Source of the DNA: Epithemia pelagica
Lineage: Eukaryota > Protista > Bacillariophyta
Length of the DNA: 64,000 nucleotides
Assembly: GCA_946965045.2 (NCBI GenBank)
Contig: OX337231.1
Location: 3,658,001 to 3,722,000, forward strand
Direction: 5' to 3'
Shown here: positions 1 to 64,000 of the stretch, piece after piece
Layout: each line of letters starts with the position of its first letter
Position numbering within the stretch: position 1 is the first letter of the stretch
Notes under the pieces: generated by a model
What the model saw: the letters and a program-made list of their open reading frames with translations, nothing else
Databases searched by the model: none
What the model was told of the DNA's origin: nothing
Made by a program: the position numbers and the translations under genes

Positions 1-2678
1 GGGCTGTGGCTGCTGCTGTCGTTGTGGGAAGATTCACGTGTTTCGTGTTCGAGTGCCCCCCAACAAAACGCCTCAGAGTTTCACGGAGTGCAGAACGGCA
101 TTCATTGGGTTTTTAGTTGTGACAAGCACAAAGCTATGCCTGCCCATTATTTGGGAGTGTGGCCTAGCTAGGAGTATTGTAGCACATAGACATTGCGCTA
201 TGTGTTGTTGTTGTTGATTGCTGCTTGTTGGAGATTTTGGGTCTCTCTTCTGCAAGACCACACGAGGACGATACGAACAGTTCGTAGGTCCACCATGAAC
301 CATGAATGTTGATATTTGGTTCCAGAGCTCCTGCCGTAGGTTGCTGAACCAATCTTTGTGCCGGCGCCCCAGCAAACAGCTGTCGGAACCCAGCCACGTG
401 ACATTTGTCTTGTTTGCTGTCTAGTAGAACATCGAATGCAGCCCAGTGGGTCGCTAGACACCCATGCACCGAGCGACCAATATCGAGGTTCCAATCAGTT
501 GCATTTCATGGTACGTCAACAGGGAAGTACACTTTGTATTCTCTCTTCCTTGTCTCACCCAACAAACAAGATCCAATCCTCAGTCTAAATGCACGGCCTA
601 CCGAGGATACACTGACGACTGCTGATCATCTTTGCCAGGCCAAGCTTTTTGATTTGGACTGGCTAGTGTCGAACTAGTTGCAAACAAGTCTTTTTCTCCC
701 ATTGCATTGCCGTTTTGTTCGTCGTTGCAGTCGAGTCGGAACCTCCCTCCGACAAGAAGAACTGCAGATGCAGACCCAAACACCGACATGGCAGCGGTTT
801 GACGCACGAGAGCGAGGGAGAGAGTCCTTGAATATGCAAACGGTCAAGGCCCTGATTGATTCCATCCGACGGTCCATCCCTTCTTTCGGCAATAGACGTA
901 CAGTGGAAATCCTTGGAAACGTTCCAGCAACAAAGACATGACATGAATGCTCCTGATTTGGCGACAGAACGTGTCTTGGCGTTCCTTTGACCCTACTTAC
1001 AACCCATTGCCATTGCCGCATCTATGTGACACTCGACTGTCATCGTCTCCCTGTGCGACGGATGGACAAACCCTGTTGATGCGAAACATGAATCAATTCA
1101 TTGCAAAGATCTTTCCATTTGGATCTCTGCAGTGAGGGGTTCATTGGGTTGTTCACACCAAGTAATTATCCATTGCTCTTGGATATCAAACATACGGAGA
1201 CCCTTGCAGGAAAGATACGATGGAGCCAAATGAATAGACATATTTTGCGTAAGATCCAAGCAGTTGTCAGATTGCTGTCAAGGCAGGTGAGCAAACTATT
1301 CATCCCCGAGATGTCGAATCAAGTCTTTCGAAGGGCACGTCCAGCAAGGCCAAGAACAGGTTCTCAAAGAGAAGGACGGTCGATTCGTCGTTGAAACCGG
1401 GATGTCATTCAAGATTTACCAGTACCATGTACCTGTACTTGCAAGCACAAACCAATGTGGACAGCGACGGCACACCAGGTCACTTGATGCCGTTATAATC
1501 ATTTTGAGAACTCTGCCAGAAGCGGTGTGAAAGCCTGATGAAGACGGGCGTCACTGCATCCACTAGTATCGCCAAGCAACATTCATGAGTGTGCCAGAAA
1601 GGGTTGTTCATCTCTCCTGTCGTCCAATCAGTGACTCATTGATCCTTACATAGCAAACAGCCCAATTTGCAGCATGGATCGGAGCCACCAGCACCACCGA
1701 AGAATGATAAGCGTGATAGGCCATTGCAGCCTAGTCTTGGAAGCGGCCTAGCCACCCTGTACTTGTCCGCCTAGGCCGATGCAAGGCAGCCTCTGTTTGA
1801 TACAATCGAATACCACCGCAGTTCTATGGAAAAGTTCAAGAGTTCCCATCACATTCATACATTCATCCCCCTGTAGTCATGTTTTTGGTTCGGTTCGCTG
1901 AGCCATATATGTAGTTCTCGTTTGGAGGCTTTGACCAGTCAAGAATGTTTTCTCGGGCAAACAACCCGTGCCTATGGATGAAGCTGGACGCAGCATCTCT
2001 TCAGCTTTGCATCATGATGGATCAGCAAGGCCCCAGCCTCTACGTTCCGTTCCTCAAAATGTGTCCTAAAGGTGAATTGTGGGAACGAAATTGGCGTAAC
2101 CAGTCTAAATCGACACGGAGTAGCTACGATTCTACTCTTGACACATAAAATGAAGGGAATGGATGGATATAGGGGTTAGGGGTATACGAGTACCTATTGT
2201 AGCCAACCTAGCTTTGCTATTCTCTCGGAGAAATAGATAGACGAGGCCTACCAATTTCGCAACTGGATCTACTCGTAATCGAACACTGCAGAAGTCTTCG
2301 ATGACGACTGATTCTCGTCACTTATCAATCTTGACTAATTGATTTCTCCCAAGCATCAAGCATTCCTTTCAATAAATAGATGAGTCATCGAGAACGGTTG
2401 AAGATTGAAGTTTCAATTGAGCTTTGGTAACGCCTAACGTCCCCGAATCTCGAGGAACACCGCGAGCCCGATCATGGGCCGTAGGAGTAGTTTCTCATAT
2501 TTTGTCCACATAGTTTTTGATATTTGAGATAGCTGAGCTAGCAGCTATCTCTGCTACGCCTGTTCATTTCCTTGGGGAATGGCTGAATGCGGGATTTGGC
2601 AGAGGACACTTTGGTTCCCAGCAACTCTTTTCGATCTAGAAATGGGAACGCATGTTTTGTTTCTTGACAACCTCCACA

Positions 2679-4046
2679 GAATGGTACGATCTATGAGAAG
2701 CAATGGTGAACAAGTAGACACGCTCGCTGAACCAGACGAGGCCCGACATGTCAATGTCTGTATCGGAGGCGGGTTGTTACAGAAACATGACTACCTTCGA
2801 TCTAGGTGATATGGTGACATGACCATGTTCAATCTCGGTCCTTCTTGTCTGACAGGTTTCTCCTTACACCACCATACCAAATACCAAATGCGTTGTATTA
2901 TCACACATACACGAACTGACAAATCGGATCTACTCATGGTCCCTGATGAGCACTTTGGTCACTGTTCCTCGTGCGGTTTCTCAGGTGTCATTCTTCATGG
3001 ATAGAGCGGCAACAGCCATTTTCTAGATCCGAAAGGTCTTATGGCTTGACTCAAGAGTCATGAGGATTTCCAGCTCACGGTAAGTGCCATCGTGACAACT
3101 CTCTAGAGGTGCTCATAACAGCAGGACAATTCGTAGCCATAGCTCACCGACGTTACGCATGGACCGCTTCTAGCAGTCCGGCCGTATGTGTTTGAACAGT
3201 GCGATCCATGCTGGATAGTCTCACGAATGATGTGTCATGCTCTTTTGCAGAGAGTGCGAGTTTAACTCCCTTCGAAGCTTACTCACCGATGCAAGGTCCA
3301 GGAAACGTCGAAGAGATGCATTCCCCGTCACCAAGGCGTCTCACTTGAAAAGAGAAGCCTTTGAATGGTACGATCTATGAGAAGCAATGGTGAACAAGTA
3401 GACACGCTCGCTGAACCAGACGAGGCCCGACATGTCAATGTCTGTATCGGAGGCGGGTTGTTACAGAAACATGACTACCTTCGATCTAGGTGATATGGTG
3501 ACATGACCATGTTCAATCTCGGTCCTTCTTGTCTGACAGGTTTCTCCTTACACCACCATACCAAATACCAAATGCGTTGTATTATCACACATACACGAAC
3601 TGACAAATCGGATCTACTCATGGTCCCTGATGAGCACTTTGGTCACTGTTCCTCGTGCGGTTTCTCAGGTGTCATTCTTCATGGATAGAGCGGCAACAGC
3701 CATTTTCTAGATCCGAAAGGTCTTATGGCTTGACTCAAGAGTCATGAGGATTTCCAGCTCACGGTAAGTGCCATCGTGACAACTCTCTAGAGGTGCTCAT
3801 AACAGCAGGACAATTCGTAGCCATAGCTCACCGACGTTACGCATGGACCGCTTCTAGCAGTCCGGCCGTATGTGTTTGAACAGTGCGATCCATGCTGGAT
3901 AGTCTCACGAATGATGTGTCATGCTCTTTTGCAGAGAGTGCGAGTTTAACTCCCTTCGAAGCTTACTCACCGATGCAAGGTCCAGGAAACGTCGAAGAGA
4001 TGCATTCCCCGTCACCAAGGCGTCTCACTTGAAAAGAGAAGCCTTT
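2679..4046. repeat. Tandem duplication, 2 x 684 bp (2679-3362, 3363-4046)
   Basis: Sequence starting gaatggtacgatctatgagaagc recurs at 2679 and 3363; identical short ORFs at 2819 and 3503 are offset by 684. No differences noticed between units. Confidence 0.92.
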
Positions 4047-5165
4047 GTTGGTTTGTTTATGAGGAATGGCATACGACTACCATGTTCGGTCGACGAGGGT
4101 AGTCTGATAGACGATGAAAGGAAAGGAAACCCATGAACTCTGCCAATGAGACGCTGTGAAATTATTCATTCAAGGCTTTTCTGGTGACTCACCATGATCT
4201 ATGCCTCATGCACAACGGAGGAAGGGCTTCATGGTCTCATAAAGCCCTTGGGATACCATCCTGTTTTCGTGGCAATACAATGGTTTGGGAAGGAGCTACC
4301 GGCATCTTTCGCGAACCCTCGTTTCGATATTGATCTCCATCCTCGTCCTCTTGCTCTGTAACGGCTGGACCAACGCGTGAAAGCGGTCTACATGGCACCA
4401 TTTACACCAGACATTCTCTCGCTGTCATGCGGGTGGTACTAGAGCACGTCGGATTGGAAATAATCATCTCATTGCACCCAAAGTCCCAGCAGTCACCGTC
4501 CGTTCTCAGTTTATCTGCCGGCTTCTTTCCACATATCTAGAGCGGCACCAAGTTCTTTACTTTGAAGTCAAGACCGAAAACGGAGCAAATCCGGATGCAA
4601 TTCAATGGATACCACATATTGCCACTCGAAAATCGCCCACAAGTTATCGACTATGCGGTTGTTGGGGATGAATCGCTAAATTGGACTTGGCTTGGTGGGA
4701 ATGGAGGAGAGGATAGACGTCTCCAACAGTAAGAAAAGGACATGAGTGCAGTTCTTGGTCAGTTTGTCAAGTTGTCTGGACCACCTAATGCGAACAAGCC
4801 ATTTCAAACTTTGACTGATGAGTTCATTGATCGAGGGATGCCTTGTCGCTGGCTAACTCGTGTGTTCAACGACAGAACGTAAAGAGTTCCTCAATCCACC
4901 AACAATGTATATTGTGTAGTGAAGCTCTCTGGAATCTTCTTGTCCATGATTCAAACCAAGACATGCCATTGCTCAGCTGCAGAGGAACATATCGGCGGAA
5001 TGTCCGACCAACTCTACCAAGTCGTCCTGTTGCTCATCTATCATGAGCTTTCAATGAGCTCATCAAGATCCACACAAGAGCGGGAGATCATTGTTCACTC
5101 TCCGTTCTCGATCTTCTAGGAGAGTACCCTGTAACCTCTCTCCTCTAGCTAGGAGTGTATGCTTT

Positions 5166-5286
5166 CAAAATATGGCTAGCCTATTGAGCGAAATTAGCGA
5201 TAGTAAGGCTAGTAAGGCCTCTAAGCTTGAGGCATGAAATAGACACAATTTTTATATTTTCGAGTCACACCCCTACGCGTATTTTG
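5166..5286 (+). repeat. E1 5' LTR (CAAAATA...TATTTTG)
   Basis: Identical to 11339-11459; 7-bp terminal inverted repeat. Confidence 0.95.
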
Positions 5287-5301
5287 GTTTATCAGACCCA
5301 A
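5287..5301 (+). promoter_or_regulatory. E1 primer-binding site GTTTATCAGACCCAA
   Basis: Directly follows the 5' LTR; same 15-mer follows the 5' LTR of E3 and E4; complement TTGGGT-CTGATAA-AC resembles a tRNA anticodon arm. Confidence 0.85.
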
Positions 5302-5338
5302 GAAACTCTGCGATTATGGTAAAAGCTATGGCACAATG

Positions 5339-5590
5339 GCCTGGGAAGGTCGAGAAATATCTGGATCGATGATATAGATCCGCCCAAAGGTCGACTAATG
5401 AAGTCGTACAGCTAGTCTCGTAGAATATCCGGCCTGCAACGGGGTTTGGACCGGACTAGCTAACAGATGTGGTCTGCGAGTGCGCACATCTGGGGCAATG
5501 GCGGACGCGCCGGTCTTGGCCGTTGACAAGACAAAGCCTGCTATGCGGTCATGATTATTTCATAAATGAAACATGTGCCGACGATGCAGC
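5339..5590 (+). ncRNA. Conserved structured leader RNA of E1 (homologous to 52142-52384)
   Basis: Shared motif blocks with E4 and several stems whose sequences differ but still pair (tccgg/ccgga vs tctcg/cgaga; gtcttg/caagac vs catcct/aggatg). Confidence 0.75.
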
Positions 5591-5724
5591 TGTGCACGCT
5601 TTCTACCTTTTGAATCGCCCGAGATGAGTGAAGAACCGGACCGTGTGACTGAAAGAGAATGCTCACTTCCGAGTACAAGAAAGTCCCAATTGATCCGTCT
5701 ACTCGTAGACAAAAGAAGTAAACC

Positions 5725-7203
5725 ATGGCCGCACCTCCAACCGCTCAAGAACTGCTCACTCAGCTCAATGGCTACCTTGAGAATACCCTCCTCATTGGTC
5801 AACAAGAAGTTCGTAACGCTCTCAATGCACAAGGCCTTGTTTCGATTGGCGATTTTGATGGTCTAAAGGAAGACGATATCGCTGAAATTTGCGCTAATGC
5901 CAGGAAACCCGGTGGAACTATTCCTAATCCGGACTATGACGCTGCTAATCCAGTTCCTGGAGTCCCAGTTACCATTACGAACCCTGGAGTATTGGTCGGA
6001 CATGTTTTGGAAAAGCGCTTGAAGATGCTTGGGTACTACGTCCAGTATCTCAACAAGGTCGATCGCGAGTTTAGTGCGGCAACGGCAACATTGGCCCAAA
6101 TCCAAGGACTCTACCGTCTTAAAGAAGCAGACGATGAGTATGATAATGAGATTGAGCTTCCCGAGAAACTCACAAATGTTGAGAACATACGAGTCGTTCT
6201 CGAAGATTTAGACAACTACCTTGAGAGGAAAAGAGGAGTTACTATGATCCCTTTGGCAGCGTATACCCGCTCGATGCCAACTCCTCCTCCGGTTAACTTG
6301 GACCCTGGAATCGGAGCACCAACGTACTTGAGAGAACTAATCAGGCGTGCGCCACTAACTGGAGCAACTGCGGTGGCTGACAAAGAGGCAGTTTGGGATG
6401 TCATACGCCACATAACCCATGATGGCCCTGGATGGGGCTGGGTTCAAGCCTTTAGCCGCAGTCGAGACGGAAGAGGTGCTTATATCGCCTTAAAGAGTCA
6501 TTACTTAGGCGATGCCTTTCAAACAAGACTGAGGGCAAAAGCAGACCAAGTGTTGGAATCGGCCTATTATGACGGGTCAAAACGAAACTACACATATGAG
6601 AGGTACATTGAATCTCTCCAGAGGGCCTTTACGGACCTCGAATCAACTGGCGAGATGGTCAGTAATGAAAGGAAGGTTAGAGTTTTATTGTTGGGTGTAT
6701 CTGATCCAAGGCTTGAAAGCGCGAAGAACACCATACTCGCTACACCTTCACTCAGAGCAAACTTTGAAGTCGCTTCCAACTATTTGGCAGAGATTCTTGA
6801 CAGCAAGGTCTCGTACAGCGCTTCAACAAGGAAGGCCCGAATCTCATCTATCCAGCATAACAAGAATGGAAAAGGTGGAAACAAGAAGAATGGGAGTAAC
6901 CAATCAAACGGTTTTGACCCCAACAAATATTATCCCTTTAGAAAGTGGATAAAACTCACAAAGGAACAACAGCAAATGGTCCGAGAAGCAAGGGACGCTG
7001 TTAACAGCAGCACAAAGAAAAGGTCTGCTGCTGCTGTTCATTGTAAGAACGGTAAGAACAAGAGAAAAGGTGTTGATGGAAGCACGACGACAACTACCGA
7101 TGAGAGTTCAGAGACAACTGGCGACTCCAGTGAGAACGACAAGGAACTCGGTATTGGCGCCATAATGAGCCAGAGAAAGAAAGGCAGGAGAGAAACCGTG
7201 TGA
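5725..7203 (+). CDS. gag: E1 Gag (492 aa), no zinc knuckle, ends in UGA in frame with pol
   Basis: ORF track; Copia gag-like LKSHYLG...YYDG...F motif; homologous to gag of E3 and E4. Confidence 0.92.
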   Translation: MAAPPTAQELLTQLNGYLENTLLIGQQEVRNALNAQGLVSIGDFDGLKEDDIAEICANARKPGGTIPNPDYDAANPVPGVPVTITNPGVLVGHVLEKRLKMLGYYVQYLNKVDREFSAATATLAQIQGLYRLKEADDEYDNEIELPEKLTNVENIRVVLEDLDNYLERKRGVTMIPLAAYTRSMPTPPPVNLDPGIGAPTYLRELIRRAPLTGATAVADKEAVWDVIRHITHDGPGWGWVQAFSRSRDGRGAYIALKSHYLGDAFQTRLRAKADQVLESAYYDGSKRNYTYERYIESLQRAFTDLESTGEMVSNERKVRVLLLGVSDPRLESAKNTILATPSLRANFEVASNYLAEILDSKVSYSASTRKARISSIQHNKNGKGGNKKNGSNQSNGFDPNKYYPFRKWIKLTKEQQQMVREARDAVNSSTKKRSAAAVHCKNGKNKRKGVDGSTTTTTDESSETTGDSSENDKELGIGAIMSQRKKGRRETV

Positions 7204-10200
7204 CGAGATGTCCGCGAGATAGATGCACTCTCCAGGGACATTAGCGTTAGGACGTCTATGTGCGAACTAGACAGTCACGCTGACACCTGTTGTCTTGGTA
7301 AGGATTGCCTCGTTTTATATGAGACAGACAAGGCAGAAGTGAGTGGGTTTTCAACACAGCTCGGGAAACTAAAGGAAACTCCCGTAATCACAGGCGTGTT
7401 GGCATATGATGAACCTGAGACAGGAGAGACTTACCTGTTGTACTTTCATCAAGCGCTCCATCTTCCGATGATGGAGAAGAGCCTATTGAATCCAAATCAG
7501 ATGAGAGAGGCTGGTATCATCGTCAATGATGTACCACTCAAGTTTATCAAACAAGAGCAAAGGACAAGTGAATCTCATTCATTGGTTGTTCCCATTAATG
7601 ACGACAACGAGAGCACCCTGACAATTCCTCTGGAGTTAAAAGGAGTAATCAGTGGCTTCACTGTAAGGAAACCGTCTTGGGAAGAGATAGCGGATGTTGA
7701 CCCTGCGAACAGGATTGAGATGACCAACGACAGTCCAGAATGGGCCCCGAATGACTCGGCTGAAGAAGATGTCGATGAGAGGAGGCTCAGACAGGACGTT
7801 CGTCAAGACATGGTCAGAACGAGAGGTTCGAGGTCGTTGAGTAACAGAATGGCCAAGATGGTGAGAGTAAACTCAAGAACCGTAGCCGAAACGAGCCATA
7901 AGAGAAAGGGGACAATAGATCCCATTGGGTTGGCTTCGAGATGGGGAATCGGTTTGTCAGTTGCGGAAAGGACTTTCAAAGCAACAACGCAACTTGGGGT
8001 AAGAGATTTTTCCCAAGGCGTCGGAAGTAAAAGACTCAAGCATACGGCTTACCAGCTTAAGCATAGAAGGCTTCGGGCAGATGTATACACAGATACTCTG
8101 TTTTCGGATACAAAATCTTTGAGCCAAAATACTTGTGGTCAAATTTTTGCGACCGAGTTTGGTTGGGTTCAATTTTATCCGTTGGAACGCAAGAAGGATG
8201 CTCACACGGCTCTGGAGAAGATCTTTAACGATTACAGAATATTCAATAGTGTTGTCCCAGATAATGCTCCAGAATTGACGAGTGGGAAATTCAAGAAGAC
8301 TGCCCAAAAGTTTGGTTGTCGTATTAAGCCCATAGAAGCTTGGACACCAAACCAAAATCTAGCCGAAGCGAACATCCGTGAACTGAAGAGGGCTTATAGA
8401 AGGGAAATGAGAAGGACAAATGCCCCTGCCGTATTATGGGATCATTGCTTGCAACTGGTAGCTGAGAGACGATCCCATACAGCTTCTGCGACTGAACCGT
8501 TTGATGAAGGCCCACCTATAAAAATGTTGACCGGTGATACACCAGACATATCCCATCTAGTTGAACACAGATGGTATGACCCGGTCTGGTATTCTAATCC
8601 CGGGTTTGAGAACAGGGAACTCGGAAGGTGGCTAGGACCAAGTAAATCGGTTGGTCAAGCAATGAGTTCGAAAATACTGACACGAAAAGGCAAGATTGTC
8701 CATCGTACTTCCGTGTGGCCCCTGTCGGTTGAAAAGTCCCATGATCCGTCGTTTACTGCACAACGTGAACAGTTTGATACTGACCTAAAGGAAGCTCTGG
8801 GTAACCGATTCGAAGGTCTTGACCCAGAGGAAGGAGATGATCCCGCAGAAGAAGGAAATGATACTCCTTTCTTCGAGGCATATGAAGACGATGAGCAAGA
8901 AGACACAAGAGTTCCAGAGGCCGACGATTACAAGGTGGATGCATACGACAAATTAATCTCGGCCAAGGTGATGCTCCCTTTAGGGGACTCAAAGAGACCA
9001 GGTCAAGTTATACGTCGGAAAAGAGATGCAGACGGTAATCCAATTGGTCGGTCATCTTCAAATCCGTATCTGGATACGTCGTTGTACGAAGTAGAGTTCC
9101 ATGATGGCCACGTCGAGTCTTATGCGGCAAACCTGATTGCCGAGAACATTTACGAGCAGTTAGACGATGAGGGAAACAAATACAAACTCATCGATCAGAT
9201 CATGGATCACCGAAAAGATGCAACTGCCATACCAATCTCAGAGGGTACGTTCTTTCATAATGGGAGAGAACATAAGAAAAAGACGACGAGGGGTTGGCAT
9301 CTTTGTATATTGTGGAAAGATGGTTCCACGTCGTGGGAGATGCTCAAGGACCTGAAGGAATCGTATCCTTTAGAAGTAGCCGAATATGCAGTGGCTAACT
9401 TGCTCGACAAAGAACCGGCTTTCAATTGGTGGGTCGATTTCACTCTCAAGAGGCGTGCAAGACTAATCAAGGCCATCTCAAGCACAAGGTACATGCGAAA
9501 ATGGCAAAAGTACGGTATTGAGCTTCCTAAGACCGTAGAACGGGCGTTGCAAATCGATAAAGAAACAGGAACAGACTTCTGGGCTAAAGCCCTTCAACTC
9601 GAAATGTCAAAGATCTTTCCTGCAGTCAAGATTTTGGAAGAAGGCGCGCTGCACCCACCTGGCCATCAAGTCATCCCATGTCATATTGTGTTTGACATAA
9701 AGATGGATTTTACCAGGAAAGCGAGGTATGTAGCAGGGGGACACCGTACCCAAGAGCCAGAAACGCCTACCTATGCCAGTGTAGTCAGCAGAGAGAGCGT
9801 GAGAATCGGATTCTTACTTGCAGCACTGAATGGAATCAATATCCTTGCGGCTGATATCGCTGGAGCATATTTGAACGCTCCTTGCCACGAAAGAGTGTGC
9901 ACCAAATGTGGCTTAGAATTTGGAAAAGAAAATGAAGGGAGGTACGCGATAATCACTAAGGCACTATATGGCCTTAAGACGAGTGCCTTCGCATGGAGAG
10001 AACACCTTTCCACGACTTTGCAAGAGTCGTTAGGGTTTCGACCGTGCCGAGCAGATCCCGATGTATATCTTCGGGCCTCTACAAAAGATGATGGATCGAA
10101 GTACTATGAACTGGTGTTCATCTATATAGATGACGTCCTTGTCATCTCTCAGAAGGCACAAGAGATCTTGAATATGATCGACCAACATTATTTATTGAAA

Positions 10201-11202
10201 CCGGATTCGATCGGAGTACCCAAGATCTATCTGGGGAACCAAGTAGAAACTTTCGACATTGACAATGACGTGTCTAAAAGATGTTGGGCGCTAAGTTCAA
10301 AGCGATACGCAACAGAAGCCATACGGAATGTCAAGGTTTGGATGGATGAAAGAAACTTGAGTCTTAAGACTCGAGCCCCAAGCGTGCTGCCAACGGGATA
10401 CCGTCCAGAATTGGATACGAGCCCATATTGCAATGCTGATTGGCAATCGTTTTTCCAACAGCAGATTGGTGTCCTCAGATGGTTGGTCGAGCTGGGAAGG
10501 ATCGACATTACTGCGGAGGTTTCAATGTTGGCGGCTTTCCTAGCAGGAGCAAGAGAAGGTCATGTTCATGCGATGCTTCATGTCTTCGCTTATCTGAACT
10601 TGCATGACCGTTCGAGACTGGTATTAGACCCTTCATATATTCAACACGGAGAAGAGTTGACAGCTGATTGGGCAGGTTTTTATCCAGACGCCAAAGAAGA
10701 CATTCCGGCAGACGCTCCAGAACCATTGGGTAATCCAGTCCAGATGACTGTCTTCGTCGACTCTGATCATGCTGGAGATTTGATCACCAGACGTTCAAGA
10801 ACGGGAGTTTTAATCTATCTGAATCGAGCTCCGGTAACTTGGTACAGTAAGAAACAGACCAGCGTCGAAACATCAACATTTGGGTCAGAATTCATGGCTC
10901 TCAAAGTGGGCATTGAAATGGTAAAAGGACTTCGATACAAGTTAAGGATGATGGGCGTACCTCTGGATGGACATGCGCATATACGGGTTGATAACATGTC
11001 TGTGGTACTGAATACGTCGGTCCCTGAATCAACACTGAAAAAGAAGTCAAATTCAATCGCATATCATTTTGTTCGTGAGAATGTTGCGTCGGGCATGTGT
11101 CGTGTTGCTTTTGAACCGTCGAAGACTAACCTTGCTGACATTCTTACCAAGATCCAAACAGGTACAGAGAGAACACGGTTAGCATCAATGATTCTATATT
11201 AG
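7204..11202 (+). CDS. pol: E1 Pol (PR-INT-RT-RNase H); open from the codon after the gag UGA, first ATG at 7258
   Basis: PR ELDSHADTCC; INT VYTDTLF / VVPDNAPEL / NLAEANIRE; RT KARYVAGGH, ADIAGAYLNA, KALYGLK, IYIDD; RH VDSDHAGD, STFGSEF, NLADILTK. Confidence 0.97.
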   Translation, partial: RDVREIDALSRDISVRTSMCELDSHADTCCLGKDCLVLYETDKAEVSGFSTQLGKLKETPVITGVLAYDEPETGETYLLYFHQALHLPMMEKSLLNPNQMREAGIIVNDVPLKFIKQEQRTSESHSLVVPINDDNESTLTIPLELKGVISGFTVRKPSWEEIADVDPANRIEMTNDSPEWAPNDSAEEDVDERRLRQDVRQDMVRTRGSRSLSNRMAKMVRVNSRTVAETSHKRKGTIDPIGLASRWGIGLSVAERTFKATTQLGVRDFSQGVGSKRLKHTAYQLKHRRLRADVYTDTLFSDTKSLSQNTCGQIFATEFGWVQFYPLERKKDAHTALEKIFNDYRIFNSVVPDNAPELTSGKFKKTAQKFGCRIKPIEAWTPNQNLAEANIRELKRAYRREMRRTNAPAVLWDHCLQLVAERRSHTASATEPFDEGPPIKMLTGDTPDISHLVEHRWYDPVWYSNPGFENRELGRWLGPSKSVGQAMSSKILTRKGKIVHRTSVWPLSVEKSHDPSFTAQREQFDTDLKEALGNRFEGLDPEEGDDPAEEGNDTPFFEAYEDDEQEDTRVPEADDYKVDAYDKLISAKVMLPLGDSKRPGQVIRRKRDADGNPIGRSSSNPYLDTSLYEVEFHDGHVESYAANLIAENIYEQLDDEGNKYKLIDQIMDHRKDATAIPISEGTFFHNGREHKKKTTRGWHLCILWKDGSTSWEMLKDLKESYPLEVAEYAVANLLDKEPAFNWWVDFTLKRRARLIKAISSTRYMRKWQKYGIELPKTVERALQIDKETGTDFWAKALQLEMSKIFPAVKILEEGALHPPGHQVIPCHIVFDIKMDFTRKARYVAGGHRTQEPETPTYASVVSRESVRIGFLLAALNGINILAADIAGAYLNAPCHERVCTKCGLEFGKENEGRYAIITKALYGLKTSAFAWREHLSTTLQESLGFRPCRADPDVYLRASTKDDGSKYYELVFIYIDDVLVISQKAQEILNMIDQHYLLKPDSIGVPKIYLGNQVETFDIDNDVSKRCWALSSKRYATEAIRNVKVWMDERNLSLKTRAPSVLPTGYRPELDTSPYCNADWQSFFQQQIGVLRWLVELGRIDITAEVSMLAAFLAGAREGHVHAMLHVFAYLNLHDRSRLVLDPSYIQHGEELTADWAGFYPDAKEDIPADAPEPLGNPVQMTVFVDSDHAGDLITRRSRTGVLIYLNRAPVTWYSKKQTSVETSTFGSEFMALKVGIEMVKGLRYKLRMMGVPLDGHAHIRVDNMSVVLNTSVPESTLKKKSNSIAYHFVRENVASGMCRVAFEPSKTNLADILTKIQTGTERTRLASMILY

Positions 11203-11204
11203 TG

Positions 11205-11274
11205 CGTTTCCCGCCAACCTGTGTTGGGACTGGGTACGTCCTGCACCTAAAAGATGAAAGGGCTTTAAGCAGGT
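11205..11274 (+). promoter_or_regulatory. Conserved two-hairpin RNA motif after E1 pol stop
   Basis: GTTTCC...GGTAC-TCCTGC...AAGCAGGT shared with E3 (45632-45693, -) and E4 (57952-58015). Confidence 0.65.
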
Positions 11275-11338
11275 CTAGATGGAACGAGAGAAGATTGGCA
11301 CAGCTACTTCATTACGAGACGAAGAACTGTGAGGGGAC

Positions 11339-11459
11339 CAAAATATGGCTAGCCTATTGAGCGAAATTAGCGATAGTAAGGCTAGTAAGGCCTCTAAGCT
11401 TGAGGCATGAAATAGACACAATTTTTATATTTTCGAGTCACACCCCTACGCGTATTTTG
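11339..11459 (+). repeat. E1 3' LTR
   Basis: Identical to 5166-5286; preceded by purine tract gaggggac. Confidence 0.95.
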
Positions 11460-11798
11460 CTTTGAACGTCGAAAATTTGGGTCTATTGATCCAAGTGCTT
11501 CTACTCCTCAGCGCTGGTATGTGGAATCCAATACACAACTCCTAATCTACATGAGGATTCACAGTCCCTGTCAAGATAAGGATTGGACATAAGCCCTTCA
11601 TTGTCCGAGAAAGCAAGGATTGCAGAGATACGAGGTTATTCGTAATTCGTACCTCTCGTCTCTCGTCCCTCTCGTCTCTCGCCTTTTCAGTTTCCAGTTA
11701 GAGGTGAGGGTTCGTCTGATCTGTGAGTCCAAAGAGATTGACAGTCTTATTTCTTTATCCGTGGCTTTGTGTCAGTTATCCAAATTTATATTCTCGTC

Positions 11799-12878
11799 AT
11801 GTCACAAAACAAGACGCCGAGCGCCGCCAGATCGACGATTTCAAACCCAGGCTACAGCTACATGACCGCCCACGATCGTCCGATTGTACTCAAGAGTGTG
11901 GACGTATTGCTGGGGCGAGGAAGGGGAACCTACGGGCGCCAGGGAAACCAAGCCTTTATGCGAATAATCTCGTCGTATGTGCCAAACTATGCAGCGGCCA
12001 AGAGTAACAAAGGTGAGTTGCAGTCGAGCGTTTGGACCCTTTGGTACCACCCTATCAGAAACAATCTCATTGATTCTATTCCGCGATTTCCACCAGATAA
12101 AATCCGAATAACAGATGAGGTTGTGTCTCTTGTTCAGGATACTGGCGCTCGATTTTTGGGGAAAGACGATTCTACAGGGGAGGTTTATGAAGTGTCTCAT
12201 ACAGAAGCGCGGATGAAGGTGTCTCAGGTATGACCAAAGAAGTTGTTTTCAATCACAAAACAGTTCGATTCACATTTTCAATGGATGAATGACTGACACT
12301 GATGTTTCTTCGGTTTGCCGCAGGCCTTGAGACACAAGAGAGGTCCAGGTAACAAAGGAAAAAAGAAAATCAAAGCTGATTCGTCCATATCTTCTTCATC
12401 GCTTCGAAAACCGTCGGCCTCCGTAGAAAGTACTCACAAGCTTCCACAAAGTGACCCGAAGGATTCAAAGGTGATAACACCCGCTGTGGAGTCAGCATGG
12501 GCCATAGAAGACACATCACAAGATGAGGGTTTCATGACTTCTTTGGACGAAGAATGGATGTTATTTACTGGACAGTCACCTCATGTCTTGTCGGACTCCC
12601 TTCCAGTGGCGGCAGAACTATGCAAAGACATTGACGCCGCAGATAATTTCTTTTGGTCCTCTTGTTGCGATGAGGTCTCTCATTCACAGCTTCAGATTGA
12701 TCGTGTCTGTTCTCCATACAGAGAACGCCCCCTGCAACAACAGACCCATTCACAGACCCATTCGAGTGGTAGGGGCATCCGAGGGGAAAATAGAGGCAAT
12801 GGTCTCAGCTGTCCTATAGAGCATGGAAATCGCGAGCTGTTTGTCTTGGGCACTACAAACAATACGGACTATGGTTAG
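11799..12878 (+). CDS. DUF6824-like protein, 3 exons (11799-12012, 12097-12227, 12324-12878)
   Basis: DVLLGRG...GN...RFLG...EAR.KVSQ|ALR motif restored by two GT-AG introns; acidic low-complexity C-terminus. Confidence 0.8.
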
Positions 12879-12926
12879 AGCTTGGGGTGGCTAAAGGTAC
12901 TTAGCTACCCGTCCTATCATGCCACT

Positions 12927-13995
12927 CTAAATGGATGCAACATACGGCCTTTCTTCATCGCAGTTGTCGAACGTTACGGACGCAAGAAACTCGCCATCCT
13001 TATCAAGCAAGTCAGAGATTGAAAACTCTGAAAGACCATCAGTGCATTCGTATATGTCTTTCAAGAAGCAGTCTTCTTCTTCCTTTTCCCCGGGTTCTCT
13101 TCGAGCACTTTGATGCGATAAGCCGGGCTCCACCGAAGAGTCAAAGATTCCATCCATCCAATGATCACCGAAATCGATAGCCTCTTCTTTTTGCTGTTGT
13201 TCCTCGAAGAGCGGGTCACACGCTTCTTCTCTCAGCTGATACTTTGGACCCGTGGAAAACGTAGCTGGATTCCTGTCTAGTTCCTTACAAGTCTCCAGAT
13301 CACGACCATTACTGTCATTGGACCAACAGTGATTCGTCGATGAAGTGTCGCTAGTAGCGAACGAACAAGAAGAGGACCGACGTGATGCGTTCTTCTTCTT
13401 GAAAGAAGCCTTCTTCTTAACCCGCGGGGGTTTCTTTTTTGGGCCACGCTTATGCCTTAATGCCTTTGAAGATATGGAAACATTCATAAGTATAATGAAA
13501 CCAAGAGCAACACTAACAACATAATCTCATATACTTCTCACCTGTGCGACCTTGAGGCGCGCTGCACTGTCCGATATCTCAAAGAGCCGCTCATCGGTGG
13601 ATTCATCCATGGAGGATTCATTTTCGATTCCAAGAAACCTTCCACCTCTCTCTTTAACCTGTGATACAATCATGTTCGTAATTTGGATTTTATCCTGTTT
13701 TGCGATGATGTAAGACGAATGAAGCAGTGGACAACACGTGGAGCTGAAAACCTCGCTTTCTTCTTACCCTGTTTTTGGTTGCGGCACTGTAAGCTGGAAG
13801 GTACGAATTTAAAATTTCTTTGTACTTTACGTTGCCTTGCCATTCGTAGGCCCCTTTGCCCCTCCCTAGTAGAACGTCTTGAGGCCTGATGATTCCAATC
13901 AATGAGGAATCAGGAGTATTTACTCCCCAACTCCTCTTGCCACCGTTACACTTTTGCTTGATCGCACCTCGACTGCTGTTTGATGCCGGATCCAT
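12927..13995 (-). CDS. DUF6824-like protein, 3 exons (13995-13768, 13694-13542, 13463-12927)
   Basis: DVLLGRGKGAYEWQGN...GGRFLG...ARLKVAQ|ALRHKR restored by GT-AG introns at similar positions to the paralog. Confidence 0.8.
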
Positions 13996-14323
13996 GTCTT
14001 GGTGGACAAAACAAGAAAGCGCGTTGTTGTGAAAGACACGATGAGACGACAGAGTCGGAAGTTTTGTGAGTTGGACCTTTAGACTCTAGACTCTACTCGT
14101 AGAGGTCTAGAAGGAACCGAACCGTGTTCGATTTTCTATTGACGACTTTCACTACTTTTCAGTAGCGACTTCTTGCTACTAAGGTACTAGGAGTACTTCG
14201 TAGTAGTTCTTGTTTCTGACTATTATTATTTCTTCCGATATGCCTGTCATTTCTCGAGACTTAGGCCTATCAGTCTGAGAAGTACATCAGGCATCAGGGA
14301 TCAGGGATCAGGGACCATAGATA

Positions 14324-14624
14324 GAGGTTGGACCCGCACCGCGGTGCTGCGAATCAGATCCGCGGATCCGCGGTGCTGATCCCTGGCACCGCAACGAAAG
14401 AGACTGGCGGCTCCGATCCGCACTACTCGCACCTACGCACAGTAAAGGCGGGGTGCAGCGATTTGGTCCTCTCTAGGTCTGACCGCCCGTACGTCACATT
14501 TGTGCAGAGTACATAAAATCCCATAGTAGTGCGGAACTGCGGAACACGCGGGTACTTGGAGCCGCAAAGGCTGGGATGCGCGGGTAACCTACCCGCATCG
14601 ATTTGAGCTCGCGGGTCCAACCTC
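14324..14624. mobile_element. MITE-like element, 301 bp, 14-bp TIR GAGGTTGGACCCGC, TA flanks
   Basis: Perfect inverted repeats 14322-14337 / 14611-14626 including outer TA; TA duplication is typical of Tc1/mariner-derived MITEs. Confidence 0.55.
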
Positions 14625-14891
14625 TAACCATAGACCATAGACCATAGTATTGAGAGTATTCTCGATTCTTGTAGATCGAAAGAGAAAAAGAGAAAACAAC
14701 ACTACACAAGTCAGTGCTCCTACAATACCGCTCCTACTCCTACCTCCTACTCCTACCTATGATATCAACATAGAAATCAGTGCGTCAGTGCCGAGTGTCT
14801 ATGTATTGAGAAATACTCAAGATGATAAGGAAATAAAAGTCTCGTTCTATGGACTATGGAGGGCGATTGTACTACCCAGGTAGATCTACTA

Positions 14892-15497
14892 CTGCAACTT
14901 CCGGTAACTACCGGTGAGTCCCATATCAGCTAGCAATACCCAGAGGACAAGACCAAGAACTTCTTTGACAAAGGATCGATATTAATACAAAATACGTACT
15001 ATGAAACCATAGAGTATGGTTTCCCAATCTCTAGTATGGTACAAACGGGAATGTCGTGAGGGATGTCGTTTGATGTCGTGAGGGATGTCGTTTGATGTTG
15101 TTTGATGTCGTTTGATGTCGTTTCGGGCTCGCGCGGAAACATGGTTTGAGTCAAAATCAAGCGGTGCTCATTCAGTTGATTCAGCGATGGGGCTACCGTC
15201 AATGAGTCGTGTGTTTTCTGTTGAAGAATACCAACTGCTGGAGAGAAGAGCTTCTTTTGGCGATATAAAACAAACGACATCAAACGACATCAAACGACAT
15301 CAAAAGATATATACAATGTCCCCCGACATCCGTGACTCGGGATACTTGCCTCATATCGAAAGAATCTGTATCTAATATGATCATATCAGAGCTATTGGGG
15401 TGTGATAACGCAATATGAAAACGGTTGTTTTATCGTGACGATACTCTGAGAAGTAGAAAGATTTCGTACGTTTTGAGTCCATTACCGGAAGTTGCAG
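14892..15497. mobile_element. MITE-like element, 606 bp, 16-bp TIR CTGCAACTTCCGGTAA, TA flanks, internal inverted 10-mer arrays
   Basis: Perfect inverted repeats 14890-14907 / 15482-15499; (tttgatgtcg)n at ~15060-15122 mirrored by (aacgacatca)n at ~15270-15304. Confidence 0.6.
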
Positions 15498-15501
15498 TAA
15501 G

Positions 15502-15932
15502 ATTTGCGGAGTCCTGTCCCCCCGGAGTGTTACTGAAACGACCATGGGGGGGGACAGGACTACGCAATTTTGGATAATTTATCTTAAGATTCCATTCACC
15601 AAGTACATTTAAATTCATAGTAAATTAATTTTCAACATTGGGGTTGTAGACAAGGTTTGGTCGCACAATTCCAGTCAGGGGAAAGACCGTGCTTCAAAGC
15701 AAAACATTAACCCCAATGATATTACCCATCATACTGGATCTCTTGTTTCTCCTCTTTGATTGACCCCCATATAATGTCAGGCAGAGCGATAGAAAGCTCG
15801 GAACGTGAGGAATGTGGGGGTTACTCATAAGCCCAGAAAGAACCTACGGCAGATAAAAAGTTAGGGGGCCATGTACGTTTAAGGGGAGTGGGGGGGGGGA
15901 CAGGACTACAGGGGGGACAGGAATCCGCAAAT
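15502..15932. repeat. Inverted-repeat-bounded element with repeated ggggggacagga motif; ~143 bp shared (inverted) with 24055-24197
   Basis: 22-bp inverted repeats with 1 mismatch (15502-15523 / 15911-15932); 15549-15691 matches the reverse complement of 24055-24197. Confidence 0.6.
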
Positions 15933-16244
15933 TACGGTAGGTGGTAGAGATCCTACGGACTACCACCGTAGATTGTAGATTGTAGATTCCATGCTTCTTG
16001 GAAAATAGACTCCTATGTTGGGAACGAATAAGTCGTGCTCGTCCATTTTTTCCGAATCGCTCTTCATTCGTTGTTGGTCGCCTTTTTCTTCCTTCCGCCC
16101 TCCTGAGTCCTGAATGACAGTGACTCCCGCAAAATATGCACTTGGCGCATTGGTGCTTCTGGTGTTGCGTATTCTGTAGGATGTAGGGGTAGGTCGCATT
16201 AACGCGCTAGAGAGTAATGGCTGAAGTCTCACATCTTGTGTGGA

Positions 16245-16304
16245 GCCAGGCGCGTCGGTCGACGCAACCCTAGCGGGTGCGCGTGGCAGCGTTAAAATAG
16301 ATTG
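16245..16304 (+). repeat. 60-bp structured direct repeat, copy 1 (copy 2 at 17161-17220)
   Basis: 55/60 identity; both copies are followed by T-rich sequence. Confidence 0.85.
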
Positions 16305-16315
16305 TTTTTTTTAAG

Positions 16316-17220
16316 TCTGCGACAATCCGAAGCTTCATTGGAATTCCGGGGGATTCTTGCCCCATAAATCTGAAATCTCAAATCTCCCGCTTCATGTTGA
16401 TTGTACATTCACGATTGGCTACCACTTGGACATCTGCGCTCACGGTATGCTTCCTTCTATCAAGACTCATGTCCGTTATGTCCCACAACACTTGAAACGT
16501 GGTCACATTTTCTTCGTTGTCCACATCGACAATGGTCTGTCCCCTTGTTTTCTGATCTGGATAAATTGTGGAATTCCCTTCATGCTGATCCGACTATCAC
16601 CCTACTCCTCTCCGAATGTCTTCGCTCGTGGCTTCAAGATACGTCCCCTTCCATTTCCCTTGTTCCTTCAGTCTATCAACGCGCTCTTTTGTTGCAAATT
16701 ACCATCGGCATCGATCAGCTCTTCATGGGCCGATTCTCTTCTCACTGGTCTCGCTTACAAGATCAGTTTCTTTGCTCCCAAGGCATCTCTTCCCCTAAAT
16801 TTTCTGGTGTCCGTCTAGTTTCTTCTACCATCACTGTTCTCTGGCATCATGCGCATCGTCTGTGGCTCCAACGCAATCAGAATCTTCACGGCGATAATCC
16901 TGCAACTATTGAAGCTGCCGCATATTCTCAAGCTCAACGCGAAGTCCGAGCTCTCTACCTCCTTAAACCCCAAGTCAATCCCTCTGATACCATCCTTTTC
17001 TACGATTCTCCAGAAATCCATTTTACCTTCTCTACTACGTCCATCCAACTGAGGAACTGGCTCAATACTTGGCGCCCAGTCATCCTCCGGTCTGCACACC
17101 CTTTCCCGTAATGTTCCAACCTTTTTCTTGATTTGTTCGTCCTCGCCTCAGTTTTCTGAGGCCGGGCGCGTCGGTCGACGATACCCTAGCGGGTACGCGC
17201 GGCAGCGTTAAAATAGATTG
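16316..17220 (+). mobile_element. 5'-truncated non-LTR retrotransposon (LINE) 3' fragment
   Basis: ORF 16401-17111 has WLP...CPLC...ETWSHFLRC zinc knuckle and Q..IG...F.G..S..W / LW..RN motifs of LINE ORF2 C-termini; followed by a structured tail and a T-rich tract. Confidence 0.7.
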
Positions 17221-19065
17221 TTCCTTTTTTTTGGTTGGGAGAATACGAGATGATGATTACCCAATACGAGCCTTTGACATGGATGTGCGCGCATGTCGAC
17301 ACGCAGATCTATGACGTCATGTTCAGAAACACCATATTAACTATCTTACTTTGTGTGGAGACAGATTTTGTTGAATAGAAACTTAATGCCAATCCCAAAT
17401 TTTGAGCCGTTGAAATCGCAGCGCCATAACTCCACCAATACTTTGTCTCCGTCTGCACCACTTGCTTGAGTCATTCTTCATAGTACAAAGAAGGACTCAA
17501 GCAAGTGGTGCAGACGGAGATTGATTTTTCATCCGTTGAATGGTCCGTTGAATCCGAGGCTTCCAAAATTCATTGGATTGCGGTCGCACAATCTCGAGGT
17601 GCGGAATACCGCAAGACAGGAAAATGACAATCTTCTGACATTTTATTTAATTGAAACCAATTAAAGTTTTCTGATTACTTATAAGCGCCGGCCGACGAAT
17701 ATCGACGCCGGCATGGTAAAAGTTGTCCGTTCAGAAAAAAGGACACAAACATCCATGCCAAAGGCTCTACCCCCAAGCAATGGCGACCCGGTCAGTCGCA
17801 CCTAGTGTTGCATTCCCTTACTCAGAGTGCAGCTTTTTTCCGACTGAGGCCTGCGGGACTCACTCACCCTCGCTGGGGGGTACCAGATGCTCGTATTGCA
17901 ACTGCACGGGTTCGAAGCTCGAACGCAGACTCGTTCCGACTTCTGACCTCCTGATTCATGTGCTTCCATGGTGGGTTACATTGATTTTTTCTCGTCATCC
18001 ACATGAAAATGAATCTTGGAGGACTTGTTCCGACTTTTAAGTGAACCGGAACACGACAGAGTCGGGTTAGAGGAATGCTCATAAATTCAAAAAGCAACCC
18101 GATTGCGAGGTGCATTCCAAAGCTCCTTGTTGCTTGGCCGTTGTTCCAAAGATGTGTATCCTTGGCCATGGTTTGGATTTTATCCGTGTTTTCGGCTAAA
18201 TCGTGAGAGAGATCAGGGTTGTGTCGACAACACGGGTTGAATCCACATCATTGACATGGGAATGTAAACCTGCTTCGGTCTTGCTTTGATGCGGCCTTGT
18301 TCATGAAATCACTTACACCTTCTAGTTCCTTCTCTCTTTCTTCATGAACGCGACAGACGGATTCGTGAGACGGTCGGATTGAGTAATACTTGGATTTCGA
18401 CTCATACCCGAAGGATTATGCTCCGAATTTGCATACCCTCAAGTATACCAAGAACAGCCAGCAACAAGAAGAATATAGCAACGGCAATAACTTCAGGTAC
18501 ACCGGTGGTGGGTGGTGGTCTTGCCATCCAACAAGGCAGCAAACGTGGCGATAAAGGTAAAGGTCAAAATGGCAACATACATGAAAGCATCACGGGGTTC
18601 TTCCCATACAACAAACCAGAAGCTTCAATGGCCGTGCCAACCTTAACAGTGAACCAGTTATCCCAATCATTGATAATGCCGACAACGAATCCCTGAACGA
18701 CTACAGTGCCTCGAGTGTAAACAAAAGGAGCGTTCTTTGGAACGGCGTCGTGAGGTTTCGCACGGAAAGGATGCGCAACTACTTGTCGAGTATATGGAAC
18801 TCGTAAAGAAACACGGGGATACTGAAATTGCTACAGACAAACCAGCGCCACCACCTCCACCGCCGCAGGATACAGATCGTCTTCCGGGAGCAACCACCTC
18901 CGATGGTTCATTGTCTGTTTTGGGGGGGCTGATCAAATCCTAGATTCTCCCGGTGTCTTCCTTGATGTAACATGTTGTTTCTTTGAAATAACGCTAACGA
19001 AGAATTACAATTATCGATAAACATAAAAGATTGGACCTGCGACCTATCAATGAAGACCAGTCAAA

Positions 19066-20215
19066 TTAGCCGGGAAAATGGAGCGATGGTTCGCTTTCTT
19101 TTTCCAGCCACTCAAAGTTGTCCAAATTCAATCCTCTCATCGACGATTCATCGTATTCAAGCGCTCCTTCAAGAGAGTCTTCGCCCAACTCATCGACCTC
19201 CCGTTGTGCTTCGCTTTCAACTTCGTGTTCTGAAACTAGTGACACACTCATTTCGTCGAGCCACTCCAGGTCCAAGGCATGTTCGATCGTGGGAAGAGGA
19301 TGGGTCGGTGGTAGTAGTAGTAATGGATCCTCCTCAACCATACTGGGAGCAACAGGTTTGCTAACCGATTTTGTGTACGTATGGGTTTGTGCCCTAGCAG
19401 CTTTGGTGACTTTCACGTTTGGTCTCCGGGTACGAGTTGGTGCCTTTCTCGTACTCCGGCGGGCTACTCGAGGCGGCGCTGGGCTACGTCGGGAGGTTGC
19501 TCGCGTTTGATTAGTGTCTTTAATCAGACTGCGTCGATGCCGCAAGGCCTGCAGAATAAAAACAAAATGAAGCGCGATTAGAAGTTTGAGCTGTTCCAAG
19601 ACAAAACCTTGGGAACTGATCAACGTACCTGAGCCACTTTGAGCCTCGCTTCATTATCTGTGACCTCGTACAGTGCTCCGGTGGACGATCCGATGCGCAA
19701 AAAGCGGCCACCGTTGCTCTTGATAATATTGACTATTTCACTAGTAATCAAGATTTTGTCCTATTATACGTAACAACGATGATATTCCGTGAACAACAAA
19801 CGAAATGCAAAAATGAAACATCAGGAACCCAGTGCATGGCAAAAGACACAAAAAAGAGCGACAGGAACTGCAAAAAGAACTCTTGTCTTTCAACAATCCA
19901 ACGCACCTTATTCTTAGAAGCAGCAGCATATTTTGGAATTCGAGATGCAACGATTTTCGTGCAAATTCGATTTCCCTTATGCTCATATGCGCCTTTTCCT
20001 CTTCCGAGCAACACATCGGCATCGTTCACTCCGGCAGGAACAGAGCAGCCACTGGAATCCGGATCGCTGTCCGTGGTACTGGTACTGTGTTCCCGTGGCA
20101 CTTGCGGTACGTATTGGCTATCGGTGTTTTCGGAAGCTTCGCCGCTGGACTCAAAGTTCGCTCTCCCGACAGACTCTTTTTGCTTTGCTTGCCGGCTCCG
20201 CAGTATAGGAGGCAT
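19066..20215 (-). CDS. DUF6824-like protein, 3 exons (20215-19907, 19760-19629, 19548-19066)
   Basis: DVLLGRGKGAYEHKGN...GGRFL...EARLKVAQ|ALRHRR restored by GT-AG introns; start codon inferred. Confidence 0.78.
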
Positions 20216-23200
20216 GATTAAGGCATGAGATACGATGATGATCAGCTTGTGCTCTCGACCAGGATGATCGAAGCGAGCAACAGCGCGGCAGCGCGAAATC
20301 AAACAAACAATAAGGAACTTTCCATCGATACCCAAAAAGACATCGGCTTCGTCTCCGGCTTGTCGCACCTCTTGCGCGCTCAACGAAAAAGGCGCCATCT
20401 GGTGGCATGTGTATGGCACATGGAACATGGGGGATGGGGGCAATACAGCCACGTACAGGGGTGAACCCCACAAACTGGACCCAAAGATTCATGATGTTAA
20501 ATAAATTGAGTCCCGTCAGAAGTACAAGGGAGACATTCGAGATTCAAGCGAAAGTGACGTATGAGCTTTTGAGCGTTGCCCTCCCCAAAGAGCAAAGAGG
20601 TAGTTACCATAGCTCTCGAAGGCTTTGGCCGCCATGTTCCGGCCTCTCTGAACAGCTTCACCCAAGCTCGAGTTCCTCTCGTATCATGCAACGACAAAGG
20701 ATAAGGTGGTATCACCCTGAGCGGACCACCGACGACAGGATTATGAGTAGAAAGTTAGTGTGCAGATTAGTTTCCGCATGAGGAGACGAGAGAGAAAGAA
20801 GGGCGAGATCAACAATCAACACTCACTTTCGAAATTCAGGTCATGTATTCTTGGCCAGAATTATCCATGTCACAAGACGACGCTGAACATTTGCAAGCCG
20901 CCATTATTGGTTTCGCAGACAATCGGGTATATCAAACATAACTCACAGATGTCGTCGAATATTCTGTCCACAACCATGATCTCTTTTCGCCTTGCAAGCT
21001 TCCTGTATTTTGATGCCACCTTGATCAATTTCTTGCAGCCTCGTCATTACCACCTGCCATTTTCTTTTTTGTCCAACGCATCATCCCCCATCATGTGTTT
21101 AATGGCTGAGCGATTGCATCATGGCCAACAAGAGTGCTTCGAAACCCGGCCTTTTTCCATGTTCGTTTGAATCAGAACAGCAAAAACACAGAGTTTATCA
21201 GGGAAACATGCGATTCAATGAAAGAAAGGAATTTGCTATTGGTTGCCTCGAGTACCATTCTGATTTCCGCATTACTGCATCCCATGAATGATCTTGACAG
21301 CCATGCCTCGTAGATTAGAGATTACTATTTCTTGCCCATTAAAATGTGAGAAAGTGTGAACCGAATTCTAGTAATGAAAATGCGATGGGGAGCTGACTGG
21401 TTGACTCAAGCGCTCAAGCATCGATAATCGATATAGACAAAACGACATCATAAACAGTTCATGATGTCCTCGGCAATTCTCAATATTTGCATAACAGATT
21501 ACAGCCCACATGATCGCGGCTCCTATTAGGCTTTAATACTCGTATCGAGTACGAGTAACGAGTATACTCGTACTCGTACGAACCCGAAATAATAATGAAA
21601 TACGAGTATTGATATTGTTACAGTACGAGTATAACTTTTACGACTACGATATTCGATTTTTGAGATCATACCGCGTAGCACAGCTATCTTAGGACTTAAG
21701 GTTAGGAGTAGGAGTAGTTACTATTACTAGGAGTATCTCTTAGCTAGTACTCCTAGATAGTGGAGTAGACAAGAGATAGCTATGGCAAAATACTCCTAAT
21801 ACTCGCCTAGGGGAATACTCTATGAAATTGTATGGAAGTCGATTCGAGTTTTCCTGTGAAGAAAGCATATTTCCCTCACACGATTCACGAAGCCGGTTTC
21901 ATGGACCAACCAGAAACATGGCAAAAAATGACTAAATCCTTGAGAAATGCGTATTGGGCTTGAAGCACTGATAGAGAAGAAGAATTAAAGGTCAAATTGG
22001 ATAAACAGCAAAGAGTGTGGAGGCTAGTTAAGGTTTTTCTATCCAAAGATTTTGGAGTGTTCTACTTCCCGTGCCACTCGTCATCCTGTTCTTCCGCTCC
22101 TCGGTGATCCCTCACACTTTGCCTCACACAAATCCAGTAACTTTTTGGATTTTCCAGCTTTTTTGTATGTGTGATGATGATGTGGGCCGTCAGAGCAATG
22201 CCAACTACCAACACACAGTGACGGTGGGGTTCTCTCCGCAAGAACACCTGGCAGTTTGACTCATATATTTGTGGAATCTGTCTTGGAGTTGACCCTCCAA
22301 TGAGCCAATGAGATATGGCTGTTCTTATCCTTAGCCGACTTTCTCTGGTAACTCCGACTTTCTCTGGTAACTGGTTTCCACTCCGTACATGAGCGTCGTC
22401 ATTCCAGTCGGCGAACGTTGCATCATTGGAAGTCAATGGCACTCATCCATACACACAGAAATGCCACTGCAAGAGATCAAAATGGTTCAAAGCGTCATCC
22501 TAATCCGTCTGTGTATTTGAACGAGTAAACTGCGCTCGATGCAAGTCCTCCGTGCAGCCCGTGCAGCCTGTGCCTCTGGTAAGTGACGAATCAAGTTGCC
22601 TGTCATCTGCTAACACCCATTTTACCATTTCCGTACGATAGATCTGTAAAGCCAATCATGGAAATTGTGCCGTTTGCTTGGAATTGAATCATGACGATGT
22701 CGCTTACTGTTTCTGGAAGCAAACATGACTGCGGATTTTATCTTTGTTCCTTGGTAACAACTATCCGAACAGGATTCTTACGTTGTTATCAAGGACAAAG
22801 GTAATATCCACGATCATGTTTGCTTCCGTGCTTGGCGTGCTCCGCTCCTGGAACTAGAAGGATCACTGGCTGCTCATCGTCCTTGGACAAGACGAGCGGG
22901 TTTTGACTCCAGCGTGGCTCATCATTCGTGTGAGATCAAGTTGATTCGGTGAGTTGTGCCCGTGAAAAAATGCGATATGATACCTTTGCCATTTTGGTAC
23001 CTAAAGCGGCACTGGATCCCATTTTCTCAACTCGTTTGGCGCAGTTTTTGTCACAGAGAACGGAAGGAAGATCGATACACCACAGTTTTCAACCCTTCAC
23101 TGAAGTAATGGTACCTGTCCAAAGTTGACGGTATTTCAAAGGGCTTTGAAGAGGGATTACGAGAGAGTGCTCTCTTCGAAAGAACGTTTGTCATGTTCTC

Positions 23201-23428
23201 CTGTTTATCTGCAGCAAGGATTCTTTGCTAGTTTCATTACTTGTCGCAAATCTCTATGATATCTACCTAGATTAAACCAGTTCTTTTGAGACCTTTCCCC
23301 AAACTACGGCGTCTACATGCCTCTACATCACATGTTTCAGTTGTTGTAGGAACATAGAAAATGAATTAGGTAAGAGTGGCAAATAAGTATGAAAGGAAAG
23401 AACGCGAATCAGATGGATCTCTGGAGCG

Positions 23429-24010
23429 TCAAGCGAGGGGAGGTGTGATATTGCTGCCCGTATAGAACGAAGGACGAGCCCCTGTATCGCCAGAGTCACA
23501 AAGCCGCATACGTTGTTGGACTTCGTTCCATCGACTTTCCCCCGCTCTCAAACGAGCGGGAGATTGGGGTACTCTTGCTACTATCGGAGCGACCGCGGGA
23601 GGAACAGGAGTAAAAGTTCCCATGTCATGACGTCCAAACGGAGCACCCGTGTCTCCTTCGTCGCATAATCTCATGTGAAATTTGACAGTATCCCAACGCG
23701 ACGATCCTTCGGCGTTGTAGTACATTGGCTTCCTCGGAGCTGAAGGGGAAGTACAGAGTTCTTGCGGAGATTGAAGAGGTTCTTGTGGGGCGGAGGGAAC
23801 AACGGCACCTGCTGGAGGAGGAGGCATTGGAGGCGCCATGGGGCTTGTCGCGGCATAGGTATACGAAGAATCCCCCATTGACGACATGAAATGAGGGGAA
23901 CCGATGACATGGACAGATGGCCCCGAGACTCCCTTTGTCAAGGGTTGAAAGGCCTCACCCGTGAAAGAAAGCAAAAGAATTGGTAGTCCACGAAGAAAGA
24001 ACATTGTCAT
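23429..24010 (-). CDS. Hypothetical protein with signal peptide followed by F (possible plastid-targeting presequence) and two ~22-aa repeats
   Basis: MTMFFLRGLPILLLSFTGEA-FQP; Pro-rich linker; repeats RWDTVKFHMRLCDEGDTGAP / RWNEVQQRMRLCDSGDTGARP. Confidence 0.65.
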   Translation of the reverse strand: MTMFFLRGLPILLLSFTGEAFQPLTKGVSGPSVHVIGSPHFMSSMGDSSYTYAATSPMAPPMPPPPAGAVVPSAPQEPLQSPQELCTSPSAPRKPMYYNAEGSSRWDTVKFHMRLCDEGDTGAPFGRHDMGTFTPVPPAVAPIVARVPQSPARLRAGESRWNEVQQRMRLCDSGDTGARPSFYTGSNITPPLA

Positions 24011-27000
24011 ATGGTCCGCAAAAGATGAGAATTTGACCATTTTCACATCTCTGTCACGGTCTTTCCCCTGACTGGAATTGTGCGACCAAGCCTTCTCTAC
24101 AACCCCGATGTTGAAAATTAATTTACTATCAAATTAATTGTACTGTGTGAATGGAATCTTAAGAAAAATTATCCAAAATTGCGTAGTCCTGTCCCCCTCC
24201 TCTTAATTTTTGTACATTCCGGGAATCCGCAAATTACGGTAGATGGATATTACGTCATCGTGCAAGGCAATACGTGTGTTTTCGCCTTTCAAGCCGCTTG
24301 GTCGTGATCGTGGTCGTATGCCGGAAGGACGGCGAGGGAAAAGCATAACATGGGCGGATGCACATAGCTAGAGATTAGAGATACCATAAGTCCACCACAA
24401 TCTTCAGAAAACTCGCTATCAAGGACACGCTCTATTATGGAGAAGGAGTATTTCGTCGGAGAAAGCAACATGAAAGAGGGAAGTTGTAGGTCTAGAATCT
24501 CCTTCACAGATTTCTTGGTCCTATCTATGCCGACACGGTCATGTTCAGATACACTCTCAAGTTTTCCGCTGTAGAGCACCAGGATTTGACAAATCGTTTC
24601 ACAACCAATATTAGTAGATAAATCAGACAGTGGATCGTATCTTTGCTTTTGATTACAACAGTATTCGTCACGAATATTGTGAGCCAACAGCAAAGATAAA
24701 ATCCGCTGTCCTGAAGAATCGTACTACTAGTTGGCCCTGTCATTCCCTGGACGGCAGGATGACTTCAACATATGAGTGAGCCACAGAAGCGAGGAAATGT
24801 AACCGCAACTTCCGATAGAAGCCAATTTAAAAGTTCTGAGCGGGCAGCTCCTCGTTTGACACAACATGAAAAATACGAAGTCACCATTCTGTCTCAGCCA
24901 TGCGTCCTCATACTCCAACAAAAGGTAGAAGTTTGTATGTTTCTAGGGGACGTGGAAATGCTGGTATTTGTTGTTCTCGGCACTTTTGCTTCTGTCACTG
25001 TAACTCCGTCAATAGAAACATGTTGTTAGAACGAGGACAATGACGTAACACATGCAAGTCTTGTTTGTCAGATGCAATGCTCAGTTGGATGTTGTCTTTG
25101 TATTGGGCGTCGTCCTGGTTACCAACAGGGAAACAACAAAAACAAGGATAAAATCCAACTCTGCCTCACCACCGATCCTCAATTTCGATCACAAGCGTGT
25201 CAATTACACGGTCCAGACAATCGTACAAGCTCCCGATTTCGCACCGTTCAGCCATTGTCGTTACCTGACACGACAAAGTGGTCAGCTGAGATAGATTCGA
25301 TTTTATGAGGAAAAGGCAACTCTTCTAGTTGACCTCCTACCGGTAGGCTACTTCACGATCACAATGTCCGTAGTCCCTAAAGAACTTCGTTCGTATTCTA
25401 TATTTGTCTACCCTGGTCCCACTAACCACATTTTCAATGCCCCAATTCCCAATCCCGAGTCCAGAAAAGGTGACTGGCGGCTAGCCTCTTGGCTGCTTTG
25501 TCATAGCAACAAACGGATGCTGGGAGACTCTGATAACAAGGAGCCATCTAAAACTGAAGTATATTCGATACTTCTCGGATGCCAATTGCCTCATATCAAA
25601 CTGCCCCCCTAAAAGATTCACTTCTTATATTACGCAAATTAACGATTAGAATGTCCATGCGATAAGTCACTGGACGCGGGACATGTTGTGCTTTCATCAA
25701 ACGTGGAACGAAATATCCACACAAGACATCGTCTAAGATTGTCCCAATTCTTCAGTCAGTAGCTCACCTTAACCATACGAATATGAAATAGGGGCCCTTG
25801 TGGAAGGTGATACCGATCGTCGTGCATGGGAGAAAGAAGCACAGTTCTTGCCATTGCCTGAAGAGTGTTGGGAGACAAATGATTCCAGTACAGAAGAAAG
25901 TCTCGGGAACGTCCTCTGTCGTCTAATCTTGGGAGGCATCAAATGGATCGATTGGAGTGAGAAGATACCTGTCGGTTGGGGTCTGAGCCAGTTCTGCACG
26001 GTTCCGTACATTGATGTGGATTTGACCCTTGTTGTTTGCAAAAGACTTGCGTCAAAAAGGCCTCTGCGAAGAACTAAAGGAACGGGGCAAGATAGAATGA
26101 GAGTTTTGTTACAGTCAAGAAACGTCTTGGTAGCAGCCTCTGCCAACTACCAACCCTTACCAAGGACAAAATCCACATTAATGCTAAGGCCACCGTCGTA
26201 TTCACCCAACGCACGAACTATCCAATTGGTCACCATGATCCATGATATGTGGTACCGTCATCCATCATGCGATCTCCACGTTCACGTTACTTGGTCCATC
26301 TAGACTTGGTTTCGGAGGCAAGGTAGAATTATGAGATATCCTGAATAGAGCAAAGTTACATACAAAACGGCGAATGATAAGGACATGCATGGAGTCATAC
26401 GGATTAAACAAACCTCACATCGTCTGGATTAGGGAGAGCCACTAGTTTTCTCCGAGACCAGATCCGCTGGTAATCTACTTCGTGTTGCTGTTAACATATT
26501 TGTGGATTTTGAAATTATGGCAAGTAGACTCCTAGGTAGGAGGAGTTGCTTTGACTTTCCATTTCCAACCGACGACCAGATGCCAATTCAAACTAGTGAC
26601 GAAGGGTTCGCTCAGTCCTGGATTGGCGGTTGTTGGTTGGTGACTCTCCAACAGTGCCTTTTCGAGACAACATCGGTTCCATGATGGTGCCAACAGTTGT
26701 CGGTTATCATCTGGTTTTTGTGTTCGGCATTGCGTTTGTGCTTTTGTTATAAAGGGCAAATGTGAGTGGGAGGACAGTGAAACTCAGTGAGAAAACAATC
26801 GTCATGAGAAAGCTTATTCATAAGCACACTCATTGAAGATCCGTGTCCTTGGTCCTCAAGATCACTCATCACTGGTATGTAGGAGCGTAGGAGCTGGTAG
26901 CTTGTAGAGCAGCGCATCATCAAGCAGGATATTCCGTATTCAGCGCTTGACCGTGTCAAGAAATGATTTGCTAATCTTCTGGAAAAGCTGAAGAGGAAAT

Positions 27001-28636
27001 CTATGTATGTGTATGTGGTGTTGATGGGAAATGGGTTCACGGTTCACTACTACCTACTCCTAACTCCTACTCCCCGGAGTAATACTGATAGGAGTATAAC
27101 CTTAGGAGTAGGCGCTCCATCTACAATGAAACAATAGCCTATTATTTCTAACTCTCTAGCACTCTCGGGAAGTAGGTAGCTCTTTCTCCAGCGCTTGACT
27201 TGCTCAAGCAAGTGTCCCCGCTCCAGCTCCCAGCGAAGAAAGTTTGTTGTGCGTTGCGAGGTGCGAGATGCGAGACCTGTCGTGAGTGTGAGTGGTGAGC
27301 GGCGAGTGGTGTGAGGAGTACATGGGCGTAGCTCCGAATTCGCATTTCCTCAAATAAAATGGATACGTTACGCCTCAGCCAGTTCCCAATATCTAATACG
27401 AGTAGATACTCGTAGTAGATAGTAGATTTTAGAGCTGTATTGAACGAGTACTCGTACTCGTACGAGTATGGAGTATGGAGTATGGAACGTACGAAGTACG
27501 AAGTCGAAGTAAGAGAAAAGAGAACTCAACTGAATGACACGACTTGACACAAAGGAGAGAGGAGATGCAAGCTGCAAGCTGCAAGTCGGAACTTTGAACG
27601 GCTCCGAAGTATTCCAGAGGTCCCTACAAGTTTTATCTGATTTCTCTGCTCATTAACAGAAGCCCATTCTGGTATGATCATTCTTCATTTAATCCACACT
27701 GTTTCGTTCTCGTTGAACCAGTAAATTTCCCAAGGTTATCGGACATCAGAGGCAGTACTATGTTGGTGAACCCAACCAATTTTACTTTCCCAGGCGATTT
27801 TTTCACTTGCTAGGAGCTACTCCATAATATCTACTCCATCTCTCTCGATAATCCCGCGGCGAGCTTCTCGTCCTTGTAAGGGCTGGGTAAGCCGATCCAT
27901 GTTCGGCTAAGTAGGCTCAGTACATTAAGCTACGTAGTACTACTTTCATGACTGTAACAAGTGGGGCGAATGGTTACAAATCGAAAACTTGCTGCCACGA
28001 GAAACAATGCAATCCGGAAACCATCACTCGACAATGGTCGAAGAAATCACCCCCATGGCAATAACTTCCTCAATAATAGAGCTTGCCTCGACCGCTTTGA
28101 CAAGAAGATTATTTACTACTAGAGTGACTATGCTTTCAATTCGGTCGAGTCAGCATTGAAAAATGAGTGAGTTAGGGCGGTCGTTCGATTTCATCACCAC
28201 AGAAAAATGAGTATACCTTTTGATCCAACGCGACAAATCTTCTGTAGCTGCAGAACACAGTAATACTAGCAAACTCAAACAACTTACAGTAGTAGGATGT
28301 TGATGCGATGCATCGGTAAATGCATGCGGCATCAACGGATCTCGCCGTCATCGTGGAGTGTTTTTGCATTTTTTCGGACTTCCCACCATTTCAGGTAATA
28401 CGTGTACTATGGGATTTTATGTACGCTAAGTAGCTTTTGTACTGGGAGCTGGGGTAATCCTGAGCAGCTCGCTGTCATTCCAGGCAAAGTCTGACTACAA
28501 AGCGGAACACGACCAGAACGCTTAATCGATGTACTATAGCATAAACTATGAACATGGACAAATAGAGAACTAATATAAAGATTTAGGCCCACCACCACCC
28601 GGTTTTTGCAACCGCCCCAAATCATACTACATTAAT

Positions 28637-29706
28637 TTACAGACGCACCATCTTGTGCTTCATGCCGCCTTCAAATTGTGCGTCCGGCTCATGTAGGGAA
28701 ATCAACAACGCTCTGAATCCGTTTGTTGTGTCGTACATAAATTCGTAGTCGAACCTGCTTTGGACCATGAAAGGAAGAGAAAGAGAAAACTTTGACCTGA
28801 CAAAGTCTGTTTCTCTTTTTCGCATCTGATTCATGGCGTCTTCCAAAGCAAGTTTCATTCGTAGGTTTTTCTCCTCGACATGCCACTCTCTGGGCATGTG
28901 TTGGGTTAGATAATGGATATGAGTTGCGTTGTCAGGCCAAATTACCTTCACATGTACCTGTAGCTGGCTCGGATCCACTTCAATCAAGCAATTTGTTGTG
29001 TCTTCATGTGCAATACCTGTAGGCAACACCACCAAAATCACCAAATGACGCTGTTTCTTGTCGTCGACCCACTGTGTCAAGACATGAGGAGGCTCCCAAT
29101 TCCTCATCATGTCATTACCACTGTCTTCTTCATTCGTCTTTTTCCTCTTTTGTTGTAGTTGTACCTGTAGTGTCTCCTGTAATGGCATGGATCCTGCCGC
29201 CCTTTTCTTCACCATAGCATCGTCACTGACAACAGACTCAGGAGCGACCTTGGCAGCAACACCTGGTCATAAAAGACAATAAACCACAACAGGTAAGGAC
29301 AGTGACTCAACAATCAAACAAACAGTGTACACTGGCACTTACCTTGTCCTTTGGACGACCCAAACAAAGAAGGAGCTGGTTTGAGATCTCCATCATTGGG
29401 GTTCCTTACCTTTCCATCCATAGATGGGGCCGTCTCACCACGACCCAACTCATGACCAGTCTCTCTCTCATGTTGATCCTTCAAGTGGACTTGGTATTTT
29501 CTTTTGGCTTTGTTGAGTGCCGACCTGAATGATTCCAATTTGTACTTTTGGAAAACAGCGTGTTCCAACCACACAGATTTGGGTGTGGCGCTCTCCAGAA
29601 TCAAGCCTTCTGACACGATTTTGTCAAGGAATTCGGCATCTGTTGACTTTGAATTCCACGAAAGTAGGGCACCCTCGCCCAAAGTGTTGCGGCCAGACCT
29701 GGTCAT
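28637..29706 (-). CDS. Harbinger accessory protein (ORF2), 2 exons (29706-29343, 29262-28637)
   Basis: GT-AG intron 29342-29263 joins the two ORFs in frame; N-terminal W-containing helical segment (possible Myb/SANT-like); position divergent from transposase inside the TIRs. Confidence 0.7.
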
Positions 29707-30462
29707 CGGAGTATAGGTACTATTAGTACGTAAAACAAAAGCGCGAGGGAGTGCAAAACCAGACTGGTCTGTTCGCACGAAAACTAATTATGACCCTAAA
29801 AACAGTTCACCAAAATCCGGACTGGGTCGGTTTTCATCATGGACTCCATTTTTCAATCGAGGAGGCCATGCCCAATTTGGCTCCAATTCTGAAAGTAGTG
29901 CGACCCACGTATTGCCCTTACCTTGGGTCAACCGTGGGTCGTTCGTCCAAGTGAATTGGGCACTTATAAGGTGTCCTGGGTCGGTTTTAAAAAAACGAGC
30001 TGGGTCGATTTTTTCGAGCCAGGTCGTTTTTTCAAAACCGACCCAGGACACTTTCTAGTGGTTCAAATGATATAATCAAGCGACCCACAGTCAACCCAAG
30101 ATAAGGGCAATATGTGGGTCGCTTAAGATGTAGAAAGTAATAGGATGTTGGCGAGGTAGGGCCATTCAGAAATTCCAGTTTTTGAATGAAAACGATCTTT
30201 GAATCGATTTCTGCACCGTTCCAGGCCGGTTCCAATGACCGGACACGAATTCGAATTGGTCACTATATGTAGAACAGTACAAAGTTTAGTGTCGCTGCTC
30301 AACTGACCAGCCAATCAAATGAACGTGATGAAATTCCAAAAAACCTGTTCCAATGAACTGACAGTACTACACACGGACAGACCGAGATCAGAGTAAAGGT
30401 GTGGTCAGCATTGCGACACACACTGAGCAAACATAAATTTTCCAAAGCGGTTTTCTCCCACC

Positions 30463-31401
30463 ATGTTGGTGACACCACGAATATTCATCAACTTGGCTCT
30501 GCCAATGCTTGGTAGAGCAAGACACTCACACTCACTTGATTTCTCACGTGCTTTTCGTTCTTACTTTGGAATGTCTCCTTTGCTCTGTGTTCATGTGTGG
30601 GATGAACTGGACAGTTCATTGCCCAAAGGTGCATCGCCTCGTCATTTGTTGTGGACATTGGCTTTTCTGAAAGTCTATGCTACAGAGGATGTTATGGTCT
30701 CAATAGCCAAAACAACGAGGAAGACCTACAGGAAGTGGGTCAAAGTGTTTGTAAATTTGTTGTGTAGTGGTCTTAATTATGTAAGTACATGGCCCTACAT
30801 GAATTTGCCATGAAGTCGTCCTCCTCATATCTGACCATTGCTGTTGTTCTTATAACAGATTGTATGGGACAATAGGTTTGATTGTAGTGTACCTGGACAG
30901 GTCTGTTTCATTAGTTTGGATGGTACTGACTTCAGGATTTTGGAACCGTCACCTTTTGATCCAAAATGGTACTCGCACAAGTTTAAGGGAGCAGGTGTGA
31001 GGTATGAGGTGGGAATCTGCCTGAAAACTGGCTGGATAGTGTGGTGGAATGGTGCATTCCCTTGTGGCGCTTGGCCAGACCTACGGATTGCCAGAGACTG
31101 GCTTGTTCAAGAGCTACTACCGAATGAGAAAGTGATTGCTGATGGTGGTTACAACGATTCTGGATGCTACTTTGTCACACCTACTGGAAGAAATGACTAT
31201 CAAGACAAGATGATGGCTGATGCCAGGGCGAGACATGAAACTGTCAACAATTTACTGAAACATTACAATATCTTAAAGGAGAAATACAGAGGAGATCTGG
31301 ATGGGCATCACAAGGTGTTTGGAGCAGTGGTGAATCTGGTTCAGATGAAGATTGAAAATGGTGAGGCGAAAGTGTTTCAGATCGAAGTGGAAGATGACTA
31401 G
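30463..31401 (+). CDS. Harbinger DDE transposase, 2 exons (30463-30780, 30859-31401)
   Basis: Intron gtaagt...taacag 30781-30858 is in frame; SLDGTDF, YSHK...RYEV, PCG.WPD, IADGGY, RARHETVN motifs of the DDE_Tnp_4 type. Confidence 0.9.
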
Positions 31402-32695
31402 CAGTACAAATATGTAGCGGTTATGAACCGGGTGGTGGTGGGTTTTAATAGTACTAGCAGTCAGTATATCATCTTTTGTCGCTAGAGTGTTCTTTATTCA
31501 GAAAAAGCGTTCGGTAACTCCTATAGGTCACAGTCAGTATCTGACTGGTAAGGTAGCGACCTGCTCAGGATTACCCCATCTCCCTGAACCTACTTAGCCG
31601 AACATGGATCGGCTTACCCAGCCCTTAGACGTACGGAATTGCTGTAACTACAGACTGGATTGTCGGTAGATCGCGTGAGCGACGGAGTAGTCAGTAGCCA
31701 GCTGTCGGTCGAGATAGATCCCTTCTTGCAATTCCCCTATCAGAAATCAAGAAATGCGAGGACGAATGACGACCCGGACTTCGAACTTTCCTTCCATTCA
31801 AGATTCAGGATTCAGGATCGTCAGTCACAGGATCTGCTACGTCCACATATTTAAACTTTAAACTCTCCGGTTTTGTTTTGTAATCGAAATTGTGATCGAG
31901 ACGATATGGATGACGACCAACATAAAGTCAATTCTTGGTTGCTCTCTAGCCTCCTGCAACAACAAGGAGTCTTGGACCGCCAGATCGATGTGACGAACGG
32001 ACAAGGGGTTGCCTCGTTGGCGACGCGAAGCATCAACGCATCACATCTGGGATCTGCGATGGAGACATCATCTTCTTTTGCCGATTTGTCTGGCCTACCA
32101 GAGTTACGTGGACGTGTTCGTCGTCACGTACACTCAGTTATTCAATGCATGCCTTTGACGGAGACGCAAGCCTATTTAGAGGCTATGGACTGTGTGCAAG
32201 ACCATGTTCAAACCGAATCAGATCCCATTCAGTTTGTTCGCTATTGTCACTACGATTTGATGGAAGCCGCAAAACGTCTGTGCAGATATTGGACCGAACG
32301 CAAAAATACTTTTGGACCCGATCGTGCATTTCTGCCTTTGGTGGCAAGTGCTCAAGGCGGGGTCTGAATGCCGAAGACATGGCCTACATAGAAGCTGGTT
32401 TTATGTCGTTCTGTCGCAACAGACGATGTTGCTGTTGCTCAAAGTCGTACGCAGCGGAGAGTTGATGTTCCACTATGGTCAACTTGGTTCGATGATGCGG
32501 CTAACGACGAAAAGGAAGATCAAAAACAACAGATTTGGAAATTATGGTGACAGTAGGAATTTGAATCTATCTACTTTCCCATGCCGACACGCGCGCTACA
32601 AGACTGCCCGTCAACCCCACTGATGGACAGTACGCCCCACTTTGTGACACTCCCTCTCAGACGTAGTAGCCGCGTAAGCTTATAGTTTTGCATGA

Positions 32696-35600
32696 TTACC
32701 ATCCAGCCAACATCTTTCTCGCTCGTTGAAATAGAGTCTTATCCAGTCCTTTTGTCAAACAATCCGCCACTTGTTCGTCCGATGCGACTTTGACCAAGCG
32801 GATGTTGCCATTGTACACGTGCTCTTTGAAGAAATGGTACTTGACTGCAATATGTTTGGAGCGAGGAGTCATTCGTGGTGATGTGGCCAACAAGATGGTT
32901 CCGTTGTTGTCCTCAAATACTTTTGAGTATGCTCTGCAAGGGAGCTCATCAATGTTGAACATGGTTTTGATTTCATCCACTAAACCCCGTAGTGGAATGA
33001 GGTCTCTCATGGCAAGACTGAGGGCGATGTACTCGGCCTCCATGGTTGATACGGCAATTTCTGTTTGTAATTTTGATACCCAATGGACTGGACAATCACC
33101 AACCATCAAAACATAGCCGGTCCTTGACTTCACGCAAAGCGGATCCTGTGGATCCTCACTGTTCCACTGCCCCGCGAAATCAGCATCCACATAACAATCA
33201 ACTGACAGGCAATCCTTTGAGGGAGTTAGGATCATCCCTTGATCTCTTGTTCCCTTCAAATATCGACAGATGCGTTTGACTGCTTTGGCATGTGATGCCT
33301 TGGGGTTGTGTGTGAATCTAGCACACTGGTGCACGGCGTAGGCAATCTCTGGGCGTGAGTTGGACGCCAAATACAGCAACATACCGACCACTGACGCGTA
33401 GCTCCACTGTTCTGCGTAGTCCTCTCCGTCTTGGTCTTTACCAAGCGGCTTTTGACTCGCTGGAGTCTTGTCTGGGTTACAATCTTGCAGCCCGGTCGCG
33501 TTCAATACTTTATCGATAAGTCCGTATTGCTTCAACTTGATTTGCCCGTTGTTGAGACGTTCGAAGTCAATTCCAAGGTACGCCGATACGTCACCTTCAA
33601 CTGTCATCTCCAAATCGTCTTTCAATGATTCCAACACTTTCATAATGCGTGCTTTGTCTGGTCCAGCCCAAATTACATCATCAATGTAAACGAGGCATAG
33701 GATTCGTTTGGTTGGTTCGTAGAAGAGACAAGGATCAAATGCGCTCTGCTTGAATCCACGTTGTTCTAAATGACCCTTGAGGTGGTCATACCACGAAAGG
33801 GGTGCTTGCTTCAAGCCGTAGAGACTCTTCTTGAGATGCAAGACATACTCCTCTCCGTCCTCAGTGTCTGGTGCAAAATCCTTTGGTAGCTCCATATAGA
33901 CATCCTCTGTGAGGAAGGCTTGGGCAAATGCATTGGTGTAGTCGGTTTGCACCGTTTCCCAGTTGTATACAAGAACCATCAACAACACAAGCCGAATCGT
34001 TATCCATTGGACAACAGGTGCATAGGTTTCGAAGTAATCCAAGCCGTAGGTTTGCTTGTCACCTCTAACACACAGCCGTGCTTTTAGTTTTCGCACTGAA
34101 CCGTCTGGATAGCGCTTTCTCCGAAATGCCCAAGTGGAAGGTAAGGCTTTGCCGCCACGCTTTTCCATCTCGGATCGGAGTGTCATGACCCAGGTTCCCT
34201 TGTCTTCCAGCTCTTTCACTTCATTTCCCATGGCAGCTACGTAGCCCTCACGGTCATTTCCAGTCATTGCCTCGTAGTAGGATGGCAGATCTGGATTGTT
34301 CTTTTTGGTTGAAGCTTGAAACACGATCGGATCGCGAAATCCAAAGGTGTCGGAGTCGGTATCCGAGTCAAGGTACGCCTGATAGGCTGTGCCCGTCATT
34401 GCGTTGGTCACGAAAGCTGCGAAACTCGCCAAGGCTCGATAGCCTGCACCTTGTGTGCCATCATATCCCCATCGTAATGGTGCTTTTCTTGTTCGTCCGG
34501 AACGACGGAGCGACGGTGACGGTTCCTCAGGTTCTGGTTGCGGCTGTTGTTGTTGTTGTTGTTGTTGTGAAGGAAGAGGTTCTTCAGTGGCTGGAGGTTC
34601 TTCTTCTTCGACAGGTTGTAATGGTGGTTCTTCTTGTTGTTGAGGCGGATTTGGTTCGGACGGTGGATCGTTTGTTGCAGGCTGGTCCTGCTCCCTCTGT
34701 TGAGCCGTTGTATCTGGTTCAGGAGGATCGTTTTGATCGGCAAAGCGGACTCGTTGTTGAGTGTTGCGGATTTGAAATGATCGATCTACATGGTCTTCAT
34801 GCTGGTCTACCCATTCATCTGCCAAGGTAACCGGATCATCCTCATCGAAGGCGTAGTGGTAACGGGAATCCGCAAACAGTTGTGTCCACTCGCTTTGATC
34901 AAACGGATGATCAGGACTGGCTCCAATTACGCTCGTAAACCAGTCGTCAAAGACGACGTGGAATTGCGGTGAAATGTGTCCCGTTTTCGTGTTGAGGACT
35001 AGTGGGACCCTGGACGAGTGTCGTTTTGAAAAACCAAGGAAGATTCCACGACGTGACCTTGGCTTCCATTTTGGGAGCTTGTGTCCGTCCTGGAGAGTCG
35101 GATCCAAGACATAACAGGGGCATCCCCACACGTGCATATCCGCAAAAACTTGGCGACCGGCCTTGGACTTCACAATCAACTCCATTGGTGACATCATGCC
35201 AGCGCTGGTACGAGGCATGTGATTGTGTTGAAACACCACATAGTCAACCGCCATTGGCCACAGACTGATATCTGCTGCATCAGGCCACCGAATCGCAGCG
35301 TGGATAAGAATCGTGCGTGCTTTCGACAAGATGGTTCCAATAGCACGCTCGGCTATTCCGTTTTGATGGTGAGCTCCGACTCCACTGAACTTGATGTTTT
35401 GGAGACCGGATTCGATTTCGTTCACAAAAGCGTTGGAAGCGAAGATGCCGTTGTCGGATTGATAGGCTTGGACGGTGATTCCAAGATCAAACATTCGCTT
35501 TTCGTATCGTTGTTTGGCGGCAATCGTCTCAGTGGCCGTGAAATTGACCAAATGCTCGATGTGGATGTCACCAGTAGCGTGATCCACGAAGATACAGCCT

Positions 35601-36655
35601 CCAGAGTACATGCTGTCTGGATGGGACTGGCCGCGAGACGAATAGAGGCGGCCCTTTTGCTTGACGACAAAATGATCCATGGAAACGCGTTGACCGGGGA
35701 ACAACTGGTCTTTCTTCAAGCCATACTCCCTCTCGCGGACAATCGTTTTCGTTGAGGTATCAGTCGGACGCCGTTTTGCTTTGCCAAATTGACAGTCAGC
35801 ACATTTCGGCAATTCACATTTGGATGCAGCCTTGATGAGAGGGGACGAACCAAGGGCTCCAGATTGCATGAGACGTTGGATAGCAGCCAAACCATGATGA
35901 CACAAACGAAAGTGCCATTTCATGAGCTCCTTTTGTGGCGTTGTCAGGTTTGGATTTTGGGTGTGGGTGACACATGCTTGATTCACCGACGGAGAAGGTT
36001 GAACATTCGCCATTGTGCACGTAGGAAGGTTGTTTTCTGGATGGTATGAAATACTTGCAACTTTGCCGTCTGCGGTTTCAAACCGGAGAGTCGAACCACG
36101 GATCACGAAACTTTCAAGCACGTTCTCGTCGGACGTGGCTTCTTTGTGTTGCAAGTAGCTTTGCGGAGAAAATAATCGGCAACGAGCGGTGGAGACATGG
36201 TAAGCCGGTGCTTCCATTTCGGTGTAGCTCCCGTCGTCAAGTTGCATTCTCCAGCGGACGATTCCGGTTCCATCTATTGGTAGGCCTTTAGCCAATCCTT
36301 GCAGCACTGAACCAGTTTGGGCAGAGTATTCAACAAAATCGTCTCGAAATGGGGTGATGGTGATCGTTGCACCAGAATCGATCGTGACCGAAAAGGTTGA
36401 GGCGGAGGATTCCGAAAGAAAGTTCCAAGCCAACGTTGCTCCCTCTGTTGACGGCTCGGCGGTGTTTGCTTGTGCTTGATGAGGGACGGCCGTTTGAAAC
36501 AGAAGGGAGAAAGACAATTCCTCAAACGGGTCAGGGTCAGGAGGTTTTGGAAACGGAGAAAGGGGAGGACCGTCGTCTGCTGGGCTTGTGTCGTCAAGGT
36601 CACGACGCTTGCGTCTCCGTCGTCTACGCCATCGTGGTGGAAGGTAGAAGGTTCG
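32696..36655 (-). CDS. pol: E2 Pol (PR-GAG-pre-INT-INT-RT-RH); frame open from 36655
   Basis: PR TIDSGAT; WHFRLCH...C..C; INT VSMD, YQSDNG, QNGIAER; RT KLKARLCVRG, LKKSLYGLKQA, VYIDD; RH YVDADFAG, ADCLTK. Confidence 0.96.
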   Translation of the reverse strand, partial: RTFYLPPRWRRRRRRKRRDLDDTSPADDGPPLSPFPKPPDPDPFEELSFSLLFQTAVPHQAQANTAEPSTEGATLAWNFLSESSASTFSVTIDSGATITITPFRDDFVEYSAQTGSVLQGLAKGLPIDGTGIVRWRMQLDDGSYTEMEAPAYHVSTARCRLFSPQSYLQHKEATSDENVLESFVIRGSTLRFETADGKVASISYHPENNLPTCTMANVQPSPSVNQACVTHTQNPNLTTPQKELMKWHFRLCHHGLAAIQRLMQSGALGSSPLIKAASKCELPKCADCQFGKAKRRPTDTSTKTIVREREYGLKKDQLFPGQRVSMDHFVVKQKGRLYSSRGQSHPDSMYSGGCIFVDHATGDIHIEHLVNFTATETIAAKQRYEKRMFDLGITVQAYQSDNGIFASNAFVNEIESGLQNIKFSGVGAHHQNGIAERAIGTILSKARTILIHAAIRWPDAADISLWPMAVDYVVFQHNHMPRTSAGMMSPMELIVKSKAGRQVFADMHVWGCPCYVLDPTLQDGHKLPKWKPRSRRGIFLGFSKRHSSRVPLVLNTKTGHISPQFHVVFDDWFTSVIGASPDHPFDQSEWTQLFADSRYHYAFDEDDPVTLADEWVDQHEDHVDRSFQIRNTQQRVRFADQNDPPEPDTTAQQREQDQPATNDPPSEPNPPQQQEEPPLQPVEEEEPPATEEPLPSQQQQQQQQPQPEPEEPSPSLRRSGRTRKAPLRWGYDGTQGAGYRALASFAAFVTNAMTGTAYQAYLDSDTDSDTFGFRDPIVFQASTKKNNPDLPSYYEAMTGNDREGYVAAMGNEVKELEDKGTWVMTLRSEMEKRGGKALPSTWAFRRKRYPDGSVRKLKARLCVRGDKQTYGLDYFETYAPVVQWITIRLVLLMVLVYNWETVQTDYTNAFAQAFLTEDVYMELPKDFAPDTEDGEEYVLHLKKSLYGLKQAPLSWYDHLKGHLEQRGFKQSAFDPCLFYEPTKRILCLVYIDDVIWAGPDKARIMKVLESLKDDLEMTVEGDVSAYLGIDFERLNNGQIKLKQYGLIDKVLNATGLQDCNPDKTPASQKPLGKDQDGEDYAEQWSYASVVGMLLYLASNSRPEIAYAVHQCARFTHNPKASHAKAVKRICRYLKGTRDQGMILTPSKDCLSVDCYVDADFAGQWNSEDPQDPLCVKSRTGYVLMVGDCPVHWVSKLQTEIAVSTMEAEYIALSLAMRDLIPLRGLVDEIKTMFNIDELPCRAYSKVFEDNNGTILLATSPRMTPRSKHIAVKYHFFKEHVYNGNIRLVKVASDEQVADCLTKGLDKTLFQRARKMLAGW

Positions 36656-37015
36656 TCAATGATACTTGAAAGCAAGGGTGATTTTGCTATTGGGTTGCCC
36701 AAACAAGCGTCGATGATAGACGCGACTTGCAAAGGCAAGCGATGGAAACTTGGTGAGCGGTGAATCAATTCCCAAAACGAAGGAATGTGTGCTCATCATC
36801 ACACCCGAATAGCAACAGAACAGACCAGGCAATACCAGGATCGGCGAGAAGCGAAAGCAGCGACGAGTTTTGCGAGTGATTGAACGGCAAGGATTTTGTT
36901 GTGGCAAGACGGTGCGCCAAAGAGAGAGGAACAAGCGAATAAAAGCGAAGAGAATGGGCAACGGATTCATCATCACCAAATAAGAATACATAGCGATGAG
37001 CATCCGCCCGATGAG
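36656..37015 (-). other. E2 119-codon in-frame segment between two UGA stops, hydrophobic
   Basis: Same frame as gag and pol; bounded by TGA-CTC (37018-37016) and TGA-CGA (36658-36656). Confidence 0.6.
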
Positions 37016-38485
37016 TCATTCGTCGTCTTCGTCTAGAAAAGTTGCAGCTCCACAATATTTTAGAGATGCAAGCGATGCGGCCGGTTTCGTACCGCCAGTT
37101 TGATTCGCTTTCTTCGCATAATCGTTATCATGCGTCGCCGTTCCGTGCGATAATCGCCAGAATCCACAAATGGCACACCAGTGCCACGGCGTCTCATTCA
37201 CATTTTTGGTTTCGGGCTCTCCATCACCCGGTGGTATGGACTTCCAAGGAGCCTTTGGTGCTTTTGACTTGCCTTTGCCATCGTCGTTGTTGGCTTTCGG
37301 GCAATCCTTCTTCAAATGGTCCGGTGACCCACAGATGTAACACTTTCGTCCACCAGTTTGCTTTCCCTTTCCACTGTTGGTTCCGCCCTTTAAGGCAGCC
37401 GAGACACTCTTCTGAACGAGATTATTAATCTCGGTTTTTGTGAACGACATCATCGCTTCTGGCGGATTGCCAGAGTCACTCTTTCCAGACGGTCCCCAAC
37501 GCTTGGCCGTCAACAACAACGTATACTCCGCATTCGCTTCCTCCACAAGTTGTTGGACCGAGATGTAATCAGGTTCAGCTGCTCGTCCTTCGATGGTGGC
37601 TCTTGAGAGGCCATGGACTTTGGTGACCCATTGGTTGACCGCTGTGCTCCGCGCCATAAACTTCACACGAAATTGCTCTACTGACGATGTGCAGAGCTGT
37701 TCATTCAGGAGAAATGGAGCATCGCTTGGCACATTCTTTCCAAGCTCCACACAAGTTTGGAGAAACTTGGTGGTGAATACTTTCACATCTTCTCCAGCCG
37801 TCTGTCGGAGTTTGTGGGCCTCCAATTGTTGTTTCAACGCTTTGATTCGCTGGAAGGAGGCGGTCCGAACCTCGCGAACAACGTAAATCCACAAGATTGG
37901 TCCAAATTTCATGTCGCGTGGTAGCAATGGACGAATGCTGGTCTTGACAGTTTCATCCAGCATTGACATGATGGCCTTATACGCAAGGTCCATGTTGTTG
38001 GTAGAGTAATCGTCATACAGAGGAGTAGCAGCTCCCATCCCAGTCCTAAAGTGGTTCACCACAAAGGCCGGTGTGAATTCAGAGTCTTCTTGCAGGATGT
38101 CGACAAGTCTGGTGGGATCTTGTGGATCAGGAAGGTAGAATTCACTGTCCATCCCATGAAACTCCATATGGTCAGCGACCATCTCTGCAAACTGCTCGAT
38201 CGTGAGATTCTTTTCGTCTCTGGTGAACTTTCGAGCGTCGTTTTCACTGCTATCCACGATAGTGATCTTCTGTTTCAGCGCCTTGTGCGCTTCCGTCGGG
38301 TCTTGCAACTGGTAGCAATACGGGCTCCGCGGAACGGTTCGCGTCGTTGTTGCGAACGTCACATCAGTTGGTCGGCCTCCAGTCCATGGATGGATCCCAG
38401 TCAATCCGCCAAGGTTGGGCCGAGGAGGTGGTGCCGGAGTACGTGCACGAGGCGTCGGTGGTGTTGCTCCTCCTCCCGATGCCAT
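37016..38485 (-). CDS. gag: E2 Gag with CCHC zinc knuckle
   Basis: CYICGSPDHLKKDC knuckle plus C-terminal WHWCAICGFW..H motif; 489 aa. Confidence 0.92.
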   Translation of the reverse strand: MASGGGATPPTPRARTPAPPPRPNLGGLTGIHPWTGGRPTDVTFATTTRTVPRSPYCYQLQDPTEAHKALKQKITIVDSSENDARKFTRDEKNLTIEQFAEMVADHMEFHGMDSEFYLPDPQDPTRLVDILQEDSEFTPAFVVNHFRTGMGAATPLYDDYSTNNMDLAYKAIMSMLDETVKTSIRPLLPRDMKFGPILWIYVVREVRTASFQRIKALKQQLEAHKLRQTAGEDVKVFTTKFLQTCVELGKNVPSDAPFLLNEQLCTSSVEQFRVKFMARSTAVNQWVTKVHGLSRATIEGRAAEPDYISVQQLVEEANAEYTLLLTAKRWGPSGKSDSGNPPEAMMSFTKTEINNLVQKSVSAALKGGTNSGKGKQTGGRKCYICGSPDHLKKDCPKANNDDGKGKSKAPKAPWKSIPPGDGEPETKNVNETPWHWCAICGFWRLSHGTATHDNDYAKKANQTGGTKPAASLASLKYCGAATFLDEDDE

Positions 38486-38585
38486 GGTGTTCAGCGCCGT
38501 GTCCGTTTCGTTTCGTCGATGGTACGCGAAGTCTTCTTCTTCTCCAGCTCTCGTTCGGTAACAAAAGCAAGCTTACAACCCTTTA

Positions 38586-38600
38586 CTTGGGCTCATAACC
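38586..38600 (-). promoter_or_regulatory. E2 PBS complementary to the anticodon arm of tRNA-Met (half-tRNA type)
   Basis: GGTTATGAGCCCAAG, complement CTTGGG-CTCATAA-CC; closely resembles the half-tRNA-iMet PBS of Drosophila copia. Confidence 0.85.
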
Positions 38601-41579
38601 TGTCGCAACAGACGATGTTGCTGTTGCTCAAAGTCGTACGCAGCGGAGAGTTGATGTTCCACTATGGTCAACTTGGTTCGATGATGCGGCTAACGACGAA
38701 AAGGAAGATCAAAAACAACAGATTTGGAAATTATGGTGACAGTAGGAATTTGAATCTATCTACTTTCCCATGCCGACACGCGCGCTACAAGACTGCCCGT
38801 CAACCCCACTGATGGACAGTACGCCCCACTTTGTGACACGTTCTTGCCGGACAACCACATTGGACAAAAATGCACAATATCAGATCGATCACGGCGTCCT
38901 CTCTTAGCCACCTCAGAGAGTACATTTCGATGCATATTTTACTATTTCAAGGTGTTGGCCGAAGAACCCTTGTCCCAAACGGATGGTGCTATTTGCCTTT
39001 CGCTTGCGACTTCACCCACAAAATATAATTGGGACATGGATAATTTGAAGCGGAGTGGCTATTTGATTCGTCACATATTTCCTGTCAAACTGCACGTCCA
39101 TATGCTTTGTACGCCTCAACCGGGATGGTTCTCGCCGATTGCTACGCAATTGGCTCAGACTGTTGTGAATGTTTTGCGTTACTATTTTGAAAATTTGGGC
39201 CACGTCCAGATTCACATTCAACACAGAAATGCTACTCGGTATACTGTGCTGTCGGAACTATTAGAGGAAGGAATACCACGCAATGCAATACCAAAGGACT
39301 TTGGAGGCGAATATACGTATGAAGACGTTTCTCTTCCATTGCTTCAAGAACGAATAGCATGGGAACAGCAAGTTTATTTCCCCTCAAACATTCAAGATCA
39401 CATCAGCCTGAAACAATCCGCGACAGAGCCCGAGCCTCACGAAGAAGGTACGGAAGAGAAGGAAGCGAGTTGGTTATACAACAATGCTCCGCCACCACCA
39501 TCTTACGCGAAGAGTCTGAAACGATCCGATGAAATTCCTAACCCAAGCAATCCAAAGGGATCGGGTGCGCCAGAAGAACCTTCCGATCCTGTACTTGTGG
39601 CAGAGGATGAACAACAAAAGTCTGGTGTAGACGAGAAACCAACCCGGGAGCAACTGAGGGCAGAACGATTGGAGAGACGGCAAAAGGCCGATGTCATTCG
39701 ATCCAGACGCAAGCGAGAGCGTCAAAGATTGGAGATTGAAAACATGAAGGACGAGTCGGAGCGTCTCGCTCATGAAAATGAGCAGCTCAAGACTGAACAA
39801 GCTCGCTTGGAGAGGCTGTTGAAAGAGGTCGAAGATATCGTGGCCGATTTGAACTAGATTGACCTGCACTTCGTTGTTTGAAATCAGATTTCTTCGTTTC
39901 TTACATAGGTGTGTTCTTTTGCGTAGATGGGACGATTCTGTTCGAAACAGCATACATCACCCGACATCAAGCTTGACCATTGGTTTTCGTCTGTGATGGA
40001 ACAAGGGCACTACATCATACCGCTATGGTGGTCCTTACTTCAAAATGGATCAACGTATAGTTCGATGTAAGGGAGAAGATGACCACGACAAAGCTTCTAC
40101 CTAGATAACAGAGTTCGGCGAAAGGATACAGAGCACAACGTACTATTCAGGGATACATCAATGATGAGACTAATGCCCTGTCTAGAGTAGCAAGTACCAG
40201 CTTGATGTACGTAGTTTATCTCAGACGATTTTTCATGTCAAGTTGCATCCATGTCTTGCTCGTTGTGATTGATCAGCACGGTTGATTGTCACTTTCATCG
40301 TCAGCGTCGATCAGTTTCGATCGATGCAGTTGTTTGTTGCTTTCGACGTCTGTATCGTTACGCTGGTAGACTAGGATGTGGCTGACTGTTGTTTTGGTTT
40401 TCGACTATACACTCTGATGTTCTGCAGCTGATCTTTGTTGTATCAGGCTTGTCCGTCGAATGTTTGTCATCTGTCTTGCTCATTCCGTTGGATTGACGTT
40501 TGAAAGTCGTCCTTGCCGGTGATTCACGTCTTGAGGATTTTGCCATTGTGTCTTTCAATGGCACAGTTGATTTTGTTTGTCGGTCGGCGTTTTTGTTGTT
40601 GGGTGGACATGGTGAATTGTGATCATCTCCATCGTCACTGTCGGTCATTGAAGTCATGCTTCATTACCAGTATCGCTTGTCGTACGACTGTTTTGTCCTC
40701 ATGCTCGAGGTCTCGTGGTTCTTGATGTTGCGAGCTCCCAGAACCTTGTGATTGTTCAATGATATCGTCTCGTGAGTTGATGTTGAGGCTGGGTGGATGT
40801 CAATGTCTCGGAATGATTCGTTTGGCTGCCGGTTCTCTCATCCTCGCTCTCCCATGCTTCAGTCATCCAGTGTAGATTCGGGTCATTGATTTCTTGATTC
40901 TATCAAGCGTCTTGGTCTTCTCTGGGGCTCGTCTTGTGGCGATGCCTCCTTCGTTGTGAATGTTGCGATTTTTTCACGATCCATCTGATCTTGCTATCTG
41001 CTCCTGTCGCGGCTCTTCCACCATTCTTCCATCATTTCGGGGGATTCCACCCATCGTGGTCCATCACATTCTCTATTCTTTTCCGCGTTGTCCGTCGTCC
41101 ATGTCATGTTGCTTGCTTCCTTCCTTCTCTGTTCGAGGTAGAAGACAAGGAAACTGTCTAAAAACACAACCAAGAGAGCCAGAATCCAGTTCCATCCATT
41201 CGATCCATCAAGGCACCTGTTTTGACGGACGTAGTGTCAATGCCATGGTAAATGGTAGCACGACGGCTGTTGTCGATGATGCCGTGGTGGTGGCATTGGC
41301 ATGTGTGTGATAATCACTATAGCAAAAAGTGTACAACTTAACCCGCGAACTACAGGCGACTACTTTCCCATACAACCTAGAAGTACATTTGGCCTCCACT
41401 GTTCATCAATCTGTAGCACTCGTTAAGTGGACGATGTGGAACGAGAACAGACATGAATTCCTTCATTGTGGACACGTCCACTGGCAGGACGTGGCAGTCG
41501 CACGTCCAACGGTTCCCATTTCCCATATCCCAGCTCCCAGCCTAAATGTTGAAGAAGTTTCATATTTGATGCTGACGAT

Positions 41580-43091
41580 ATGGATGAGGACCATCAAGTC
41601 AATTCGTTGTTGTTGTCTAGACTCCTTCCACAACAAGGAGTCTTCGACCGCCAGATCGATGTGACGAACGGGCCAGTGGCTGCCTCCTTGGCGACGCGAA
41701 GCATCAACGCATCATCCCCGATGGACTCGTCTTCGTTTGCCTATTTGTCGGGCCTCCCAGAATTGCGTGGACGTGTTCGCCATCACGTACACTCAGTTAT
41801 TCAATGTATGCCTTTGACCGAGACGCAAGCCTATTTAGAGGCTATGGATTGCGCTCAAGACCTTGTTCAAACCGAATCAGATCCCATTCAGTTTGTTCGC
41901 TATTGTCACTACGATTTGATGGAAGCCGCGAAACGCCTGTGCAAATATTGGACCGAACGCAAAAATGTTTTCGGACCTGATCGTGCATTTCTGCCTTTGG
42001 TGGCAAGTGCTCAAGGTGGAGCCTTGAATGCCGAAGACATGGCCTTGATAGAAGCTGGTTTTCTTTCGTTTTTACCTGATAACCACATTGGTCAAAAATG
42101 CATAATATCGGATCGATCGCGACGTCCTCCCACAGCCTCTTTGGAAACTACCATCCGATCTCAATTTTACTTTTTCAAGGTGTTGGCGGAAGAACCCTTG
42201 TCCCAAACGGATGGTGCTATTTGCCTTTTGATTGCGACTTCGCCCAAGAATTATAACATGGATATGGGCATAGTGAAACGGTGCGCCTATTTAACACGTC
42301 ACATATTTCCTGTCAAGCAACACGTCCATCTACTGTGTATCCCTCAGCCTGGATTGTTCTCGCCGATTGCTGCGCAACTGGCTCAAGGCGTTTTGAATAT
42401 TTTGCATTACTATTTTGATCAAATGGGCAATGTTCAGATTCACATTCAACACAGTGGTGGTGCACAGGATGCAGTGCTGTCGGAACTACTTGCGCAAGGG
42501 ATACCACGCATTGCAGTACCAAAGGATTTTGGAGGTGACTATACGTTTGAAGACGTTTCATTTCCGTTGCTCCAAGAACGAATCGTATGGGAGCGGCAAG
42601 CATATCTTCCATCCAATATACCAGGGCACCTCAACTTGAAACAATCCACGACAGACTCTGAGCCTCGCGGAAAAGGAATGGAAGAAAAGAAATCGAGTTG
42701 GCTCTATAATAATGGTCCTCCACCACCATCTTACGCAAAGAGTCCGACTGGATCTGTTGCCAATCCAAGCAAAAGCATTGCTGCTGGTCCAGCTACGCCA
42801 AAGGAACCTTCAGATCCTTCATGCACGACGGAAGATGAACAAAGGGATTTGGGTGCAGAAGAACAACCAACCATGGAGCAACTGAGGGCGGAACGATTGG
42901 AGAGACGGCGAAAGGCCGATGTCATTCGATCTCGACGCAAGCGAGAGCGCCAACGAGTGGAGATTGAAAACATGAAGCACGAGTCGGAGCGTCTGGCACA
43001 TGAGAATGAAATGCTCAAGAGCGAGCAACGTCGCTTGGAGAGGCTATTGAGAGATGTCGAAGAGATTGTGGCGGACTTCAACAATATTTGA
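41580..43091 (+). CDS. Sec14/CRAL-TRIO-like domain protein with C-terminal bZIP (503 aa)
   Basis: ESDPIQFVRYCHYDLMEAAKRLCKYW (CRAL-TRIO N-like), IPRIAVPKDFGG (CRAL-TRIO end-like), basic RRRKADVIRSRRKRERQR followed by a heptad zipper. Confidence 0.72.
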   Translation: MDEDHQVNSLLLSRLLPQQGVFDRQIDVTNGPVAASLATRSINASSPMDSSSFAYLSGLPELRGRVRHHVHSVIQCMPLTETQAYLEAMDCAQDLVQTESDPIQFVRYCHYDLMEAAKRLCKYWTERKNVFGPDRAFLPLVASAQGGALNAEDMALIEAGFLSFLPDNHIGQKCIISDRSRRPPTASLETTIRSQFYFFKVLAEEPLSQTDGAICLLIATSPKNYNMDMGIVKRCAYLTRHIFPVKQHVHLLCIPQPGLFSPIAAQLAQGVLNILHYYFDQMGNVQIHIQHSGGAQDAVLSELLAQGIPRIAVPKDFGGDYTFEDVSFPLLQERIVWERQAYLPSNIPGHLNLKQSTTDSEPRGKGMEEKKSSWLYNNGPPPPSYAKSPTGSVANPSKSIAAGPATPKEPSDPSCTTEDEQRDLGAEEQPTMEQLRAERLERRRKADVIRSRRKRERQRVEIENMKHESERLAHENEMLKSEQRRLERLLRDVEEIVADFNNI

Positions 43092-45692
43092 CGATTCGTA
43101 TCTGGATGCATACATTGAATTCACTTTGCACGTGTAGACGTTTGAGTTACTCTTTCCCCACAACGATTCTGTTCGTGACCGTATGCAACAACTCGACATT
43201 GGTGCCAAGGTGCGATTGCTCACATTCCATCGGGCGCATATTCAGGGCTCGGACCGGTGAAAGCTCGCGATACTAGCTCATGTATGATCAAATGGACGGT
43301 ACGGTTCATCGCGATTGTCTCTCCCTTCGAAATTGGTGCACCGCGCAAAGTTCACATAGATTGCCAAGGCAAAGCTGATATAGGTAAGACAGATCCAGAA
43401 AAAGGTCTTTGTACGGGGGATGCCTTGTTTTCCATAACATGGATAAATCACTTGGCGGATAGCTGTTTGCTCTATGTAGGTAGCACTTCGGAAGCTTCTG
43501 CTATGCCATACACCTGCAAATTAACACCGATGGACTCTTCAATATAGCGTACCTTAGGTTGCTCTCATCTAGCTTCGTCGTGTTACGAATGGTTCTAGGT
43601 AGATTGGGCAACGTCCAAGTGGACTGCTGCGGCTACGAATGTTACTAGATTGGGCGACGTCCATGTGGACTGCTGCGTCAAGACTTTCCCCATATCATCT
43701 AGGTAGAGCTTTACGAAGTAGGTGTCCTGATATTTCCCATACCTCTGGGCCAAAGAACTTAGTCATCTAGGAGTCTCTCTAGACCATCGCAAAGGATGAA
43801 ACCGTCTATTAGGTTGTAGCTGCGCCTAGTAATAGGTAGTTGTGGACGAGTTCATTCGATATTCGATTGACACTCCTACGTATTGTTTCTACTAGGTAGG
43901 TAAGTTGCATGAGATCCATGTGATGAAGAGCATATTATTATTATTATATCCGATATTATGGAGATGGGACACGTACGTAGGACCAAATAGTGGCGGAGAC
44001 CTTGTAGACATTTCATTATATGATGGAAGTTGAGGTTTTCGTAGTCGTAGTGACTGGGGCCATTTGCGAGATGTGCCACAATAACAAAGAATCAATGCCT
44101 CTCAACTCGATGCCCTCACCTTTTGTCTCAAGATCATAAAATCAATGATGGGACAAGAGACAACATTGCCGATGCCAGCATAGCTTTTCACCAACGAATC
44201 AAACACGTTGATATCAAACATAACAGAGACAACTGATGAGTGACAAAGAGGAGGGTTGATAGGCCAGGGCATACAGAATCAAGACCACCGAATCCAACGC
44301 AAGATCTATTCTTGGTTTCTTGAGATGCAGTATAGCCAAGGTACCTCAGATAAAATTGTGATTGGTGGGAGCGGTGTTCAGAGAGATCATCAACGTGTCA
44401 TCATGGTTTCATTCGCAAGACATCTTGTTTGTACCAGTACGGCTTGTGGATGATCGCTTGCTTGTTGACGCGATATACTTATCATATCTTCCTTGAGCGA
44501 TTGCGGTGTCAAGAACATGAATGGATTGATCCAACACCTGCCTCGTCGCCTGTCACTTTGCAGTGCAAGGCGTCTTCGCACCTCTTTTGGAAGAGGTGAA
44601 AGGTATCGATAAAGTCTACGCTTCCTGCAACGTTTACGATCAAAACAAGGAGTTTGAATGCTGATCCATCGTACCAAGCTGAAAGATGATCATCCAACAA
44701 CCAACCCAAAGCTGATTGATTGCGAATTGCGATTTGCAACATGAGCTCGGTTTCTGGTGCATAACTCAACCAGGGCAATTGTAAAAGGTGAAGTATCTGG
44801 GGTCATGTCGTAGGCGTGGCAGGATTTGAAGATCGGTTGGGCAAATTGACCCATTGGGAGTACGAGTATGGAGCCAAGGGTGTATATCTGCAATCTACAT
44901 GCAACTCCCACCATCCTTTCTCTCGTTTTCCTAGTCTATCAAATGATTGGTCTCTAAATAATGGCCATGATAGAAATTCCATGCAAGATAAAAGCTACCC
45001 AATGTCCAAGAACCCCGAATGAGAACGTATTTTATGGGAAACCGTCGGTAGGAGTTTGCCAATCTCATCTGCTGCCATTCAACATGTTCTGGTTTTTGTA
45101 TCAAGATTCAAGATAATCGCTGGGGGACATCAGTCTTGTACCCCCAGCAGTATCCGAGTGGCAGATGGATGATGCATGATGCATCCCACAGATGTGCCAA
45201 TGGCCAAGTACGTCATGGCAATCAGGGCACAAGCAAACGGTGCATTTCCGTGAACCTTGCGATTCTCCATTTCTGTGATAAAGCGAACTCAAAACTCAAT
45301 AGAAACAGTCGGAGGCCGAGAAGACCCAGTTCAAGAAGCTTTTACATCTTGTATCTTGTTGGCGGAAGTTGTATCAAGACACAGAAGATTCGATTGGTAT
45401 TTGGGACTATCATCAATAATTTTCCCACCATAGTACTGTTCAAATCCGTAAGACAATGGTGTAGGGCTAAGGGAGAAGGTCAAGGTAAAAAAAGGTAAAG
45501 GAAAATTATAAGGATCCGGGAGGGTTGACACCCGAGGATTTTAGTACGCCAGTAGGCGGTAAACGGTAGACTTTTGACAGTCCCCGCGGGTCAATGAGGG
45601 CATGACAAGGGTGAATGGACCATTGGACCGGACCTGCTTTGGGTAAGGGCGTGGCAGGAGGTACCGTCGTCGCCATACAGGCAACCGGAAAC

Positions 45693-48600
45693 CTACCCTC
45701 TGGTGAATCCGCAATTCAGACGACTGTCTTCTGGTTCCACTGACCGTAGGCCTTCATTGCCGGATAATACCATGCCACCCAAGAGGTATACTCTCGTGGC
45801 AGTGGGGAGACACTTCGTGAAAAGGTCTGCCAAGTTGCGGGTAGACTCGATCTTTCCCACTCGAATGACTTTCTTCGCCACAGCCTCTCGAACACGATGA
45901 TAACAAATTGACAGATGTTTCTTACTCAACACGGACTCAGGCCGTTGTGACTTGTTCACAACACTGTTGTTGTCACACATCATGTTCGTAGGGCCATCGA
46001 CAGGGATTCCGAACATTCGCAGCTTGAATCGGAGTGCCTCAACTGCTTCAAGACATGTCCTTGCCGCAATGAACTCGGCCCCAAATGTCGATGCTTCGAC
46101 TGTATTCTGGCGCTTACTGTACCAGAGAATCGGAGCCTGATTACAGAAGATTATATATCCTGTCTGGGACCTCCGAGTGATCATGTTACCGGCATGATCC
46201 GAGTCGACGAAGGCTGTGACCTGTACAGGAGTGCCCAAAGGCTCCGGCATATCCACCGGGAGCTCTTCGCCTTCCTCACCATAAAAATCAGTCCAGTCTT
46301 CATCCTTGAACCGGTCTTGCCGCATGGACATGAGTGAAGGGTGGAATATTGTGGACATATGTGGGTGCTTCCGAAGGTATGCAAATATGGAGTAGCAAGC
46401 CTCCAGATGGCCTTTTCGCGGCATGGCCTGGAAACTGGACAGCTGAGACACTTCTGTAAGAATGTCCACACGCCCAAGTTCTATCATCCAGCGAAAGGTC
46501 CCGATGTACCCTTGGAATTTTGCAACACCCTCCTCATCCAGCTCTTCCGTAACATCAAGCTCGGGACGGTAGTTCACATCATATGGCCGTGATATCTTTC
46601 CCTTAAGCTTTAGTCCCCGTTTGTCAAGCTCCTCGACGACATCAGCCACTGCTGCCTTGACATAATCGTCAGATGACATAGCCCAGCACTCGGCACCCTC
46701 CTTGTCAGTGAAAACCTTGATTGATGCTCCAAGGTACTGCTTTGGAGGTCCAAGGCTGTCTTCCTTCAGACGGAATTGTGCTGATATTGCGTCCATTATT
46801 GGTTTTGTATCATGTGAGAGGACGAGAATGTCGTCCACATAGACGAGCAGCATCTCATAGTATCGATCGCCATTTGATCTGGTATTCTCACGAATGTAAA
46901 CATCACTATCCCCTCGCGTCGGTTTGAACCCGAGAGATGTGAGTGACTGTGCAAAGAAGGACCGCCATGCTGCACCGGCAGACTTAAGGCCATACAGCGC
47001 TCGTGTAACTAGGAAGACGCATCCTTTGTCGGTCCCAAACTCATCACCGGCCACAGTCCAAATCTTCTCACGGGAAGGCGCGTTGAGGTAAGCGTTGCCG
47101 ATATCAGCCGCCATGATATCAAGGTCGTTGAGAGCCGCAACTAGGAAGGCAATGCGCACACTGTCCTGTGATCGAACTGGGGGCATCAGTGGTATGTCCA
47201 CCAGCGACAAAACGGGCTTTGCGCACCAGGCCAGTCATCTTGATATCAAATATCATATGACAGCGAATTTCTTGGTAGCCCACCAACTTCTTTCTAGCAT
47301 CGTCTCGGGTAGTGCCATCAAGCCATTTCTCAAATGCAATGCGGACGCGACTCATCTCTTTCTCGATGGCACGACGCCAAAAGTCATTACCATTTTGCGC
47401 ATCAAGCTTGTAGGCTTCCTCTACACTGTGAGGCAAACGGACACCAAACTTGTGCGTGGTCCGCCAATAGCGACTCTTGACCTTGGCAACGATCTGCTTG
47501 CGCTTCCTCAGGGTCTTGGCAACCCACCATTTGAAGGCAGGCTCGTGATCAATTTTGGAGGCGACAGCATACTCGGCAGTTTCAACTGGGCTGGCATTTT
47601 TCACCTCAGAGAGAGGCAGCCACGATGCGGTACCATCGGCCCATTCGACCTTGAGCTGCCATCCCTTGGTGGTAATAATGGGGCGTTGTTGCCCACCACG
47701 TGTCAAGATGGTTCCATCTGCAACGTTGATAGCATTGTTGTCTTTCCGATGGTCAATGATGGCTTTGAAGATGAGCTGACGTCTGCCTTCTGAGTCCACT
47801 TGCGAGAAGAGGTTTTCTGCAATGGTATTGGCAGCGTACTCATGGGGAATGCCATCAATTTCCACCTCGTATTTCCGTGTGTCAAGGTATGGGTTGTGAT
47901 GTCCCCGTCCGATCGGGCGACCATCCTCACCCTTTAACCGTTTGACCACGGTCCCCTTGCGCGGACTGCCATCAGGGCCAACATCAAAGAGGAGTTCAGC
48001 ACCAAGATATTCATCATAAACATTGGTGTCTTCCTCGATGTCACCAGCTAGTCCGTCTTTGTCAATAGGCTCAGGATTGTCAATTCCTTCGTCTATAGCA
48101 TTGAACTCATCCTCGACGTCTTCCTCATACAGCATTTCGGCTGTGTCTGAAGCGACAAAGTTGTCATCACGGAGTCGCTCGGTCAAACCAGAGTCAAGAT
48201 GTTCAAACTGTGTGCGGATATCATCCGACTTCAACTCTTGGTCAGTAACATGTTGTACCGTTGTGCAAGCCAGTACTTGCCCCTTGGCGTCAATGACCCA
48301 ATAACACAGAGCGGAACCAATTCTATGGGAGACGCCCAACCAGCGACCAGGCTTAGGATTCTCCTCTTTGTGAGGTGCGTCCCAGAACCAGACTCGGTCA
48401 TACAGATCGAAGTCAAGGTACTCAGAAATATCTGGGGTATCACCAAGCAAACGTTCCAAACCTGTCCGTCCTGTCTTATGATTGTAAGTGCGAGAAAATA
48501 CTTCAGCACACCAGACAAGGGCATAATCCCACAGGCGTCGCGGCATATTTTTCTTTCGCCTCTTGTCTCTCCAACGCCGACGTAATTCTCCAATCACTCG

Positions 48601-49878
48601 TTCACCCTTATTCTGGCGACTGTGATGTGGTTCAATGGATCGCATTTTGATTCGCAAGAAGCGAGCTCGTTTAGCAAAATCAGTTGCATGACCAATCATT
48701 GCGGAAGCATTGTCCGAAACCATCTCCCGTGGAACCCCAACATCCTCTGCCAACAGTCTCAACGTGTCACCGATGAGACGCTCTGCTCGGACAGGATATG
48801 CTACTGCAAAGTCATCGGTTGCATATACTTGGGCACACTTGTGTTGGTCTAAAGACTTGACCTTGAAATGCATCGTGTCAGTGTACATGGTTGTCCCAAG
48901 CCGTCGGTATTTCAAGGACAATAGGTCTGTCCGATACCGGCGACGAAGCGGATGCACCGCACTACGGACTCCATGTTGTGTAGTGACACGCAAGGTTGCT
49001 TTGGCTGTCTCAAGGCCACATCCAAAAATGTCACTGATTCGCTCTGGGGTTACTGCGGAATGGCGCTGGGTAATCATGGTCGAACCAACATCTGAGATGT
49101 TGACGCTTGTGATGATCCCACGTGCGAATGCTTCCAGGTCCAGTGCTGTTGAGACGTCACGCAAGATACGATAGTCGTCATCAGTGTTTTCATGGATTGG
49201 CTCAACAGTAGTATCAACGCCTGAGATTTCCTGATTCGGCTGAGCTGGTGACGACATGTCTTCATGTGGTGGCTCGTACTCATCATGGGGATCGAGATAA
49301 AGAACGTTACGGTCCCCGTTTGCTATGGCCTGCAGAACATCGTCCCGATCCGGTTTGTACGTGGAGAGGCCAACAAAGTTTCCGCGCCTTTGCAGTGGTA
49401 TAGTCAGTCCCCGAGCTCGATCCCGAATGCCGAGTTCACGATGGGGATCATAAGGGTCAGTGCAAAGTTCGAGGCCTGCATCGCGAGCAATATTGCCATT
49501 AAAGAGGGAATGTGCCATCTTGTCACCAAACCAAAGAGCAGCAGTCGAAACCAAATACATAACGTCACCTGCAGACAGCTGAATGGCAGTTGCTGCAGTG
49601 ACAACGTCGACACCAGTGGTGGTGGCATATGTGTCAAGGAAAGGGTCAACATCACACTTGTATCCGGAGTACTTAAGGACGGTGAAGTTTGATCCTGCAC
49701 AGTGCATATCTGCGTGACTGTCTTCATCCAGGAAGCTACGGTAATGTAGGGGCCTGGAGTCATTATGCACGAGATTGGACTGGATGGAGATACTGGTACT
49801 GGAGGCATTGGCACGCCGGAGGTTATGAACCTTCACAGGTGCTATACATGGCATTAGGGGGCTACCACTAAAAGCCAG
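45693..49878 (-). pseudogene. pol: E3 pol, split by a ~20-nt deletion near 47175 (ORFs 47119-49854 and 45693-47210)
   Basis: KARFVAGGHTTDAPSSIT lacks the expected YSSVVSR before DSVRIAFL and changes frame; EDSHAD protease, VSDN, VYVDD, VDSDHAG motifs present. Confidence 0.9.
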
Positions 49879-51414
49879 TCACGGGGCACCTTTGCGTTTC
49901 TTGCCAAAGGCACGAGGGCCAGTGGCTTCCTCGTCCTGGGCATCGTTGTTCTCACCAGCAGGTGGGGAAGCACCCGCATCAGAGGCATCAACGGAGGTCT
50001 CTGTTTGAAGTGCAGAGATTTTCTTGGACAGAGAACTGAGTTTCTTCTGGAGCGTCTTCAACTTGGGAGAGGATTTCTTGCCCGGAGAATGGGATCCCTT
50101 AGGCTTCTTTCGGTCCTTTTCCGACTGAATTTGCGGCCAGAGATCCTTTATCTTCATCCACTCATCCTTTGAGTAGCGACGAGTCAAGTCTGTAATATCA
50201 AGGTTGTTGTAAAAAAATTTATCACCTCGTGTCTCCTGGGCAATCTGAGAGAGATTCACAGAGGAGACAGAGGCCCGACCACGTGCAGGGCGGTGCGATG
50301 ACGTTCCGGCAGGAAAGAAATGGTCAACGTATTGAGAAACGCGAGCCACAGCATCTGCAAACGTGGTGATGGTACCGTCCATCAAAGTGGTGATGACAGC
50401 AGCGTTGAAGTCAGCCTTGTCGGTCTTGATTTTTTCACGGAGTAAACGGATTTGCTCGGCTTCAGGGACAGCAACATCATATTCACCTAGCAACGTGAAA
50501 GCTTCTTGGAGGTCAGTACTGAAACGTTCAAAGCTGTAGACAGCCTGGGAACGGTACACGGCCTTGTCGCGTTTCTTCCGAGCGTGCTCAACAATACGCT
50601 CTACTTGAGCTGTGCCGAGGAAGTGAGTACGGAGGGAGGCCATCATAGCACTGCCATCCTGAGAGGCGAGGTGTGATTTGATCCAAGTCTTGGCATTGGA
50701 GCCCGATAGAAGGCCAATAATATAATTCCCGACAGTTTTCTTGTCCTGATCCCAGCCTGGTCCGTCACGAATTGCTTCGTAAACAAGACGCTCCGTATCA
50801 TCAACGTATACGGTTGGGGGAGTAGGCTTGCGAACAACGTATGCCAATGGGATATCTAAGTTGCCTTTCTTGGCTCGGAGTTGGGCGAGTACAGCCTCCT
50901 CCCATTGGTGGAAATTATTTTCCCCCAGTTTGGGAGGCTCTGGCACATCAAGGGTGTCACCAGACATATCACCAATCTCAGACTTGGAGATGTATTCGTT
51001 CATGAGGGCTTCCGTAAAATCACCAGCAACGGGCTCTTGGTCCAGACGACGAAGTCGATCGCGAACATATTCGGTCAAAGCGTGAATCCTCATGTAGTGG
51101 AGGGCACCAAAGTTGGTGCCACCACGGGCATCACTTAAGGAATTAAAGTGTTTGAAGGTGTCACGAATATTGTCGATGGAATTCCCAAGCAACCGGATGT
51201 CACTTATGTTTGTAACTCCTTGTCGTAAAATGGCATATTTTTGACGTGGCACTAAGCGACAGACATCTAGAACCTGGTTGAGCTCGGGGTAAATGTGCTC
51301 AAAAAGGTGTGTCATCTGATCCTTTGTGGGTTGGAGATGACCAGAGATCCATCCTTGAGCTGTCAACGGATCAAGAGCATCCATTCCAGCAGGGGCCACG
51401 TATGGAGCTGCCAT
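49879..51414 (-). CDS. gag: E3 Gag, ends in UGA in frame with pol
   Basis: Homologous to E1/E4 gag (IPLAYVVR, LRTHFLG, FSTDLQEAF, EQIRLL); likely start ATG 51414. Confidence 0.88.
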   Translation of the reverse strand: MAAPYVAPAGMDALDPLTAQGWISGHLQPTKDQMTHLFEHIYPELNQVLDVCRLVPRQKYAILRQGVTNISDIRLLGNSIDNIRDTFKHFNSLSDARGGTNFGALHYMRIHALTEYVRDRLRRLDQEPVAGDFTEALMNEYISKSEIGDMSGDTLDVPEPPKLGENNFHQWEEAVLAQLRAKKGNLDIPLAYVVRKPTPPTVYVDDTERLVYEAIRDGPGWDQDKKTVGNYIIGLLSGSNAKTWIKSHLASQDGSAMMASLRTHFLGTAQVERIVEHARKKRDKAVYRSQAVYSFERFSTDLQEAFTLLGEYDVAVPEAEQIRLLREKIKTDKADFNAAVITTLMDGTITTFADAVARVSQYVDHFFPAGTSSHRPARGRASVSSVNLSQIAQETRGDKFFYNNLDITDLTRRYSKDEWMKIKDLWPQIQSEKDRKKPKGSHSPGKKSSPKLKTLQKKLSSLSKKISALQTETSVDASDAGASPPAGENNDAQDEEATGPRAFGKKRKGAP

Positions 51415-52141
51415 GATGATGATGAGGAGAAGACGTCCAATTGAAGTCACACGGTAAACTATGTACCTGGAATCAATGGATTTCAAAACTCTCTTCCGTA
51501 GTTCTTGTCTGTTTGTTTCACCTTGTGGGAGCCAACAGGGAGGTTTTGCAGGGAGCTTTCTGACACGAGAAATGCTTCCGCCAAAAATAAATTGACTATG
51601 ACTAGTGGTGGTCGTACTGCTTCCGAGAGTGATCAGCTCTCGTGGTTGCTCCTTGGGTAAGAGTGGACTGTTACCCACGAGCCCTATTCAGAACACAATT
51701 CCACTGATGTTTTGTGTATTTTCCACGGGTGGATGCTGAATGGACCAGATTTCTGGTTTTGCTGTTGGTCTCCGATCCTTGTACCTTGTAATTCCCAACG
51801 TTATTGGGTCTGATAAACTGTTCAAATCCGTAAGACAATGGTGTAGGGCTAAGGGAGAAGGTCAAGGTAAAAAAAAGGTAAAGGAAAATTATAAGGATCC
51901 GGGAGGGTTGACACCCGAGGATTTTAGTACGCCAGTAGGCGGTAAACGGTAGACTTTTGACAGTACCATTGGGATTTATCAAGAAACGCGACTGATGTTT
52001 AGCGAAATTTGGGCGAGTAGCTAGCCCATGAGGGCAGCATAGCTAAAGACTCACAAATACAATTTTTACCCTGATACCATGCTCGTAATTTGGTTTATCA
52101 GACCCAATTGACCTAATCACTGAGATGCTACTCCCACCATA

Positions 52142-52384
52142 GCCTGGGAAGGTCGCGAAATATCTAGATCATTCGCTTTGAGAATGACTGCCTAAGGTTG
52201 GATACCTGTACTCCCTTTTCTCTGCTAATATCTCGCCTGCAACGGGGCTCGAGATTGAGAAATGTGATGTGTGGTCGGCTTGTGCGCACGCATCGGGCAA
52301 TGGCGGACACGCCGTTCATCCTACCGTTGAAGGATGCCAGCTATACGGACACGTTCATTACTTAATGACGTGCGCCGTCCTAGC
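52142..52384 (+). ncRNA. Conserved structured leader RNA of E4 (homologous to 5339-5590)
   Basis: Same ordered motif blocks and covarying stems as in E1. Confidence 0.75.
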
Positions 52385-52518
52385 GAACATGCAAGCTCTC
52401 AACTCCGATTCTACTTTACTGCTCGCTCGCAGGTAGAAACGAAACAATGAGGTGAAGATACTCTGTATCGTCACTTTACTCGAAAGTCCGGAAGAGTTCC
52501 AGCTAACAAGTAACAACC

Positions 52519-53946
52519 ATGGCCGCTGTCTCTCCTCTCCAACTTCTAAACGTCTACATGGATGTGGTCCTACAGATCACCGATCCTGCAGTATGCAATG
52601 CCTTGAATGCCCAAGGATTAACATCTGTTTATGACTTTGACGCTTTGAGCGAAGATGATGTCGCCAAAATTTGCTCAAACGCCCGAAAGCCAGGAGGATT
52701 GATTGTCAATCCAGACCCTGCTGGAGTCCCAGCAATGATTGCCAATCCAGGAGTCCTAATTGGACACCTAGTTGAGAAGAAGCTCAAGATGTTGCGAAAC
52801 TACATCGTCCACATTGGCAAAATCAATCGTACCTTTGCCGCTGTACCTCCAACGCTGAATGATCTCACCATTCTCTACCGATTCAAGGAAGCTGAAGATG
52901 GACATGACAACGACATTGAACTTCCAGGCAAGCTGACATCCGTGGAAAACATCTGAGTGGTTTTAGAAGATCTTGATAACTATCTCGAATGCAAGCGGGG
53001 CGTGCCTGGCATTCCCTTGGCTGCCTATACCAGGGAAAACCCCACTGTTCCGAATGAAGCTGATGATCCTTACGGTTTTGGAAATCCAACGATCTTGGCA
53101 GAAATGATACGTCGAGCTCCGCATGAAGGACCAACTGCTGCTACCGATATGATAGCTGTTTGGGATGTGATTCGTCACATTACTCATGACGGACCTGGCT
53201 GGGGTTGGGTTATGCCTTTCAGTCGGACCAGGAATGGCCGAGCAGCATATTTGGCCCTAAAAGGGCATTACCTTGGTGACGCCTTTCAAGCTCGCTTGAG
53301 AGCAAAGGCAGATCAATTACTCGAGAGTACGTACTACGATGGCTCAAAAAGAAACTTCTCTTATGAGCACTTCATCGAAACCTTGCAACGCGCATTCACC
53401 GACTTGGAGTCGACTGGAGAAATTGTAAGCGAAGAACGAAAGGTTCGCCTCCTAATGACAGGAGTGAATGACTCAAGATTGGAAAGCGCTAAGAACCAAA
53501 TCTTAGCCACTCCGACACTCCGTGCTACCTTCGAGAATGCCTCCAATTTCTTGGCTGAAGTACTTGACAGTGAAGTCTCGTACAGTGCGGGAAGTTGTAA
53601 ACAGGCCCGCATCTCCTCAATCAACGCAACGCCAAGCAAAGGAAGAGGAAAGAATAATAAAAATAAAAAAAACAACGACGATAAGAAAGAAGTGACGGAC
53701 CGATACTATAAGCCTAATGAGTGGGCTAAGTTAACCGGCGAGGAACGACAACGTGTTCGCGATGCGCGCGAGAAACGAGACAAGAGACGAGGGGTCGGTG
53801 CTGTTTCCTCAGGCAAGAAAAGGAACAACCCCAACAACGATGAGACCCCTGATGTATCAGAGGAGTCATCCTCAGAAGAGAATAACAACGATACAAAAGG
53901 TATCGGCGCTGTTATGTCTCAAAGGAAGAAGAATCGTAACGTCTGA
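52519..53946 (+). pseudogene. gag: E4 gag interrupted by premature TGA at 52954-52956
   Basis: ENI*VVLEDLD aligns to E1 ENIRVVLEDLD (CGA to TGA); frame otherwise continuous. Confidence 0.9.
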
Positions 53947-56900
53947 CATCAATTGATGAGCGTACATTCTCACATGAATGAAATAACAGTACCGTTAGTG
54001 TACTGCGAATTGGACAGTCATGCCGACACATGCTGTCTCGGAAACGGTTGTTACGTCCTATACCAGACAGACACGGCCGACGTGAGTGGCTTTGTAGAAA
54101 GCCTTGGAAAGATCAAGGAAGCCGCAGTAGTCACTGGGGTTTTGGCATACGACGATGAAGAAAGCGGAAATACATACTTGCTCTATTTCCATCAAGCTCT
54201 ACATCTACCCCAACTGAAGAACCGTTGTCTCTTGAATCCCAACCAAATGAGAGAAGCGGGAGTCGAAGTACATGATATCCCTCTCAAGTATCTCAAACCT
54301 GAGCAACGAGACCATCGCTCCCACAGTCTAGTCGTAAGAGACGATGAAGAGAACGAGATGAAAATCCCTTTGGATCTCGTGGGTGTTTTGAGCCAGTTCA
54401 AGACACGGAAACCAACAAGTCAAGAGATGGAATCAATCGATCCAGCATTCAGGATCAATATGACCAATGATCGTCCGGAGTGGCAGCCGAATGACTCGAC
54501 AATAGATGTCGACGAAAGGACGCTCCGACAATCCATATCCAATGACATGCCCAAACCTGAACGCGAGAGGCAAGTGAATATTCGATTGACAAAATCAATG
54601 CGAATCAACAACCGCAGGATTTCCATTGCTGACATCTCCCATAGGAGAAAGGGGACTGTCAATGCAGCTGACATAGCGAAACGGTGGAACATTGGCCTAC
54701 CAAGCGCAGAACGTACTTTCAGTCAGACAACCCAATTGGGAGTACGAGATTTCTCTGGAGATTCAGAAGGAGGACGTAGATTGAAGCACACGGCATATCG
54801 GTTGCGTCATAGACGCTTGCGAGCCGACGTGTACACCGACACACTCTTCTCGGAGACAAAATCCCTTGACCAACACACATGTGGGCAAATCTTTGCGACG
54901 GATTTTGGCTGGGTACACTTCATACCCATGCGGTCCAAGAGTGAGGCGCCAGAGACATTGGCACCTGTTTTTGATGAGTATGGGATATTTAACCACATTG
55001 TCCCCGATAATGCTCCAGAATTGACATCACAATCCTTCCGTTGTGTCGCACACAAATACGGATGTCGGATCAAACCGGTTGAGGCATGGACGCCCAATCA
55101 GAACCTTGCCGAAGCCAATATACGGGAGCTCAAACGACTCCACCGAAGAGAAATGGGAAGAAGCGATGCTCCGGCAGTCTTATGGGATCACTGCCTAATG
55201 CTCATGGCTGAAAGACGCTCGCATACGGCATTCGCACAAGATGGCAGTGGCCCACCAATTCAACAACTGACCGGTGACACACCGGACATATCGCATATCG
55301 TCGAACATAAATGGTATGACTGGGTTTGGTGCGCCAATCCAGGAATAGAAGGACGTCAATTGGGCCATTGGTTGGGTCCAAGTCGTTCTGTTGGACAGGC
55401 AATGTGTGGAAAAATCCTGACAGAGAAAGGAAAGATAATTCACCGCACCTCAATATGGCCTGGCAAGAAAGAAACACTTTTGGATGATGCCTTCAAGGAA
55501 AGGCAGGAAGCCTACACGGCGCAACTCAAAGAGGCGCTCGGAGTCCGTATGGCCGGGATTTCTCTAGCTGAGAACGAACATGACGAGTTCGCAGATGATA
55601 CTCCTAGCTATGAGGCGTATGAAGACGACGAGCAAACAGACGTGCGTGTACCCGAGGTTGACGATTATGCACCAGATGCATACGACAAGTTAATCTCCGC
55701 AAAAGTCATGCTACCCTTAGGTGATATTCATCGAAAGGGGACTGTCCGAAAGCGCAAGAGAGATGGAGATGGCAAGGTGATTGGTAGGGCATCCAATAAT
55801 CCCTACCTTGACACCACTCTCTATGAAGTCGAGTTCGATGATGGGTTGGTACAAACGTATGCCGCTAATATCATAGCGGAAAACATCTTTGAACAACTGG
55901 ATGATGAGGGTAACCTCTATCGAATAATTGACGAAATTATCGATCACAAGAGCGACAATACAGCGATCTCAATCGCTGATGGAGAATTCCAACTCAATGG
56001 TCGAACGCATAAGAAAAGGACAACGAAAGGATGGTTCTTGTGTGTTCAGTGGAAAGATGGCTCCACTAGCTGGGAAGCCGTTAAGGATATGAAAGAATCG
56101 TATCCGATTGAGGTGGCAGAATACGCCACCGCGAATCACATCGACAAAGAGCCAGCCTTTGCATGGTGGGTGCCGTTCACACTTCGTCCTCGACGAGCAA
56201 GACTTATAAAGGCAGCCACAAGCTCACGATATATGCGCAAGTGGCAAAAATATGGCATCGAAATACCGAAGACGGTAGAGCGAGCGCTCGAAATAGACCG
56301 TGAGACTGGCACTGACTATTGGCGTAAGGCTCTGCAATTGGAGATCTCGAAGATATTTCCTGCCGTGAAAATCCTCGAAGAAGGTGTTGGTGCACCAGTC
56401 GGGTATCAAACAATCCCTTGTCACATCGTCTTCGATGTCAAGATGGATTTCACCCGCAAGGCACGCTACGTCGCTGGTGGGCACAAAACTGAAGATCCTG
56501 AGACTCCCACATATGCAAGCGTGGTGAGCCGGGAAAGTGTGCGGATTGGATTCCTACTGGCCGCACTCAATGATTTGGAAGTTCTCACCGCCGATATTGC
56601 TGGTGCATATTTAAACGCACCTTGTCACGAAAAGGTCTGCACTGTCTGTGGCCTTGAATTCGGCGCTGAAAACAAAGGACGAATAGCCCTCATACAAAAG
56701 GCACTGTACGGGCTCAAAACGAGTGCATATGCATGGCGTGAGCACTTGTCTACGACACTGCACACAGCCCTTGGCTATCGATCCTGTCGTGCTGATCCCG
56801 ACGTATATTTAAGACCATCACAAAAGCCAAGTGGAGAAAAATACTATGAAATGATCTTTGTGTATACGGATGATGTGTTGATCGTGCCACACAAAGCAAT

Positions 56901-57942
56901 GGAAACCTTGACCATGTTGGACCAACATTATCTTTTAAAGCCGGACTCAATTGGCATTCCCAAGATTTATTTGGGAAATCAAGTCCAAACCTTCGATATT
57001 AATGGCGATGCCACTCAACAATGTTGGGCACTCAGCTCAGACAAGTATGTCAAAGCAGCGATCAAGAATGTCACTACTTGGCTCGAAGAACGGGATCGCA
57101 AGCTTAAGACACGCGCTCCAAGTGTTTTACCCTCTGGCTATCGACCAGAGATGGATACAAGTCCATATTGTGATCCGGAACTGTTGAATTTTTATCAACA
57201 ACAAATTGGTGTATTGAGATGGATCGTTGAACTTGGAAGAATCGACATTACTGCTGAAGTATCGATGTTAGCCGCCTTCCTTGCCGGACCACGCGAAGGA
57301 CATATTGAAGCAATGTTGCACTTATTTGCTTATCTCAATCTACATGATCGCTCTCGACTGGTGATGGACCCTTCCTATGTTGAGCATGGGGAGGAACCCA
57401 CACATGATTGGAGTGGCTTCTATCCAGAAGCAGTGGAAGAAATTCCCCCTGATATGCCAGAACCTCTGGGAAACGCTGTGCAAATCACAGCTTTTGTGGA
57501 CTCAGACCATGCCGGTGATTTATTGACTAGAAGGTCACGAACTGGAGTCCTTATATACGTTAACCGTGCACCCGTTGCATGGTACAGCAAGAAGCAAACG
57601 AGTGTAGAAACTTCTACGTTTGGATCGGAATTCATGGCACTCAAGGTTGGTGTGGAGATGCTAAAAGGACTACGATACAAGCTGAGAATGATGGGAGTGC
57701 CACTTGATGGTCATGCCCATGTCCAGGTAGACAACATGTCAGTGGTTTACAATAGTTCCTTGCCCGAATCAACCTTGCGGAAGAAATCCAATTCAGTGGC
57801 GTATCACTATGTTCGTGAAAATGTGGCCAATGGAACATGCAAAGTGGCCTTTGAGCCATCCACAACAAACTTGGCCGATCTACTGACAAAGATCCAAACC
57901 GGCCCTGAACGAACTCGTTTGGCAAAGATGATTTTATTTTGA
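53947..57942 (+). CDS. pol: E4 Pol (PR-INT-RT-RH), in frame with gag
   Basis: ELDSHADTCC, IVPDNAPEL, KARYVAGGH, VYTDD, VDSDHAGD; collinear with E1 pol. Confidence 0.95.
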   Translation, partial: HQLMSVHSHMNEITVPLVYCELDSHADTCCLGNGCYVLYQTDTADVSGFVESLGKIKEAAVVTGVLAYDDEESGNTYLLYFHQALHLPQLKNRCLLNPNQMREAGVEVHDIPLKYLKPEQRDHRSHSLVVRDDEENEMKIPLDLVGVLSQFKTRKPTSQEMESIDPAFRINMTNDRPEWQPNDSTIDVDERTLRQSISNDMPKPERERQVNIRLTKSMRINNRRISIADISHRRKGTVNAADIAKRWNIGLPSAERTFSQTTQLGVRDFSGDSEGGRRLKHTAYRLRHRRLRADVYTDTLFSETKSLDQHTCGQIFATDFGWVHFIPMRSKSEAPETLAPVFDEYGIFNHIVPDNAPELTSQSFRCVAHKYGCRIKPVEAWTPNQNLAEANIRELKRLHRREMGRSDAPAVLWDHCLMLMAERRSHTAFAQDGSGPPIQQLTGDTPDISHIVEHKWYDWVWCANPGIEGRQLGHWLGPSRSVGQAMCGKILTEKGKIIHRTSIWPGKKETLLDDAFKERQEAYTAQLKEALGVRMAGISLAENEHDEFADDTPSYEAYEDDEQTDVRVPEVDDYAPDAYDKLISAKVMLPLGDIHRKGTVRKRKRDGDGKVIGRASNNPYLDTTLYEVEFDDGLVQTYAANIIAENIFEQLDDEGNLYRIIDEIIDHKSDNTAISIADGEFQLNGRTHKKRTTKGWFLCVQWKDGSTSWEAVKDMKESYPIEVAEYATANHIDKEPAFAWWVPFTLRPRRARLIKAATSSRYMRKWQKYGIEIPKTVERALEIDRETGTDYWRKALQLEISKIFPAVKILEEGVGAPVGYQTIPCHIVFDVKMDFTRKARYVAGGHKTEDPETPTYASVVSRESVRIGFLLAALNDLEVLTADIAGAYLNAPCHEKVCTVCGLEFGAENKGRIALIQKALYGLKTSAYAWREHLSTTLHTALGYRSCRADPDVYLRPSQKPSGEKYYEMIFVYTDDVLIVPHKAMETLTMLDQHYLLKPDSIGIPKIYLGNQVQTFDINGDATQQCWALSSDKYVKAAIKNVTTWLEERDRKLKTRAPSVLPSGYRPEMDTSPYCDPELLNFYQQQIGVLRWIVELGRIDITAEVSMLAAFLAGPREGHIEAMLHLFAYLNLHDRSRLVMDPSYVEHGEEPTHDWSGFYPEAVEEIPPDMPEPLGNAVQITAFVDSDHAGDLLTRRSRTGVLIYVNRAPVAWYSKKQTSVETSTFGSEFMALKVGVEMLKGLRYKLRMMGVPLDGHAHVQVDNMSVVYNSSLPESTLRKKSNSVAYHYVRENVANGTCKVAFEPSTTNLADLLTKIQTGPERTRLAKMILF

Positions 57943-58939
57943 CTGGAGTAACGTTTCCCGCCTTCAGGGTCTGGGTACGTCCTGCCTCCAAAAAGGGAGC
58001 TCTGTAAAAGCAGGTAATAAAGATGCAGAGAGATGAAGAACAAGAAATGAATGAGAATGAAAGAAAAGGGGGCACGATATGACTATATAATGACATAGCT
58101 ATCGTGAGGGGACCAAGAAACGCGACTGATGTTTAGCGAAATTTGGGCGAGTAGCTAGCCCATGAGGGCAGCATAGCTAAAGACTCACTAATACGATTTT
58201 TACCCTGATACCATGCTCGTAATTTGTTATGAAAGCCTTTCTGAGACTATAACTCACTTGGTGGTGTTCTGATTTTTGATATGCGTGCCAAGTCCCAAGG
58301 CTAGAGGCAAATCTTTGTTCTGGGTTATTTCGAGCCCACGTCGCCATGCCCATTTCTTCACATCAAACCGTCTAACTTGTCAGTCTGCTTCGTCGTGTTG
58401 GTAGCCAAGGCATAGCAAATGACGCCAAAAGTAGCGAAGCATTAATGAGTGGTGTTCGTTAGACCCCGCAAGATCTCGTTATGCAAAGCTCACTCAGTTT
58501 GGCCCCCAACAGGCCTCTTGTGAAGTTCATTCGTGTACTGTTGTGGACTATCCGATGTTACGATTCGTGAATACTGAATAACTATCCCGTCAGTCGCACA
58601 GATGTGTGTTATCATGAATCGACCAGAACCCCAGAACATCAAATGATCATGACAGCATGACCTTGGGTCATGGGCGACGAACAGGTTGCCGTGCAACTGG
58701 CAGGGACACGAATTGGGAGGCTCACCCGTTCCGCGAAACCTGAAAATTCGAAATTGGATTTCGATTTTCGATGAGCCTCTCCATCACATCTATGTCCCCC
58801 CTCATTGTACTAGCCGCAATCGTGCTTGTATTCCTCTTCCCAACTGCATTCCAACAACCCGCCACTAATAATGGTAACCCCGTTGGTCGACATTCGTTCC
58901 TCCTACCATCAGTCCATAAAGTTGGAGAACAAGTCAACT

Positions 58940-60090
58940 ATGGAATCTCTGTTTTCTCGCACCACCATAACAAGTCCTGATCATACTCCTTTTGATTCAC
59001 TCGTTCTAAACCCCGCCGATGTGCTCCTGGGAAGGGGCAAGGGGCTTTACAAGTGGGCAGGAAATGTGGTGTACTCCAAAATCATATCGTCCTTTGTTCC
59101 AGCCTACGAAGCAGCCACCAAGAACAAGGACAAGATGCGAATCTCTCTTGAGATTGTTTCCCTGATCAAAGTGAACGGAGGTCGCTTTGTGGGAGTCGAC
59201 ACGACATTTGGACCACACGGCGATTCCCTTGTGGAATTGTACGAAGTGTCGGATGCGGATGCACGGCAAAAGGTGTCCCAGGTGAGTCTTGCTCATGCGT
59301 TCAAGTCCATGCTTCCAACAATGGGTCATTGTGCTGAACTGACTGTCAACGAATCGTTTTCGAGTCCATGCTTCCGACAATGGGTCATTGTGCTGAACTG
59401 ACTGTCAACGAATCGATTCTCACACTTGATACAAAACAGGCTTTACGACACAAGAGAAAGCTGTCCAAGTCTAGAAGGAAACGGAGCAAGTCCACTTCCT
59501 CCAGCAAGGCTCGCAGTAGTTGTTTTCCCCAGAAGCCCGACCGCGTCGAGAATCAAGACAAACTCTTGACGAAATCAACACCACGTAAGCAGGTCTCAAG
59601 GGTTGGACAGGAACAAGCTGGTATGATGGATTCCTGCTCCATTACCAGCTTACTCAAGACCAGCCCAACGCCCTTGAAGGCTTGCACTGTTCGCGTTCGT
59701 CACCACGAAGATGCCAATGTCCTACGCGACAGTTGTTCACAAGACCAGGAAGCGACATCAGGACGTCTGGTAGTCATGGATTCATCACCCTCCTCCAATC
59801 TGGTGTGTCCTGCTTCTCCTCCCTCCTGTTCCAGTACGACATGTTCTAGCAGCAGCAGCAGTAGCAGTGCTAGTTTGTGTTCGATTGATTTGTTGGAACT
59901 CGAAAGTGATCACAACCAAGTGATAGACCGGGACAACAGCTGTGGACTGCAACTTCCCGAGAATATGGAGTACTACCATGTCGTGGACACGGACAATGCA
60001 TCCGAGTTTAGTTTGTTGGATATCGAGGATCAATCGTGTCTCTTTCCGGAGAGTACGTATGCGTGGCGTTCCCACAATGCTTGTGAATAA
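58940..60090 (+). CDS. DUF6824-like protein, 2 exons (58940-59281, 59440-60090)
   Basis: DVLLGRGKG...GN...GGRFVG...DARQKVSQ|ALRHKR; intron carries a ~59-bp tandem duplication. Confidence 0.8.
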
Positions 60091-61119
60091 AGGACACAGA
60101 CCACATCTTGTTTTTTGTAGATACTCGCGCATTCTTCATGTTGGGGGTTAACATCATATACATATATATTGTATAGTCAAAAAGTGATTTTCAGAGCACC
60201 TTGCCCATTGTCCAACATGTTTTTCATCGTGGATCAGAAAAAGGATCGAACATTCTGACTTCCCAGTGGAGGCTCTTGAGTGAGCAAACTCGTAGTTCTT
60301 GACGACTTCAAAAGACAATGGCTACCATGGTCCTCGTTCCAACGGCCTCTTGGCCAATCGCCACGAGAGCACCTGCGACTTCCTGTACTTGTGGGATGTG
60401 GAGGAGGAGGATTCATTGGTTCCACTGTGCTACAGCGGTTTGTGGTGGGTCAAGGTTACACGAGAAGTAATCCCATTATTCGTTTCAGCAAAGTTGCGAG
60501 TCTGTTTTTGGATGGGTGAGGAACGACCGCTCCCCAAACAAGTGCAAAACCTGCAGTATTGTGATTGAGTGGAAAGAGCTACAGGCAGTCGTCCAAAGGA
60601 TCACTGGAAACGCATCAACCATCAACGTGTCGCTCAAAGTCCATTCGCCACATCTCTAGAAGAGGACTTGGTTCTTGGTTCGGCAGGAGAAGGGCGATCC
60701 CAAAATTATTTGTGGGGAGACTTTTCGATTCCAGACTGCCGACGGACGCTTTCCGCGCCCATTCGTCCGAGCGTGCCTATCTCTATGGGGTTTGATCGTG
60801 GTCACGGTTTGGACCGGCTCGCAATCAATCCATCAGTGTCACGATGACCCCATCGCATCGAACGGCCCTCTCGTTCGAACCTCTTGGCCGATGGCCAAAG
60901 CGTGTTCGGTCCAATTCCATCTTTTATTACCTAGGATAAGTTCCTGTCAGGAGGAATGATGTTTCCGGACGATGGGAACCGATGGAAGTTCCTCGAACGG
61001 AGAGTCACAGGATGTGCCTTTGTTTCAGGAAAATCTGAACTGCGGCCGCCCGAAATTTTGGGGCTCCTCCTCCACAACGCGCAAGTATCCCAGCAGAGCA
61101 ACGATTCTTCTCGTAGAAC

Positions 61120-63017
61120 ATGGCGTGCCTGAAACACTATTTTCAGCCTCGTCTCTCTCAGCTTGCGTTCTCTCTCAGCAAGCATGGACAGGTTTGGAAG
61201 ATGCTTCGATCACGAACCCTCGCTGACAGGGACTCGTTGCTTCGTGTATTTGCCGGAATCCGATCCTTTTCGCGAAATACCAAGATAAGAAATTGGAGTA
61301 CCAAGCAATCCTATGTGGATCTGCTGCTCTCGATGTCTCACCTTGTTGTTGGTCCTCTCGATCCGAACCATGCTCGGCTGACACTCTCTATACCGAAGGA
61401 TCATGGTCCTCAAGACACATTCGACAGTGTTAGCATCATCGCCAAGTCAGGTTTGTTGAATTCCCCGCATATATTGGAAGATAACGAAGAAAATTCAACA
61501 GGGAATGACTTTTTTCCACACTTGCATGATCCAGGCGCTTACGATCATAGAATGGTTGAGAGCCACCGGGCCCGCAAAGGCGAACCACTACTTGGAACCA
61601 AGGTACCGACCAAGGCTGATCCTTTGTCAAAGGATCATAGCCGCAAAACCACACAGTACCTCTCGGATCGGCTCCCTCCGTCCAATGCTCGTGTTCACGG
61701 CACACCATCAGGCCGTGGACCAGCCCATGTAAATCGATATTTCCTGCAGTCCATGACAGACCAAGACGACCATTCTACAGCGAAACAAGCTGGGCCAGAC
61801 ATGCAAGATCCAACCACGAGCGATTGTCCGGACGCGAGCCAACCGACCCGCAAGGATCAGGAACTACTTGGACCAACCACTGCTGACAGTGCCATTCAAG
61901 ACAAAGAAACGCGTTACCACTTGGATCCGACCTCCCCGTGCAATAAGGATGTTCAAGGCATAGAAGACCGCGTTTCAGCCTACGAAGATATGCGTTTGCT
62001 TCAGTCCATGAATAAGGAGGAAAGCGAGGACGACAACGCTACTTGGGAACGTCTGAACCGCCCGTCCGCCATTCAAGTTTACACAAGAGCGAAGGCCAGA
62101 GCAAAGGCCACGCTGTAAAGGAGAAAGCTATTCCGAAACAGACTACTCAAATCGTTTCGGAGTCTATGACACGGCTCAAGAAGCAGATATCCCTCATCTA
62201 CGGTAAAGTACTTCGCAAGATATGGTTCCTGGTCCGCATGATACTCCCACTCACTCTGTATTGTCCTTTTTTCTATGACATGGTCGTTTCGTACCCAATG
62301 GATGTGGCAAACTTGTGCAAAGCATCGACTAGTGCGATCTTTGGAAGACTGCTGGTGAAGGGTGATGTATACAAACAGTCAACGGGCGAAACGCTTTCCA
62401 ATGATGTCAAAGCAGAACGGCCGGAGCCAGTCGAAACTATGGAAACTAGTCCACAAACGTAACGTCTGGAGTTTGGTGAAGAAGAGAGCACTCAGTGGAC
62501 AGACAAGGCTGCACCAGTTTTAGATGCTACATGGAATATTCGTTTTCAGGAGCTTGTAGAGTACAAGCGTCGACATGGGGATTGTTTAGTTCCTCAAATA
62601 TATCACCCCAATAGAGCACTTGGAAACTGGGTACATAGCCAACGGCAACGATTCACCAAGCAAAAGGACCATCAAAATGGCAGACCATCAAAATTGACAT
62701 GTTCCAGAATAACCCCGGATGAGATCTCGAAACTTGAATCAATTGGTTTTGAATGGAATGCTATTGAGGCGATTTGGATGCGGAGCTACAAAAAACTTGA
62801 GACGTATGCCAAGAAACATGGTAATTGCAATGTTTCCAAGAGGAGAGATAAAAAATTGTACAAGTGGGTCAACGACCAACCAAAAAGGTACCGACAAAAG
62901 ATTGATGGATCATCGAACGCCATGACAGATAGACAAATTGAATTGTTGGAAAGCATTGGTTTCAATTGGGATACAGTGAAAGCCACACACGCTAAGAGGA
63001 GCGCATTTCCGTGCTGA
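61120..63017 (+). pseudogene. Helicase-associated (HA) repeat gene, apparently disrupted
   Basis: Two HA-like repeats (WNIRFQELVEYKRRHGDCLVP...LGNWV...LESIGFEW; WMRSYKKL...HGNCNV...LYKWV...LESIGFNW) in 62500-63000; in-frame TAA at 62460-62462 and a frame break near 62100. An unrecognised intron structure is not excluded. Confidence 0.6.
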
Positions 63018-63658
63018 CACGCATCCTCACTTTTTCCAACTCTCTTTTTTCCGGGCGCACGTAGACGAACAGGAATGGCCTCTGTGACGTCCAAGAGCCG
63101 CTCTTTGAATTTGATCAACGGCAACGACTGGCTTTACCGGGTCTGTGCATACAAGTTTCCCGCATTCCCATGCTTCAACCTGACTTCCTTCGAAGCTGGC
63201 TGGCGATTGACTCAACAATCCATCACGAGTGCAATCCATCGGAACGTGATCTCGGTCGGTTTTCGTTGGTACCATGCTAATGGCGGCAGAAAAATAGCAA
63301 AAAAGATTTGGTTGTCCTGCGGCTCTGTTTCCTTGCCAACCAAGATCCGTTCCACTCGTGGCGTTGCTTCCAAAGCCGCATCGAAACATGAGAAACATCA
63401 TGCAGATTTCGGAGTTGAGTATTCGCCTCGCTTGAGGGGCTTTCCCCCGAAGTCCCCCATCTTGATCAGGGGGCCGAAACATAACGGACGATCAACGCAC
63501 AGACAACCACTACCTAATCTTTGAGAGTGATGCGGTGAAATTGGAAGGGCGAAATGAAAATTGCAGATTTATGAAGAGTTTCATATTTTCTGTCTAATTC
63601 GTCAATACCATTGCAAGGGGCGCATCTTCTCTCGCGGTGGTGAAGCCTTCTGAAAAAA

Positions 63659-64000
63659 ACGAATTGGGAGGCTCACCCGTTCCGCGAAACCTGAAAATTC
63701 GAAATTGGATTTCGATTTTCGATGAGCCTCTCCATCACATGTATGTCCCCCTCATTGTACTAGCCGCAATCGTGCTTGTATTCCTCTTCCCAACTGCATT
63801 CCAACAACCCGCCACTAATAATGGTAACCCCGTTGGTCGACATTCGTTCCTCCTACCATCAGTCCATAAAGTTGGAGAACAAGTCAACTATGGAATCTCT
63901 GTTTTCTCGCAACACCATAACAAGTCCTGATCATACTCCTTTTGATTCACTCGTTCTAAACCCCGCCGATGTGCTCCTGGGAAGGGGCAAGGGGTTTTAC
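63659..64000 (+). repeat. Near-identical duplicate of 58708-59050, including the start of a fifth DUF6824-like gene (ATG 63890, runs off the window)
   Basis: Direct match over ~340 bp with a few substitutions and one indel. Confidence 0.92.

Follow-up and report, generated by a model that had tools for sequence, protein, structure and literature searches.

What does a diatom retrotransposon gain from a long, structured leader ahead of gag? This question is raised by two LTR elements, E1 and E4, in a 64,000-nucleotide stretch of the Epithemia pelagica genome (GenBank assembly GCA_946965045.2, contig OX337231.1, positions 3,658,001 to 3,722,000 of the forward strand). This whole stretch is called the window, and all coordinates count from its first letter. 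A module of about 260 nt (5338-5608 in E1, + strand) lies between the primer-binding site (PBS) and gag. A first-pass annotation had proposed that it is a conserved multi-helix RNA in which two invariant hexamers pair with each other, and had listed six possible functions and chosen none. How LTR retrotransposons outside yeast select their RNA, pair it and package it has, to our knowledge, hardly been worked out, and Ty1 and Ty3 are almost the sole models.

Two related elements share a leader module

E1 spans 5166-11459 and E4 about 51980-58226, both on the + strand. The 5' LTR of E1 (CAAAATA...TATTTTG, 5166-5286, +), which was aligned with its 3' copy at 11339-11459, measures 121 bp and that of E4 113 bp, and the LTR termini are CAA...TTG. 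The PBS TGGTTTATCAGACCCAA abuts the 5' LTR end in E1 (5285-5301, +) and recurs in identical form directly after the 5' LTR of E4 (52091-52107, +). Hairpin H1 at the 5' edge of the module was also considered as a second PBS, because TGGCCTGGGAAGGTCG would match a tRNA 3' end, but the genome has no such tRNA; the true PBS is at 5285-5301, since the LTR boundary fixes that position. In each element a non-coding leader of about 420 nt precedes the gag ORF, whose start context is ACCATGGC, and the pol ORF encodes a reverse transcriptase of the RVT_2 (Ty1/copia) type. The module begins 36 nt 3' of the PBS and ends about 120 nt upstream of the gag AUG.

The two elements share 71% protein identity in Pol and 61% in Gag, and their DNA identity is 61% in the LTR, 67.5% in the module, 61% in gag and 67% in pol. 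To call the LTRs unrelated, as had been done, was too strong, as shuffled sequences reach 49.5% on average with a maximum of 55%. The identity of the module equals that of pol DNA; what is distinctive for the module in this comparison is its set of invariant blocks and compensating stems, not its overall identity. The whole module of E4 lies at 52141-52405 (+), as located by alignments and by a covariance-model match of 184 bits at 52157-52342. E4 is a decaying copy: its gag carries an in-frame stop at 52954-52956, and its leader departs from those of its relatives at several otherwise invariant positions. A third element, E3, has the PBS with two mismatches (51804-51820, - strand), and the covariance-model search of the window found no module in it, as the first-pass annotation had stated. 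The sequence occurs in three public runs, all of them genomic DNA contigs, whose ends and joints carry no meaning for transcript starts, termini or splicing.

DNA searches with both leaders found more than 70 places in the genome at 70-100% identity, and these leader copies sort into about 15 subfamilies. A covariance model, R1, built from 17 representatives over 189 positions, gave 78 matches at E<=0.01 in the 60.5-Mb genome; within the window it matched the E1 and E4 copies only. Similarly, a 19-nt block, GGGCAATGGCGGAC.CGCC, occurs in the window only in E1 and E4, with 0.01 occurrences expected by chance. Among 15 representatives, conservation per 20-nt bin is 0.7-0.92 in the module, mostly 0.6-0.77 in the first 500 nt of gag, and 0.45-0.6, well below the module, in the rest of the leader. 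With 78 genome copies and conservation above that of gag, the module is under purifying selection. One apparent divergent copy (L057) turned out to be an internal-deletion derivative and was discarded. The folding energy of the module is unremarkable (z = -1.98 for E1 and -0.02 for E4), so the case rests on comparison between copies.

Secondary structure of the module

The proposed fold is described here in E1 coordinates, from the 5' end and on the + strand. It begins with H1 (5338-5351), in which GGCCU pairs with AGGUC (5338-5342 with 5347-5351) below a GNGA tetraloop, GGGA. The linker GAGAAAUAUCU (5352-5362) follows, and the AAUAUCU motif that it contains is invariant in the genome family. 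H2 (5363-5381) pairs GGAUC with GAUCC (5363-5367 with 5377-5381); its closing pair alternates between GC and AU (22 versus 15 sequences), the E4 family has UCAUUC/GAAUGA instead, and some subfamilies carry an inserted inner hairpin. Next, GCCC (5382-5385) pairs with the distant GGGC (5493-5496) as H3, which closes a multiloop holding H4, the H5 arm and H6. H3 is paired in 100% of cells and shows one-sided C to U changes only, giving U.G; because it never covaries, it is consistent with pairing but unproven.

Within the multiloop, H4 (5390-5409) is a variable hairpin known from folds of single representatives, nearly all of which (15 in total, one without the segment) form it alone, with stems as different as GUCGAC/GUCG.AC, GAGAC/GUCUC, AAGAU/AUCUU and AGGU/ACCU. 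The H5 domain (5410-5461) has an outer stem (5410-5417/5454-5461), an internal loop with a second AAUAUC, two inner helices, H5b (5428-5431/5447-5450) and H5c (5433-5435/5442-5444), and the apical loop L1, GCAACG (5436-5441). Each of the 15 representatives folds this arm alone as a stem-loop with the GCAACG region at its apex. The outer stem appears as CUAGUC/GACUAG, CUAACC/GGUUAG, UUUCUC/GAGAAA, GUUCAUC/GAUGAAU or UCCUCUA/UAGAGGA, H5c changes between CG and UA, and the alignment fold of the arm has double changes in six of 12 pairs. H6 (5464-5492) consists of an 8-bp stem, CAGAUGUG/CACAUCUG (5464-5471 with 5485-5492), an invariant GGUC bulge region and a small inner stem; 99% of its cells are paired and both sides change in five of the eight pairs.

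Downstream of the multiloop, H7 (5499-5512) pairs U-GGCG with CGCC-G (5499-5503 with 5508-5512) below a GACG tetraloop (5504-5507); its counterpart in E4 (52301-52314) has the loop GACA. H8 (5513-5532) pairs GUCUUG with CAAGAC (5513-5518 with 5527-5532) and exposes the apical loop L2, GCCGUUGA (5519-5526); the three pairs counted in H8 all change on both sides. The 3' domain (5538-5608) comprises a terminal hairpin at about 5538-5592 and a conserved block, AUGCAGCUGUGCACGCUUUCUACCU. The long hairpin is formed by the E1 copy and by representatives of the E4 family, with closing pairs CUGC/GCAG, GCUA/UAGC and GCC/GGC. Single-sequence folds of other E1-family representatives are inconsistent here, and the details of this domain are less certain than those of H1-H8.

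Inspection of the sequence found every block named by the first-pass annotation in its place, and five of the six stems said to change letters between E1 and E4 while still pairing hold. These are ggatc/gatcc versus tcattc/gaatga (H2), agctagtc/gactagct versus tttctc/gagaaa (H5), agatgtg/cacatct versus gatgtgtg/cacgcatc (H6), gtcttg/caagac versus catcct/aggatg (H8) and the long terminal hairpin. The sixth, tccgg/ccgga, was mis-paired in E1, where it re-uses two bases of the next helix. It is replaced by UCCG (5428-5431) with UGGA (5447-5450), a helix that covaries in the family as UCCA/UGGA, GUUCA/UGAAC and UCUG/CAGA.

Covariation and strand

Pairing statistics were computed on a model-based alignment of 39 distinct copies, the most divergent genomic copies (38-130 bits) being set aside. 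At the 31 consensus pairs, 97.8% of cells pair, compared with 21-58% when the partners are slid by 1-3 columns. Changes on both sides occur in 14 of the 31 pairs versus 0-3 in the slid controls, and the covariation score is 0.368 versus 0.02-0.09. The 31 pairs are those of the tool's own consensus; H4 and the H5 arm lie outside that consensus and were therefore aligned without reference to structure. Moreover, G.U cells (135) far exceed A.C cells (8), which assigns the fold to the sense strand. On this comparative evidence the module is a conserved multi-helix RNA on the sense strand, and the covariation claimed for the leader is real.

Two alternative pairings suggested by RNAalifold were rejected. 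In the first, a long-range pairing of the 5' CAAUGGC with L2, the E4 family has CCAUGGC and the foreign leader L092 lacks the motif; in the second, an AGGU/AUCU alternative to H1 is ruled out by the covariation of H1 across lineages. A search for cyclisation between the leader and the 3' UTR gave whole-region duplex energies equal to those of shuffles (z = -0.19 and 0.12).

Relatives on environmental contigs

Foreign leaders were collected by a Gag search, which led to environmental contigs with 33-53% identity whose upstream DNA was compared, and by a pattern scan of metagenomes for the PBS, a gap and the H1 core, which added six more real leaders and one false positive (L104). Scans of viral and prokaryotic collections with the PBS or with the PBS and H1 gave chance-level matches, except for one mislabelled contig (L161). 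The PBS of E1 is also found in L092, L099, L101 and L109-L112. L092 has a full module that scores 34.8 bits with the model (E=3e-8), and more distant leaders retain it only in part. No module was found upstream of the Gag relatives L095-097 and L111, and L100 has too little upstream DNA to tell. As E3, L095-097 and L111 are without it, the module is not universal.

What persists across lineages is first of all the H1 unit, a CCU-GNGA-AGG hairpin followed by 3-6 nt and then AAUAUCU, which is present in one to four tandem copies (two in L105 and L108, three in L109, four in L107). Comparison of 21 such units, drawn from many lineages, shows no change in the three pairs next to the loop and no loop other than GGGA, GAGA and GCGA, while the fourth pair (GC6, CG4, AU3, UA2, UG2) and the fifth pair (GU8, AU6, GC5, UA1) covary. 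The second persistent element is H7. Its 4-bp stem covaries across lineages (GGCG/CGCC, GACG/CGUC, GGUG/CACC), and its GACG loop is kept in 12 of 13 sequences of lineage A, including eight foreign leaders (L091, L092, L098, L099, L101, L109, L110 and L112). A second lineage (L102, L105 and L108) has a GAAU loop in this hairpin. Directly 3' of H7, the foreign leaders carry a hairpin of the H8 type.

Complementarity of the two apical loops

The hexamers from which loop-loop pairing had been proposed, CAACGG (5437-5442 and, in L1 of E4, 52240-52245) and CCGTTG (5520-5525 and, in L2 of E4, 52324-52329), lie where the first-pass annotation had put them. Since L1 and L2 never vary within the genome, only foreign leaders can test their pairing, and the covariation for the kiss comes entirely from five to eight foreign contigs. 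The complementary segments are CAACGG/CCGUUG in E1 and E4, CGCAAC/GUUGCG in L092, CGCAAC/GUUGUG with one G.U in L109, UUACAACU/AGUUGUAA in L098 and CACAAUC/GAUUGUG in L099. In L110 (UUCGAC/GUCGAA, 6 nt), L112 (ACCGU/ACGGU, 5 nt) and L101 (UGCC/GGCA, 4 nt) the complementarity is weak and at chance level when each is taken alone. Around a constant CAA/UUG core, both partners change in a compensating way at four flanking positions: at one of them E1 has C-G where L099 has U-A, and at the next G-C gives way to U-A and then to C-G. The lineages keep 6-8 nt complementary in different letters.

This agreement was also evaluated by permutation. In a set of five lineages, loops matched with their cognates are in total the most complementary, with two exceptions in 120 permutations. 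When the longest complement of L2 was sought anywhere upstream in eight lineages, with L1 not pre-selected, the cognate combination exceeded 99.6% of permutations (p=0.0043). Shuffles within single lineages gave P=0.006 for the 7-nt match of L099, 0.01 for L098, 0.066 for L092 and 0.12 for E1. Foreign L2 loops were called by eye as the first hairpin loop after H7, and automatic calls differed in four cases. Single-sequence folds of E1, E4 and L099 place L1 and L2 in apical loops, and the minimum-energy fold of L092 puts part of L1 inside a stem. These compensating changes in foreign leaders back the loop-loop pairing, and L1 and L2 probably do pair. As far as can be read from such data, a kiss within one molecule and a kiss between two are equally allowed.

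A candidate dimerisation and packaging domain

We consider that the module has a slightly better than even chance of being a Psi-like cis domain for dimerisation and packaging of the genomic RNA in one Ty1/copia clade. This reading is adopted because the position of the module, its covarying complementary apical loops and its conserved GACG tetraloop match known signals; the interval between PBS and gag is where retroelement packaging and dimer signals lie. L1 of one RNA would pair with L2 of a second copy, and the reverse, and these two kissing contacts would start genome dimerisation, as has been proposed for SL1a and SL3a of Ty1. Alternatively, an intramolecular kiss of L1 with L2 might compact the monomer. 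The GACG hairpin could provide a further loop contact, as in gamma- and alpharetroviruses, and the basic C-terminal part of Gag may bind to the repeated units of hairpin and AAUAUCU and would in this way select the leader RNA for the particle. The tandem repetition of these units would fit a repeated protein-binding site. Counted against this reading are the single GACG hairpin, the GAAU loop in the sister lineage, the absence of the module from some relatives, the unexceptional folding energy and the weakness of L1-L2 complementarity in three lineages.

The HIV-1 leader offers a first comparison. Kissing between leader loops is the first step of HIV-1 genome dimerisation, and G-rich tetraloops there are possible binding sites for the capsid protein. 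The module would share with HIV-1 Psi the kissing of loops in the leader, and it likewise has G-rich tetraloops. However, the HIV-1 dimer initiation site is a single self-complementary (palindromic) loop, whereas the module has two different complementary loops, and the Gag of E1 and E4, which has a basic C-terminal region, differs from the HIV-1 type in that Pfam detects no zinc knuckle.

The closest parallel for the two loops is the TIPIRT domain of Ty1 (SL1a/SL3a; PMC5454406, PMC6844567), which belongs to the same superfamily (RVT_2) and is likewise a 5'-terminal cis domain of genomic RNA. Transposition of Ty1 depends on two hairpins whose 7-nt apical motifs are complementary and is rescued by compensatory mutants, and dimerisation and packaging are modelled as starting with two intermolecular kisses (PMC5454406). 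The module similarly has two separate hairpins with complementary apical motifs of 6-8 nt, and the pairing is supported by compensation in both cases, mutational in Ty1 and evolutionary in the module. On the other hand, the Ty1 domain is pseudoknot-based and falls for the most part within GAG coding sequence, whereas the module occupies a dedicated non-coding leader of about 420 nt and is multiloop-based; moreover, Ty1 has neither the GACG hairpin nor the repeated unit of GNGA hairpin and AAUAUCU. Sequence similarity between the two domains is not expected, given their divergence.

GACG tetraloops act in the packaging of alpha- and gammaretroviruses, and the dimer site of Maedi-Visna virus is centred on one (PMC516450). 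H7 resembles these hairpins in its short G+C-rich stem, its GACG tetraloop, its position between PBS and gag and the retention of the loop while the stem covaries. However, the gammaretroviral motif consists of two adjacent GACG hairpins, whereas the module has one per leader, next to H8 with its variable L2. Furthermore, the retroviral motif belongs to retroviruses and H7 to a copia retrotransposon with GAAU in a sister lineage, and convergence is a more likely origin of the shared hairpin than common descent.

The module was also compared with described RNA families. Rfam 15 has no match in the whole window at the gathering score, and at E<=10 the segment 5290-5730 gave only a chance match to SNORD31 (13.7 bits versus a cut-off of 40) outside the module, which agrees with the statement of the first-pass annotation that no known family could be recognised. 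A literature search found no published description of the leader element, and PBS and leader are not discussed in a paper on diatom copia elements (PMC2806351). On these searches the module appears to be undescribed as an RNA family, while the kissing-loop principle is already established for Ty1 and retroviruses.

Alternative functions of the module

Translation control is the alternative that survives best, although we regard it as unlikely: internal entry or shunting on the structured leader would bring ribosomes to the gag AUG. Every leader examined contains 9-17 upstream AUGs and no conserved upstream reading frame (many leaders have an AUG at the 5' edge, but through indels its reading frame varies in register, length and peptide). 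Gag would hence be unreachable by simple scanning of the full-length RNA, which makes internal entry or shunting plausible, and retroviral and pararetroviral leaders with similar upstream AUG loads use these routes. The gag AUG also stands in a strong, conserved context, ACCAUGGC, 125-190 nt downstream of a stable and conserved multi-helix block. However, conservation in the leader is lowest (0.45-0.6) in the stretch adjoining this AUG, Gag could come from a shorter transcript, and covarying complementary loops with a GACG tetraloop are hallmarks of dimer and packaging signals rather than of known entry sites. A role in translation would in any case not exclude one in packaging, as the 5' domain of Ty1 combines both (PMC5454406).

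Rather improbable is a scaffold for reverse transcription, in which the module would bind or position the primer, thought to be the anticodon-arm half of tRNA-Ile, for instance through AAUAUC. These motifs are invariant and repeated, contain the Ile codons AUA and AUC, and share UAUC with the core of the PBS; the PBS itself, 36 nt upstream and identical in all lineages, resembles the complement of the Ile anticodon arm. The leaders of Ty1 and HIV-1 make extra contacts with their primer tRNAs. Nevertheless, E3 and L111 have the same PBS without a module, H1 is complementary to no tRNA 3' end in the genome, and UAUC is just 4 nt long and would face an anticodon arm already occupied by the PBS. 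A search with the arm of the primer tRNA-Ile(AAU) gene gave no exact match, and the fetched loci contain no tRNA genes.

A combination of this scaffold with dimerisation is quite improbable. In such a machine tRNA-Ile would dock by its anticodon loop on the repeated unit of GNGA hairpin and AAUAUC, and two genomes would be linked by the L1/L2 kiss together with the GACG hairpin. If it were true, the leader would capture and concentrate its own primer tRNA by codon-anticodon-like pairing, in the manner of a T-box specifier, and the module might also direct the cleavage that yields the half-tRNA primer.

A catalytic or ligand-sensing RNA, whether a self-cleaving ribozyme, a primer-maturing ribozyme or a riboswitch, is very improbable. 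In its favour, the module is compact and multi-helix, has a tetraloop of the GNRA type, probably makes a loop-loop tertiary contact and contains a number of invariant nucleotides that stay unpaired (the GGUC bulge, AAUAUC and GCAAUG). However, none of the 4227 Rfam models, which include all known self-cleaving classes, matched even at E<=10; this gives no support to the ribozyme and riboswitch on the initial list of six functions. In addition, distant lineages retain no more of the invariant core than two short hairpins, which is unlike a catalytic core, and elements with an identical PBS manage without the module. Finally, the very short LTRs (113-121 bp) would call for a downstream promoter or enhancer, for which the invariant blocks could be protein-binding sites, and in Ty1 and Drosophila copia some transcriptional elements do lie 3' of the start site, but such a DNA-level role is highly improbable, as it is contradicted by the signature of single-stranded sense RNA in the module, namely compensating double changes in at least seven helices and the bias to G.U (135) over A.C (8).

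Implications and annotation

Phylogenetically remote from Ty1, the module provides a second case in the Ty1/copia superfamily of complementary apical loops kept by compensating evolution, which suggests that the double-kiss mechanism is old or recurrent in this superfamily. The invariant GACG loop, elsewhere a retroviral feature, speaks for convergence of the two kinds of element on one small RNA device. Together with the H1 and H7 signatures, the covariance model can serve to annotate this clade in algal genomes and marine metagenomes, and it delimits a minimal cis region for marked mini-elements with which retrotransposition could be measured. One copy in the environmental collections lies in a bin labelled 'bacterium'.

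Features of the leader and 3' UTR

Every leader compared here, including that of the copia-type element E1 (5302-5724) and all related leaders, contains 9-17 upstream AUGs, after which the gag AUG follows in a strong context (ACCAUGGC). In most subfamilies one of these upstream AUGs lies on the 5' edge of H1, the GNGA-tetraloop hairpin that opens the module, the conserved multi-hairpin RNA between PBS and gag. When upstream reading frames were compared across the E1 leader and all its relatives, no conservation was found. In other lineages, the unit made of the CCU-GNGA-AGG hairpin and AAUAUCU is present in two to four tandem copies directly after the PBS, as seen in the related leaders L105 (215-269), L107 (734-846, minus strand) and L109 (211-350), and the loop of these tandem units is invariably G-N-G-A. 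A 1517-nt contig labelled 'MAG: bacterium' (JAYSWT010000184.1), which is probably eukaryotic contamination in a prokaryotic bin, also has this PBS, together with two H1 units and the gag start of this retrotransposon clade.

With regard to the 3' UTR, an unbroken stretch of 23 nt in E1 (11298-11320), immediately 5' of the polypurine tract, can pair piecewise with three leader segments (5588-5595, 5396-5404 and 5415-5422; 8, 9 and 8 nt, respectively). The homologous H4/H5 leader segment of the second element, E4 (52211-52221), is complementary to two purine-rich stretches of its 3' UTR (57991-57999 and 58062-58070). These complementarities might reflect a cyclisation contact like that of Ty1. 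Duplex energies calculated for the whole leader and 3' UTR regions were not better than those of shuffles.

Decayed, diverged and rearranged copies

E4 is a decaying copy, with an in-frame stop in gag (52954-52956) and single changes at leader positions that are otherwise invariant among relatives: AUA instead of AUG (52139-52141), a GACA instead of a GACG tetraloop (52309), a loop beginning with A instead of G (52323), and GCCU instead of GCCC. E4 (plus strand) and E3 (minus strand) are arranged head-to-head (51804-51980), with about 12 bp between their 5' LTRs.

Elsewhere in the searched genome, a direct duplication of 1075 bp on contig 18 (about 2636272-2638100; L033:1-1800) includes the LTR and the leader and thus yields two tandem copies of the module. 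Contig 16 has two pairs of weak hits of the covariance model (37-46 bits; about 962066-963028 and 975593-976506), the members of each pair being separated by about 800 bp, and these seem to represent a repeated, highly diverged or incomplete version of the module. At another locus (L057:1384-1592), an internal deletion fuses the H2 loop to H5b, with the loss of H4, the 5' strand of H3, the apical loop L1 and the greater part of the H5 arm.
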